A DNA stretch of 62,903 nucleotides, filler included, from Octopus bimaculoides (lineage: Eukaryota), in the NCBI RefSeq assembly GCF_001194135.2. It is 5 parts of 4 records of this genome, joined end to end, with 100 filler letters (N's around TTAATTAATTAA, not from the genome) between each part and the next. Parts side by side here need not be neighbours in the genome. Positions count along the whole stretch, not along the records: positions 15,287 to 27,825 come from NC_068985.1; 4 more parts are not named here. One strand, given 5' to 3'. Shown here piece after piece: positions 1-62,903 of this stretch. The position numbers and the translations under genes were made by a program. Position 1 is the first letter of the stretch. Each line of letters opens with the position of its first letter. A model generated the notes under the pieces. That model was not told where the DNA came from. It did not search any database and saw only the letters and a list, made by a program, of their open reading frames with translations.

Positions 1-482
1 TATATATATATATGTACATACGCATATATGTATGCTTGCGTGCATACGAAAGTGTGAATCTATATCTGAATATATACGCATATTTATATTTATAAATGTC
101 TAAATATATATGTATTATGTTACGTGTATGCATGCAAACACCTATGCGTATATGATGATGAGGTTGCGTACACGTATACATATATATATATATACATGTG
201 TGCGCGTGTGTGTATATGTGTATAAGTGCATGTGCGTATACATGTTTGTGTTAGTGTGTACGTATGTAGACGTTGTAAACGCAGGAGGTTTGTGTCCATG
301 CATAGTGTATTTTTCTTTTTTCTTTCTTTTTCTTTTTCTATCTATTAGAGTAACTTCCCTTTTATTCAACCCTTTTTTCATAGCGTCTTAATAGCTGACG
401 AGAATGTATCGTAACTCTTCGCTCCGACATTCGAAACTCCCAGTACTATAATGACAACCTTTTACTGTTTGTTCTAAATTAT

Positions 483-545
<63 letters not shown>

Positions 546-809
546 AAGAAAGGTGGAGAGTTTGTTCGTTAAATACTTTAGTTGCGTCATCTTGCAAGTG
601 TTTCATTAATTATAATATTAGTTTTATTAGGTAAATTTTTTTATACGCGGATTACATTAGTAAATTTCAGAAGCTGCAGTACTTAACATTGTCCCATGCT
701 GTTCAAACTCACTACGTGGTACCTTGTGTTAGTGTCTTCCACTAGTGTTTTCCAGCTGACTAATGACTTGTAATTGGATGTGGTAGATTGAAACTGAAGA
801 AAGCTCGTC

Positions 810-840
<31 letters not shown>

Positions 841-844
<4 letters not shown>

Positions 845-1254
845 AGGGTGAGTCAAGAAGTAATGCCATTTTGTTTAGGACAGGTATAATTGCCAACACA
901 GGAACATTTAACATACATAAAAAAGAGCTGGTCCTCTCTCACTGTTTCTCTCAATAGCAATGTTCCACCTTCGAATGAGAGCACGTATCCCTGACTCGTA
1001 AAATTCTGTTCACTGTTCCTTGAGACACTTCTTCACTACTGTTTTCACTTACTCGTCACTGGAACTATCATCTCTTCGGCTCCATGAAAGAGGGTTTGAG
1101 AAGCAAGCATTATTCCAGTGACGAGGAAGTGAAAACTGTATTGAAGAAGTGGCTCAAAGAACAATCAACAGAATTTTACGGGGCAGGGATACGTGCTCTC
1201 ATTCGAAGGTTGAATATTGCTATTGAGGGAAACGGTGACTATGTTGAGTAGTAG
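841..1254 (+). mobile_element. Mariner (Tc1/mariner) transposase 3' remnant in a fold-back arrangement
   Basis: 1066-1254 translates to YHLFGSMKEGLRSKHYSSDEEVKTVLKKWLKEQSTEFYGAGIRALIRRLNIAIEGNGDYVE**, the typical mariner C-terminus after the DYHLF motif. About 938-1064 is the reverse complement of about 1113-1238. The element starts with TA-caagggtgagtcaagaagt directly after a (TA)n run. Confidence 0.85.
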
Positions 1255-1319
1255 GAATTACTTGACAACCGGTTATGTTTGATGGGTTTCTGTGCCCATA
1301 ACTTACAAGTTTGGCTAAA

Positions 1320-1432
1320 GTGACCGATAGAATGAAAACTGTGCTTAAAGCTTCGTTAGACTAAAATTCTTCAAGACGGTGCTCCAGTATGCCCTCAGTC
1401 TAATGACTGAAACAAGTAAAAGATAAATGACA
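1320..1432 (+). mobile_element. SINE 3' tail remnant
   Basis: ggtgctccagtatgccctcagtctaatgactgaaacaagtaaaaga resembles the reverse complement of the repeat at 53725-53790. Confidence 0.5.
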
Positions 1433-2959
1433 AAATTTCTAGTTTTGCGTTTTCTGATTCTATTCTCTCATATTATGAAATATGAGGACCTGTAAAACGA
1501 AATTGGATAATGATACAGGAATTCTCTTCGCACTTTTCTCTTTCAATTTGTAAAGTCTTTGCATGCAGTTTTAAATATTGGCTACAAACCATGCAATTTG
1601 AATTTATCCCTCTCTCACTCCATACAAACATACACTCACACACATATGTGTGTGTGTGAGTGCGTGAGAGATTGAAGATGGAGGTTACTTATGGTAGTGT
1701 CTTTCTAGCACTACAAATTTGCGGTAAGAAGTTCAGCACAGTAATGCCTAAGATTTGATATATTTTATCTCAGTGCATTAGTTGATTTGGTAAGGGTTTT
1801 GGATAAGAAGAGTCCGGGATTTCAACATAAAGATCTGGAAGAAATACCTCGCAGCATCCAGAGATTTGTGGTCTGATTTCAAAACTTGTTGCCCTCCCGA
1901 ACTTGATAAAATCTTGAACAACACTATTGCTGGAGTTGACCTAATCAACTATCCAGTTTATAACCTTGAACTTATGTTAGAAATGATAAAATTGTTGTCA
2001 AAGAATTTCAACATGGTATTATTGTACAGTTTCTCTCGTATACAGCTTTAATTTTTCTGTGTTTGTAATTGGGTTAGCTTACGAATTTCAATTAGCTTTA
2101 ACTTTTTTCAGCATAAAGGAAGTTAAATGAATACCAACGAAAAGCGAAACTAAGTTACAGATTCATCATTACAGTTGTACACGTTAAGCTGTCTACAAAA
2201 TAAGTGTCACATTTAAGAATTAGGTTACTGGGATTTAAAGTACTTCTAGCTCTTGATGTGCTGAATATCACCGAGTTTCTAATTCGGTCATAGATGCATA
2301 ATAAAAATACTCTTTCGTAGAATTAGATATAGTGAGAAATGATGAAGAGAGGAACGAAGATATTCTATAATGTTAAGAAGTATCCCTCGTCGGAATGCAA
2401 CACCCAAACTAAATAGCTGATTAGTCCCAGATGTGCACGCAAAGTTACTTTCTTGCGTTCAAAGACACTTCGAGTAAGAGAAAGTGTGAGTGGAAAATCA
2501 CACACACACTGCTTTTCGCTAATATTTCTTCTCGTAGCCAAACGATTTCTGGGCTGTAACGTGATATTCTATAATAATGACTGTTCTTGTGATTCCGTAA
2601 GACTGATGGAAGGAATTTTAACTTCCAAATATTTTCGAATAAAATCAGTAAAGTGCAAACAAAAGTTCAAGCAATTTGTTTTTAAACTTCACGTTTTTAC
2701 ATTTTGGGGAAATGTATCTACATTTCACTTGTTTTAAAGTATAGTCACTTGTAAAGAAACTAATATCTATACATGGGAAATTCTAGTAGAATGTAGTTTA
2801 AGATATTCTACGTTTGTCGTTTAGTAGATGGTGTGAGCAGAGAACTAAGCTGATAAGGGAATGAACGTCAGCATTTCTCTTAAAATCTTATGCATTATGT
2901 TTAAGTATAAGCATTAAATCCAAATCAAAATGGTTAAAATGTTGTTAAACTTGGCTTGG

Positions 2960-4560
2960 AGCTCTGGTTTCTTACAATGTTTCGTATACTTCAATGATCT
3001 TTGGGACATTCACTAACAGTGCCCGGTTCCTGTCCTGTTGCAAAGAGGGTAGTTAGGGGTCACCTAACTAATTGTATCAAGACTTCAATCAAAATTTTTG
3101 CCGCCAAAATTCACGGGGAAATTATTGCAGTGAATAACATATTTTCTAAAACTATAACTAAGGTAGAATTTGAACTGCAAGATAACTGCCCACTTATCAC
3201 TCTTATTTTAGAATTGTTTGTTACAGAAGACAGTTCTATTAACTTTTGGTAACAGATAGACTGTATCGTTGAATTCATTAGTTCATCATTTACAACGTAA
3301 ATAACATAATTACATGTTGGCTAAAGATTCAGCACATTATGGACTCAACAACTTATGTATAGACATAGCATATTAATTGAATAAGTTCATCTATTTCACT
3401 GTCATTATAAAAACAGGCCAAGTATAATACTTGTAATAACGTACCTGAAAAAGGCCATATGATCAGTTTTCAGTTCCTTTTAATATACATATAGGTAAAA
3501 GCTAGACGCTTAGTGAGAAAGAATCAATCGTGACATAGATATGCCTTTCAAAATAAATAGCATCCTGAAGGAAATCGGTCACAAAGTCAGATTACAAACA
3601 ACCACTAACTTTTGATTATATAGCAATATATATGTTCGTTATTTGAAGAAAGTTAACAGGAAACAAATCATTCGCGCCTGAATCTGATTACGACTTGTCG
3701 AATCCAGAAGGAATGTAGTTTCCCTGATACATATAGTATTATTACTGTGGATATCAAGCATTAATTCCTCCATATATCCAAAGGCCAAATTTAAACGGAT
3801 TATTAAGAGCCAAAAACATCTTTAAATGAATGGAGACAGCTTGAAGAATCGATAATCAAGAATTTGATATCTACTTTTATTCTCTATTAATCCCAAATCT
3901 TCTACAAGACGTTTTTACTACATAACTTCATACAAACAATCTACTATACAATTTCATAAAAATAATCCGAGAGGCTGAAATGATCCATCGTTCAGTGAAT
4001 CCTGTTACTAGAACAAAACAGGCATTAGTTCATCATTTACAACGTAAATAACATATTACATGTTGGCTAAAGATTCAGCACATTATGGACTCAACAACTT
4101 ATGTATAGACATAGCATATTAATTGAATAAATTCATCTATTTTACTGTCATTATAAAAACAGGCCAAGTATAATACTTGTAATAACGTACCTGAAAAAGG
4201 CCAAATTTGAATTTCGAAAGCAAATTGTACAAAGACACACAGGACCTTTCACAACAATAAATGAAAATAAAGCCTGTATAAAATTTGTAGCTCGACAAAT
4301 TCTATATATCTAATATAAAGGCTTGTGTAAATCATTAAATGGTTTCCTTAATCTAACTAGAAACGAAAATTGCAGTTAACCGAAAATATAATTGTGCATA
4401 CAGATTGCATGGAAGAATAATTTCCATTCCTTAAATCTAGCATACCCACGGAATAAAGAAAATATCTGAAACCATCCCATTTCATTAACTTTGAGGCAAT
4501 ATACAGTGCTAATTCCACCCGTCTACTTCTCGATGAATGGACAGGCATCACTGTGTTCAG
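2960..4560. mobile_element. Decayed Penelope-like (PLE) reverse transcriptase fragments in both orientations
   Basis: Minus strand near 3200-3265 reads TVYLLPKVNR...RVISG (cf. YLLPKIHK..RPIISG). Plus strand has VDIKH near 3750 (cf. DIKSLYTNIP) and MEE*FPFL near 4410 (cf. FTMEEE..LPFLD). Many stops and frameshifts. Confidence 0.35.
3276..4203 (+). repeat. Pair of about 182-bp direct repeats (3276-3457 and 4023-4203)
   Basis: Copies run cattagttcatc...gaaaaaggcca. I see one 1-nt indel and two substitutions between them. Spacing is 747 bp. Confidence 0.95.
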
Positions 4561-4699
4561 AATGTGTTTCGGTTGTTGTGGTTCTTGATTAGATCTCACT
4601 GCCCAATATATTGGGCTGATCTCCCTTCTTTCTACTATAGCCACGAGTTGACATTGTGTGTGAATTTTGGTAGGAAGATATTGTAGAAACCAACCGTAT

Positions 4700-4713
4700 A
4701 TGATATATATATA

Positions 4714-4751
<38 letters not shown>

Positions 4752-4850
4752 CGGGCGAGTACATTACTTGTATACGTGCACGTGTTTATATATGTGCTTA
4801 TATGACTATATGTGTGTGTGTCTGTGTGTGTCTGTGTGTATGTGTGTGTG
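4700..4850. repeat. (TA)/(GT)n compound microsatellite
   Basis: Directly visible. It is one of dozens of such tracts (e.g. 486-541, 810-841, 12885-13075, 22910-23252, 29805-29930, 44270-44390). Confidence 0.95.
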
Positions 4851-5039
4851 CGCCCAAGCATTCGCGTATTTACATATGTATATCTTTTTTGCTTCCGACA
4901 GTTCTTCGCTGTCGAGGATACTTACAAGGTCTCTAAAACGCTGGAGGTCATGTTCTACTGAGTTTAACTAGCGTGGAGGAAATCGAGATTTCGATCTCTA
5001 TATTATTTGGTTGTTAAAACTCCTGTGTTTATGACAGGT

Positions 5040-7800
5040 GTATTAGAGCAAGAAGTCCAATGCTTTTCTTTTATTCTTAAAAGAATATGTGATTATTTAT
5101 TCTAAATTTAAATTTAGATATATTAGCACCAATAATATATTTTATTTCGTGTCCTAACTTATTAATTATATCCTATAGTGGTCCTAAAACATAGGTTGTT
5201 GAGAGGGCACTTATCAAGACTCCTACTGTTTCATTGACTACAGTCAATGCTAAGATTAGTGTAAAATTTTGAATGTTCCATAACTTAAATATTCTTTTAA
5301 CTGATACTAGACATCAGTCTTTTATTGATATTAGCCAAACAAGTTAAATTTAAAATTTGTAGTCCAATATATTTTAAATCATTATACTTTTTCTATATAA
5401 TTCTTCTCTATTGGTGTTAATAAGCTAAATATACTTTACCATAGCATTGGTAATTAAGCTATTTTATTTCTATTGTATTCTGTCCTAATTGATTATTTTA
5501 TTTCATTTATTTATTAATTAATAACTAGCCTTTATTTATTCATAAACAAATTAAGCAAATCTTTGTATCTCTATTAATTCATACTTAGCATATATAAAAC
5601 TATACTGATATATTTACTGCATATATAAAAAAACTCCTTATAATATAATTTTATTAATATATAATTAGAATGTTCTTTTACCTCAATACTCCTTTATAAA
5701 TATCAGTATATACCTATTAATCAATATTCATAGATACCATGTGATGAGTTAGTTTTTTAAGTGTACAGTATATATAATATTAAACTATTTCTGAATAATT
5801 TTCTTTTCTTTTCCTCCCGCTATTGTGGTATAGATTTGGTATATACTCAAACGTCTCCATAAATTTCTATGCTTTTGTCAATATATTCTTATTAATAACC
5901 ATATGAATAGCCATAAACTTTACCTGTATACAATATAGCGACATTGTTTTAAAACCTTTAACTATAGTACTACATGATAAGACTTCCCCTGTTTCATTAT
6001 CAATGGTCTACTAGTGGGTGACACCTTAGTTGTCAGCCAACATCTTGTTTTAAGTTTTCCTTTACCAAACCTCATGAGTTTATGACTATACCAACCATGA
6101 TTTCTGTCACCTCTACCCCTAACAAATAATGCCCTGTATTTTCTTAAGCTTTAGATATGCAAGGTTTGATATGATAATCTATAAATCTGAACTATAAAAA
6201 AAAAACAAATAATATCAGTGACAGGCAGAGTCTTCTTTGACATTTTATTTATTAGNNNNNNNNNNTAAATCTGAACTATAAAAAAAAAACAAATAATATC
6301 AGTGACAGGCAGAGTCTTCTTTGACATTTTATTTATTAGCTTCCATGGTGTGGCTAAAGCAAGATGTTTTCTATATGTCTCCCTAACTTCTGGGAGATTT
6401 TAGGTATTATCATACCAATGTGTCTATCTGTTCTAATTTAATTAAATTCTATGTCTTTGTGCAGCTGAAGATTGCTCTGTAATGATTACATTGTTCAATT
6501 AAATGGAGTTGCATGAAACGGTCGTACTGCATTACCTCTGGATATCCTTGTTACTTATTTTGATTTCAATCACCTTACTTTGAAATTGTATGGATAATAC
6601 TGTACTAAATTCTGGTGCCTAAACTTAAGTACCATATTCACCTGAATCTATATACATCTAGTAAGAGGAAAGTTATTTGCGAAGGAATAGGTATGTCTAT
6701 AAGAGAGATACCAAGGAATTGTTTATCCATTACGTAAACGTTACCTGTAATAAGTGCTTGTATTAGCAAGGAAGCAATGATATGAGAAGCTTTGGTATCC
6801 AGAAAACCCAAAACGGCAAATAAGACTATATAAATGCTACGGAAGGAGCGTAGTTAGACTCCCGCCTCGACAATAGTATGAGCGAGGTGTGCAATGCCTG
6901 TCGTGTGTGAGCATGTATATGTTAAATAAAATGAGAAAATTCATGGCAGTGTGAAATTTTCAGGACGTTTATAAAGAGAAAGTTAGTCTTACAGATGATT
7001 CAGGGAAATGAAGGATATTCCGTCATCAGAGACGATATGAGAGAGATAAATAGAGGGAAATAGTAGAGTTCAATATAAGAAGCTATTTTGGAAAGGGAGA
7101 GATGTAGAAAGTAAAAAGGAAATAAGAGAATAAAAATAAAAATATATGCTGGATTTTACAGTAGCAGTTCCGTTATACAAGTAAAGTTCCGTGTAGAATG
7201 GGTAGAAAGGCTTCTCGTCCATGCTATATAAATTACGATAGAAGTTCATATTTTGTTGAATGGATGGTACAGAGACATTAATCCCATGCGCTGTTCATTC
7301 AGAGGAGTCTTGTAGTGCGAATGAAATTTTGAGAAAGTACTGGTATGGGTAAATAGATAGAGAGAAGAGAAGAGATATGTATGTTAGGAGGAGAATGGTA
7401 TTAGTCAAAAGGAATAGGGAAAGAAAGAAAGAAAGAGGAAGTGAAAATGAAAATGGAATGGTAGATTGCAGTCAAGATACTGTGAGGGGCAGGGGAGAAG
7501 AAAGATATCGGTAGATAAATGGAATACGGGGAGGGATGGAAGGAAGTGATAAGAATGTAAGGAAGGAATGTATGAGAAGCGGGAGGAGGGGTAAATATCA
7601 TAAGATAAAGATATAATCTTTATCTTATGATATTTACTTTGTTTTATATTATACTCATTTATTGTGCTTTTAATTGTTAATTTTTCTATATATGATAGTG
7701 GATTTTCATCGATGAGTTCTTGAAACTTGGTTATTTTCCCTAAAACTATATATTTTATATATATTTTATCTATAAAGCTCAATTTAATTTTGATTTTTTA
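5040..7800 (-). mobile_element. Possible highly decayed L1/Tx1-type LINE ORF2 fragments
   Basis: Only weak motif traces: GV...CPL near 5205-5225 (cf. GVRQGCPLSP) and HPFNKI*T near 7250-7270. The purine-rich plus strand resembles the clearer fragment at 37000-38100. Confidence 0.2.
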
Positions 7801-7856
7801 TAAATTGAATTTAATTGAGTTTTTACCTGTAATTTTGGATTTTGTCCCTAATATTG

Positions 7857-7893
<37 letters not shown>

Positions 7894-8191
7894 TGCATCA
7901 TTAGACATTTGAAAAGTTAAAATAAAAAATTGAGAAGTTAAAAAATTAAGACATTCGAAAGTCAAATTAGGTTGTTGAAGATTACCTAAGGGGTGTTTGC
8001 TATATGTACTATGTGGTGATTTAGGTTGCATTCAGATCTGTGGTAAAATTTGAAGGTATGAAGAAAGCAGTGGTTGCATGTACCTAGAGCTTCATTGTAT
8101 TTATTTAGTAGTATTGAAGAGTTGTGTTTTGTTATGTGGAATTATATATATACAATACACCTCACCATTTTAACTTTTACCGTTTATATAC

Positions 8192-8627
8192 TAATGACAT
8201 CTAGGTACGTCGTATTTCGTTATGCAACCATAATAATACAATAAAATATATTAAATGTTTTTATAAGTTAACACCACGCTCTACTGCGTAAGCAGTGCTT
8301 TTTACATTATTTTGTTAAGGTTATTTCTACAGATATTCTCTAGAAATTACAGCCAGCACTGATTTCTTGCTAGAATGTTCCGTATCAAGACATTAGTTTT
8401 AAACAAACAACGAGATTTTACAACTGATATCTTGATACGAAACGTTGTAGCATAAAATCAGTGCTAGCTATAATTTGTATGGAATATCTGTAGAAATAAC
8501 CTTAACAAAATAATGTAAAAAGCACTTCTAACGCAGTAGAGCGTGGTGTTGACTTATAAAACCATTTAATATACTTTATAGTATATTATGGTTGCATAAC
8601 AAAATACCACTTACCTACAAGTGATTA
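8192..8627. mobile_element. Palindromic fold-back element (MITE-like), arms of about 200 bp
   Basis: 8192-8390 is the imperfect reverse complement of 8430-8627, with a spacer of about 39 nt. TA lies at both outer ends. A partial third arm copy is at about 8715-8800. Confidence 0.85.
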
Positions 8628-11586
8628 AAATTTACATACCAGCTCCAGAATATGGCATATACACTCATTATCCATTATTTATGTCTTTGATCTCATTGTT
8701 TATTTACATCTGGTGTCACGATACGAAACGTTGTAGCAAGAAAATCGACGCTGGTTATTTCTATAGAATATCTGTAGTAAAAACCTTAACAAAATAACAC
8801 ACACNNNNNNNNNNNNNNNNNNNNNNNNNNNNNNNNNNNNNNNNNNNNNNNNNNNNNNNNNNNNNNNNNNNNNNNNNNNNNNNNNNNNNNNNNNNNNNNN
8901 NNNNNNNNNNNNNNNNNNNNNNNNNNNNNNNNNNNNNNNNNNNNNNNNNNNNNNNNNNNNNNNNNNNNNNNNNNNNNNNNNNNNNNNNNNNNNNNNNNNN
9001 NNNNNNNNNNNNNNNNNNNNNNNNNNNNNNNNNNNNNNNNNNNNNNNNNNNNNNNNNNNNNNNNNNNNNNNNNNNNNNNNNNNNNNNNNNNNNNNNNNNN
9101 NNNNNNNNNNNNNNNNNNNNNNNNNNNNNNNNNNNNNNNNNNNNNNNNNNNNNNNNNNNNNNNNNNNNNNNNNNNNNNNNNNNNNNNNNNNNNNNNNNNN
9201 NNNNNNNNNNNNNNNNNNNNNNNNNNNNNNNNNNNNNNNNNNNNNNNNNNNNNNNNNNNNNNNNNNNNNNNNNNNNNNNNNNNNNNNNNNNNNNNNNNNN
9301 NNNNNNNNNNNNNNNNNNNNNNNNNNNNNNNNNNNNNNNNNNNNNNNNNNNNNNNNNNNNNNNNNNNNNNNNNNNNNNNNNNNNNNNNNNNNNNNNNNNN
9401 NNNNNNATATATATATATATATATACGCGTGTGAGCGAGTATGCACTTAAATACAAAACAGAGTGGAAAACATAATACTAGAATACCGAAAGTAGAATAA
9501 TATGCTTTTGTTAAAACTGCAAACCGAGCAAATGAAATGGAAAGGAAGTCCAGTACGCATCCATATATACATGCACACATACGGTACACACACGTCAGGT
9601 ACACGCGCCCACACACAGGCACACATATACACACTTATAAACACTCATATATACACATGCATATAAACCGTACAACGCTTACCATTCTTGGATGAGAATT
9701 GACTTAAATTGGTTATCAAAACGAAAACCCGTTTTACTGTAACGTATATCAAGCACACTTTCCCTCTTATAGATACAAGAGTACCAAATGTGGAGTCCAT
9801 CTAGCATAAAGGAGAAAAGTTAACTTCATCAGCCACAAAGTTATAGACTCATGAAAGTAAAAACCACTAAAATAGGCTGGATATCTATTTAATCTTTTAC
9901 TATTATCAACACGAGAAAAACATTTTTTGAATTTTTATTGAGTGTGAAATACCATTTAGCTGCAAAAAAGTAGCAATAGACTAGTTTGTTTTTTATGCTG
10001 GATCCTGTTTGTACTTTCTCCCCATATTTTGAATCTCACCACAAACTTTGTTTCTCCAACTTATCTTAAGATGATTTTTTTCCACAGACATAATATTCAG
10101 TTTGTGACAGAAATTGAAGCTTTTTTGTTAGACATAATTTTTGCAGAGTTATTAATAACTAGTACAAATATTTACTTACCAATTAAGTTATCATACTGAG
10201 ACTATTTTTTATGAATAATAATATCATTTAAAACATGAATCTTATCGCTGAAAATATTTGACAGTAGTATAAAATTGGTTTACAAACATGTATTTCTTGA
10301 TCTCAATATCTCACTGATAAGAAGTAAATTATTTAAATATATCATTCAATTACAATTTAGAATAGCATATAATTGCGATTTGGTAATTAATTACATTATT
10401 TTCTGGGTTATTATGCACACACCGAAATAGATATATGTTTTAAATACATATGAATAGATTTTTTTCTAAATTACTCTTCTACATTGCCGATTGAATAAAT
10501 CTTTATCTTTACCGCTATTTAAAAAAGCAAAAACATTAGACATTTTTATTATTTTATCCTTCAGATGTGTATCCTTGCTACTTAGTAAAACATCGTTATT
10601 ATCTAATGCTTGATTTGAAAATCTAGCTCCAAATACTTTAGACATTATGCTTATTGTAGATGTTAAACGTAGTTTGTAAAGTGCATATATTCAAATTCTT
10701 GTTAGCTTGTTTGATGCAGGGCAGCAACATATTTTAGACTCATGAGTTCTACACTTGCATAAACTAAAGAGAAATATGCAAACTTCTGATAATTCAGTCG
10801 GTTAGATATTATAAATTAATAGAATATTAAGTTGTATATTCTAATTATATATTTAGAATACTATTAACATTTGTAAATTAAGTTAAAGATTATCTACAAA
10901 ACCCCATAAATATACATACAATATTAGAAAGTTCAGCAGGGGAAAATGCATTTAGGTCAAAGAGAAGATTCAAAAGGGATGATCAGATAATTGTCGACAA
11001 AGATCAGGTGTACATTAAGCAACTGGTCAGAATACTTATAGGCTGCTGTATAGTAAAATCTTTTATAACATAAAGGAATTTCATTCCACAAACAAGGTAG
11101 AGTGATCCTTCGAATACCGAAATGTTTTACATGCATCGAAACTTATGATGTAAAGAAAACACTTTCTGCTATTTACTTGTCTTTTTCATTAACAAATTTT
11201 GATACCTCAAAGGATTCTAAATGGTGGTTTTTCACAACAGAGAGATGGCTTTATTGTTGGATATCAACACTGAACATTTTACCAACATTTCCATATATAA
11301 CAATACCCTTGTTGCATTGATTTGTGCCTTTTCTTATATCTATATAAGAAGTGGTGGGTTGAATGATACATAGTTCCGTTATAAGAGTAAGAACGGTTAC
11401 TTTTTTCACTTATATCTGTCGTAAACCTATTTGTTTCAACTGTCTAAAAATTTTTTACACCCGCTTCCTCAACACCAGAGCGATGGAAGTCAAAGCACGA
11501 CTACAAATTTAAAAATTAGAAAGTAGAAACTTGGGAAACACTGATATGCCTTATGCTCTTTTGGTTCCACCCATTTTGATTTTTTG

Positions 11587-11794
11587 GTTGTCGTTGTTGT
11601 CTATCGACAGTGCAGCTTCTTATCGTTCGCTCTCCACAAACGTTAGAGAAAATTGATATCTCATTACAGAAAGCGTATTATTAGTTGCTTTGCCTGTGTG
11701 ACGACCAGCAGCCATCAGAGCCAGTTCAGTTTCATTTTTGACTCTTTCATATGGTAGAATTTTGCTCATCAAATAACATATAAAAGGAGTTTCA
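11587..11794 (-). repeat. Left arm of a 208-bp inverted repeat (partner 13754-13960)
   Basis: Reverse complement of 13754-13960, with two substitutions and one 1-nt indel seen. Confidence 0.95.
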
Positions 11795-11949
11795 TATACG
11801 CATTCTGTGTTGTTTTGTATAAACATAGGGTAGATTTAATAAATTGTTTCATAAACTTCCTAGTCTATTAATAAAATTATTTTAGTAAAACTAACTTTCT
11901 ACTTTATTAACGCATATCAACATAAATTTTGGTATTTTAATGAAATTAA

Positions 11950-12750
11950 CATAGATAATTTGTGCCAACTGTATACTTGTTCCATAAATATATCTTACGA
12001 TAACCATCGTGTAAAATATGAACTCGGCAGTCTAATATTTCATGTACATTTAAACAACTGGTCATTATTTAAATTGTAAAGGGAATTTCAACATTAAACT
12101 AGTCAAACGTATGATTACTTTTTTAATTCTTTTACATATACTTAAATATGCAAATACATTGATACTGAGAGTAATAATAACAGATAAATCATTAAGTAAG
12201 AAAGGATTTCAGACTTCTAAGAATGTTCAATGTGTGGAAAAATGTACTTGCGACATTTATTGGGGAAATGGTTTTCTTTTTAATTTTCAGATTTAGTTGC
12301 GTGGACTGTAAAGTATTCTTCCACCATTTGCACCGTAAACACCGATTCGTTGAATTCGTAAAATGTTGATAACTTTTTCTTCTTTTTTAGTGATAACGCC
12401 GTCCATTTTATAACAAGTAATTCAATAGTCTCTAAAGTTCTATGATTAATATTTCTGAGTATTATTTTTGGCTACTGAACCCGTTTCAGTTCTTGCAGGG
12501 TTTAAAAGTATACAAGTGGGTTTATTACTAAACTAGATTTGTCATCTTTTGAAGTTATGAAAGTTTCCCTTTTAGGTAAACATTGTAATCTATCATCAAT
12601 TCTATTTCATTTAGTGAGGAATTTAACCTCATCGTTAATGTCATTATCTCTGTTAGCTTTCTTATATTTAATAAAAATAGTAGCATATAGCAACTTATCA
12701 TAGAAATCATTATTGACTTTATACAGGTTAGTTGTTTTATCAGAAAATAC
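11950..12750 (-). mobile_element. Decayed Penelope-like RT fragment
   Basis: Ordered degenerate motifs on the minus strand: GSVAKIILRNI (cf. MGSPLSPILANI), MDGVI..EEKVINIL (cf. YVDDI), FTVQ, then RKPF..VHFSTH (cf. RKPT..YLHFSS.HP). Confidence 0.4.
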
Positions 12751-13753
12751 ATACTTATTTTTAGAGTTTTAAGTTTCGAATATTATATTTTGGTTTAACT
12801 TGGAAAGGGTTATAGTATTTATGGAATTTAATATTTGCTGCTAAATCTAGATCTGCTTCAAAAGAAGCTAAATCTTTTACTTTTGACATACACACACACA
12901 CACGAACATATATACACTTGCACAGACACACACACGCATATATACATATATATGTATGCATGTATGTATGTGTAAATATGTGTGAGTGTGTGTGTGCGTT
13001 TGTGTGTATGTATGGATGTATGTATGTATGTATGTGTGTATGTATGTATGTTTGTTTGTATGTATGTATGCACACATGAATGTTTTGAAAGCAAGAGAAA
13101 TGGCAAAAGCAGTAGAGCGTACTTGGGGAAATTTTAAACTCTTCCTACAAATTCATAGACTTACCACAACGCAAGGAGTCAGTATATACTATTCATTAAT
13201 AGTTAATTGCAAGTGTAAAGAGAGAGACTTAGTGCTTTCAGCGCTTACATTCTTTTTTATGATATCTGAACAGCTGGATTGGAACTAAGACCATAACTCA
13301 CATCTTTTGGGTTAGAGAAAGATGACTTATCCCTTTTTGAACAATAGACTCCCAATCAAACCTAAGCCTAATAAAAGATACACACATTTCCTCATCGGAC
13401 GGGAGTGTTACGAGGCACTGAGTATCAGAAAAAATTGTATTGTTGTCAATACAATTACAATCTTAGATTGCCTGAGATCATTTTCCATGTAGTCACGCTA
13501 CCAGACAAAGCTTCGATTTTGAACAGTCAAATAATCAATATAAGATAATGACATTTTGAGGTCGAGAGACAAAGACAATGAATTGTAGTAAGTTGTACAT
13601 ATGCTTTCGTTCAGATTCCCAAAGATGCCAGGGCATTAATCCGAGGACGAAATCCCCTGTTTCCTCTGGAAAGAAGTTCTTCATTTTTGGTAGACAAAGG
13701 CTGTTATTTCTGTGCACCAACAGTCCATCATTTTATGAAGTTCTTTGTTTCGG

Positions 13754-13960
13754 TGAAACTCCTTTTATCTGTTATTTGATGAGCAAAATTCTACCATATG
13801 AAAGAGTCAAAATGAAACTGAACTGGCTCTGATGGCTGCTGGTCGTCACACAGGCAAAGCAACTAATAATACGCTTTCTGTAATGAGATATCAATTTTCT
13901 CTAACGTTTGTGGAGAGCGAACGATAAGAAGCTGCACTGTCGATAGACGACAACGACAAC
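13754..13960 (+). repeat. Right arm of the 208-bp inverted repeat
   Basis: tgaaactcc...gacaacgacaac, the reverse complement of 11587-11794. Confidence 0.95.
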
Positions 13961-14299
13961 TGCAACAATAAAACACTTTTCTTTATTAGCCACAATGTCT
14001 TGAAGATATATAAGATGAGCATTAAAGCGTTTACAAAGACATGTGCAATAGATAAACAAATCTATAGAAAGACGAAGCTCATGGACGAAAAACCTGACAT
14101 GATTATATGGGTACAGAATAAAAATTTATAAAAATAAGTTAGTATACAGAAACAAACTCGAGCTATAGTAAAACTTATAAAAATGAAAAGGATATATAAA
14201 ATACAAAAATGTTTTTCAATTCTCTTCCACACGGGGTAGAAACTATTGGTTATGTTAGAGAAGTCAACGCCCTCAGCTGCCTCGTATTACTCGGAGTCT

Positions 14300-14620
14300 C
14301 ATGCTTGAAAAGTGGTTCATTAGCATCTTTGAGTTGTTCGGGATAGATTTATCTTTGCCTAAATCAGTCTTTGAGAGTTTGATCGGAGAGTACATTTAGT
14401 AAAAATAGTCAATGCTTGTCCATTGTTACCATAAAATCCTAGCATATGTTTAGGATGGCAGTTTAGTGCCCATGTTAACAGCCTATTTCATTTCGTATTT
14501 ATGTGGTAGAAACTTGTTTTTATATAAATATTTTATGCATTAGTTTACAATTCATTTCAGGGTAAATTTAGAATTCTTCTACGCTTAGAAATTGTATACT
14601 TCTGAAGTAAACGCTCAGGA
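14300..14620 (-). mobile_element. Penelope-like RT fragment
   Basis: Minus strand reads NMGTKLPS*TYARIL (cf. AMGTKMAPSYANLF). Confidence 0.4.
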
Positions 14621-14875
14621 AAATCAGATATGTTCAGTGAAAGACAGGGTAGTACAATGCGTTTATCAACAGGTTGCTCTCTAAGAAAGGGAGATATTTT
14701 TATACTCATCAATGAATTTATATACTTTTTTTTAACCGATTTAATTCGGTGATTTAATCAATCATATAGACCCCTAATACTCATTTCAATCAGGCACTTG
14801 GTTTATCGATTTCATTTTATCAGGTTTCGGCCGGTCTAACTCTCTCTGTGGAAGAGAACCGAAATTAAGTAAGCT

Positions 14876-14876
14876 C

Positions 14877-14953
<77 letters not shown>

Positions 14954-14970
14954 CCTACCTATCTATCTAT
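14876..14970. repeat. (TATC)n microsatellite
   Basis: Directly visible. The complementary (GATA)n tract is at 53363-53463. Confidence 0.95.
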
Positions 14971-15360
14971 CTTGGCTCCTTCTGGAGTTTATTTCCAAAA
15001 GTTTTTGATTTTTCTCCGGCTTATTTGCCATATTTCGTAAAAGAAATATGGCTAGGCCTTCACACGTGGTCGATTTGCCTCTAACAGCAGACAAGGAGAC
15101 TGACCAACAAGTCGTTCCGCATGAACGAACACAAGACGTAGAGACCAGGAATGCTGCGTTTACTACTTCTGCCTTCACCACCTCCANNNNNNNNNNNNNN
15201 NNNNNNNNNNNNNNNNNNNNNNNNNNNNNNTTAATTAATTAANNNNNNNNNNNNNNNNNNNNNNNNNNNNNNNNNNNNNNNNNNNNCTTAAAGAATGCAA
15301 TAATATTGAGGTACGGTACGTACTCACCACAGATGATGCCGACTGCAGTGTGATAGGTGA

Positions 15361-15649
15361 TGGTGGCTGGATTACGTCAAGAACGCGGAAGCTCCTGCTA
15401 AGATGATTCTGGTATGTCATGTATTCCAACATATAATCTAGAAAGTTGTTGTTATTGTTTAGCACCTTTGTCAGCCTGAGCCAACAGATTTCTTATAGTA
15501 AAGGCTTTTTTTTTTCTGTCGTGACCATCTAGTCTTTTCGTATCTCCTAGAATACATTATTCAATGTGTTCTTTTTTTTTTTTGTTTTTTTGTTTTTTGA
15601 GTCGGTATAATTTGACTTACGGGCGATTCAGCTAGTGTTTGTAGCAGGT
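15361..15649 (+). repeat. Dispersed repeat, diverged copy 1 (copy 2 at 17214-17488; partial relative at 25725-25830)
   Basis: Shared blocks ctgctaagat, atgtattccaacat, cctttgtca, ttctgtcgtgaccatc, gtcggtataatttgac and tagcaggt occur in the same order. Confidence 0.8.
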
Positions 15650-16329
15650 GGTGGTGCCCTGGGAGTTAACGGAAGACGCACACTATCTGCTGCCCTGTAG
15701 AATATCATAATGAGCTTCTGCTGCTGGGGTCGATAGCTTCTCAGGTGCTTGGCATTTGTGCGAACTGAGTTCATTATCAATTATTCTTGTAATTTTTACG
15801 TTACATTCACAATTGGTATCATTTTCAGCGAAATTTTGCAAAAGCTTCTTCCATAAGTACCAACAAACCCAACAACTGTAACAGAATGCAGTCTTGAAGT
15901 GAATTGAAAACTCGAACTAATTGTGTATCAATTGAACGACATGTCACAGAAATTTCTGTTATTTTGAATGATACATTTTACTTTCTGTTGACTTGGCATC
16001 AAGTATCTAATCTAAATAAATCAAGTTTTGTAAAAGAATCGAGATGTGTAAATTCCACACCACAATCAGCTACTAAACTGATTGTGCAGATTCAGTGAAC
16101 TGCGATTCAATCAAAGTAGAACGAATCTCATTTGTTTCATATTTTAGAATTAACCGAAAAAAAATATATAGATGGAACAGTGCTTTCTTTTATCGTTTAA
16201 CTGAAGATGTTGGAATGTGGGAACATATACAATAAACCCACTTTGAAAAAGGAACAGCGTTATCTTCAGACTGAAGACATGTACTGAATATTTGCGACAG
16301 AATGCACTGTTAAAGGTGCGCAAAGACCA

Positions 16330-16555
16330 GATGGTGATGATAGACCGGGAGATTGATTAAGTCTAACCTCCCCGAAACAAGAACGGTCCAACGTCGGGCT
16401 TCCATGGAGTTTTCGTCCACCAAAATCTTTCTTACATGGGACTGGTCAATCCGAAACTATAGCAAAAGCCATTTATCAAAGGTGTCGTGCAGTGAGATTG
16501 AACTCGAAACCAGTTAATTGCGAGCCAAACTTCTAACACACAGTCATGCTTGTAC
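16330..16555 (-). mobile_element. Degenerate tRNA-derived SINE (family B)
   Basis: Resembles the reverse complement of 39135-39310 and is co-oriented with 39845-39995. Confidence 0.55.
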
Positions 16556-16849
16556 TCATTACTTTAACAAAAAATATCTTTGGGTCCTATGGATACAGTT
16601 GAAATATCGATAATAAGCATGCTACCTATACCTAACTCAATCATCAAATATAGGAGTCCATGGGCCTCGAAGAGCACCAGCTTATCATAAGTGTATGGAA
16701 AGTATGTGATTGGAAATATAAACTTAAATCAGTATTGCAACGTTAATCAAAATTTTAACACTCGGTTGCTCGCTAGTATGGCCTGATAACTTATACCATA
16801 TTTTCATTAGTTGTCATAGGTGCCTAGTCATGAATGGACATAGACTTTC

Positions 16850-17075
16850 CCTCTCGATCTGCCAATCCTTAACCGAGCGGAACATCGAGGATATGACAGT
16901 TTGTGACAGTTGGAGGGAGCAAAAGCTACCCTAGTAGTCAGCTGACACTTATTTTTGGTTGAGGAGATAAGACCAACGTGAAATGAAGCGCCCTGCACTG
17001 CCTGGTCCTGAAATCGACTCCACGACTTTATGATAGTAAAGCCAACACCCTAACCCCTAAGACGCGTGTCTTCAC
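16850..17075 (-). mobile_element. Degenerate tRNA-derived SINE with CORE/MIR-like central block
   Basis: gtgaaatgaagcgccct...gaaatcgactccacgac...ccaacaccctaacc reads as a reverse-strand tRNA-like head with A/B boxes. Confidence 0.5.
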
Positions 17076-17213
17076 GTAGCTAACAATTAGTAATGAATAA
17101 ATTATAAAGAAACACTTCACCACATGCCCCTCTAACGAAAAAGGTAATCAGCTTAATAGAATTTCAGTATCGGAAATATAATAATCCTATAGTGAGAAAG
17201 TTAAATTTTAATG

Positions 17214-17488
17214 TGGTGGCTAGATGACGCTAAGAAGCTACTGCTAAGATAATTCTAGTACGTTATGTATTCCAACATGTATCATGGAAAGTTTCTGTTG
17301 CTATTGTTAAGCGCCTTTGTCAACCTGACTCAGCAGATTTCTATAGACAAAAGGTTTTTCTGTCGTGACCATCACATCTTTTTGCATCTCCGAGAATACA
17401 ATGTATTCTTTATCCAATGTGTTCTTTCTGTTTTTCTATGTCGGTATAATTTGACCTGCAAGTGATTCGGCTGATGTTTCTAGCAGGT
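17214..17488 (+). repeat. Dispersed repeat, copy 2 of 15361-15649
   Basis: Colinear shared blocks with 15361-15649. Confidence 0.8.
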
Positions 17489-18060
17489 CGAAAAGACCTC
17501 GTAAATATTTCTTCATTTGCTTTGTATATCAGGAAGTTATCACAAATGGAGAAATCATGAATGAAATATTTGCATAAATTTTATTGCGCACTGAACTCAT
17601 ATGGTTCAAATAGAGAAACTATATATCACCATTTCAATAACAATGATTCACTTGCATTCCACTCGTTCTACATAATTGATTGTAAGAAAACATAGTAAAC
17701 GTAATCAGTACCTTAACCAGCGTAGGATATTCTTCGATACAAAGGAATTCAAAAGACATTGATGATTAAAAAAAAAATTAGTTCAGTAAATGTCTCATTT
17801 TTCTTTGTAAAAGTCAAGTAAGGAACAATCGATTATAATTGTTATTCAAACGAATTGTTCGTTAAAGCTATTTGGGGAATGGGCATTGTCATCTGTCATT
17901 AGGTGTCGTCTGCTTTTGAATAAATAGAATATGAAAGTACGAGGTTACGACTGGACATATTTTTGATAATTCATAAAATAGCATATACTTCTTTCGTCGT
18001 TAACTTCAAAATAACATTGATACGTTTCTGTAAAAGTCGAGGTACTTGTTTTTAGCTTTC

Positions 18061-18114
18061 TACGTCACAAGTATCTCATACGTCATGCAACCGTTTTCTC
18101 CTCGTCATATAAAA
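18061..18114 (+). promoter_or_regulatory. Candidate core promoter of the tandem-CH gene: three CRE-like half-sites and a TATA box
   Basis: TACGTCA at 18061-18067 and 18079-18085, TCGTCA at 18102-18107, TATAAAA at 18108-18114, about 80 nt upstream of the ATG. Confidence 0.5.
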
Positions 18115-18195
18115 TGATTTTCTCTTAAGTTTCAACTTTTAGCTTCTATTTTTTTCTGAATTTGTAGCGAACCAAAACATTTTCGATATTTAAAA

Positions 18196-19482
18196 ATGGT
18201 TCGCATTACAACACTTTCTGAATCCTTCCATTCAAAAGAAGGAAACAAAAATGAAGGAAAATCTGAGGAATCATATGTCTCATTCAATGCAGATTGGACA
18301 ATGATGCTTGAACTGAGTCCCGATGTTTTTCAAACATTGCAGACTATTTTTCACAAAAGTTTCGTTTCCAATTTTCCTTCTGACGAAAGTTTTACTTGGA
18401 GATCTATGGTAAACCGTATCTATAATAGACCGAAGGGAACAAAAATTGAGTGGAATAAACCTAAACGAATTTCTTCGTGTGGTCGTAAAACCCTCATAAA
18501 ATGGGTGAATGATCAATTACAGACGAAATTATTGGATATAGGAGAACTTTCTAGCGGTGTTCACTATTGCTTTTTATTAGATATTTTAGCCCCTAATATT
18601 ATTCATAAAAAGAAAATTAAATTTGAAAAGAAGGCTGAAGCATATGATTACAATTTTAAACTTTTGGAAAAAGCATTTTACGAACTGAAAATCGACAAAC
18701 TTATACCTAAAAAAATCAAAGATAAAAATTTGAAAGAAATTCTTATCTTCACAAATTGGCTTAAATCTTTCTTTGAAGCGAACTTAAATGACGACCTCCG
18801 CGAAGAGTTTCTCACAAACAATCAGGTATATTCATCAAGTATACTCAGTGATGCTTATGAAAGCGATACCGATATGCTAGAAAGACATGATTTAGAAAAC
18901 TCTAAGAGCAAATCAAAAGCTCATTCACAAAGTTCTGTCCTGATGCCACCTTTAAATACAGCTCTAATAAAATATGGTCACGGCGATACATCAGAAATTA
19001 GATATTTAAAAACGCAAAATCGTATCAAGCACGGTTTCGAAACTGAGAAATGTCATTCAACGATAGACCCCCAAACGACACCCAATTTCTTGCCACGGTT
19101 GATTAAACCGAAGCGGGTTGGCATGTACGGAAGAAAAACACTTATAAACTGGATCAGGAGAACTCTCGCTGTTGACATCAACGATTTGAATCAGTTGTCT
19201 GATGGTATTGTTTTTTGTCTTATAATGAACTATTTAGATCCAATAGTGCTACCGAGATACAAGATTAAATCCAAGTCAGATGCATCAGGTTTCCTACAAA
19301 ATTATCGTTTGCTCCAAGCCGCCTTCATCCACCACAAAATAGATAAAGTTATCCGAGTTAATAAACTCATTGCGTGTAACATGAAGGAAATTTTGATGTT
19401 TACAAATTGGTTAAAGGCTTTTCTAGAATACAATTTAAATCGAAACGAAGTAAAATCGTCGGATTCAACAGAAGATCGTTGA
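18196..19482 (+). CDS. Intronless EB1/MAPRE-like protein with two tandem calponin-homology domains (428 aa), lacking the EBH domain
   Basis: Uninterrupted 428-aa ORF with start context aaaATGG. Residues 96-196 (18481-18783) and 312-413 (19129-19434) each align by eye to the EB1 CH pattern (LLxWVNxxL..ELxSG..YC.LLD...KIKF...YxxNFKLL.KAF....IDK.I......W.K.FF..N). No coiled-coil/EBH segment or EEY/F tail follows; the ORF ends SSDSTEDR. Confidence 0.9.
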   Translation: MVRITTLSESFHSKEGNKNEGKSEESYVSFNADWTMMLELSPDVFQTLQTIFHKSFVSNFPSDESFTWRSMVNRIYNRPKGTKIEWNKPKRISSCGRKTLIKWVNDQLQTKLLDIGELSSGVHYCFLLDILAPNIIHKKKIKFEKKAEAYDYNFKLLEKAFYELKIDKLIPKKIKDKNLKEILIFTNWLKSFFEANLNDDLREEFLTNNQVYSSSILSDAYESDTDMLERHDLENSKSKSKAHSQSSVLMPPLNTALIKYGHGDTSEIRYLKTQNRIKHGFETEKCHSTIDPQTTPNFLPRLIKPKRVGMYGRKTLINWIRRTLAVDINDLNQLSDGIVFCLIMNYLDPIVLPRYKIKSKSDASGFLQNYRLLQAAFIHHKIDKVIRVNKLIACNMKEILMFTNWLKAFLEYNLNRNEVKSSDSTEDR

Positions 19483-19586
19483 TCTTCTACACAAAATGTT
19501 TATTTCGAAGAATTTATAAAAAAAAGTTCGCAACAGCAAGAGTACATGTTTTTTCGCTTTGAACATTTTTTCTAATGCCACCTACA

Positions 19587-19592
19587 AATAAA
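19587..19592 (+). promoter_or_regulatory. Candidate polyadenylation signal of the tandem-CH gene
   Basis: AATAAA about 105 nt after the stop codon. Confidence 0.5.
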
Positions 19593-20044
19593 CACACACA
19601 CACACACACACACAAACTCATATATGCGTATGCAAATATACACACTCGCACATGTATAAGTATGCTAGTGCATGCGATTAATCAAATTTTTTTGACACGG
19701 ATATTTAATATAGATGGTTCTATTTTCTGTCTTTAAGTTTCAGTTCTGGCCATGCTGAAACTTTGCATTATTCCCAATAGCTTGTGTTTAGGTCTTTGCT
19801 ATTTCAATAGTGAGTCAATGGAATTCGCTTTACCTATTACTAAGTAAAATTGGCTAAAGTTAGGGCTTGGAAAATAAAAATTCTGAGGCCTTCATCCTAT
19901 TCCTTATTTCTTTATGTAAATAATTAAATACCAGGCATTTTCTCACTGTAAGACTGTCTTAATAAGGCTGTTTTTATTAGATTTCACCTGATGCGATTTT
20001 AGCAGTTTAAGATGAAATCTTTCTTCGCTTTTATTTATTCAATA

Positions 20045-20268
20045 ATCCTTTCTACTACAGGCACAAGGCCTGAAATTTAGGGGAAGGGATAGTTGATTAC
20101 ATCAATCCCAGTACTCAACCGGTACTTATTTGATCGACCCCGAAAGGATGAAAGGCAAAGTCGACCTCGGCGGAATATGAACTCAGAATGTAAAGAGACG
20201 AAATACCGCTAAGTATTTCACTCGGCGTGCTAACGATTCTGCCAGCTCACCGCCTTTCTGCCTTTCTG
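20045..20268 (-). mobile_element. tRNA-derived SINE (family C) with probable 11-bp target-site duplication
   Basis: Minus-strand head ggcggtgagctggcagaatcgttagc and B-box-like gagttcatattcc. tttattcaata flanks both sides (20034-20044 and 20269-20279). Other copies are at 56608-56830 (+) and 31475-31770 (+, decayed). Confidence 0.85.
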
Positions 20269-20539
20269 TTTATTCAATACTGTATGCAAAAGTTTGATAT
20301 TTTACCACCCAGAATCTTCAAGATATAGATGATGTGTACGCTTCCCTTCTACGTGCTAATGTTTAGAGTTCTAGGCGTTGGCGTCGTTCCCAGTAGTTTG
20401 GATGTTTTATTCTGACGCTATCTTAGTGAAAGATTCTTCTAGTTTTCCTAGTAAATATATTTGTCTAGGAATATTTCTGGTTAGCTAGTGTTGTACACAG
20501 CTCAGAACCATGTTCTTTAAAATACCATCATTACTGCAG

Positions 20540-20970
20540 GCTCTCTTATAGAGAAGGGTAGCTAACCAGACGATTTCCGATACGTGTTTTCAAAGCATTT
20601 AACGTGTCTTGTTACAGATTTCTGAGGTGATTAGCATTTTGAAATTGGTTCTTTTTTTTTTTTTTTTTTTTTTTTTCATAGGGTCGTGTAAATCCAGTCT
20701 CTGAATAAGGTTTTAGTTTATCATACCCAACTGACCTTTGCTGAAATGATTTTCATTTTCTTCTTGTGATTCAATACCAAATCATATAACGAGCAGAATT
20801 TATTATCATAAATGTGTCATTTATTATCATTAATTAACATAAGTAACATCTACAACATTCTGTGTACTGGGTACGGATGTCCGATGTTGAAAGACCCAAA
20901 GCACGTAATGACACCAGGAAAACATCACTGATGATGTATCCAGAAACATACAGAATTATGTAAAAATGTG
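20540..20970 (+). mobile_element. Penelope-like 3' end: GIY-YIG remnant followed by a degenerate hammerhead core
   Basis: TRRFPIRV..H-like trace near 20565-20600 and AEMIFI...KSYNEQ near 20740-20795 (GIY-YIG C-terminus). CTGATGA at 20928-20934 and GAAAC at 20943-20947. Confidence 0.4.
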
Positions 20971-21656
20971 CGTTGCATCGCTGAAAATTAATAAATAAGT
21001 ATTGTTTAATACCATTTTATTTGAGATTGCATGTCAAAACTAGAGCGATCATACAGGGTAAGCGTCATAATAGCCATTTAAAAAAATATCCATATATATG
21101 CAGGTATGGTCAATTTTGATTTATTTCTAGATAGTATGTTGCATACTNNNNNNNNNNNNNNNNNNNNNNNNNNNNNNNNNNNNNNNNNNNNNNNNNNNNN
21201 NNNNNNNNNNNNNNNNNNNNNNNNNNNNNNNNNNNNNNNNNNNNNNNTTTTTTTTTATTCGAACATTCTACATGTAACGAGAACAATAGGTATAAACAAT
21301 AACATAAAATTGAAATTTCACATCTAATCCATAACCTAGACTTATGTATTCTGAAAGATGACTTAAATATAGTTAATAAGCTTATACTCAATTCGATTAC
21401 CCTCAGAATTAAAAACAACACCACGAGATAAGCACAATGGGTCTGCTGCACCGCTATTATCCTATGGTTCAACAGTATAGAAAATAAAACTTATATCTCT
21501 TTTCTTGAGTTAGCTGGAATTCAGGCAAACTTTTGCTACCCATATGATAGCAGTCGAGCGATTATCATAAACGTCGGGAAGGAGTACTTTTTTATGACAA
21601 AACATTCTGGTTCAAAACTGCTGCGTTATTTACGCAATGAGTACTTTGAATGTTAG

Positions 21657-22042
21657 GTGGAGGCGCAATGACCCAGTGGTTAGGGCAGTGGACTCGCGGT
21701 CATAGGATCGCGGTTTCGATTCCCAGACCGGGCTTTGTGAGTGTTTATTGAGCGAAAACACCTAAAGCTCCACGAGGCTCCGGCAGGGGATGGTGGCGAA
21801 CCCTGCTGAACTCTTTCACCACAACTTTCTCTCACTCTTACTTCCTGTTTCTGTTGTGCCTGTAATTCAAAAGGGTCAGCCTTGTCACACTGTGTCATGC
21901 TGAATATCCCCGAGAACTACATTAAGGGTACACGTGTCTGTGGAGTGCTCAGCCACTTGCACGTTAATTTCACGAGCAGGCTGTTCCGTTGATCGAATCA
22001 ACTGGAACCCTCGACGTCGTAAGCGACGGAGTCCCAACAACA
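21657..22042 (+). mobile_element. Full-length tRNA-derived SINE (family A) with (CAA)n tail and 13-bp target-site duplication
   Basis: tRNA-like head gtggaggcgcaatgacccagtggttag...ggtttcgattccc. actttgaatgtta is at 21643-21655 and 22043-22055. Near-identical copies are at 54175 and 60853. Confidence 0.92.
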
Positions 22043-22059
22043 ACTTTGAATGTTAAGAG

Positions 22060-22304
22060 AATCCTGATTCTGTAGCCTTAAGTATTGGGACTTATTAGTG
22101 AACCATTTCTTCCAGCCTGTGGCGTTTGAGACGTTTGGAAGGGCTGAGCCGCTAACAGTGAAGTTCTTGTCATCGTTGGCGGTTCGTCTTACCGAGGTGT
22201 CAGGTGATATCCGTGAGGGTGCTTGGCTGTGCCCACGCCTTAGTCTCGCCATCGCCCGTGGTTATCCCACAAGCATGTTGACTTGCTTCAGTAGGTTCCG
22301 ATGA
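22060..22304 (+). mobile_element. CRE-clade non-LTR retrotransposon 3' fragment (restriction-like endonuclease C-terminus)
   Basis: LKYWDLLVNHFFQPVAFETFGRAEPLTVKFLSSLAVRLTEVSGDIREGAWLCPRLSLAIARGYPTSML matches the CRE pattern KY..L...F.PVAvETlG.......FL..L..RL..v.GD.RE..fL.QRLSlAi.RGN. Confidence 0.82.
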
Positions 22305-22381
22305 ACCTTGTGGTGTGCGACCTTTCTCTTCCTTCCTTTCTTTTTCTTTCTTTCTGCCTCTTTTTCCTCTTTGTTTTACTT

Positions 22382-22648
22382 TTCGGTTTTGGATTTGTAT
22401 TTTAATGTAGTTCAGTATTATCTATGAAACATATACATACGTGTCATATATATGTGATTATTACCTCTCTTGGGAATAAAAAACTTTCATTCAGATTTGT
22501 TTTGTTATGCGACATGATACAAAAATGAAACTTCGGTTTGGGATTTGTATTTTAATGTGAATCATATGTGTGATTATTACCTCTGTTGGTAATAAAAAAA
22601 AAATTTTCATTCAGATTTTTGTCACGTGACAAGATACAAAAATAAAAC
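22382..22648 (+). repeat. Imperfect tandem duplication (period about 150 bp, second unit internally deleted)
   Basis: ttcggttt.ggatttgtattttaatgt...gtgattattacctct...ttcattcagattt...gatacaaaaat appears twice (22382 and 22532). Confidence 0.85.
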
Positions 22649-23193
22649 AGCAACGTTGGTGACGCTGTTTTAGCTACATGGATCGTAATCAGAAATCATT
22701 GTACGAAGGACGTCGTAATTAAGCTTACTCTTAATGCAATTCATCGTATATAAAAAGATATGGTATAGCAAATGATACGGCTGAAGATATAAAAATTACA
22801 AAATCTGCTATACAAAACTAAATGGCTTTAAGTGGGTACTCGTATGAAATAGTAAAATACTGCAGCTGCGAAGGTTAGACATTTCTTATTGTTACTGTAT
22901 TATAAACAAGAATACACACATACGCATGCACACACATACGCAATATACATACATACATATATACATACATATGTGTGTGTATGTGGTGTGTATTGTATAT
23001 GTATACGTATGTGTGTATATATGTGTATGTATGCATGTATATTGCGTATGCTTTGAATATATATATGTATATATTCTTACACATGTACAAAAGCATATAT
23101 AATTTATGTATGTATGTATATATATATACGTGTGTGTGTGTGTATATACACACACACACATATATATATAGTTACACACACACACACACGTTC

Positions 23194-23252
<59 letters not shown>

Positions 23253-24229
23253 NNNNNNNNNNNNNNNNNNNNNNNNNNNNNNNNNNNNNNNNNNNNNNNN
23301 NNNNNNNNNNNNNNNNNNNNNNNNNNNNNNNNNNNNNNNNNNNNNNNNNNNNNNNNNNNNNNNNNACACATATATAAATGAGAGAGTGAGGGTGCTTGGG
23401 GGAAATAAAACAAACAAGGAAAATACAAAATATATAATATTAATTTGACACTTGAAGAAGGAGAAAAGAACCGAAAAGTTTTACTGTCAGATGGATGAGG
23501 TTAACGTTCAGAAATGTAGCCCTTCATCAAAGAAAAGTAGAGAAGAAAAGACAATTGAAAGAAGAATGAGAAGAGATAGAAAACTCCAGGGAACAAAACT
23601 GCTCATCCAATGATTATTAGATGGAAGAGATGTGAAATGAATAGTAAGTGGAAGAGATAGACAGAGGAAGTGAAGTACAGCTATTAGAGCGATTGTATAG
23701 GGAGGTTGCAAAGGAAGTCAATAGGTGAAACCATTTGCATACATGTGTGTATTTGTATGTATGCGTGTATGTGTGTGTGTGTGGTGTGTATGTACCTATA
23801 AGTGTTTATGTGCAGGTGTGCTTCTTGTACGAATATACATGCATGAGCGGGAAAAGGCATATGTTATATGTGTTTTTGTTGTGTGAGTGTATATGTTATG
23901 TGTAAGATAAGGTATGCTTGTAGTGCGTCGCGAAACATTGTAGGGTCACTGTATAGATGCTATAAATGGAACAGCGTAGTGTGTGTATGAGAGAGAGAGA
24001 GAGAGACAGACAGAGACAGACAGACAGACAGACAGGCAGACAGGCAGACAGACAGACAGATAGACAGACAGAAACAGAAAGAGCTCGCTTGCGAGAGAGT
24101 GTTTTTAAACGCACGTATTTTTTGAGTTGAGAGCCGCAAAATAAGTTGTTGTTTACGTTGTAACCGTGATGCTTCAGTACTACAGTATAATGGTATAATA
24201 GATGGAGAGGTGCAAAGCTATACTGGTAG

Positions 24230-24960
24230 ATGAGTTGATAGGGATGAATCACTAATAATCCAGGACTTTTTAGTCTGACGTCCCGAAGATGCTCGCGATA
24301 TCGAGCGGCCAATCTTCAACTAGTCTTGTCTGCATACAGTTGACAGAATAATCGATATGTTGATTAGATACAATTTGATGCAAAAGATGCAATATGTTGA
24401 TGTTGACTCGAACAATTCGATGCGATAGATGAGGTTTTGGTATTTCACGTGAACTAGTCAGTAATATAGGGAGTTTTGCTCGGTCCTGTCGGTGTGGTAT
24501 TCGGGATGCATGGACCTCTACTGCAGCTGACCAGGTGAAGAACCAGGGTTGAAAAAGTGGAAAGGAGGACTTGGAGATCAGCAAGTCAAGCAGGTGGCGA
24601 GGCAAAACGAAACCAGTCAGTGTGGAAAGTGATAGGTTCTGTAAAAGTTTGATAGTTGTCATAGAGACTTTAGTTTCTCTATCACCTTTCAACATAATTA
24701 TATATGAAGAGACAATAGAACAATTAAAAATATAATAAAAAGGTTTTATTTATGATGATGCTTGGTTTCATAATTCCTATCATTCAGCTTAGCAGTCGCT
24801 GATTAGGTTGTAGTTTGGTAATGGAAGGTTAAGGGCTTCCTTGATGCCTGCCAGAGAAACAAGTAGCTATCACCATCGAAGGCATCGAGGTGAAGTGGTA
24901 ATTCGTTGAGGAGCGAGGAGTTGTCACGTAGGTCTGAGCTCAACTACCTAACAAAGTGAA
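24230..24960 (-). mobile_element. Possible decayed BEL/Pao LTR-retrotransposon integrase C-terminus
   Basis: Minus strand reads EDWPLDIASIFGTSD then, after a frameshift, RDVRLKSPGLLVIHPYQLIY (cf. WPLgRI..l.pG.DG.VR.V.lkT..G.l.RP.qkl.pL). No LTR identified. Confidence 0.35.
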
Positions 24961-24984
24961 ACTCTCTCTTTAAGAACCAGTTTT

Positions 24985-25150
24985 ACTACGCATGCGCACT
25001 CGAGTGGCTTCCGGTGGTGAAGTCCCCTGCGCATGCGCAGAATAGTACTTCCTCAATGGCGGCTATAATTTCGCGCCACTACAGTTCCGATTGGAGGAAT
25101 CAGAAGTACCGCGGGACAGTGCGGTAACTAACCATAATTGAGCACACGTG
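24985..25150. promoter_or_regulatory. CpG-rich housekeeping-type promoter motif cluster (possibly bidirectional)
   Basis: NRF1-like ACGCATGCGCA 24988-24998 and TGCGCATGCGCA 25028-25039; ETS CTTCCGGT 25008-25015; YY1-like AATGGCGGC 25055-25063; E2F TTTCGCGCC 25069-25077; ACTACAGTTCC 25078-25088; ATTGG 25090-25094; CACGTG 25145-25150. Confidence 0.7.
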
Positions 25151-25829
25151 TTATCGAACGCTTTCTTGCTATGACCTTTTCTTATTTTTACCAAGGACCA
25201 CATTATATAAAGTTCGTCAGTTTTTAAGTCAGTGGGTAAGAATTTAGGGAACATGACTATTATTTCTAGCAAGTTGATTAGTCGTGGTTGTCTTTATACA
25301 AACAGGCGATGCTCCGGTATGACTTTGGCCCTAATGGCTAAAACATACCAAAGAACAGGTCACTGCTCTAAATAAGGCATGTGCAGAACCCAAATACCTT
25401 GTCAGATGGATGCAGCTAACGTTTCTCTTCAACAGCAACAAGCTGGAAGTGGCAAGAAAAAAAAACTTACAGGGTAGAATTTCGCAACGTCCGACGTTCC
25501 GGAGAAGGAGGAGAAAGATTGGGATCGGTGGTTATTAAAGAGGCTGGAATATGGACACAATATTGGTAACGAGACGAAGTGGAAGGACAAGTGAATTGTG
25601 AAGTGTTGTGGAGGTAAGACGAGACCGGTCAGCTCCAAAAATAGGCTACGTTAGAAAAGACAAAGAGTAAGAGGGAGAGAGCGAGAGAGAGAGAGACCTT
25701 AGACGGCATTGTTGAAAAGTCACTTTATCTCGAGTATTGTGTATCTAAGACTACAACATCCAATGTGTCATCCCTTTCAAAACGATCGGGTGTAATTTTA
25801 GGGAGATTTGGCTAGTTCTTGAAGGTCGA

Positions 25830-27080
25830 GTGAGTATGAAGTGAGAGCATTTGGAGAATATGCAATTGGAAATAAGATTGGAAGTGTTCTTTCATAATTT
25901 CCTCCAGAAACTAGAGAAGAACTCTTTCCGTAAGGCTACAGAATGGACTGTGTTGGTGAACGTCTTCATGTCATTCAGTCAAGCGGTCTTGGATATTTGT
26001 GTGAGTAGCTGCTGCAGCACCGTTTCAAAATGGTGCGGAAGTACTTCATTATATGTATTGCATATTTCACTTGCTTTTTGTAAAAAGTTAGTCGTTGTTA
26101 AGGGATGAAGTATTTTCTGCCTTTGAAGAAGGCTAGAGTTTGTGTTGCATTCATCATATTTACAATGTTGAGGATGTACATTCGCCAAGATCATCAGTGA
26201 TGAATAGACATAGCATTTGTAGCGACTTCGAGGTCTCTACTTGTGTGTTATTCATGTATAAGTCTCAGTGATGAGGTATGGTTACATTTTCTTAGAATAT
26301 GTAGGAATTATACTTTTGTGGTCTATTGAAGGAGTCAACTTTGCTGTGACTTCATTGGATGGTGTTTTCGAAGTCTTTGTTGATAGATACCGTACAGGTT
26401 TGGTGTAAGGTGTCTCCAGGTTGCATATAGATGCCGCTTAGTGTGAAATATTAGGGAGGAATGAAAAGTGGTTCCACCTACAAAGAACTGGGTATCGGCA
26501 AGCCGTAGAAAGTGAGGGCAAAACTGAACCTTGAGGCTCACCAGAGATGATAAAATGTGAATGTTGGGGAAATTCCACCAGAACACACCACGATTGAATC
26601 TTCTGATAGAGAACCACCGATCCAGGAGTAAATATATTAATTTCTCATAAAATATTTAACAAGCAATCACCGCGTACTAACAATTTTTAATACACGTTTG
26701 AATGTGTAGAAACGTATTAAGTGTAGAAGTACGCATCGTAATTTTGAATCATAGTTCTGCTTAGCTTTAATAATTTAATATCAATTGGAGAAGCTCTCCC
26801 CAGTGTCAGTAAATACTTTGTTTTCTGATTTCATTAAATACAAATAGTTGTTCCTGTTTAATTCTAAAGGACCGGGAGATGTCTATCACTAAAGAGGTGC
26901 AGTTACACCGAAACACTGGTGTCTGATTTTACCTAGAGCGTGTGTGGTGTTTGCACACTGGGTAAGGTCAATCTCTGAGACAATATCCAATAGGGAAAAG
27001 CTATTTGTGCGTTCGAATGTACAGGAACGTGCTAACAATGGATGTACAAATGGTTGTTTTTTGAGCCTATAATAATTAAA
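25830..27080 (-). mobile_element. Decayed Penelope-like RT fragments
   Basis: Minus-strand traces: WNFPNIH (cf. SLYTNIP), TPNLYGIYQQRL, NVHP, LHPLTTTNFLQKASEICN (cf. HP...RA.rIC), and near 26880-26940 VKSDTSVSV*LHLFSDRH (cf. YRKPTDT..YLHFSS.HP). Confidence 0.3.
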
Positions 27081-27679
27081 ATATCTTTCTTCAGTCAACT
27101 GCATTTTCACCATAACTGATGGTTGTTAACATACATGAAACACGTATGAACCAAGGATTTACTTTTTGTAAACCTATTTACAATGAGCTCGTCATTCAAG
27201 TATTGAACAATTTAATATGTTTCAATGTTATTTTGGTACCAAGAAGTAGGTGGCGTTACTCAGGGGTTCAGTACCAGTCACAGTCGAGTATATTGTTGCT
27301 TCCACCAAAGTTTTCATAGGCGCAACCATACCTATAAATCCCATCCATGCATCTAACCAGCCAGCCAGCCATCACACACACTCGTACACGCGCGCACATA
27401 CACACACACACGCACACGCACAAACGTGCGCAACAAGCACAAACATACATACATACATACATACATACATACATACATGCATAAATGCATACATATATGC
27501 ATATATATGCCAAAATTAATAAATTCCAAAGAAAGACAGTGAAAATGTGAAAATCGTTCCAGAAATACTTTATTTTAGATCCTTGGACTAAATACATGCA
27601 CTCAGCAAAATGTGCATTTAGAATACACATAAACAGTAATGAAGCATATACTTGTCTACTAAGGTGACATTTACACAAC

Positions 27680-27808
27680 ATCATCATCCTCATCTTCATT
27701 TAAACGTCCATTTTCCATGCTGGCACGGGTTTGACGGCTTGTTAGGAGCTGGGAAGGCCAGCAGCCGTACCAGGTTCCACATGTCTGTTTTGATAGGGTT
27801 TCTACATC
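27680..27808. repeat. Short interspersed repeat fragment next to a (CAT)n tract
   Basis: catcatc...aacgtccattttccatgctggcacgggtttgacgg looks like a retroposon end truncated by the gap; family not identified. Confidence 0.4.
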
Positions 27809-27925
27809 ATATATATATATATATANNNNNNNNNNNNNNNNNNNNNNNNNNNNNNNNNNNNNNNNNNNNTTAATTAATTAANNNNNNNNNNNNNNNNNNN
27901 NNNNNNNNNNNNNNNNNNNNNNNNN

Positions 27926-27957
<32 letters not shown>

Positions 27958-28059
27958 GCATTATCACTGATATTTTATTTATTATCTTACACAATGTATC
28001 TATGTTCTTCGTCTTCAAATTAATCCGTCTTTATGTTCAGTCTATTTCAATGTTTATTC

Positions 28060-28500
28060 ATAGTTTCTTTGTTATATAGTGCAATGCATGTATGTAATAG
28101 TCTTTTCAAATCTACGGGAAACCTGTCTAGACAGTTTTTCAAATTCTTCAAATAGTTCTTCCGTTCTTCTATGCTACCATTCAATGATATGTTTTGTATT
28201 TATTTCACGTCAATTTCAGCTCCTAATATCTATGTCACTGCTGTCACTAAGCAATATCACATATAGTAGGAAGTGATAATAACATATAAATGTGTATCAT
28301 TAACTTCTCTTATTGCCAAGAATGACAACATTTATTTCAACAATTCCCTTACTGAAAATAGTTTACGAGCTATATCTTTAACGCCTCGTAATTCTATCAT
28401 ATTAATTAACAAAATGAAGGGAACCAATCAACAATCATATGGACTTTTCACTGACGGTGTTTTGCTCTGATAAGTCTATTCCATGAAGGAGGTATTGACA
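28060..28500 (-). mobile_element. Possible RTE-clade LINE RT fragment
   Basis: Minus strand reads LRGVKDIARKLFSV (cf. RGVRQGDtiSPKLF), followed by a degenerate ADD/KTK region. Confidence 0.3.
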
Positions 28501-28704
28501 CAGCTTCGACTTAAGTAATATATTTACCTTTACAGATATATTACATGTTATTACTTGATCTTTTATTTTCAGATATTTTAATACTGCTTTAAACATAGGT
28601 GTGTAGGTACACATACATACATGCATGCATGCAATCATACATACATACATACATGCATGCATGCATACATACATACATACATACATACATACATACACAC
28701 ATAC

Positions 28705-29686
28705 ATACATACACGAATATTACAAACGGATAAAGAGAACATGGACTTTGAAACTCTCTGCTTTCAATAAAACAGTGATCCACAATGTGTTTGCAACACC
28801 AGTACTCATGCAGACATATGGACTACTTGATTGGACGCTTGGAGTGATCCAAGCCATGAATGTGAAAACTCGGAATTTCACATAAATAGCTATGTTTACC
28901 GATTCTGCCTAAAATGCAACCAAAGAGGCAGAGACTTATGATCGAACATGAGTGATTAGAAATTCACTTTATAATCATATGTTATCCCTTCGACAATATA
29001 TTTTAAACATCAAATGTCAAAGAGAATGTCTTGACCGAGTTTGCATACACGAGGCAAATGACATCCTGGGAATGGATAGCAGCAATTCTAGCGACATTCC
29101 TTGTCTGATAACCTTGAATATACTCTCCAACATGTTATATGTCTCTACCACAACGTATCATAAGCTGGAAGGATGAGTGTATATCTGCAAAGGGCAATGC
29201 ATGGATATGATAACAGAATGCTCCGGGACGATAGTAACATTGATAATCAAAATAGTCTATCAAGGATCAATAACCGGATTACTAACTACCAGTTTGTAGG
29301 GTAAGCGTTTGCGATCTAGGCACAGGAAATATCAACCAAATAACTGCTGCACAAAATGGACAGGGACACAGGAATATCACCTAAAAGAAATACGAACGAA
29401 CAATGAGCTGGGCGCCATAGCCACTGGTGGAGTATACTAGATAAAGCCTCAATAAAATGTAAACATTCTAGACCTGACATAGTAATTTGGAACAGAGAAG
29501 AGGATGTATATAGAGTTGGGGAAATCAGCTGCCATGCATAAAGCTAAAGTGTATTGTAAAAGAAAATACCGAGGATGCGCTGCTGAAAACCTTACAATTA
29601 CGCTACCCAGATTAAAGGATCAGGTTTATATCTGTAATTATCGAGGGACTGGGATAAACTACGCGCTGCCTAAGTACCAATCATGA
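28705..29686 (+). pseudogene. R4/Dong-type RLE non-LTR retrotransposon ORF remnant (RT thumb to endonuclease)
   Basis: EYYKRIKRTWTLKLSAFNKTVIHNVFATPVLMQTYGLLDWT..., then INSYVYRFCLKCNQRGRDL (cf. vdRLY.kR..GGRGL), KAMHGY, AFAI*AQEISTK and RPDIVIWNRE (PD motif). Many stops and frameshifts. Confidence 0.75.
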
Positions 29687-29714
29687 GAAATTAGGTTTCT
29701 GAAGACCAGAAAGG

Positions 29715-29873
29715 AGAAAGCTGACTCGAACACGGTACATAGCTTCGGGCCGACCAAAGCCTTGTGAGTGGATATGATAGACGGAAACTAAAAGAAGCCA
29801 ATTGTATATATGTATGTGTATGTGTGTGTGTGTGTGTGTGTGTGTTTGTGTGTGTGTATGTGTGTGTGCGTGT

Positions 29874-29915
<42 letters not shown>

Positions 29916-30050
29916 TTGTGTGTCTGTGTTTGTCCCCTCAAATCGCTTGACAACTGATGCTGGTGTGTTTAAGTGACCGTAACTTACCGGTTCGGCAAAA
30001 AGAACCGATAGAGTAAGTACTAGGCTTACAAAGAATAAGTCCTGGGGTCA
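29715..30050 (+). mobile_element. SINE (family B) with internal (GT)n expansion
   Basis: cttcgggccgaccaaagccttgtgagtggat..agacggaaact matches 39205-39265. The 3' part (cttacaaagaataagtcctggggtc) matches the reverse complement of 53800-53830. Confidence 0.75.
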
Positions 30051-30869
30051 AATATAAATAATGTAAATCATGTACATAATTCCTTATCTCTTCAATATAT
30101 AACTGTATTAAAGGAATAAATACATGCGCTTGTCTAGAGTATATGCATAATTAGTATATGTATAATTAGTATATGCATAATTAAAATGTACACGTCTTTA
30201 CAGACACGCAGTGCTGCACAGACAAGAACATGTGCGCAAAAATAACCTCTTGGTGTTGGTGAAACTTCAATGATGGAACATTAGATCCAGGTTACGATTG
30301 AATAATTACATACACACACATACGCACACATACGAACACACGCATATATATTTATATAGTCTGCTTGATATGTAATTATATAATCCAGCGGTAATGATGA
30401 TAAATCTCCTTCAGTGGAGCTGGTTACATACTGCATAGTAAAACCAATACGCAGGAATGTAGTGGAGAGTCCTATGCAGTTGAATCCAGCAAATCCCGTC
30501 ACTGCAGACTATCAAATTCTTTCATGAAGTTATACTGAATATAGAGGAAGTCGGGATGTATACGAAAACTGACTAAAGCTGTTAACGTGTTTATGAAAAT
30601 GTAAATTCTATGGAACAGTGTATTTGAAAAGGTTATCGGGATTTCCTTGAAACTGTCGAAGGATTTTGTGATCCCCCCTTCCCAAAAAAAAAAAACGTAA
30701 AACATAGACAATAACATTATCATATGAGAACAGCAGGAATATTCAGAAGAGAACAAACAATATGAAAGTTTTGTGAAAATCTTTACTTTGAAATCTCGTC
30801 TCACAACAGTCATTGTTTTATCTTAAAGGGGCACGTTGATCCAAAGAAATCCCACACACACACACACTG

Positions 30870-30887
30870 TAATTATTATTATTATTA

Positions 30888-30939
<52 letters not shown>

Positions 30940-30965
30940 CATTATTATTATTATTATTATCATTA
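30870..30965. repeat. (ATT)n microsatellite
   Basis: Directly visible. Confidence 0.95.
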
Positions 30966-31474
30966 CCCAATTAAACAATAAACTATCCAAGCAATCGAAT
31001 AATTGCTTAATGAATGATGTATATTGCTTAACTAGATAAATATTTGGCGTGTATTGTATATAAGCATCAGGATGGAGACAGTCATATATTTCATATTGAC
31101 GCAATAAACCTCCCACGCTACAAAGCAAAGATTTGCTGATTTTTAAAAGAAATAGGAGGCATCAGGTGTCATTATTGTATGGTCTGTTGCTAAAATTACT
31201 TCAAACACATATACAATATTACGAAAGTGCAAACAAAGTGAAGCGGTGTTTCAGAGATAACTAGAAATATGTAGAAGTACTTTTGTATTTCAAGTACGTC
31301 ATCGGAACGGAGGCATTAAGCTTCACACCTGTTATTCGCCTTCATTTATCTTCATTTTGTACGCATTCGTTTGTATAAGAATACAAATGCACATGCACAC
31401 ACACACACACACACATATGCACTTATATAGTATATGTTAAATTATTGTTAAATTACATTATATCATTACGACAG

Positions 31475-31708
31475 TGTGTTGCCAGAACGATTAGCAGCAG
31501 GCGACAAATGCTTCGCGATATTTCGTCCGTCATCACCTTCTTACTTTCAACGAGACTGATTTTGATAAATAGCGATGAAGACCTTACGTTCAACGAGATT
31601 GACGTTGACATTCAACTTTCAAGTTTCCGTAAAATAAGTACAGGTTGAAAACATGGTTTGATGTAATTGACTGGCCCCGGTCCCCATAAAATTTCAGTAC
31701 CAAGGTTC

Positions 31709-31767
<59 letters not shown>

Positions 31768-31770
31768 TAA
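31475..31770 (+). mobile_element. Decayed family C SINE with (AAT)n tail
   Basis: aacgattagcagcaggcgacaaatgcttcgcgatatttcgtc...aaaataagtacagg...gatgtaattgact is colinear with the 20045-20268 element. Confidence 0.6.
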
Positions 31771-31784
31771 TATTATTAATCAGT

Positions 31785-32160
31785 AGTTTTATTTTTATAA
31801 CGTGCTTTCACTTCACTACCGAGCGCAGCTCTGTGTGCCTTGGGTATGAGCTGTGGTTTGCTGTGATGCTCTTATGGTTACTGTATTGAAAGTGTCTTGC
31901 TTAGGATGTGTGCAGTGCCCAGTAGTGCAATTTTCTGTATGTTATATATATTTGTAAGTCCTGGTGTTTCTGTTATGTATTTGTCTGAATATTTTTTTAT
32001 ATTAACTAAGGCGTCTACTATGGTAGGAATTGTTTGTGTTTTTAGATTCCACATTCGAGTTACCTCTATTTCCAGGTCTTTGTATTTCGAAAGTTTCTCC
32101 ATTTCTTTTAAGGAAACTTTGTCATCTGCTGGTATCGAGGCATCAATTAGAAAGCATTGT
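31785..32160 (-). mobile_element. R4/Dong-type retrotransposon 3' end (RLE C-terminus and 3' UTR)
   Basis: LIDASIPADDKVSLKEMEKLSKYKDLEIEVTRMWNLKTQTIPTIVDALVNIKKYSDKYITETPGLTNIYNIQKIALLGTAHILSKTLSIQ* (EK..KY..L and QK.ALLGTA.IL.K.L motifs). Confidence 0.85.
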
Positions 32161-32226
<66 letters not shown>

Positions 32227-32500
32227 CTTTGCACAGCTTCTAACGCTGGAGATGTACTACACTGTCAGCGGTTCACTATCAGTGAACTGAGGTAAAACCT
32301 CTTATTTTTCGAGCACCTTCCAGAGTATTCGAGCGGTTCCAAGCAGTGCTGTTTTCTGCAAGTGCTCCACCTTTATTGAAGCCCCTATTTGTTCCACGTA
32401 ATTCTCGAGATTTTTTGCTCATTGTTCCCAGGGCTCCGACAATCATTGGTACGACTGCTACCGTTTCATTCGACCACAATAACAACACAGGATATCCCCA
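32161..32500 (-). mobile_element. Second, distinct R4/Dong-type 3' end with (TAG)n tail
   Basis: LWSNETVAVVPMIVGALGTMSKK, then after a frameshift EHLQKTALLGTARILWKVLEK. The (TAC)n run at 32161-32225 is its minus-strand tail. Confidence 0.8.
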
Positions 32501-33269
32501 CCAAGTATAACTCTTTCGGATAACACCGCCGGTCAAATAGCCAGTGTCCCCACTCACTGCCACACACATCCAATGAAGGAATCTACTAACACGTGGAAAT
32601 ATACAAGTTACTAAAATGTAAGCCTTCAGCTTTAACGATCTCTTTTCTGTTTCTTTTTTTCTTTTTCTTTCTTTGCTTTTCTTTTCCCTGTAATCAATCT
32701 GAAGTTCTTTATTAAATGTAATGAGGTAAATGTAAATTTACTCTTTTGCTCCATTTCTTATCTTCCCCTCGCTGTATGTCTGTATGCCTGTCTCTCTCTA
32801 TCTCTGTCTCTCAATCTCTCTCTCTCTCTCTGTCTCTCTCTCTGTCTCTGTCTCTCTCTCTCTCGCTCTCTCTTCAAATTTAGATTTCGGGAAAGCGGCT
32901 AGTAAAATCCTAGCTACGTATGTTTGCAAGCTAATGATCGACTCAACGAGGGGTATTCCTCTAGCTACCCATCAGGGATAGTTAAATGATGCCTACATTA
33001 TCATCAACAGATCCAAAGTTAAGTCGCAGGATTTTTATTCGCATATATAGAAACTCCAGTAGGTAACCATGAACTATAAAATTACTGTTTTCTGTTGATC
33101 AACCTTCGATATGAGAAAAACGTAGAACCTTATTCGCCAATGAAACAGTATTGTTCGAGAAAGTCATTTTCATCCATTCTACTGCTCAACGTTTACTAGC
33201 GTCCTACTTCCTACACTTTCATCCTTGGATCTTACCTTTACATATCCTCATATATATNNNNNNNNNNNN

Positions 33270-33302
<33 letters not shown>

Positions 33303-34000
33303 AATCTAAGGAACCATGTCTTATTGTTTAGGAAGTTCAACTCACCATGGAAAGATCGTGATTGCACTTCGTAGACCGGCATTGGGTTACCGAACAAAAC
33401 ATTTTGCCTCACGCTGGTTAGCGATTACTTCGACACCTGATAGGGGGTACACAGTTCACCTGTTCAGGTAACGTTGTTTTTTTTGTGAGGGAGTGAGTGA
33501 GCTAATGTATAGTACACACATTTCATCACTGTAAACACGTCATTTGTGAAGCTCATTGCGCAGAAGCCAAAGAATCATACGTCGTCTCCGACAGGTGAGT
33601 TTTAAGAGTAATAGACGTATTAAGAGTAATAAATAGGTACAAACAAATGATCCAAGTGTATGAAATTAGTAAGCTCCCAAAATCTTTGCAGGTGGTACAG
33701 ATGACAAAAGAGGACAGTATTCGATAGAAACATGTTCATAAACACCGGAATAAATACACATCGTCTCCTATGGATATTAAAATGAATTCCAATAAGATGA
33801 TGCTCAACATAAAATTCATAGGTTAGCAATTAATGCTGATAAAATTGGGGAAAAAATGAAAAACCTAAGAAATGTAATAAGGAAAATATGGACTGCCAAC
33901 TTTTCATAGCAAAACAATGTTGTTGAATATCATTTTAATGGTACAGAATCTCTCAATTTCTGCAATATCATACACGCACGCACACATACACAAACACACA

Positions 34001-34040
<40 letters not shown>

Positions 34041-36999
34041 ATTGTTTTACCTTATTGTGTATTTAGCGTTGCTTGTATCTGGCGCACCATATATCATTAA
34101 ATTGTTCCATTAGTTTAAATCTTCATAGAATTATAAATTACATCATCGACATCTTAGTTTGGGATTCTACACTTCTTCTGAACTCGAAATCAATTCCTCT
34201 CTGAAACTGCTGCAACTTGCATTCGTGTTTGTCTTCATTCTTTCTTTTCTTTCTTTTTTTTTTGTTTCGTTTCTACATTATCTCAAGTTTGCCAACAGAG
34301 TGACAGAGACTACAATTGTTTTTAATTTTCATGAAAGTTTTCAATGGAAAGATTTTCACTGCAAGGTTATGTTGTAAAGCGGTCAAACCGTTATTGATAA
34401 AAGAATCATTAAATTTTGATTAATTGTAATTACTATATTTTGTTTTATAAATTAAAAGCAGCAAAGTTTTACTTTCTTTATTTTATGAAATTTATTTGTT
34501 GCACACTCTTGGAAGATTCGGAAATCATTTCCAAATAGAAAACCGATTGAGTCGTTCTCTTAAATATTTCAGCAGATCAAAGAATATGTTCATCTTCCAC
34601 GTCATCACCATCTTTTCTGACATAATCTGCACACAATTTGTAAATTAATACACATAGTGGAACATCAATAAACGAGAAGTTAAATATTAAACAAAAATAT
34701 TTCAAACACATGAATTATTTATTTTTTAAACATTATTTCATCTTTTATAAAATAAAATTATAAAAATACTGAAATCGTTTTCAACGATTAATTTGTATAG
34801 TGAAGTGAACAGGAATATCATTTATTGCTTTATTTTATTTGCCCGATCTTCAGGAAAATCAAATAAGGCCTAAGGGATGTAGTATTCTATTTTACACAGC
34901 ATGGCAAAAGATTAAGGATCCTGTTATACGTAATATTTGCTAGTGCAAATTTCGAAATATCTAAGTTCGAGAAAGGACACCAATTTGTTGTTTTTTTTAA
35001 TTTCAACTGCCCAACTGCATGCTTGAAAGATTTGGAATCTTAATCCGTTCATTCGTGGATGGCAGCATTTTATTGCAGAGTAGTTCATCTATATTAACAC
35101 AAACATCTCTAAAACGGGGCAAGAAATCTTTATAAAGAAAACAGCATGTCAAACGTGAAATGATACCCAGCAGGAATGGGTTACAATGATTGAAAATATA
35201 TTGTATAGACTTTGTTTCAGTCATGAATAGAGGCTAAATAGAGCCAGCTTAGTGAAGTTTAATAATCTGTTTTAAATTACAATATACACGCCAATAATAA
35301 ACTCGTGAAATTTTAACTGTCATCAGGAATTTCATGTTACAATTTATCAAATAAATAATCAATTGGTATAGGGAACGCATGAATACAGCGTAATGACAAT
35401 AACGTCTTATAAATCTGTGTTCGCAATTAAAGATAATGATCATAGCTTCGGAATCTATGGCGTTGAATTGACATATATATTTATAAAGCGAAAATATTTT
35501 TGCACACGAGGTAAGAACAGTACTTGCCCTTTACGAATTCTAAATCTTTAACATTGCAAGTTGATTAATGAGGCACATTTTCTCAAAGCTGCCTAAATTA
35601 TGCCAGATATAATAAGCATTTACTGCGTTTACAGCTAGGTGAATGAGTTGGTTCAGGCATATATCATAGCGAAATATGCAATAGAATATTATCACCATAG
35701 CAATTGTCATCAATTTGACACTATCAGATAATCACTCGATAAGGCGTGTATCATCACTAACATTGTTTTAATTGATCAACAACTCGTACTTTTGTGAAAC
35801 TACGTTCTCTGTCACACAAGATTAGATTCACAGTAATATCGTTTATGCAAGATAAGTAATTTACAAGTGTTAAATTCAGACTTCTATAGACTTACAACGA
35901 ATACAATTATATATAAACGCAGCTGTATATCAAATAAGTAAAAACAAATGACATATCTGAATAAACTATTTGTTATTGCAGATTCAAGAAAAGATTTAAT
36001 CTTTCATTTAGATTTATGTTTAAACTGTAATAAGTATCTTGTGGCAGTCTCCATATAGCGCCCAGAGTGTTTTTACAAGTAAAGAAATGGTCGAGGTTTC
36101 AATTTCTTCTGTTTCACCATTTTATTTCTGTGCACTTGTGCGCATGTATGTGTGTCAATTCATACATACGTTTATGTGTGTGTGAGCGTGTCCATGAGTG
36201 GGTGTGAGCATGTGTATATATATGGATAAAGTAGCTACACAAGTACTTTCCTATATATATATATATATATATGTATATATACGTATACACGGGGGTATAT
36301 GATTGTGTATACAAGAATATATTACCGAAGGAAATTCAAATTTTGATTTTCACGTTTCATCTACAATCTTATAATAATATAATATAGCATAATTAAAAGA
36401 TGGAATATTAAATGTCCATTCTGATAGAACTAGTACTTTCATGCATTAACATATGCGACATTCGTGTTCATGTAGTAGTGCTGACAGTTATGTTTTACAA
36501 TTTACACATTTATGTAATTTTAATTTATGTTATTTTAAAATTTCTCGTTAGAATTCTTTTTAACTATCTGGTGAACGGCCTAGGTTTACTTCGAGATCTT
36601 TGATCGTTTTTTGCCCAGTCTCTTGTGGGTAATCTGTGTTGTGGTCTTGAAAACGATCCCCGTTTATTTCTATTCCTAATAGTCTGCTCGAGGGAGTATC
36701 TATCTTGTTTGTGCTGTTTGTTCATATTGTGTGCATTAGGGTGTTTACGTACATATATATACATACAGAGACAGAGAGAGAGAGAGAAAGAGAGAAAGAA
36801 AGAAAGAACGAAAGGGCGAAAGACGCACAAGCACCCACAAGAATTATACATGCATATACATGTGAAGAGAGACAGAAAGAAGACAGTAAATATTCAGAAG
36901 TGGAATATTCGTGTATAAACTTCTAGATATATATGAACTGAACAAACTGATATAGCGTACAAGGGCGCAGAAATATGTTTGGCCTTACTGGTCGTACAG

Positions 37000-38100
37000 T
37001 TTTTTTTCTGGAGTACAGGAATTCCTTCATAATCTTGACTGGCGTTTTTCGAAAAAAGTGAAGGATAAGTAAGTAGCTGAGAAAGGTAAATCTGGTTCCG
37101 AACCCAAGCTAGGTAGGTATCTAGCATTTCAAAGAAAGGTGCAAGGATATTTACAGGTAGAATGCGTTATAGTAGCAAGTGGGAAAAAAAAGAAGTAGGC
37201 ACTGTGATGGGGGTGTATAGAGTGTTGTAGCAGGGAATGGAACGAAAAAGTAGGTCCATCAGATCAGGAAGATGGAGGGGATGAGTGATCAGGATATGGA
37301 GGGAAATAGAAATGGTGAGTTAGGAGATCAGTGGCAGGGCTGGGATGGGTAGTGTTTTGAAAGGCAGTTGTTGTTGTTAATCGTTATGGATTGTATGGTT
37401 AAAGAACTAAGAAAGCGAATTTGAAATATTGAGGTAAGAGAAGGGACATGTGAAAGTGAACGAAGGGATCTAGTTATCGATGCCAGAAGGGTGACGAAAC
37501 TGGAACTTGAAGAGTGAATATGGGTTGACTGAGGAGGAAGAGTACTGAAATAATAAAACGGTTAGGAGAGTGAATGAAAAGGGAATTATAGAGAAGGAGA
37601 AATTGGGTAAATTGGTAGTGACGGCAAAGTTTAGATATTGCTAAGTGGTTTGTTTGAAAAAGAATTTAGGAGGAGATGGAGTGAGAATTAAAAGTATGAG
37701 GATTCGGTGTCGGCAAAGGGGAATGTGTTGGGTAAAAGGAATGTGCTAAGAAAGAGGAATATACAAAGGTAATCGTAAGAGAAATATATTATACAAGGGA
37801 TATGTTGGTAGCACAGATAGATTATAACTTAACGCTATATCGTAATTATGGAATTATATAGATTTAACATAATGCGCAGACGATGAGCAGAATTTGTATT
37901 GATATTCAAGGATGACATCTGAGAATCTATTAAGTAATGAAGGGTTGTGGTCTTGAAGGACAGCGAGCGATTCTCTTCAAAATAGTTTACAGACACCGAA
38001 GGTAGTGTTTTATAGTGTAGCCCTCACATGTAGCGGTGTAGGATAGGGTATACGGTATGTTATGTGATTGGTCATTAAACGGTCATTTTCATAGAATATG
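37000..38100 (-). mobile_element. Decayed L1/Tx1-type AP-endonuclease region
   Basis: Ordered minus-strand traces: (N)VRGL near 38020-38030, AVLQ(E)T near 37950-37965, PNRFIIS near 37550-37570 (cf. SRIDRF) and PDH near 37285-37295 (cf. SDH). Confidence 0.45.
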
Positions 38101-38414
38101 TTTGATGGCCTGATAGCTAAAGAAATGCTGGCGTGGTTTTCCATTCCAAAATCCGAAACTCAGAGTTTTATCGTGGCTACCGAATAATTGTCACATATTA
38201 TATTTCCAGATAAATTCCTCTATTTATATAACATCGAAGTCTCTTTCATTCTTTTGTTGTCTTGGTACAATTATTAATTACTAATTTATTAATAAATGAA
38301 AAATTATTTACCCTNNNNNNNNNNNNNNNNNNNNNNNNNNNNNNNNNNNNNNNNNNNNTTAATTAATTAANNNNNNNNNNNNNNNNNNNNNNNNNNNNNN
38401 NNNNNNNNNNNNNN

Positions 38415-38806
38415 CGGAGGTCTCAGCTCCAGCTGAAGAGAAAAGAAAAAGGAGGAAAAGAAAGAATGGGAGACGGTCGGTGGAAGTCACTGCGCCGCCG
38501 ACCGAACCCGAGGCCTCACCAGTGGGAAGTGTGCCCCCGGAGAGAACTCTGCCAGCCGGAATTGTGCCGATGACAGAGTGGCATGACGTCCCTCCCAGTG
38601 AGGATAATGATTATGTAATCATGTACCAGGGGGGAGGGGCGGTGAATGAATTCTTGGACCGCGCGTGCGGCCAAGATAGGAGCTACTCGGAATGTGCGAG
38701 TAGTTCCACATGGCCTCTGCAAGTGACTGCGGAGGTTATAAATGACAACATAATAACAAAAGTCATAGAAAAATTTACGTACAAAGATTTCCTCTACCAA
38801 GCCTAA
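38415..38806 (+). other. GC-richer open frame truncated by a gap; probably the end of a retroelement ORF1
   Basis: Open frame of about 130 codons starting at the gap edge (EVSAPAEEKRKRRKRKNGRR...KFTYKDFLYQA*). The K/R-rich segment resembles that in 57970-58010. No diagnostic domain seen. Confidence 0.3.
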
Positions 38807-39134
38807 CAATATGCATTTGTTTGGCAGGGGTAGCATATCTGCTTGCCGAGGGGTGGAATGAGGAAAATTATGATATTTTTAATTGTTAATATATTGAAAT
38901 TGTTAATATATTGAAATTGGGTAAAAATTGTAATTTTAAAAGGAAAGAAAAAAAAACAATGTTTTCGACGGGTTATCAGTCAGTGGGCGCTAGTGCCTCT
39001 CTCATTATTTGTTTCATCCTTATCACCCTCATCTCATTAATGTCCATGTCCAGCCCTCAGCTACTTTATGTCTGTCTGTCTTTGTCTGTCCCCTTTATGT
39101 AACGCCGTTAATGGCGAAATTTATTGAAATAAAG

Positions 39135-39310
39135 TAGCATGCTTACTAACCACATGCCTCCGGGTTCAATGCCACTGCCTGGCCCTTTAGGCAAGTGTCT
39201 TCTACTATTGCCTCAGGCCGAGCAAAGCCTTGTGAATGGATTTGGTAGACAGTAACTGAAAAAAGCCCGCCATATATATACATATGTGTGTTTGTGTTTG
39301 TGTGTGTGTG
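39135..39310 (+). mobile_element. tRNA-derived SINE (family B) 5' half
   Basis: aaccacatgcctccgggttcaatgccactg (B-box-like), ggcaagtgtcttctactat, aaagccttgtgaatggatttggtagac. Confidence 0.8.
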
Positions 39311-39770
39311 TGTGTGGACAACAAATAGATGTATTAGTTTAACGCTCGGGAAGTGAAAAAGCCTTTAACGTTTCGAGCCTACTCTCTTCCACAGAAAAGA
39401 ACACAAAAAGAAACAAGGAGAGAACATAAAGAATGTGGTGTGGCTAGCGATCTATCATGGCGAATGCCGGACAGAGGGGTCACATAGGAGAGCTAGAAAG
39501 AAGGGGAGATAATAAAGTAGTGGTGATCCCAAAACGAATTGCGTGTGCATGTGTATAAGAGAGCATGTAAGTGCGTGTGGAAGAGGGCTGGTGTTCTTGA
39601 CGTGTGCATGTGTGGTCAATGCTAGTGTGAGCGTGGTAATGTGATGTGATGTGATGTGATGTGATGTGGTGCTATGTGGTAGGGTGGTGTATCGTGTGGT
39701 GGTGTTGGTGTGTGGGTGAGGCGAGAGTGAGGAAAGCAAGGGTAGGGTGTGGGTTAGGCTGAGGGGAGGT

Positions 39771-39825
<55 letters not shown>

Positions 39826-39844
39826 TAGACACACACACGACATG

Positions 39845-39995
39845 CTTCTATCAGTTTCCTTCTCCCAAATCCATACTCAACGTCTTGGTCGACACGGGGA
39901 CTCTGCTGAATGACCCTTCGCCAAGGTGCCTCGCAGTGGTAATTAACCCTTGACCATATGGTTGGGAAGCAATCTTTTCACACAGATGCCACACA
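39845..39995 (-). mobile_element. tRNA-derived SINE (family B), opposite orientation
   Basis: cagtttcc..ccaaatccatactcaac...ccaaggtgcctcgcagtgg..ccatatggttgggaagc is reverse-complementary to 39135-39270. Confidence 0.75.
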
Positions 39996-40664
39996 GCTAC
40001 GCCTAAAAATGTTATCTTTATGTAAATATCATCATAAAAGTTTGGGCATATTGACCGATTTCTAAGAATTGTTTTCTTTGTTGAATGCATACGGGGAAAG
40101 TCAGTTACGTTATCTGAAAAAAAATGATTTCGTTGTCTGAAATGTGTTTATACGGTCACCATTCTTATACAAACAATGTGAAATGTTTTTTTAGATTTTC
40201 CCTTCTTATAGCTTTCTGAATCTACAAAGAATATTAGAGGTAATTCATTATTCAGTAAGTGTATCGCAATTGAACTCAAAATCAATTGACCCACAGCAGG
40301 GAAGGACAACATAACATTTCAGAATGATGTGAATGATAACAAACTTTTAGAAAACGAAGAAAATTCTCAGATATTTTCGGAAATTCTTGTGTGTCTGCTT
40401 TGTTTATCAGTCTGTAGAAATGGCTGTACGATTGTATATATACGTGTAAGCATTTATCAGTATATGTATATATATGTATAGATGGTTGTGTGTACGAAAG
40501 TAATTATACGTGAATGTATGTGTGTATGCGTGCACGTATGTAAGTAGGCATGTATGCGTGTGGGTATCCATCTCTGTATTCAAGCATATGTATATATATG
40601 TATGTGTGTGCATTTATGTATATATATATATGTATATATATATATATGTATATATATAAAAACA

Positions 40665-40870
40665 AATAGTAAATGAGTATATGCATATATACGTACAGGT
40701 ATGTGCATACCGACATCCACCTGTATGTATAGGTGCATATCTGGGTACAGGACATTGCAAACAAACGTAGACGAGAACACACGAGCCACATAGAGAACAT
40801 TCTCCTTCATCAGCCACCCACGTTTTAACACCGCCGTTTCGCCGAGCTTGGGCAGGACGCATCGTTAAAA
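40665..40870. repeat. Dispersed repeat present three times (also 41945-42140 same strand; 53917-54095 opposite strand)
   Basis: Shared atgagtatatgcatatatacgtac...gcatatctgggtacaggac...gccacatagagaacatt..ccttcatcagc. Confidence 0.85.
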
Positions 40871-41515
40871 CGGCTCGTCCCATGGATCGCAGATTAAATT
40901 TGTATACGCAAATTAAATCTAGCCATGGAGGAATGTAGTGGCNNNNNNNNNNNNNNNNNNNNNNNNNNNNNNNNNNNNNNNNNNNNNNNNNNNNNNNNNN
41001 NNNNNNNNNNNNNNNNNNNNNNNNNNNNNNNNNNNNNNNNNNNNNNNNNNNNNNNNNNNNNNNNNNNNNNNNNNNNNNNNNNNNNNNNNNNNNNNNNNTA
41101 TATATATATATATATATATGCTGTTTATCGATGCTGCAAAAGCAGCACGAAGAACTGCTACTCAGAGCTCCACATTCCCGTTCATCAGACAGTTTAGATC
41201 AAGACTCGATCAGAACTGACCGGCGAACGGGAATGTGAGACTCAACGTAGCACCCTATTTGTGATGTTTTTGGAACTTTAATTACAATGCATATTACTCT
41301 ACTTTCGGTATTCGAGCACTAGTTTTTCCACTTTGTCTTGCATTTATATACTGATTCGTGTGTATGAATATATATAATGAGAGAATTATAGGTAAATAGA
41401 TACAGATGGATAGATGGATGGATAGTTAGATAGATAGATAGATCGATACATATATACACACATGCATATATACGTATATACATAGATAGAATACACATAT
41501 GTACAGGCATATATA

Positions 41516-41551
<36 letters not shown>

Positions 41552-43286
41552 NNNNNNNNNNNNNNNNNNNNNNNNNNNNNNNNNNNNNNNNNNNNNNNNN
41601 NNNNNNNNNNNNNNNNNNNNNNNNNNNNNNNNNNNNNNNNNNNNNNNNNNNNNNNNNNNNNNNNNNNNNNNNNNNNNNNNNNNNNNNNNNNNNNNNNNNN
41701 NNNNNNNNNNNNNNNNNNNNNNNNNNNNNNNNNNNNNNNNNNNNNNNNNNNNNNNNNNNNNNNNNNNNNNNNNNNNNNNNNNNNNNNNNNNNNNNNNNNN
41801 NNNNNNNNNNNNNNNNNNNNNNNNNNNNNNNNNNNNNNNNNNNNNNNNNNNNNNNNNNNNNNNNNNNNNNNNNNNNNNNNNNNNNNNNNNNNNNNNNNNN
41901 NNNNNNNNNNNNNNNNNNNNATATATATATATATATATATATATATAATAAATGAGTATATGCATATATACGTACATGTATGTACATACCTACATCTACC
42001 TGTATATATAGATGCATATCTGGGTACAGGACGTTGCAAACAAAACGAAGACAAATGATAAACAGAACACAGAAAACACACAGGCCACATAGAGAACATT
42101 TCCTTCATCAGCTACCTCCATTCTAACACTGGCGCTTCGAAGAGTGTAATACAAAACATGACATAACACAATTTGTGACGTAGCATATTGCTTCTATTGA
42201 TCTAAATCAATAAACCACGATTATGCATTAAGAAAGAAGTAGATTCCGTTACGTCAGTTGTTCACAAAGTGAACAGTATCGCCCCCACCCCCACCCGCAC
42301 ACCTGGGGACGGTGGAAATTTCCAAGAGGGCATTGAAGAAAAGTGGGGGGGATAATGGAACAGTAATTCATGTAAAAACTGAGGCAATAAAGGAGTAGCG
42401 ATTCATACAAAAGCAACAAAATAATAGGCTAAATTTCATTTGTTAAATACAGTTGCTTTCAGTTTGCTTCAGAAAGGGGTCTGGTTAGTTGGGGTGGGGG
42501 TGCTAGGAATGTGGCTTGGGCAGCCCAAAGATGTTTGGGAACCACTGCGTTACGTCTACGAAATAATTCCTAAATCGAACAAAATTGTTATCCTTGTCAA
42601 TATATCTACGTCTTATTTCGATTATCTCTAATTCTATGGTTAAGTATCCGAAATTTGCAATNNNNNNNNNNNNNNNNNNNNNNNNNNNNNNNNNNNNNNN
42701 NNNNNNNNNNNNNNNNNNNNNNNNNNNNNNNNNNNNNNNNNNNNNNNNNNNNNNNNNNNNNNNNNNNNNNNNNNNNNNNNNNNNNNNNNNNNNNNNNNNN
42801 NNNNNNNNNNNNNNNNNNNNNNNNNNNNNNNNNNNNNNNNNNNNNNNNNNNNNNNNNNNNNNNNNNNNNNNNNNNNNNNNNNNNNNNNNNNNNNNNNNNN
42901 NNNNNNNNNNNNNNNNNNNNNNNNNNNNNNNNNNNNNNNNNNNNNNNNNNNNNNNNNNNNNNNNNNNNNNNNNNNNNNNNNNNNNNNNNNNNNNNNNNNN
43001 NNNNNNNNNNNNNNNNNNNNNNNNNNNNNNNNNNNNNNNNNNNNNNNNNNNNNNNNNNNNNNNNNNNNNNNNNNNNNNNNNNNNNNNNNNNNNNNNNNNN
43101 NNNNNNNNNNNNNNNNNNNNNNNNNNNNNNNNNNNNNNNNNNNNNNNNNNNNNNNNNNNNNNNNNNNNNNNNNNNNNNNNNNNNNNNNNNNNNNNNNNNN
43201 NNNNNNNNNNNNNNNNNNNNNNNNNNNNNNNNNNNNNNNNNNNNNNNNNNNNNNNNNNNNNNNNNNNNNNNNNNNNNNNNNNNNNN

Positions 43287-43332
<46 letters not shown>

Positions 43333-44308
43333 TTCGCGTACGTAGCAATTGCGCATAATGATTGAGACTAATAAATAGAAACCGACTGAAATATGTTTTC
43401 TTTTGTTTGCATTGACGTAATATCTTTATGAAGTACGAAGTTGGAATGTTGCGAAGTGGCATATGATGTATTCATATTGTTATAGTCATGATACATACAC
43501 CATCGTCTAGTTATGTAAGAAACACTAATTGGATTTTAGGTTTGAATGCACAGAATTTGTCTTTCCATGAAAATGGGAATGGAGACGCAACGACGCTCAG
43601 TACATGTGTACTAATCCAATAATCGGCAGACTAAGGCCATCATTTTTTACAGAATATTATCTGCTTTGTGTTATGGTGTAATGTTAGAAAATATCAGCCT
43701 CGCTAAAGGTGTGGTTTAGCGAGAACACTAAATCTGATCTGAAGTAACAACGAAATGCGTCATATTTGATGTGATATTTACGGAAAAACACACAACCTGA
43801 CCGAATGCTTGCAACATAGTCGTGTCCAATAAAGAAGTCGCGTAGTAGGTAGGCAGTGGTGGTAAAGCAAGAAATAAAAGTAAGTTTAAGAATAAGTGCA
43901 TCAACTGTACAGATTCGCTACAGTTACTCTCAAAAAGATGTTCCTTCAATTCTTTAGTCGAGTCGGTTTTTCGATGTCACCTGATCAAGATTCTTTTCAC
44001 AGAGATCAAAACCAGTACGGCAAAATTGCCTAGATTTCGTTAAATTTTTAACAACACACCTGTGTTTGCGCTCCTTCTAGATGCATGGTTATTTCTGTTC
44101 AATGTTTATACAAGGCAGCAACGTTCAGATCTGAAACGCGCCAGGCAATGATTGGATGAAGGTTGTTTGTATTATCAATGGTCATCGAACTTCCCGTTTG
44201 TTGAACTCTGTTGAATACTTACAACTCTCCCCGCGATTACCAGTTACTTTCAGCTTATATATACATATATGTGTGTGTGTGTGCCTTCTGTGTATGTGTG
44301 TGTATGGG

Positions 44309-44395
<87 letters not shown>

Positions 44396-44899
44396 ATCTA
44401 CCCAATCGAAACCCGATCGCTGTCTTATCTTTTCTTTCTGTCGAACACTCGGTCAAATATAATTGTTTACTTGGCTGTCTAATTACTTTATTAAATTCAT
44501 TCTCCCAATTGACACAGAAACACTATATCTCTCTAACTCACTCTTTCAACCACAGTTTTCTTCTAAATTCGCTTCTGATATTTTTCCAACTGTATATTAG
44601 CAACATTACTTCTACTCAATTATTTCCTATTCCCCAGAGAGGTTACTTTCAGACGTGTATCAACACCGGCCACATTTTTTGCCTTCCGAATATATAATGA
44701 AATATTAGTCAATGTCGACATGGCAACTCACGAAGCGCCCCATTATGTCTATATAAGTTAGGCAGTTGTATTAGCAATTGATATAAAGGAAAAAGGATCT
44801 CCACCGATTTCGATTATGAGTGTTGCAATTGTTCGGTAAAATTAACCGCATGTCATTAAATCAGCGTGTCGGTGGCTGAATATTCCATGGGAAGTGTAA

Positions 44900-45180
44900 C
44901 TAGGTAACAGGCCATCCGGTAGTTATGACTTGATCCGAACAATGGAACAGCCTGTGTTGAATTAACTTGCAAGTGGCTGAACGCTCCGCAGACACGCGTA
45001 AGCTTTATTTAGTTCTCAGGGATATTCAGCCTGACACAGAATGTGACAAGACTGGCCCTAGCTAAGTGGACTGGAGCAACGTGAAATAAAGTGTCTTGAT
45101 CGAGGAAAAAACGCGCCCCCGGGAAACATTCACGGCCGTGCGAGCCAAATACCGTAACCACTATGGCGCGCGCCTTCACT
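44900..45180 (-). mobile_element. SINE with a different tRNA/CORE-like head but the family A 3' body
   Basis: Reverse complement of about 44930-45060 matches 21878-21990. The 5' part (gaaggcgcgcgccatagtggtta...caagacactttatttcacgttgctccagtccac) differs from the family A head. Confidence 0.75.
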
Positions 45181-46226
45181 GGCAACTGCACCTACAACTT
45201 TAAAATCTCAGACATAATCAGTGTGACTGTGCGTAACAAAGATGATACTTTGAGTTTCTAGAAAAACCCAGACTGTTTCCGTTCCGCACACCCAGTTTTA
45301 GCAAGATTGAATGGATCGTGCCGAGGCTAGAATAAAAGATGCTGACCTAAACGACATGCTTTTGGTTCAATCCTGGGACCTCATAGTTACAAAGAAAACT
45401 CCATAACCATCTCTTATAATTTTCGGCTGTACTTCCGATCAGCAGTTGAGATACAAATTCGGGGTATAGCATACGATGACTGATACAGATACGAAAGCAA
45501 CGCTTGCAAAGTTAATTAGAGACATTTGCAGTTGGACAAGCTGGAAGCAATATAATTTCCACGCTTCATCAATAAACCCTAACGCCTCCTCTTAGAAATT
45601 AATCAATATGCATTCGCTAATAACCCACTGTTCATTTAGTGCTCTTCACCATTACCTCTGACGTTCTGGAGTTATGTCTTCTGGGCACAAAGAGTAAGAC
45701 ATGAACAGAGATAACTGTACAAATAAAATTCGATATCAACATAAATTAATGAAATTATAACACACAAAACAAAGGTTAAAAAGGTTACGCAATAATAATG
45801 GTATGCTATACTGTAGAAAATTATCATCTCCCGAGGAAATGAAATATGAAAGGTCTTGGATCTTCATCTAATTGCAGAATTTGCAGTACTGGTTGCTCAG
45901 TCAAATAACTGGTATTAAAATGAGTTGGCGTTCATCATCTCAAAGCAATGTTTCACTTTAAATGCATTCAAAATTAATTTGATTGAACTTACGAAAGATA
46001 TGTAGTGTCTGCTCATAGAATTACTTCTAGACGTCTTGTATAAATAGCGAACTGAAAATACAGCATACTTAAAGTAAAATAAATCATACGGAAGTTTGTC
46101 AATATTAATGATAATAATGTTGACTGTCCAATGCATTTACGAAAATAGGAGCACACAATGAGTAATGAGTACTTTTAATATTAATGTATAGTGCATTTCA
46201 ACCGGATGAGATTGCACACACTCACA

Positions 46227-46276
<50 letters not shown>

Positions 46277-46723
46277 AACATACATACACATATATACATA
46301 TACATATATATGGATGTATATATATGGATAATATNNNNNNNNNNNNNNNNNNNNNNNNNNNNNNNNNNNNNNNNNNNNNNNNNNNNNNNNNNNNNNNNNN
46401 NNNNNNNNNNNNNNNNNNNNNNNNNNNNNNNNNNNNNNNNNNNNNNNNNNNNNNNNNNNNNNNNNNNNNNNNNNNNNNNNNNNNNNNNNNNNNNNNNNNN
46501 NNNNNNNNNNNNNNNNNNNNNNNNNNNNNNNNNNNNNNNNNNNNNNNNNNNNNNNNNNNNNNNNNNNNNNNNNNNNNNNNNNNNNNNNNNNNNNNNNNNN
46601 NNNNNNNNNNNNNNNNNNNNNNNNNNNNNNNNNNNNNNNNNNNNNNNNNNNNNNNNNNNNNNNNNNNNNNNNNNNNNNNNNNNNNNNNNNNNNNNNNNNN
46701 NNNNNNNNNNNNNNNNNNNNNNN

Positions 46724-46795
<72 letters not shown>

Positions 46796-48989
46796 CATTT
46801 CGTAGATATAATGAAGACATATTTTTTTTGGTGCAAAGCGATTAACGGATGAGCTTCGTAAAATAGATTATAATTACAAGCCAGACCGATAGTATATTCA
46901 ATGATATAAAAGTGCAAATGATATAATTTTTCGCTTGAAAATATATCGAAGCAAGATATTGAAACAGATAAATCTATATATAATATTGCCGCAACTTTGT
47001 TGTTTGCAAAGGTTGTGATATTGTGTTGAACAAAAATCTGTGATATCAGTTAGGCTATATCTCTAGATATTATGAATTCCCGAATTTAGCCTGATGTGAG
47101 CTTTGTTTATTAGATTTGAAAGGAAATTACAAGATTATATCTTGATGTAGCATTATTATGAAGAAAATTTGCCATGTTTAGCGGATGTAGGATGCTCACG
47201 TAACACACACAGGCTATACGCTCCTGATATATTTTATCTCCGAACACATTAAATTAAGAGATCGACTCGCTGGCTGCTGCATTGTCGTGTCAGATTTGGG
47301 TAACGATTTAGCAGAGTCATTAGAACTTACTACAAAATGCTTGCTAATTTTGTTCACAATCGCTGAGCTCTAACTTGAAATTTGACAGGAATGTTAAACC
47401 TCAATAGTGGCCTTGAGGAAGATTTTTTTTTTAATATGTAGATAACTGGCAGTTGCTTCTCAACGCTACAGACGTTGATCAAGAGAAGCGTCAATGTAAT
47501 TTGACGCCAGTGTCGTTGTAGTAACTGTCTTCACTCGAAAGGTTGAGAACAAACACCACATGATAACACATAAATCCGCATCATTTTATATAGTGTTATG
47601 TATCATTGATGTTAAAGACTATAGGGTGTGATGTCATAAGAGGCGATGCTATTCTTTTCCAAGTTCAGGAAACAATTTAGAAGCGACAAAGAACAGCGAC
47701 AGATATGAGGTTTAAAATGAATGTCTCGAAGATAAATTAGAGTTATAAAATTACATTTCTACTAATGTTTTCCGATTAGCTGAATCTTGAGAAATCTGAG
47801 AAAGAGTCGGATAGAATATCGTGGATTATTTGTTCTCTTTGCGTCCTAAGTTCAAATTCAACCGGAATCAATATTACCATTCATCAGTTTGGGGTCGATA
47901 ATTAAATTTCAAGCAAGAGAATAGTGGAGATAGTTAGAATTTGGATAAAATTTTATCTACTAATTCTGCCTCTTGGTTTTCTCAGATCTCTTATTCTAGA
48001 ATAATACTGGAAAGACACTCTATATAGAAATGCGTATTCTGACACGTAAATAGTTGAACTAAGTAATGTTAGTCTATCTAGCTCACCCCTTAACTGGGTC
48101 AGTAGTTTTAACCTTCTAAACTCTGCCGCAGTAGAAGCTCCTGTATTATTCACATCTTAGCGAATCATTATAGAATCAGGACCCTGTATCAACAGCATTT
48201 AGATTCAAACGTCTCTACATATATTTCCTCGCCGCTGGTTTTCCGTTTCCTGATGGCTGGAAAATTAATAATGCCGTTACGTCTAATCTTTGCTAGTGGC
48301 TTTTATATCTGCCTGTAAACAGTGACACTGTGGCTGACTTCTGTTCAAGAAGACACTGTGGCTGACTTCTGGTCAAGAAGAGTTCAGAAGTAGGAGATTG
48401 AAAATACTTTGAAATGGAGGTCAGAGCAAATAGGGACAGAAGAGCAACATCAAAACTGTCAAATAGTTTAACAATGCCTGTAGGTGTAAGAAACGACCTA
48501 CATCTAAGGTCAAGCTGATGGTGTTAAACCGCAGGACGGACTGTACTTAGCACCCAAGAAGCGATTTTGTCTATCTGATGTGCTTATTGTAATATCCATG
48601 TTCCCAGTTTACTCAGCATTGTGAAAGAAGGCAATAGCCCCAGGTCTTACGAAATGAATTCGAACTGAGACTCATCAATTGAAAGTTAAATTCATAACGG
48701 TAGAATCGTCTCGTTTTTTTTTTGTTTATTTTTTGTTGTTTGTAAGTTTAGAATAATGTTAACCTGTTTATGTTAATTCTAAATCTAGAATATAAAGATA
48801 TATTTCTTGAAGTAGTTTAAAGCAAGAAAGACGTGATAATATAATCGTAAAATTTTTAAGACTTTAAATTCGAAACGCATTCTATAATATTTATTTAAAA
48901 TGGCCGCTAATCCTCCTGCAATATTAATGTATAATGTGCATTTTAACGAGTATAAAAATTATATTTATTTGCGAGATTATTATAAATAT

Positions 48990-51900
48990 AATACAATGAA
49001 ATTATTGTATACGGTGCTCAGGTATATAACGCATATGCAGTAATGTACAAATGTCTGGAAAGTGAACAGTGTATGAGTCAGATACATGCTTGCGTAGGTA
49101 TGGAGGGGAGAAAATCAGGTGTAGTGTTGACGAATCTCCGGAAGCATAGAAGTTTTGAAGGATGCAGTGCTCCGACAGCTAACAACTGATGCCGGTAGTT
49201 TGTTCCATACTTCAGCAACTCTTAGGGTGAAAAAGTGTTTCTGAAAGTCATGGGAGCTGTGCTGTTTTCTGACTTTGTAAACATGTCCATGGGTGTTAGA
49301 CAGGTGGAATTTGAAAAGATGCTCAGAGTTATTGTTAGTAAGATGGTTAATAATTTTATGGGTGTCTGCCAAGTCAGTTGCCAGACGTCAGAGTTTCAAT
49401 GTATCCATGCCCAGGGAAGTAAGGCGTTCAGAATATGGCAAATGCCTGATGGAGGGTATTCTCTTGGTTGCACGTCGCTGAACGGTTTCCAGATTATTAA
49501 TATCCTAGGCAAGATAGGGGTTCCAGACCGGTGATGCAAATTCCAGGTGAGGCCGCATCATAGCTATATAAAGCCTCAGTTAGATAGCCGTAGAGCGGCT
49601 CACAAAGGACTTGGTAAGTGATGCCAAGACACCCTCTGCCTTTTGGCAATTTTAGTATTGTGTTTTGTCCAACGCAAATCGCTGTCGACAATAATGCCCA
49701 GGTCACGTTCACAAGAAGACTTTTTGAGATTAGTGTTGTCGAGGGAGTAAGTAGACGCTGGGTTTTTCCTCCCCAAATGCATGGTGGTACATTTGTTCAC
49801 AGCCAGCTTGAGTTGCCAGTCCATGATCCATTGCTGCATTGTGTCCAGGTCTGATTGCAATAAAGATCGATAATGTACAGAATCTGTCCTCTTTATTTCG
49901 AGGTACAGCTTGATGTCATCTGCATATTTCAGCACTGTGACATTCTTTAAGTTGGTATTTATGTCATTAATATATGCAACAAATAAAAGGGGGCCTAAAA
50001 CAGATCCCTGTGGTACACCAGATGTGATATCATAGGGCGAAGAGTGCTGTCCTAGAACTGTCACAACCTCTTTTCGGCCGATAATGAAGGATTTCAACCA
50101 GTTATAGAGATCATCTCTTACACCCATTGCAGGGAGTTTCACTGGAAGTTTTTTGTGTGACACAGAATTAAAAGCTTTAGCAAAGTCCAGGTAAACAACA
50201 TCCACTCAGGAGCCGCCATCAGTGATTCGGGTAATGTCCTCAAGAAACTCGATGAGTTGATTACAGTAGCTGGAGTTAGGAATAAATCCAAATTGTGTCG
50301 GCTGGTTGAGGCTGTGAGACTTCCAGAAGTTCCAGAAGGTTTCTCTGACACATGATTCCATCAGTTTGGCGATGCAGCTAGTAAGACTGACAGGGCGATA
50401 GTTGACAGGTGATGTGCGGTCACCTTTTTTTAACACTAGCAGTTTTCCACTGTTCTGGAGTAATACCATTATCGTGACAGAATTGAAAGAATAGTGAAAG
50501 TTAGTTCAGAAGAAAGTACCCACTGCGTTTGAGAAGTAGGTATGTAACACCATCCAGACCAGGAGAGGCATAGTTACGTTTTTTCTTAAGGTGGCGTTGT
50601 AGCATTGCTGGTGTAAATTTCATAGCAGTTATAGAGTCTGGTGTCAGAGGTGATGAAGATGGAACATTTTGATTTTCAACAGTAAAGATGCCTGCATAGC
50701 ATCCAGTAATAATTTCTGCACGTTCTTTGGAATTGTCAGTAATCTCTCCCGTGTGGGGATTGCGAAGGGGACCAACTGGAGAGTGAGGTCTCTGCTTTGA
50801 ATGTACATACTTCCAGAACACTTTGCTGTCAGGGTTGGTTGCTATGCGCTGTTCGAATTCAAGTACTGCCTTTTTTGCCACCTGCTTGAGATGGTTGGAT
50901 GATCTATTGCACTTTTTCCTGTTAATCTCTGATTTGAGCATTTTGCATTCCGGTTCAGCATTATAGCGTTCTTTCCTTGCAAGTCGGACTGCTGCAGTCT
51001 TCCAAATTGCACTATTGGATGTTTTTTTTTGTGCTTGCATGTTACCGATGCTGCACATGCCGTCCATATTGAATTCAGAGTGTTCTGAAGTATAGTATTC
51101 ACATCTCCATAGACAAAAAATTCGAGCCAGTTTGGGCGTTGCATCTCCGTACAATAAGAGTTCCAGTCTGTTTTATTCCAGTCAAAGCGGGCAGTTTGAA
51201 GATGGTTGTGGTTTTTGTTACAATCAGAGACAAGTCGGTCATGATCATGGAATGATTAGCGTCACCTAAAAGTTATTCAGTAGTGACACTAATAATTGTT
51301 TCAGAAGTGGTAAATAGCAGATCCAAAATGTTGTTACCTCTTGTGGGGGAGATAATGACTTGGGACCAATTTGAATTCAGCACTAGCTCAAGGAAATCGT
51401 CTGCACTTTGCGGTCAACCTCAGGGAAATTGAAGTCCCCTGCAATATAAACATAAGTGGCTGATTTCATGGCAGCAACTCTGAGGATATCAAAAGGTTGT
51501 GTGTCTTGATGATAATTTGGTGGGCGGTAAAAAACTCCAAGTAGAAGTGTTGACATGGTCATGTGAATATTGCAGAAAAATACTTCCTGTTGAGATTGGT
51601 TCAAATCATTAAAAGAAATTGCCGATAGGTTTGAACGAACGTAGACCATCACACCCTCACCACGGCGATTAACGCGGTCTTTGCGGAACAGGTTGTAGCC
51701 AGCTATGCTGAAAACCCCATCACAGAGTGCAGAATGTGCACATGTTTCCGTGATTGTGATGAAATCTGGGTCGATACTTTTGACGTAAGAGTCAAAAAGA
51801 TGTAACTTGTTGAATAAACTACGTCCATTTAAGGACAACAGTTTGTATTTGGATTTCAGATGATGATGATATACAGGAGACGGTTGATTGTTCTTCTTTA

Positions 51901-52100
51901 GTTTCCCATGAAATTTGTATTGCCAGTTATTGTGGGTACAGTATGTTCAGATCAACAGATATCCCTTATCCATGACTCACCAGACTTGACGAATTTCTAT
52001 ATTTGCCCATCATCACGTAGAAGGATTCCGCAACAGCACGTTTCACACGTATTTGCCAGCGTATCTCTTGTATGTCAATATTATTTTGCAAGATTGTTCA
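48990..52100 (-). mobile_element. CR1-clade LINE, near full-length ORF2 (AP endonuclease and RT) broken by frameshifts, with 3' UTR and an ORF1 end trace
   Basis: EN: SLNGRSLFNK..ITET..RRGEGV..FYRPP..AGDFNFP (51838-51383). RT: SPGLDG, NYRPVSLTSCIAKLME, QFGF, DVVYLDFAKAFNSV, SGVPQGSVLGPLLFVAYIND, KYADDIK, ERDLGIIVD. CR1 C-terminus FFTLRVAEVWNKLP (49372-49115). Confidence 0.95.
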
Positions 52101-52323
52101 GGAACTTAGATTGAATTATATTAAAGAAACAACTGTTTAAACTGAAGAAAACTACAAAAGATTATTATTGTTTCCTTCCACCTCAGAATTATCCTAAAGT
52201 CCCTCTACCTCTTCCTATTCTCTTTGGTGTCTTGATCATGATTGAATCCATCTTCTAACTACTGCAAACTGAGAGTTCAAGATGTTTGATGCAATGGACA
52301 TGTTCTCGCTAACTTGCTACATA

Positions 52324-52542
52324 TACGTGGGTGTGCTGCAAAGTTCCTGGCTCTGGGTAGAAGAAAATATTGGAAGATCGGTTAATTATGATTTTATTCA
52401 ACATATTCCCCTCTCAGAGTCACACACTCATTGCAGCGTTTCTTCAATTTTTCTAAGCCCTAGAAAAGAACTTGGAAATTTGGGCTTTGAACCAGGCCTT
52501 TCTCGACATCTTTAAAGCCAGGAACATTTCTGCACTCCCTCT
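52324..52542. mobile_element. Mariner-type MITE (about 220 bp)
   Basis: TA-cgtgggtgtgctgcaaagttcctggct at the left; imperfect inverted agccaggaacatttctgcactccct at the right. Confidence 0.65.
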
Positions 52543-53363
52543 TTTTCTGTAGATAAGTTTTATGAAATATTTGTTAATCCCCTTGATATAATGAATATAA
52601 TACTAAAATACCAACGTAAACGTATCTGAATAAATAAAATAATTAGTAGTCTTTTTATAACTTCGTTGAAACAATATTGTTTCAATAGTTAATGCAAATA
52701 AATACTTCTCCTGGCTATATATTTTGAGAAACTCTATGTATTTCGAAATGTCTCTATTGGTTGTGAGTTATCTACTGGAGGCGGGGGTGGATTATACATC
52801 TGGCATTAAGTTCATTATTGTAATTCACTTTACACTACTGAAATTCGGAATTCAGTTGAAAATCGTCATCTGATCGGAATAAAGTCGAAATAAATTTGTT
52901 AATAATTCATTCAAAATGTAAGCCTGCAGCGCATTAACAAATTTACCTAACACGCATGATACAAATATCATTCATTTAGCATCTAATTAGGTTGAATATA
53001 AGGATTAATTAAAGCTAAATAATAACTTGCGTTAATGTCTAAAGTACAGTGCGTGGCAGAAGCTTTTGGGGATGTAGAACACACATGTTAATGGGTGAAT
53101 GTAAAGTTATATATTATACACACACGCACGCACGCACACACGCACACACACACACACATACACACATATACTCATAAACAAAAGAACACAAGTGGAGTTC
53201 AAAATGTTCTCCGGGTGTTTCGGTAGCATTTTATTGAAGCATTCTTAGAACACATCATAGGAAAATTTCACGATTCTCAGGTAAATTTTAGTCACATATA
53301 AACATGCAAGCTAAAAGCAGAAGATTCACATGATGTTAGTTGGTGACAGAGAGACAGACTGAC

Positions 53364-53434
<71 letters not shown>

Positions 53435-53680
53435 GAGATAGATAAATAGATAGATAGATAGATATGTTTCTTTATTAGCCACACAGGGCTCAACATCGAA
53501 GGGACAAAATACAAATGTAGAGTTTTTCTTTTCGAGGGGGGCGAAAACAAAGCAGAAAGAAAACAAACACAAGTGGGGACNNNNNNNNNNNNNNNNNNNN
53601 NNNNNNNNNNNNNNNNNNNNNNNNTTAATTAATTAANNNNNNNNNNNNNNNNNNNNNNNNNNNNNNNNNNNNNNNNNNNN

Positions 53681-53724
<44 letters not shown>

Positions 53725-53725
<1 letters not shown>

Positions 53726-53915
53726 TCTTCTATTCTTTCATTTGTTTCAGTCATTTTACTGCGGCCATGCTGAAGCGCCGCCTTTAGTCAAGCAAATCGA
53801 CCCCAGGACTTATTCTTTGCAAGCCTTAGTACTTATTCTATCGGTATTACGGGGATGTAAACACACTAACATTGTTTGTAAGGCAATGGTGAGGAGAAAT
53901 TCACAGACACACAAA
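53725..53915 (-). mobile_element. SINE 3' half (family B tail)
   Basis: tttgtttcagtcatt..ctgcggccatgctg..gaccccaggacttattctttg..agccttagtacttattctatcgg is complementary to 30005-30050 and 1380-1425. Confidence 0.75.
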
Positions 53916-54101
53916 TACATGAAGGAAATGTTCTCTATGTGGCCTGTGTGTTTTCTGTGCTCTGTTTATGTTCTGTTTCTCATTTTGTCCACGTTTTTTT
54001 TTGTGACGTCCTGTACCCAGATATGCATCTATATATACATGTAGACATAGGTATGTACATACATGTACGTATATATGCATATACTCACATATTATTTGTA
54101 T

Positions 54102-54155
<54 letters not shown>

Positions 54156-54174
54156 CGTGTGTATGTATGTATGT

Positions 54175-54512
54175 GTGGAGGTGCAATGGCCCAGTGGTTA
54201 GAGCAGCGGTCTCGCGGTCATAGGATCACGGTTTCGATTCCCAGACCGGGCGTTGTGAGTGTTTATTGAGCGAAAACACCTAAAACTCCACGAGGCTCCG
54301 GCAGGGGATGGTGGCGAACCCTGCTGTACTCTTTCACCACAACTTTCTCTCACTCTTTCTTCCTGTTTCTGTTGTACCTGTAATTCAAAGGGTCAGCCTT
54401 GTCACACTGTGTCACGCTGAATATCGCCCGAGAACTACGTTAAGGGTACACGTGTCTGTGGAGTGCTCAGCCATTTTTATGTTAATTTCACGAGCAGGCT
54501 GTTCCGTTGATC
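54175..54512 (+). mobile_element. Family A SINE, truncated by a gap
   Basis: Highly similar to 21657-21990. Confidence 0.92.
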
Positions 54513-55766
54513 NNNNNNNNNNNNNNNNNNNNNNNNNNNNNNNNNNNNNNNNNNNNNNNNNNNNNNNNNNNNNNNNNNNNNNNNNNNNNNNNNNNNNNNN
54601 NNNNNNNNNNNNNNNNNNNNNNNNNNNNNNNNNNNNNNNNNNNNNNNNNNNNNNNNNNNNNNNNNNNNNNNNNNNNNNNNNNNNNNNNNNNNNNNNNNNN
54701 NNNNNNNNNNNNNNNNNNNNNNNNNNNNNNNNNNNNNNNNNNNNNNNNNNNNNNNNNNNNNNNNNNNNNNNNNNNNNNNNNNNNNNNNNNNNNNNNNNNN
54801 NNNNNNNNNNNNNNNNNNNNNNNNNNNNNNNNNNNNNNNNNNNNNNNNNNNNNNNNNNNNNNNNNNNNNNNNNNNNNNNNNNNNNNNNNNNNNNNNNNNN
54901 NNNNNNNNNNNNNNNNNNNNNNNNNNNNNNNNNNNNNNNNNNNNNNNNNNNNNNNNNNNNNNNNNNNNNNNNNNNNNNNNNNNNNNNNNNNNNNNNNNNN
55001 NNNNNNNNNNNNNNNNNNNNNNNNNNNNNNNNNNNNNNNNNNNNNNNNNNNNNNNNNNNNNNNNNNNNNNNNNNNNNNNNNNNNNNNNNNNNNNNNNNNN
55101 NNNNNNNNNNNNNNNNNNNNNNNNNNNNNNNNNNNNNNNNNNNNNNNNNNNNNNNNNNNNNNNNNNNNNNNNNNNNNNNNNNNNNNNNNNNNNNNNNNNN
55201 NNNNNNNNNNNNNNNNNNNNNNNNNNNNNNNNNNNNNNNNNNNNNNNNNNNNNNNNNNNNNNNNNNNNNNNNNNNNNNNNNNNNNNNNNNNNNNNNNNNN
55301 NNNNNNNNNNNNNNNNNNNNNNNNNNNNNNNNNNNNNNNNNNNNNNNNNNNNNNNNNNNNNNNNNNNNNNNNNNNNNNNNNNNNNNNNNNNNNNNNNNNN
55401 NNNNNNNNNNNNNNNNNNNNNNNNNNNNNNNNNNNNNNNNNNNNNNNNNNNNNNNNNNNNNNNNNNNNNNNNNNNNNNNNNNNNNNNNNNNNNNNNNTGT
55501 AACAAGGAAGAAAATAACGAAAGAACAGTTACTGTTGCTGAAGGGACCTTTCGACTTATTTTTCACAACATTTCTGGTGGCGATTTCAATTATAAAAATT
55601 AACCAATTCCATTCTCACTGGACTGCAATTTGTTTTTGAATTTCTCTTCTTTTTTTTTTATCCAGACAAATCCAAAGTTTTGATTTCGAATTCTTCACTT
55701 TCTCTCTTTTTCCTTTTTTGCCGTTTCTTTTTGCATTATTGTGCATTTTGGTAACCGCTCAGAGAA

Positions 55767-56279
55767 ATGGCTCAAGCATTTACTCTTGGGACAAGACATA
55801 ACAAAAGCAAATCATCAAAATATCAAACAACCGAAGACAAGCCGTCAGAAGGTTTTGGAACTGTACATGGTTACGACTTTCAGAAATTTCGGCACCAAAC
55901 CCCACATCCACCACAAATCCTACGAAGCAAGAAAGGGTTATGGTTGGACAAAAGACACTCAGTCGAGGATTTTCTTAGGGTTCCATCAGCTTATTACAAA
56001 CAAGAGAGCGCCAAGCGTCGATTGGCTCATTCACCAAAGAACAGAAGCAGAGAAGGTGATATAAAGAATTTGACTCCAAGGTTCCAAGACTTCCGAATTT
56101 CATCGTCTTGGACTCATCATTCAGCGCCACTCTGCACTAGCAGTCGATCCTGGTACAGGAAGAGCAACAAGAAACGAAATCGAGTTACCTGCAACAACAT
56201 CGTTCGAGTTATAAAACCGGTTTGCATGAAGAACAATCGCGAGGAAATGGAGATTTATTACGAAAAGTTGAAAGGCTGA
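55767..56279 (+). CDS. Candidate basic, S/K/R-rich 170-aa orphan protein
   Basis: Uninterrupted non-repetitive ORF with start context gaaATGG. Roughly one residue in five is K or R. No family recognised and no TE motif seen. Confidence 0.35.
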   Translation: MAQAFTLGTRHNKSKSSKYQTTEDKPSEGFGTVHGYDFQKFRHQTPHPPQILRSKKGLWLDKRHSVEDFLRVPSAYYKQESAKRRLAHSPKNRSREGDIKNLTPRFQDFRISSSWTHHSAPLCTSSRSWYRKSNKKRNRVTCNNIVRVIKPVCMKNNREEMEIYYEKLKG

Positions 56280-56607
56280 CGAATTATCGTTGTTATAAGT
56301 TCTTTATACCAATTAGCACGTCCATTGTCGGATTATCATCACCGCTAACACCATTATCATAAAAAAGCAGAAGCAATAAGAATGAGGTTTAACATCACCC
56401 TTGGGACAACGATGATGATGATGATGATGATGATGATGATACTAAATGGTTGGAACAATACTAAAATTTTCATACTTAAGATATTAAAACAAAACAGTAT
56501 AACAACCAAATATTTTATTTTTCAATTAAAAATGATTCAATGTGACTATTGTTGTTGTTATTATTGTTGTTGCTGCTGCTGTTGCTGTTGTTGGTGGTGG
56601 TATTAAG

Positions 56608-56830
56608 ACAGTAAGCTGGCAGAATCCTTAGAGTGTCGGGAATAAAAATATCTCAAGTTATTTCTACTATTTATGTTCTGAGCTCAAATCCTGCCGAGGT
56701 CAATTCTACTTTTCACGTCTCTGAGATCGACAGCTTAAAGTACCAGTCAAGTACTGGGTAGATAAATCGACTAACCTACTCCCCCAAATTTCAGACTTTG
56801 TGCCGTATCAGAAATTATCATTATTGTTGT
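56608..56830 (+). mobile_element. Family C SINE
   Basis: aagctggcagaatccttag...ttctgagctcaaatcctgccgaggtcaa...aagtaccagtcaagtactggg is colinear with the reverse complement of 20045-20254. Confidence 0.75.
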
Positions 56831-56886
56831 TGTTGTAGTTGTTTCCATTCTTCTCCTTTTTAACGATTTGTGTGTGTAATACGACG

Positions 56887-56923
<37 letters not shown>

Positions 56924-57217
56924 CCTGTACCACCCTCGACGTTTANNNNNNNNNNNNNNNNNNNNNNNNNNNNNNNNNNNNNNNNNNNNNNNNNNNNNNN
57001 NNNNNNNNNNNNNNNNNNNNNNNNNNNNNNNNNNNNNNNNNNNNNNNNNNNNNNNNNNNNNNNNNNNNNNNNNNNNNNNNNNNNNNNNNNNNNNNNNNNN
57101 NNNNNNNNNNNNNNNNNNNNNNNNNNNNNNNNNNNNNNNNNNNNNNNNNNNNNNNNNNNNNNNNNNNNNNNNNNNNNNNNNNNNNNNNNNNNNNNNNNNN
57201 NNNNNNNNNNNNNNNNN

Positions 57218-58300
57218 CAAAGGAGTAGACACGCGAGAGCTGGAGGTCCGCGAGATAAAAGTGGAGCCTAGAAAGATGAAGGAGAACGAGAAACTAATCA
57301 CAAAGGAAGGAAACATTTTGAAGCTGACACCGCCGGAAGAGCTATCGGCCAACGTGACAAAAAGAACGGTTATATTTAAAACCTTGAAAGCAACCACGAG
57401 AAAAATAGAAATAGCACCAATAGAGGAATGTGTTAAGAATATAAAAAGATTCACAACATACATTACGAGAGGGAGAAGATACGCCACTGTGGAGGTGCGC
57501 TCCACAACGAAGGAGGAAGCAATAAAGCACAACACAGAAGGACAGACGAATGGGTGCTCTTGCCTTCATACTGCGGCAAACGTGTGGCCAAGGTGCGAGT
57601 GGGTAAGGTGCCACCCGAATTGAAAGAAGAATGGCTGATGACAGCCATAATATATAATATGAAAAACGGGAATATACTGAAGTCTACAAGGACCCAGAAG
57701 GTAGATTACTGGGGATATGGGATCGAACTAACGATTCAGGCAACAACAGAGGACTTGAATAGTGTAGTGGAGGAGATTGTGCTGCCAGAAGATGTGAGAC
57801 TGAGAGTTACTGTGGAGGCCGCCAGTGTGTTTCACATGTGAAGAAAGGAGCCACATGAAGGCATGGTGCACTCAAAGAAAGCCACAAACAGAACAGGAGG
57901 AGAGACAGGAGAGTGTGGACCAGGTAGTACAGGGCAAGGCAACAGAAAAAGTAGCGGAGAAGGGATTCGCTATAGTTAAAAAGAAAAGGAGGAGGAGGAG
58001 CGGAGGAATGAGTTCTCCGCCAGAGAAGTAGAAAAAGAAGAGAGAAGATGTGAGAAAAGAAACTGTGAAGGAGGGCAGTAGGAAGGAAAAAGAAAGTGGA
58101 GTTACCAGTGGAGAAAGTGTCGGAGACCCAACTGTATGAAGGTGAGATGGAGAGACTGTTTATGGAGGAAGAAATGAGAGAACCAAAAGTCCAAGAGAAA
58201 GGAAAGAAGATACGAGGAGGAGAAGGAGTATGGTATAATGTAACGTACCCAAAGAATGTTGAAACAGAGAAAAAAATAATCAAGTTACATTCAATAGTAA
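57218..58300 (+). pseudogene. Tx1/L1-type LINE ORF1 (RRM-like region and CCHC zinc knuckle), frameshifted
   Basis: VLLPSYCGKRVAKVRVGKVPPELKEEWL (cf. T.V.V..VPP...dE.L), RVTVE-[frameshift]-RPPVCFTCEERSHMKAWC (CX2CX4HX4C), then a K/E-rich tail. At least two frameshifts. The 5' end is in a gap. Confidence 0.72.
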
Positions 58301-59160
58301 GAGTGAAGGTGCCTTCATACGTCTACTCCCTCGTATCCTGGAGCTTCAGCCACAGTGAAACCCATTTCAACTTGATTCTTCTGGCCGAATATGAGACGAG
58401 ACATCACTGCTTGGTCACATCTTTTCTGCAAGAAAGCTAAAGTGCACAGGCTCATTCGTGCACTTCTCAGTACGTTCAACACCCGGACGCTCATCTGAGC
58501 CACATCCGTATCGATCTAGTTGGACCGTGGCCAGTTAATCAAGGCTTTATGTATTTCCTTATGTGCATCAACCGCTTTACACATTGACCGGAATCGGTAG
58601 CTGAGCCCTGGTTTCGAGTTGAATATCGCGTTACGGCGTTCATACCACGATCACCACTGACCATGGTAGGCAGTTCGAATCCCAGCACTTCCATGAGCTT
58701 TCGAAAATTCTAGGTACGCGGCGCATTCGGACAAATAGTTACCATCCAGCTTCAAATGGTATGGTGGAACGCTTCCACCGCCAACTAAAGGCTGCCATGC
58801 GTGCTTATCTTGACCAAGATCGATGGAGCGAGTACATACTCACTGTTCTTCTGGGCTGCCGTTCAGTAGTCAAGGAGGATCTTGGATACTCTCCGGCATA
58901 GCTGCTTTACAGAGTACCGTTATCCTTATCGGGTCAGATGCTGGCCCCAGTGGACTTATCTTCCCAAGATCCTGTTCTCTACGTCAACAGATTTCGGTCG
59001 TATTTCTTCCGCCGATGACCTCTTGGCAACAGACTATTACATCTTCGGATCCGAAGGATATTGCTTCGTGGACTAACGTATTTCTTCGAAATGACTCTGT
59101 GAGATGCCCCCTCAGACCACCATACACAAGACCTTACCGCGTCCTTTCCAACAACTGACA
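58300..59160 (+). pseudogene. Ty3/Gypsy integrase remnant
   Basis: YPGASATVK...FFWPNMRRDITAW..CKKAKVHR (H2C2 region), SHIRIDLVGP, ITTDHGRQFES, YHPASNGMVERFHRQLKAAM, LLGCRSVVKEDLGYSPA*LLY, LRPPYTRPYRVL. Stops and frameshifts. Confidence 0.93.
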
Positions 59161-60269
59161 GGGTAAAACGGGTTTACAGACACTCCAACACCAGAGCGAC
59201 ATGTCCCCCACATGAATAATGAAAACACGGTACATGTCACCAACCCGTACACAATCGCAGGTAATGAACAGCTCTTTTAGGTCTTTGCAACATTAATAGC
59301 TTTTCTTGCGAGTTTTCCAAATGAGTTTCTTAGAATTACGAGCTTGCGAGGTTTGGTAGTTTAAGCTCTTCAAACAACGGTGTTAAAAGCGACTGGAATT
59401 TTACAATAGCATTCTACAACTCATCTCGCAGAAATGTGTTTGAGTATTTTTCCATTCCCTCCATTCTGTTTCATGAAATTCTACGTTCATAAACTGGTCA
59501 TAAGAAATTCGGCAAAAAGCCAAGATAGTAATATCATACGTGCATAGTAATATCATACATGCCAGAGTGAAGTTGCCGATGGTAATTCAACACCGCTCTC
59601 AAGATGGCCTCGATTTTAATCTCAATGCCGTCCTGTCACCGCTCACTCATGCATATGAACCTATGTACATAAATGCGCATGTGTGTGTGTGTGTGTGCTC
59701 GCTTTTATACACGTGACTTTAGCTTCACGCCATAGTGATCTTCAGGAGAAAATACACGTCACGAGAAAAAAACCCATTACAAACCGAAGTTCTATCACTG
59801 AAATAGGGCACATATAACATATTTGAATTCAGATGTTTGCCATAAAAAATGGAAGATTTATTTTTAAAATCAGATTTGTTGATTTTTTTTCCATTCATTT
59901 ATATATCTTACATATGAACTACATATCTTGCTTTCATCTGGGAAACTATCGCTTTGCAGTCGCTTTGAGTTTCAACTAAGCGTTGTCTAATATAAGAAAG
60001 GCTGAAGTACAGGATGTCTCCTTAATATGTTTAGTAATTGCGTATTTTTGTTGTTGAGAGATAATAAAGAAAAAATATACTGATGTGACTCCACTTGAGG
60101 ATGTTTTCGAAATCTGGAGTTGTGAAGTTGCTCTTAGAAGCTCGAGCATAGATGAAGTCCGTCAAATGAAGATTAGAGAGAAAAGAATAAATGGTATTGT
60201 CAGAGTTTTTATTTAGTTATTTATTTTCATTATTTTATATCACAATTTGTGAACAATATTCTTCATTGA

Positions 60270-60400
60270 TAATAGTTGCTAATCAACGAGTCACGGTTTC
60301 GCTGCATTTTCGACCACGAGAGAGGAGAGCTCGTCGTTTGTAACTCAGGGGACTTCGTTCGAAGATATAAATGTTTTGCGCAAATGTCTACGTCTTTCGT
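60270..60400 (+). mobile_element. Possible Tc1 transposase trace
   Basis: LINESRFRCIFDHERGELVV resembles the FxDESRF motif; single motif only. Confidence 0.2.
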
Positions 60401-60852
60401 CTATATACTGCAAATGTGCACATATGTCCGCTATCATATGCTTTTTCTTAACTATATTTGGACGCAGTTTTATCTAAACCCAAATGAAACTATGTGCGTT
60501 TAACTTCTTCGCAGGTATCTTGAATATATTTCGAGGCTTGCATAACGTAATTTCTCCATAATTCTTTAACGGACTGATATTCATCATTAGTTGCACTAAT
60601 TAACAAACTTTAATTAAAACGATATGCCGTGAAAACGAAAATAACTGCCTGATCCTAGGCTGTAGTAATGAAGTGTTTGAAGGAATTAAATGGCACCAAA
60701 AGTTAAGGACGTTTGACGTGAACCGTGATTTAAACATGACTAGGATCGTTGTCCAAAAGTAAAATATCTTCGACTCATAATTAATCTTTTTGTTGTAAAT
60801 AGCAAACTAGGGTTGGAGGTACCTGTTATTGTTTTTAGAGTATTAGTATAAA

Positions 60853-61041
60853 GTGGAGGCGCAGTGGCCCAGTGGTTAGGGCAGCGGACTCGCAGTCATA
60901 GGATCGCGGTTTCGATTCCCAGACCGGGCGTTGTGATTGTTTATTGAGCGAAAACACCTAAAAGCTCCACGAGGCTCCGGCAGGGGATGGTGGCGAACCC
61001 TGCTGTACTCTTCCACCACAACTTTCTCTCACTCTTACTTC
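60853..61041 (+). mobile_element. Family A SINE 5' half, truncated by a gap
   Basis: Near-identical to 21657-21845. Confidence 0.92.
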
Positions 61042-62424
61042 NNNNNNNNNNNNNNNNNNNNNNNNNNNNNNNNNNNNNNNNNNNNNNNNNNNNNNNNNNN
61101 NNNNNNNNNNNNNNNNNNNNNNNNNNNNNNNNNNNNNNNNNNNNNNNNNNNNNNNNNNNNNNNNNNNNNNNNNNNNNNNNNNNNNNNNNNNNNNNNNNNN
61201 NNNNNNNNNNNNNNNNNNNNNNNNNNNNNNNNNNNNNNNNNNNNNNNNNNNNNNNNNNNNNNNNNNNNNNNNNNNNNNNNNNNNNNNNNNNNNNNNNNNN
61301 NNNNNNNNNNNNNNNNNNNNNNNNNNNNNNNNNNNNNNNNNNNNNNNNNNNNNNNNNNNNNNNNNNNNNNNNNNNNNNNNNNNNNNNNNNNNNNNNNNNN
61401 NNNNNNNNNNNNNNNNNNNNNNNNNNNNNNNNNNNNNNNNNNNNNNNNNNNNNNNNNNNNNNNNNNNNNNNNNNNNNNNNNNNNNNNNNNNNNNNNNNNN
61501 NNNNNNNNNNNNNNNNNNNNNNNNNNNNNNNNNNNNNNNNNNNNNNNNNNNNNNNNNNNNNNNNNNNNNNNNNNNNNNNNNNNNNNNNNNNNNNNNNNNN
61601 NNNNNNNNNNNNNNNNNNNNNNNNNNNNNNNNNNNNNNNNNNNNNNNNNNNNNNNNNNNNNNNNNNNNNNNNNNNNNNNNNNNNNNNNNNNNNNNNNNNN
61701 NNNNNNNNNNNNNNNNNNNNNNNNNNNNNNNNNNNNNNNNNNNNNNNNNNNNNNNNNNNNNNNNNNNNNNNNNNNNNNNNNNNNNNNNNNNNNNNNNNNN
61801 NNNNNNNNNNNNNNNNNNNNNNNNNNNNNNNNNNNNNNNNNNNNNNNNNNNNNNNNNNNNNNNNNNNNNNNNNNNNNNNNNNNNNNNNNNNNNNNNNNNN
61901 NNNNNNNNNNNNNNNNNNNNNNNNNNNNNNNNNNNNNNNNNNNNNNNNNNNNNNNNNNNNNNNNNNNNNNNNNNNNNNNNNNNNNNNNNNNNNNNNNNNN
62001 NNNNNNGCCACCACCCCTACACTGAAATTGCTGGCCTTGAGCCAAAATTTGAAACCAATATTATACTTTACATTATTCTATCGAAATAAATCTTTTTTTA
62101 CCATTACCCATTTCTAGTGGAAAGATGTGGCGCTGGTAGCTGTCGTAAAAACTTGCAGTAAGATCTTTCAGAAACGTTACTGCTTGGGGTGGAGTTTCAA
62201 CAAATCAGGTTTCAAGATATTTACAACACTACAAGCTGGAAAACGAAACTATTTTGGTGTCCCCGAGGAATTTTTGTGGATGTCTGCAGTACTTTGAAAT
62301 ATTAGAAAGAAACTGAAGAAAAAAAAGATGAGTGATGGGGGTGGGGAGAAAATGAGATTCTGGTTGTTGGATAGACTTCACAAAACGCTGTTTCTTGATA
62401 TTGTTTTTAATGTTGTTGTTGTTG

Positions 62425-62505
62425 TACTTAAGTAGCTGAGCATTTCACAGACACGTGTACCCTGAACGTAATTGGTTGGCAGATATCGAGTGACACAGTG
62501 TGCGC
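62425..62505 (-). mobile_element. Family A SINE 3'-body fragment
   Basis: gctgagcatttcacagacacgtgtaccctgaacgta..gtgacacagtgtg is complementary to about 21885-21955. Confidence 0.6.
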
Positions 62506-62903
62506 GCGCGTTACTGTAAGTGTTTGACGAGGCTTCACCATTTCAGTTACAGGTGGAATCTATCCATCAGGTTTTTATAGACGTAAGAATACCCGCCTAT
62601 TTCCACCGGCAAAATTAAGCGGAATAAATCTTGTGGAAAACGTAAAACACACGCACGCACACACACACACACACTCCCCCTCAAAAAGAAACAAAAACAA
62701 AAAAAACTACTGTTCATTACTTGCATATTTCTAACAGCGCTGTCTTGGTACATAGATTTATATTGCGGCTGCCAACCTTGTACTAGTTATATAAATATAT
62801 TTATGTTGGTAATAAATAGCTTGTTTTCCTTGTTTTAAGACGCGAAGACAAATTCTTTATAAGTTTGTCTGTTGTCTCTTGGAAGGTAGTCTTCGAGATC
62901 ACC

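What the first reader, a model, noticed from the sequence alone, without database searches (positions are those of the whole stretch)
18196..19482. Single-chain 'double-headed' EB1-like protein: two tandem EB-type CH domains, no EBH dimerisation domain
Seen: an intact intronless 428-aa ORF amid decayed TEs, with two EB1-type CH domains (aa 96-196 and 312-413) joined by a roughly 115-aa S/D/E/K-rich linker, an N-terminal extension of about 95 aa, and nothing after the second CH. Established: canonical EB/MAPRE proteins have one CH, a coiled-coil/EBH domain that dimerises and binds SxIP partners, and often an EEY/F tail for CAP-Gly proteins. Inference: this protein could supply two microtubule-binding heads in cis without dimerising or recruiting SxIP/CAP-Gly partners. 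It might act as a lattice binder, cross-linker or bundler, or compete with true EB1, possibly in a lineage- or tissue-specific role such as sperm flagellum/manchette or axons. I know of no named EB family member with this architecture, but cannot search to confirm.
Basis: partly seen in the sequence, partly recalled or inferred. Interest (0 to 1): 0.85.

Follow-up and report, generated by a model that had tools for sequence, protein, structure and literature searches.

The report
Octopus double-headed EB1-like microtubule protein gene
This is a real, conserved octopus gene for a protein with two EB1-type microtubule-binding heads on one chain and no dimerising or partner-recruiting tail, an undescribed variant of a well-known family whose function has not been tested.

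Summary
Window 18196-19482 (+) is an uninterrupted 428-codon ORF. It carries two EB-type CH domains (aa 95-198 and 312-413), a roughly 105-aa linker predicted to be disordered, an N-terminal extension of about 90 aa, and only 15 aa after CH2. There is no EBH/EB1 C-terminal domain, no EEY tail and no SxIP motif.

It is a working gene, not a chance ORF or retro-pseudogene. Full-length orthologues with the same layout exist in O. vulgaris, O. sinensis, another octopod, Argonauta hians and a more distant unidentified lineage that is probably a cephalopod. dN/dS is 0.2-0.3 overall and 0.08-0.2 in the CH domains. The CDS has no indels, whereas the flanks are full of them.

Both CH domains fall in a 98%-bootstrap clade that also contains cephalopod single-CH paralogues. 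In this clade the canonical KGKFQDN tubulin-contact loop (EB1 K100/Q102) is replaced by a conserved DKNLKEI-type loop. The protein is strongly basic (net +14), whereas EB1 is acidic.

Best reading, by inference: a single-chain bivalent microtubule binder that favours the lattice or bundles microtubules and does not recruit +TIPs. A second, independent two-CH family exists in cephalopods. I found no paper describing either. Rated a new variant of a known kind, of moderate interest.

The parts
18196..19482 (+). Complete single-exon CDS of 428 aa plus stop: a tandem EB-type CH protein.
   Evidence: ORF. Identical to database protein P0156. Orthologues are 93%, 90%, 52% and 36% identical. dN/dS is 0.18-0.31. 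The CDS has 0 gaps against O. vulgaris and the Logan octopod, while the flanks have 50-112 gap columns.
18150..18167 (+). Polypyrimidine tract plus AG (ttttttctgaatttgtag), a possible 3' splice acceptor of a 5'-UTR intron, ending 28 nt before the ATG.
   Evidence: Read directly from the sequence. A similar tgtag lies just upstream of the ATG in O. vulgaris, the Logan octopod and Argonauta. Its use is not tested.
18196..18456 (+). N-terminal extension, aa 1-87, with one conserved amphipathic helix (about aa 42-57) and otherwise low-confidence structure.
   Evidence: dN/dS is 0.12-0.43. AF2 helix 42-57 has pLDDT about 57 and the rest is below 50. No Pfam hit. Not a decayed CH domain. No significant similarity to the N-terminus of the distant orthologue P0004.
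18457..18489 (+). Basic pre-CH1 motif KPKRISSCGRK (aa 88-98).
   Evidence: K88, P89, K90, R91, C95, R97 and K98 are invariant in all six orthologues. The same motif precedes CH2 and the CH domain of the single-CH paralogues.
18478..18789 (+). CH1 (aa 95-198), an EB-type calponin-homology domain.
   Evidence: Pfam CH scores 32.5 bits for this half alone. EB3/EB1 CH domains match at E 1e-19. AF2 pLDDT is 70-90. The best structural matches of the whole model, which align a single CH-sized stretch, are EB1/EB3 CH domains with TM 0.75-0.84 and rmsd 1.1-2 A. dN/dS is 0.08-0.19.
18721..18741 (+). Remodelled loop in CH1, DKNLKEI (aa 176-182), in place of EB1 K98-G-K100-F-Q102-D-N104.
   Evidence: Column counts over 143 canonical EB CH domains give K98 105/143, K/R100 118/143, Q102 116/143 and N104 135/143. 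This clade has D/A/E/G, N/S, K/R and I/L at those positions. The EB1 K100E/Q102E mutant is reported to have impaired microtubule binding (PMC5042579).
18790..19104 (+). Inter-CH linker (aa 199-303): Ser/Thr-rich, mildly acidic, predicted disordered.
   Evidence: AF2 pLDDT is below 50 for aa 199-299. Length is conserved at 97-114 aa across orthologues while the sequence diverges, with dN/dS 0.29-0.78.
19105..19137 (+). Basic pre-CH2 motif KPKRVGMYGRK (aa 304-314).
   Evidence: P305, K306, R307, G312, R313 and K314 are invariant in all six orthologues.
19129..19434 (+). CH2 (aa 312-413), an EB-type calponin-homology domain.
   Evidence: Pfam CH scores 33.5 bits for this half alone. Bim1 and Mal3 CH domains match at E 1e-11 and 3e-7. 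AF2 pLDDT is 75-90. dN/dS is 0.14-0.22.
19372..19392 (+). Remodelled loop in CH2, ACNMKEI (aa 393-399), equivalent to EB1 K98-N104.
   Evidence: Same column analysis as for CH1. N395, K397, E398 and I399 are invariant in all orthologues.
19435..19482 (+). Short C-terminal tail (aa 414-428, NRNEVKSSDSTEDR) plus the TGA stop; no EBH domain and no EEY/F.
   Evidence: Translation. All orthologues stop 9-15 aa after CH2. tblastn with 87 EBH-bearing EB proteins finds no EBH-like coding sequence in the rest of the piece.

Best explanation
SHOWN: this is a functional, single-exon protein-coding gene. The window is almost certainly from Octopus bimaculoides, because its protein is identical to a UniRef/EukProt entry. 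The gene belongs to a clade of EB-derived CH-domain genes found here only in cephalopod or cephalopod-like sources. The protein has two EB-fold CH domains in one chain, separated by a flexible spacer of about 105 aa. It has no coiled-coil/EBH domain, no EEY/F tail and no SxIP motif. The layout from CH1 through the linker to CH2 is conserved from Octopus to Argonauta and to a more distant lineage, under purifying selection on both heads.

INFERRED MECHANISM: the two heads in cis replace the bivalency that canonical EBs get from coiled-coil dimerisation. One polypeptide could therefore engage two EB-type sites. These could be on one microtubule (sites are 8 nm apart; the linker's rms reach is about 8 nm and its contour length about 40 nm), or on two neighbouring microtubules, which would bundle them.

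Three features point to binding along the lattice rather than comet-like tracking of the GTP cap. The protein lacks the acidic C-terminal half that makes EBs avoid the lattice. It is strongly basic (net +14, with each head plus its KPKR..GRK leader at +9 to +11). The K100/Q102 contact loop is rewritten in both heads.

Without an EBH domain or EEY tail it cannot recruit SxIP or CAP-Gly partners, so it would act as a structural MAP, stabilising or bundling. The Ser-rich linker and the conserved N-terminal helix are candidate regulatory or partner sites. A role in a specialised stable microtubule array, such as the spermatid manchette as for Drosophila Mst27D, is plausible but untested.
For: Gene reality:
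- ORF, with a chance expectation of about 7e-10.
- Orthologues of 415-444 aa with the same layout.
- dN/dS of 0.18-0.31, Fisher p from 9e-6 to 5e-20.
- CDS 95.8% identical with 0 gaps against O. vulgaris, versus flanks at 85-92% with 50-71 gap columns.

EB-type heads:
- Pfam and PDB sequence search.
- AF2 pLDDT 70-90 for both domains.
- The top 14 Foldseek hits are all EB1/EB3/Bim1/Mal3 CH domains.
- 87 of 157 nearest library proteins carry an EBH domain.

No EBH:
-, with the positive control.

Clade and loop:
- 98% bootstrap for the clade.
- Loop substitutions and retained K89, R17, W23, N74, W110 and K112.

Charge:
-.

Published precedents:
- Two CH domains are needed for robust microtubule binding. 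Replacing the acidic EB C-terminus with a neutral zipper gives strong lattice binding (PMC3154886).
- The EB1 K100E/Q102E mutant has impaired microtubule binding (PMC5042579).
- Drosophila Mst27D is a retroposed, testis-specific EB paralogue without EBH similarity. Its CH domain binds along microtubules only when dimerised, and it bundles them (PMC10359004).
Against: There is no direct evidence for microtubule binding, for a monomeric state, or for expression or tissue. No RNA data could be reached, and the Logan contigs are collinear with the genome so they do not tell RNA from DNA. The rewritten K98-N104 loop could abolish microtubule binding rather than retune it. AF2 used only 6 sequences, and pTM is 0.34, so the relation between the two heads is unknown. 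The N-terminal region might mediate oligomerisation. The charge argument is qualitative. Internal branching of the clade is unresolved: CH1 monophyly gets 1% bootstrap and CH2 monophyly 60%. Descent of the tandem from a single ancestor therefore rests mainly on collinearity.
Confidence: 0.5

Rival explanations
1. It is an autonomous plus-end tracker that carries no cargo. The tandem heads would recognise growing ends as an EB dimer does. Without EBH or EEY the protein would occupy EB sites and displace or dilute endogenous EB1 and its +TIP network, acting as a natural dominant-negative or tuner of microtubule dynamics.
For: Both heads have the EB fold and keep many conserved EB surface residues: R17, W23, K60, N74, K89, W110 and K112. 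CH plus linker, artificially dimerised, still tracks tips at low concentration (PMC3154886). Lys at the Q102 position keeps a polar or positive side chain.
Against: K98, K100, Q102 and N104 are among the most conserved positions of canonical EBs, and all are replaced in both heads. EB1 K100E/Q102E is reported to have impaired binding. The lack of an acidic C-terminus together with high positive charge predicts lattice binding. Mst27D, a diverged EB-type CH protein, binds along the lattice.
Confidence: 0.2
2. The CH domains have been repurposed and no longer bind microtubules. The protein would use two EB-fold modules as interaction domains for another ligand (actin, membrane or other proteins), or as a scaffold.
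For: The tubulin-contact loop is rewritten in every member of the clade and then conserved. This suggests a new, selected specificity. CH folds bind diverse ligands (general knowledge; review PMC7240100, listed but not read).
Against: The most conserved basic and aromatic EB surface positions are retained. Added basic leaders (KPKR..GRK) and high pI suit the acidic microtubule surface. There is no sequence or structural similarity to actin-binding tandem CH domains: Foldseek aligns them only at rmsd about 15 A.
Confidence: 0.15
3. The ORF is only part of a larger gene. Additional coding exons, for example a coiled coil or EBH domain, would be spliced on upstream or downstream, so the protein is not really EBH-less.
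For: A plausible splice acceptor lies 28 nt upstream of the ATG, so at least a 5' exon may exist. No RNA evidence was available.
Against: All six orthologues start with a conserved Met-Val/Met-Arg or Met-Val-Leu and have in-frame stops 2-21 codons upstream. All terminate 9-15 aa after CH2. No EBH-like coding sequence lies elsewhere in the window piece (about 3 kb upstream and 8 kb downstream of the ORF), and only one sub-threshold opposite-strand hit (E 0.02, Argonauta) appears within the flanks of the orthologous and paralogous loci. The database gene models for O. sinensis, O. vulgaris and Argonauta give the same single-exon CDS.
Confidence: 0.05
4. It is a non-functional retro-pseudogene or a chance ORF in AT-rich repeat-laden DNA.
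For: It is intronless, surrounded by repeats and microsatellites, and no expression data are available.
Against: The chance expectation for the ORF is about 7e-10. The frame is intact in at least six lineages with dS up to about 1.2. dN/dS is 0.2-0.3 with p below 1e-5. The CDS has zero indels while the flanks carry many.
Confidence: 0.02

Closest known systems
Canonical EB/MAPRE proteins (EB1/EB3, Bim1, Mal3)
   Same: Both heads are EB-type CH domains by sequence (E 1e-19 to 3e-7), and the model's best structural matches are EB CH domains (TM 0.75-0.84, rmsd 1-2 A). Many conserved surface residues are retained. The functional unit has two heads.
   Different: The two heads lie in one polypeptide instead of a coiled-coil homodimer. 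There is no EBH domain, acidic C-terminus, EEY/F tail or SxIP-binding capacity. The K98/K100/Q102/N104 loop is replaced in both heads. The protein is basic (pI 9.3) whereas EB1 has pI 5.0. There is an extra N-terminal region of about 90 aa. The CDS is intronless.
Drosophila Mst27D and other testis-specific EB1 paralogues (CG15306, CG32371, CG2955)
   Same: These are lineage-specific, diverged EB-family genes. Mst27D arose by retroposition. Similarity to EB1 is confined to the CH domain. Its CH domain binds along the microtubule lattice only when bivalent, and it bundles microtubules (PMC10359004). This is the closest functional analogue for the proposed mechanism.
   Different: Mst27D has one CH domain and dimerises through a C-terminal coiled coil that also binds Nup358. 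The octopus protein has two CH domains in cis and no C-terminal region. There is no orthology, since the insect and cephalopod expansions are independent. Expression of the octopus gene is unknown.
Engineered EB-NL-LZ (EB CH plus linker fused to a GCN4 zipper)
   Same: Two EB CH domains are held together without the acidic EBH or tail. Experimentally this gives strong, long-lived lattice binding and promotes assembly (PMC3154886). It is the best experimental proxy for what a tail-less two-headed EB does.
   Different: It is artificial, a parallel dimer with the basic EB linker and a wild-type K100/Q102 loop. The octopus protein is a single chain with a mildly acidic linker and a remodelled loop.
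Second cephalopod two-CH EB-like family (O. bimaculoides LOC128247397 = P0159, Argonauta P0015, P0160)
   Same: It has two EB-type CH domains in one chain, an intronless ORF and no Pfam EBH domain, and is found in cephalopods.
   Different: It belongs to a different CH lineage: 25-33% identical to this gene's heads, closer to canonical EB, and not in the 98% clade. The first CH starts at the N-terminus. The linker is about 70 aa. A C-terminal extension of 110-160 aa follows. The FK-type loop is only partly changed.
Paired-CH microtubule binders (Ndc80-Nuf2, HAUS6-HAUS7, ASPM) and tandem-CH actin-binding domains (alpha-actinin, fimbrin, spectrin)
   Same: They share the concept of two CH domains cooperating on one cytoskeletal filament (general knowledge; papers listed).
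   Different: They are different CH subfamilies. Foldseek aligns the actin-binding tandems to the model only at rmsd about 15 A, and no sequence hits were found. Their CH pairs pack tightly, whereas here the heads are separated by a disordered linker of about 105 aa.

Membership tests
EB/MAPRE family (canonical) | N-terminal EB-type CH domain | tested here: met
   Two copies are present. Pfam CH scores above threshold for each half. EB3/EB1/Bim1/Mal3 are the only PDB sequence hits. The top 14 Foldseek hits are all EB CH domains.
EB/MAPRE family (canonical) | Coiled coil plus EBH domain (Pfam PF03271) that dimerises and binds SxIP partners | tested here: not met
   No PF03271 hit at E<=1. The human EB1 control hits it at 9.7e-19. 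phmmer with the EB1 C-terminus is negative for this protein and all its orthologues. No EBH-like coding sequence lies in the flanks. Only 15 aa follow CH2.
EB/MAPRE family (canonical) | Acidic C-terminal tail ending in EEY/F (CAP-Gly binding) | tested here: not met
   The protein ends ...KSSDSTEDR. Orthologues end ...SSEKF...SAKSL and ...SKQTL.
EB/MAPRE family (canonical) | Conserved tubulin-contact loop K98-G-K100-F-Q102-D-N104 | tested here: not met
   The loop is replaced by DKNLKEI in CH1 and ACNMKEI in CH2. The canonical residues are present in 105-135 of 143 reference CH domains.
EB/MAPRE family (canonical) | Autonomous tracking of growing microtubule plus ends | not testable with these tools
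   Requires TIRF reconstitution or live imaging.
Cephalopod 'KPKR..CGRK' EB-derived CH clade (defined here) | CH domain within the 98%-bootstrap clade, basic KPKRxxxCGRK leader, N-x-K/R-[ED/A]-[IL]-L loop, intronless ORF, no EBH | tested here: met
   NJ tree of 163 CH domains, alignments, column analysis, and single-ORF genes in L001, L002, L006, L009 and L010.
Tandem-CH actin-binding domain (alpha-actinin/spectrin/fimbrin type) | Type-1 plus type-2 CH pair packed into a compact ABD | tested here: not met
   No sequence hits to ABD proteins. Foldseek alignments to ABDs have rmsd 14-18 A. The heads are separated by a disordered linker.
CAMSAP CH (PF11971) and SPEF1/CLAMP CH_2 (PF06294) | Score above the Pfam gathering threshold (27 bits) | tested here: not met
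   CAMSAP_CH scores 21.1 bits and CH_2 13.4 bits, both below 27. Human EB1 gives similar sub-threshold scores.
Mst27D-like bundling EB paralogues (functional class) | Bivalent EB-type CH protein that binds along the microtubule lattice and bundles microtubules; testis-specific | not testable with these tools
   Bivalency in cis is shown by the sequence. Lattice binding, bundling and tissue specificity need experiments or RNA-seq. No expression data were retrievable.

The most novel reading that the evidence does not exclude
Coleoid cephalopods evolved a private toolkit of intronless, EBH-less EB-derived microtubule-binding proteins. At least two of these families independently solved the need for two heads by tandem duplication in one chain rather than by coiled-coil dimerisation. 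This gene would be a natural single-chain bivalent EB with a rewritten nucleotide-sensing loop. It would read a lattice state different from the GTP cap, and it would build or stabilise a cephalopod-specific stable microtubule array such as the spermatid manchette or axonal bundles.
Probability: 0.3. Interest if true: 0.7.

Novelty: new variant of a known kind. Interest (0 to 1): 0.55.

Why it matters
EB proteins are the master adaptors of growing microtubule ends. Their two heads, acidic tail and K100/Q102 loop are what give them tip specificity. This protein is a natural experiment that keeps the EB head and changes everything else. It is bivalent in cis, has no partner-binding module, has opposite net charge and carries a conserved alternative contact loop.

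If it binds microtubules, it would show what the EB fold does when freed from tip tracking, and which lattice state the altered loop reads. It would also add a cephalopod case, alongside the Drosophila testis paralogues, of EB genes being recruited as structural MAPs. On the practical side, current database names ('MAPRE1') overstate its similarity to EB1.

Tried and rejected
1. Hidden EBH: Pfam at E<=1, phmmer with the EB1 C-terminus, and tblastn of 87 EBH regions against the window piece and 10 fetched loci. Nothing found except one E 0.02 hit on the opposite strand in Argonauta.

2. N-terminal region as a decayed third CH domain: hmmsearch with --max and hhalign give probability 0.6%. Rejected.

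3. N-terminal homology between the octopod and P0004 clades: BLASTP finds none. I therefore claim conservation only of the CH1-linker-CH2 core across that distance.

4. An eyeballed EBH-like remnant at the C-terminus of the second two-CH family: not supported by BLASTP or Pfam. Dropped.

5. Expression evidence: searches for gene, protein and run accessions in papers and in the supplements of an O. sinensis gonad transcriptome paper found nothing. The Logan contigs (L003-5, L009) are collinear with the genome and end in repeats, so they cannot be told apart as RNA or DNA.

6. Literature on tandem EB-type CH proteins or cephalopod EB genes: nothing found.

7. SxIP motif scan: none in the Octopus proteins.

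8. TE protein domains in flanking ORFs: none. tRNA and Rfam scans: none.

9. The sigma-70 promoter/terminator scan is irrelevant for a eukaryotic locus and gave fewer promoter-like sites than the shuffles.

10. The first Biopython NJ run timed out and was replaced by a numpy NJ.

11. The organism behind ERZ21867824 and ERR3431203 (P0004 and P0157) could not be identified with the available tools.
Full report
OBSERVATION. The ORF at 18196-19482 (+) is exactly as described: ATG to TGA, 428 codons. It stands out in the 12.5-kb piece. The other ORFs of 80 aa or more are short, run through microsatellites, or run through N gaps. Stops make up 7% of random codons at this base composition, so about 7e-10 stop-free runs of 428 codons are expected by chance.

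Pfam's CH model (PF00307) matches twice, at aa 97-186 and 313-402. Each half scores above the gathering threshold when scanned alone. Against all PDB sequences, aa 95-198 matches the EB3 and EB1 CH domains (E about 1e-19) and aa 312-411 matches Bim1 and Mal3 (E 1e-11 and 3e-7). Nothing outside the EB family appears.

No EB1 C-terminal motif (PF03271) is found even at E<=1. A human EB1 control hits that model at 1e-18, so the negative result is meaningful. The protein ends 15 residues after CH2 with ...STEDR.

IS IT A REAL GENE? Yes.

Orthologues:
- A search of 5.8 billion proteins returned full-length, collinear orthologues in O. vulgaris (93%, auto-named 'MAPRE1') and an unnamed octopod from SRA runs (90%). 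It also returned one in Argonauta hians (52%, 415 aa).
- The O. vulgaris cluster also holds an O. sinensis RefSeq protein ('uncharacterized LOC118763668') and a UniRef/EukProt entry identical to the window protein. The window is therefore very probably O. bimaculoides.
- An exhaustive HMMER scan of 1.84 billion cluster representatives added P0004 (443 aa). A profile search added P0157 (444 aa). Both have the same CH1-linker-CH2 layout and are 35-37% identical.
- P0004 and P0157 come from an unidentified, more distant lineage. The same assembly also carries the other cephalopod-type paralogues, so it is most likely a cephalopod.

Selection:
- The window and the O. vulgaris locus are collinear over the whole piece.
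- Nei-Gojobori dN/dS is 0.28, 0.21 and 0.29 against O. vulgaris, the unnamed octopod and Argonauta (dS about 1.2 for Argonauta).
- By region, dN/dS is 0.08-0.19 in CH1 and 0.14-0.22 in CH2. It is 0.12-0.43 in the N-terminal region and 0.3-0.8 in the linker.
- The excess of synonymous change is significant, with Fisher p from 9e-6 to 5e-20.
- The CDS has no gaps at all against O. vulgaris or the unnamed octopod. The adjacent 0.7-2 kb flanks carry 50-112 gap columns and are 74-92% identical, against 92-96% for the CDS.
- dS against O. vulgaris (0.10) matches flank divergence, so the constraint acts on the protein.

IS ANYTHING SPLICED ON?
- All orthologues begin with a conserved Met and have in-frame stops 2-21 codons upstream.
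- All stop 9-15 residues after CH2.
- tblastn with the EBH regions of 87 EB proteins finds nothing in the rest of the piece. The only hit in the fetched loci is one E 0.02 match on the opposite strand in Argonauta.
- The gene models held for O. vulgaris, O. sinensis and Argonauta give the same single-exon CDS.
- A pyrimidine tract plus AG 28 nt before the ATG, echoed in the other octopods, suggests a 5'-UTR intron. I could not test this.

WHAT KIND OF CH DOMAINS?
- AlphaFold2, with only a 6-sequence alignment, gives pLDDT 70-90 for aa 90-198 and 301-419.
- pLDDT is below 50 for aa 1-40, 59-83 and 199-299. pTM is 0.34, meaning two folded heads on a flexible tether with no confident mutual packing.
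- The 14 best Foldseek matches in the PDB are all EB1, EB3, Bim1 or Mal3 CH domains (TM 0.75-0.84, rmsd 1.1-2.0 A). Actin-binding tandem CH domains align only at rmsd about 15 A.
- In a neighbour-joining tree of 163 EB-type CH domains, CH1 and CH2 of this family form a clade with 98% bootstrap support. The clade also contains the single CH domain of a third group of cephalopod proteins: O. sinensis XP_036356439, P0006 and P0158, each with a long acidic tail.
- Within that clade, CH1, CH2 and the single-CH domains are about equidistant (39-46% identity) and their order is unresolved. The duplication that made the tandem is therefore old. It predates the Octopus-Argonauta split and, judging by collinearity with P0004 (E 1e-71), the split from the more distant lineage.

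WHAT DISTINGUISHES THE HEADS?
I compared alignment columns in 143 other EB-type CH domains with those of this clade.
- Retained positions: R17, W23, K60, N74, K89, W110 and K112 (human EB1 numbering).
- Replaced positions: in the loop K98-G-K100-F-Q102-D-N104, K98 becomes D/A/E/G, K100 becomes N (S in one single-CH paralogue), Q102 becomes K (R in the single-CH paralogues) and N104 becomes I/L. The new loop is itself conserved: N, K and I are invariant in all orthologues and Glu is nearly so, in both heads.
- K100 and Q102 are the residues mutated to make an EB1 with impaired microtubule binding (PMC5042579, citing the cryo-EM work).
- Each head is preceded by an invariant basic leader, KPKR-x3-(C/Y)GRK.
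- Each leader-plus-head unit has net charge +9 to +11 and the whole protein +14 (pI 9.3). Human EB1 is -8 (pI 5.0), with a -16 C-terminal half.
- The linker keeps its length (97-114 aa) while its sequence drifts. For a random coil this gives an rms reach of about 8 nm and a contour length of about 40 nm (polymer scaling from general knowledge).
- There is no SxIP motif in the Octopus proteins.

MECHANISM (INFERENCE).
Published work shows three relevant things:
- A single EB CH-linker binds microtubules weakly, and two heads are needed for robust binding (PMC3154886).
- The acidic C-terminal domain is what suppresses lattice binding. Replacing it with a neutral zipper produces strong, long-lived lattice decoration (PMC3154886).
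- Drosophila Mst27D is a retroposed, testis-specific EB paralogue that resembles EB1 only in its CH domain. It binds along microtubules only when bivalent and bundles them into the spermatid dense complex (PMC10359004).

The octopus protein supplies bivalency in cis, lacks any acidic C-terminal half, is highly basic and has a rewritten K100/Q102 loop. The best-supported reading is therefore a single-chain, two-headed structural MAP that binds along the lattice and may cross-link microtubules. It would have no ability to recruit SxIP or CAP-Gly partners. I put this at about 0.5.

Rivals:
- A cargo-less tip tracker or EB1 competitor (0.2).
- Heads repurposed for a non-microtubule ligand (0.15).
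- A larger gene with unseen exons (0.05).
- A pseudogene or chance ORF (0.02 or less).

None of the functional alternatives can be separated without experiments. I could find no expression data.

COMPARISON AND NOVELTY.
The protein fails three of the four sequence-level defining features of canonical EBs: EBH, EEY/F tail and contact loop. It should not be called MAPRE1. It is an EB-derived CH protein.

The architecture is not a singleton. Cephalopods have a second two-CH family (O. bimaculoides LOC128247397 at 441 aa, Argonauta P0015, P0160). Its heads lie outside the 98% clade and closer to canonical EB. They also have several single-CH, EBH-less paralogues.

Among the 150 best representatives worldwide, the only multi-CH protein outside these cephalopod or cephalopod-like sources is a low-quality partial diatom model.

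Six literature searches found no description of a natural tandem EB-type CH protein or of cephalopod EB paralogues. The library is limited to open-access text.

I rate it a new variant of a known kind. The sequences are already public but uncharacterised and in part misnamed. Interest is moderate (0.55). It is a clean, conserved natural experiment on the EB head, but it is a variation on a familiar theme and function is still inferred.

Noticed in passing
window 25044-25232 (+): A weak CH-like fragment with an in-frame stop, resembling the N-terminal half of a canonical EB CH domain (STS..SRH..W..IE..C...LFP...KV.F). tblastn E is 0.03-0.07 for many non-independent EB queries. It may be a decayed EB-like fragment about 5.5 kb downstream of the gene, or chance.
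   Followed up: partly
window 15361-15649 and 17213-17488: A direct repeat of about 290 bp, 73-82% identical, with copies 1.84 kb apart upstream of the gene. It could be two copies of a short interspersed element or the ends of a larger element. The Logan contigs lose collinearity with the window near here (about 17107-17440).
   Followed up: no
window 20042-20256: A SINE-like repeat about 0.6 kb downstream of the stop codon. Extra copies lie elsewhere in the O. vulgaris locus (L002 6750-7100). The independent Logan contigs all break inside it.
   Followed up: partly
window 21656-21891: A repeat that occurs in both orientations about 9 kb upstream of the gene in O. vulgaris (L002 1009-1467) but is missing from the syntenic position there. 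This looks like an insertion polymorphism between the two Octopus species.
   Followed up: no
window 23287-26786: GC skew is strongly and persistently positive (+0.1 to +0.47) for about 3.5 kb, unlike the rest of the piece. Unexplained.
   Followed up: no
window 19595-19615 and 22875-23450: (CA)n and (TA)n microsatellites and N gaps (about 21200 and about 23300). The 'ORFs' listed there are artefacts of simple repeats.
   Followed up: no
L007 10001-11287 (Argonauta hians); P0159 (O. bimaculoides LOC128247397); P0160: A second, separately derived family of intronless proteins with two EB-type CH domains in one chain (428-488 aa). The linker is about 70 aa, and there is a C-terminal extension of 110-160 aa with no detectable EBH.
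   Followed up: partly
L010 5001-7076 (ERZ21867824); P0005 (O. sinensis XP_036356439); P0006: Single-CH relatives from the same 98% clade, each a single ORF of 494-691 aa. The CH domain is at the N-terminus behind the same PKRxxECGRK leader, followed by a long acidic, low-complexity tail. These may represent the ancestral single-head form.
   Followed up: partly
P0162-P0168 (O. bimaculoides, O. vulgaris, Argonauta): Several further octopod proteins auto-named MAPRE1/2/3(-like), 299-695 aa, have one EB-type CH domain and no Pfam EB1 C-terminal domain. This suggests a sizeable EBH-less EB expansion in cephalopods, reminiscent of the Drosophila testis paralogues.
   Followed up: partly
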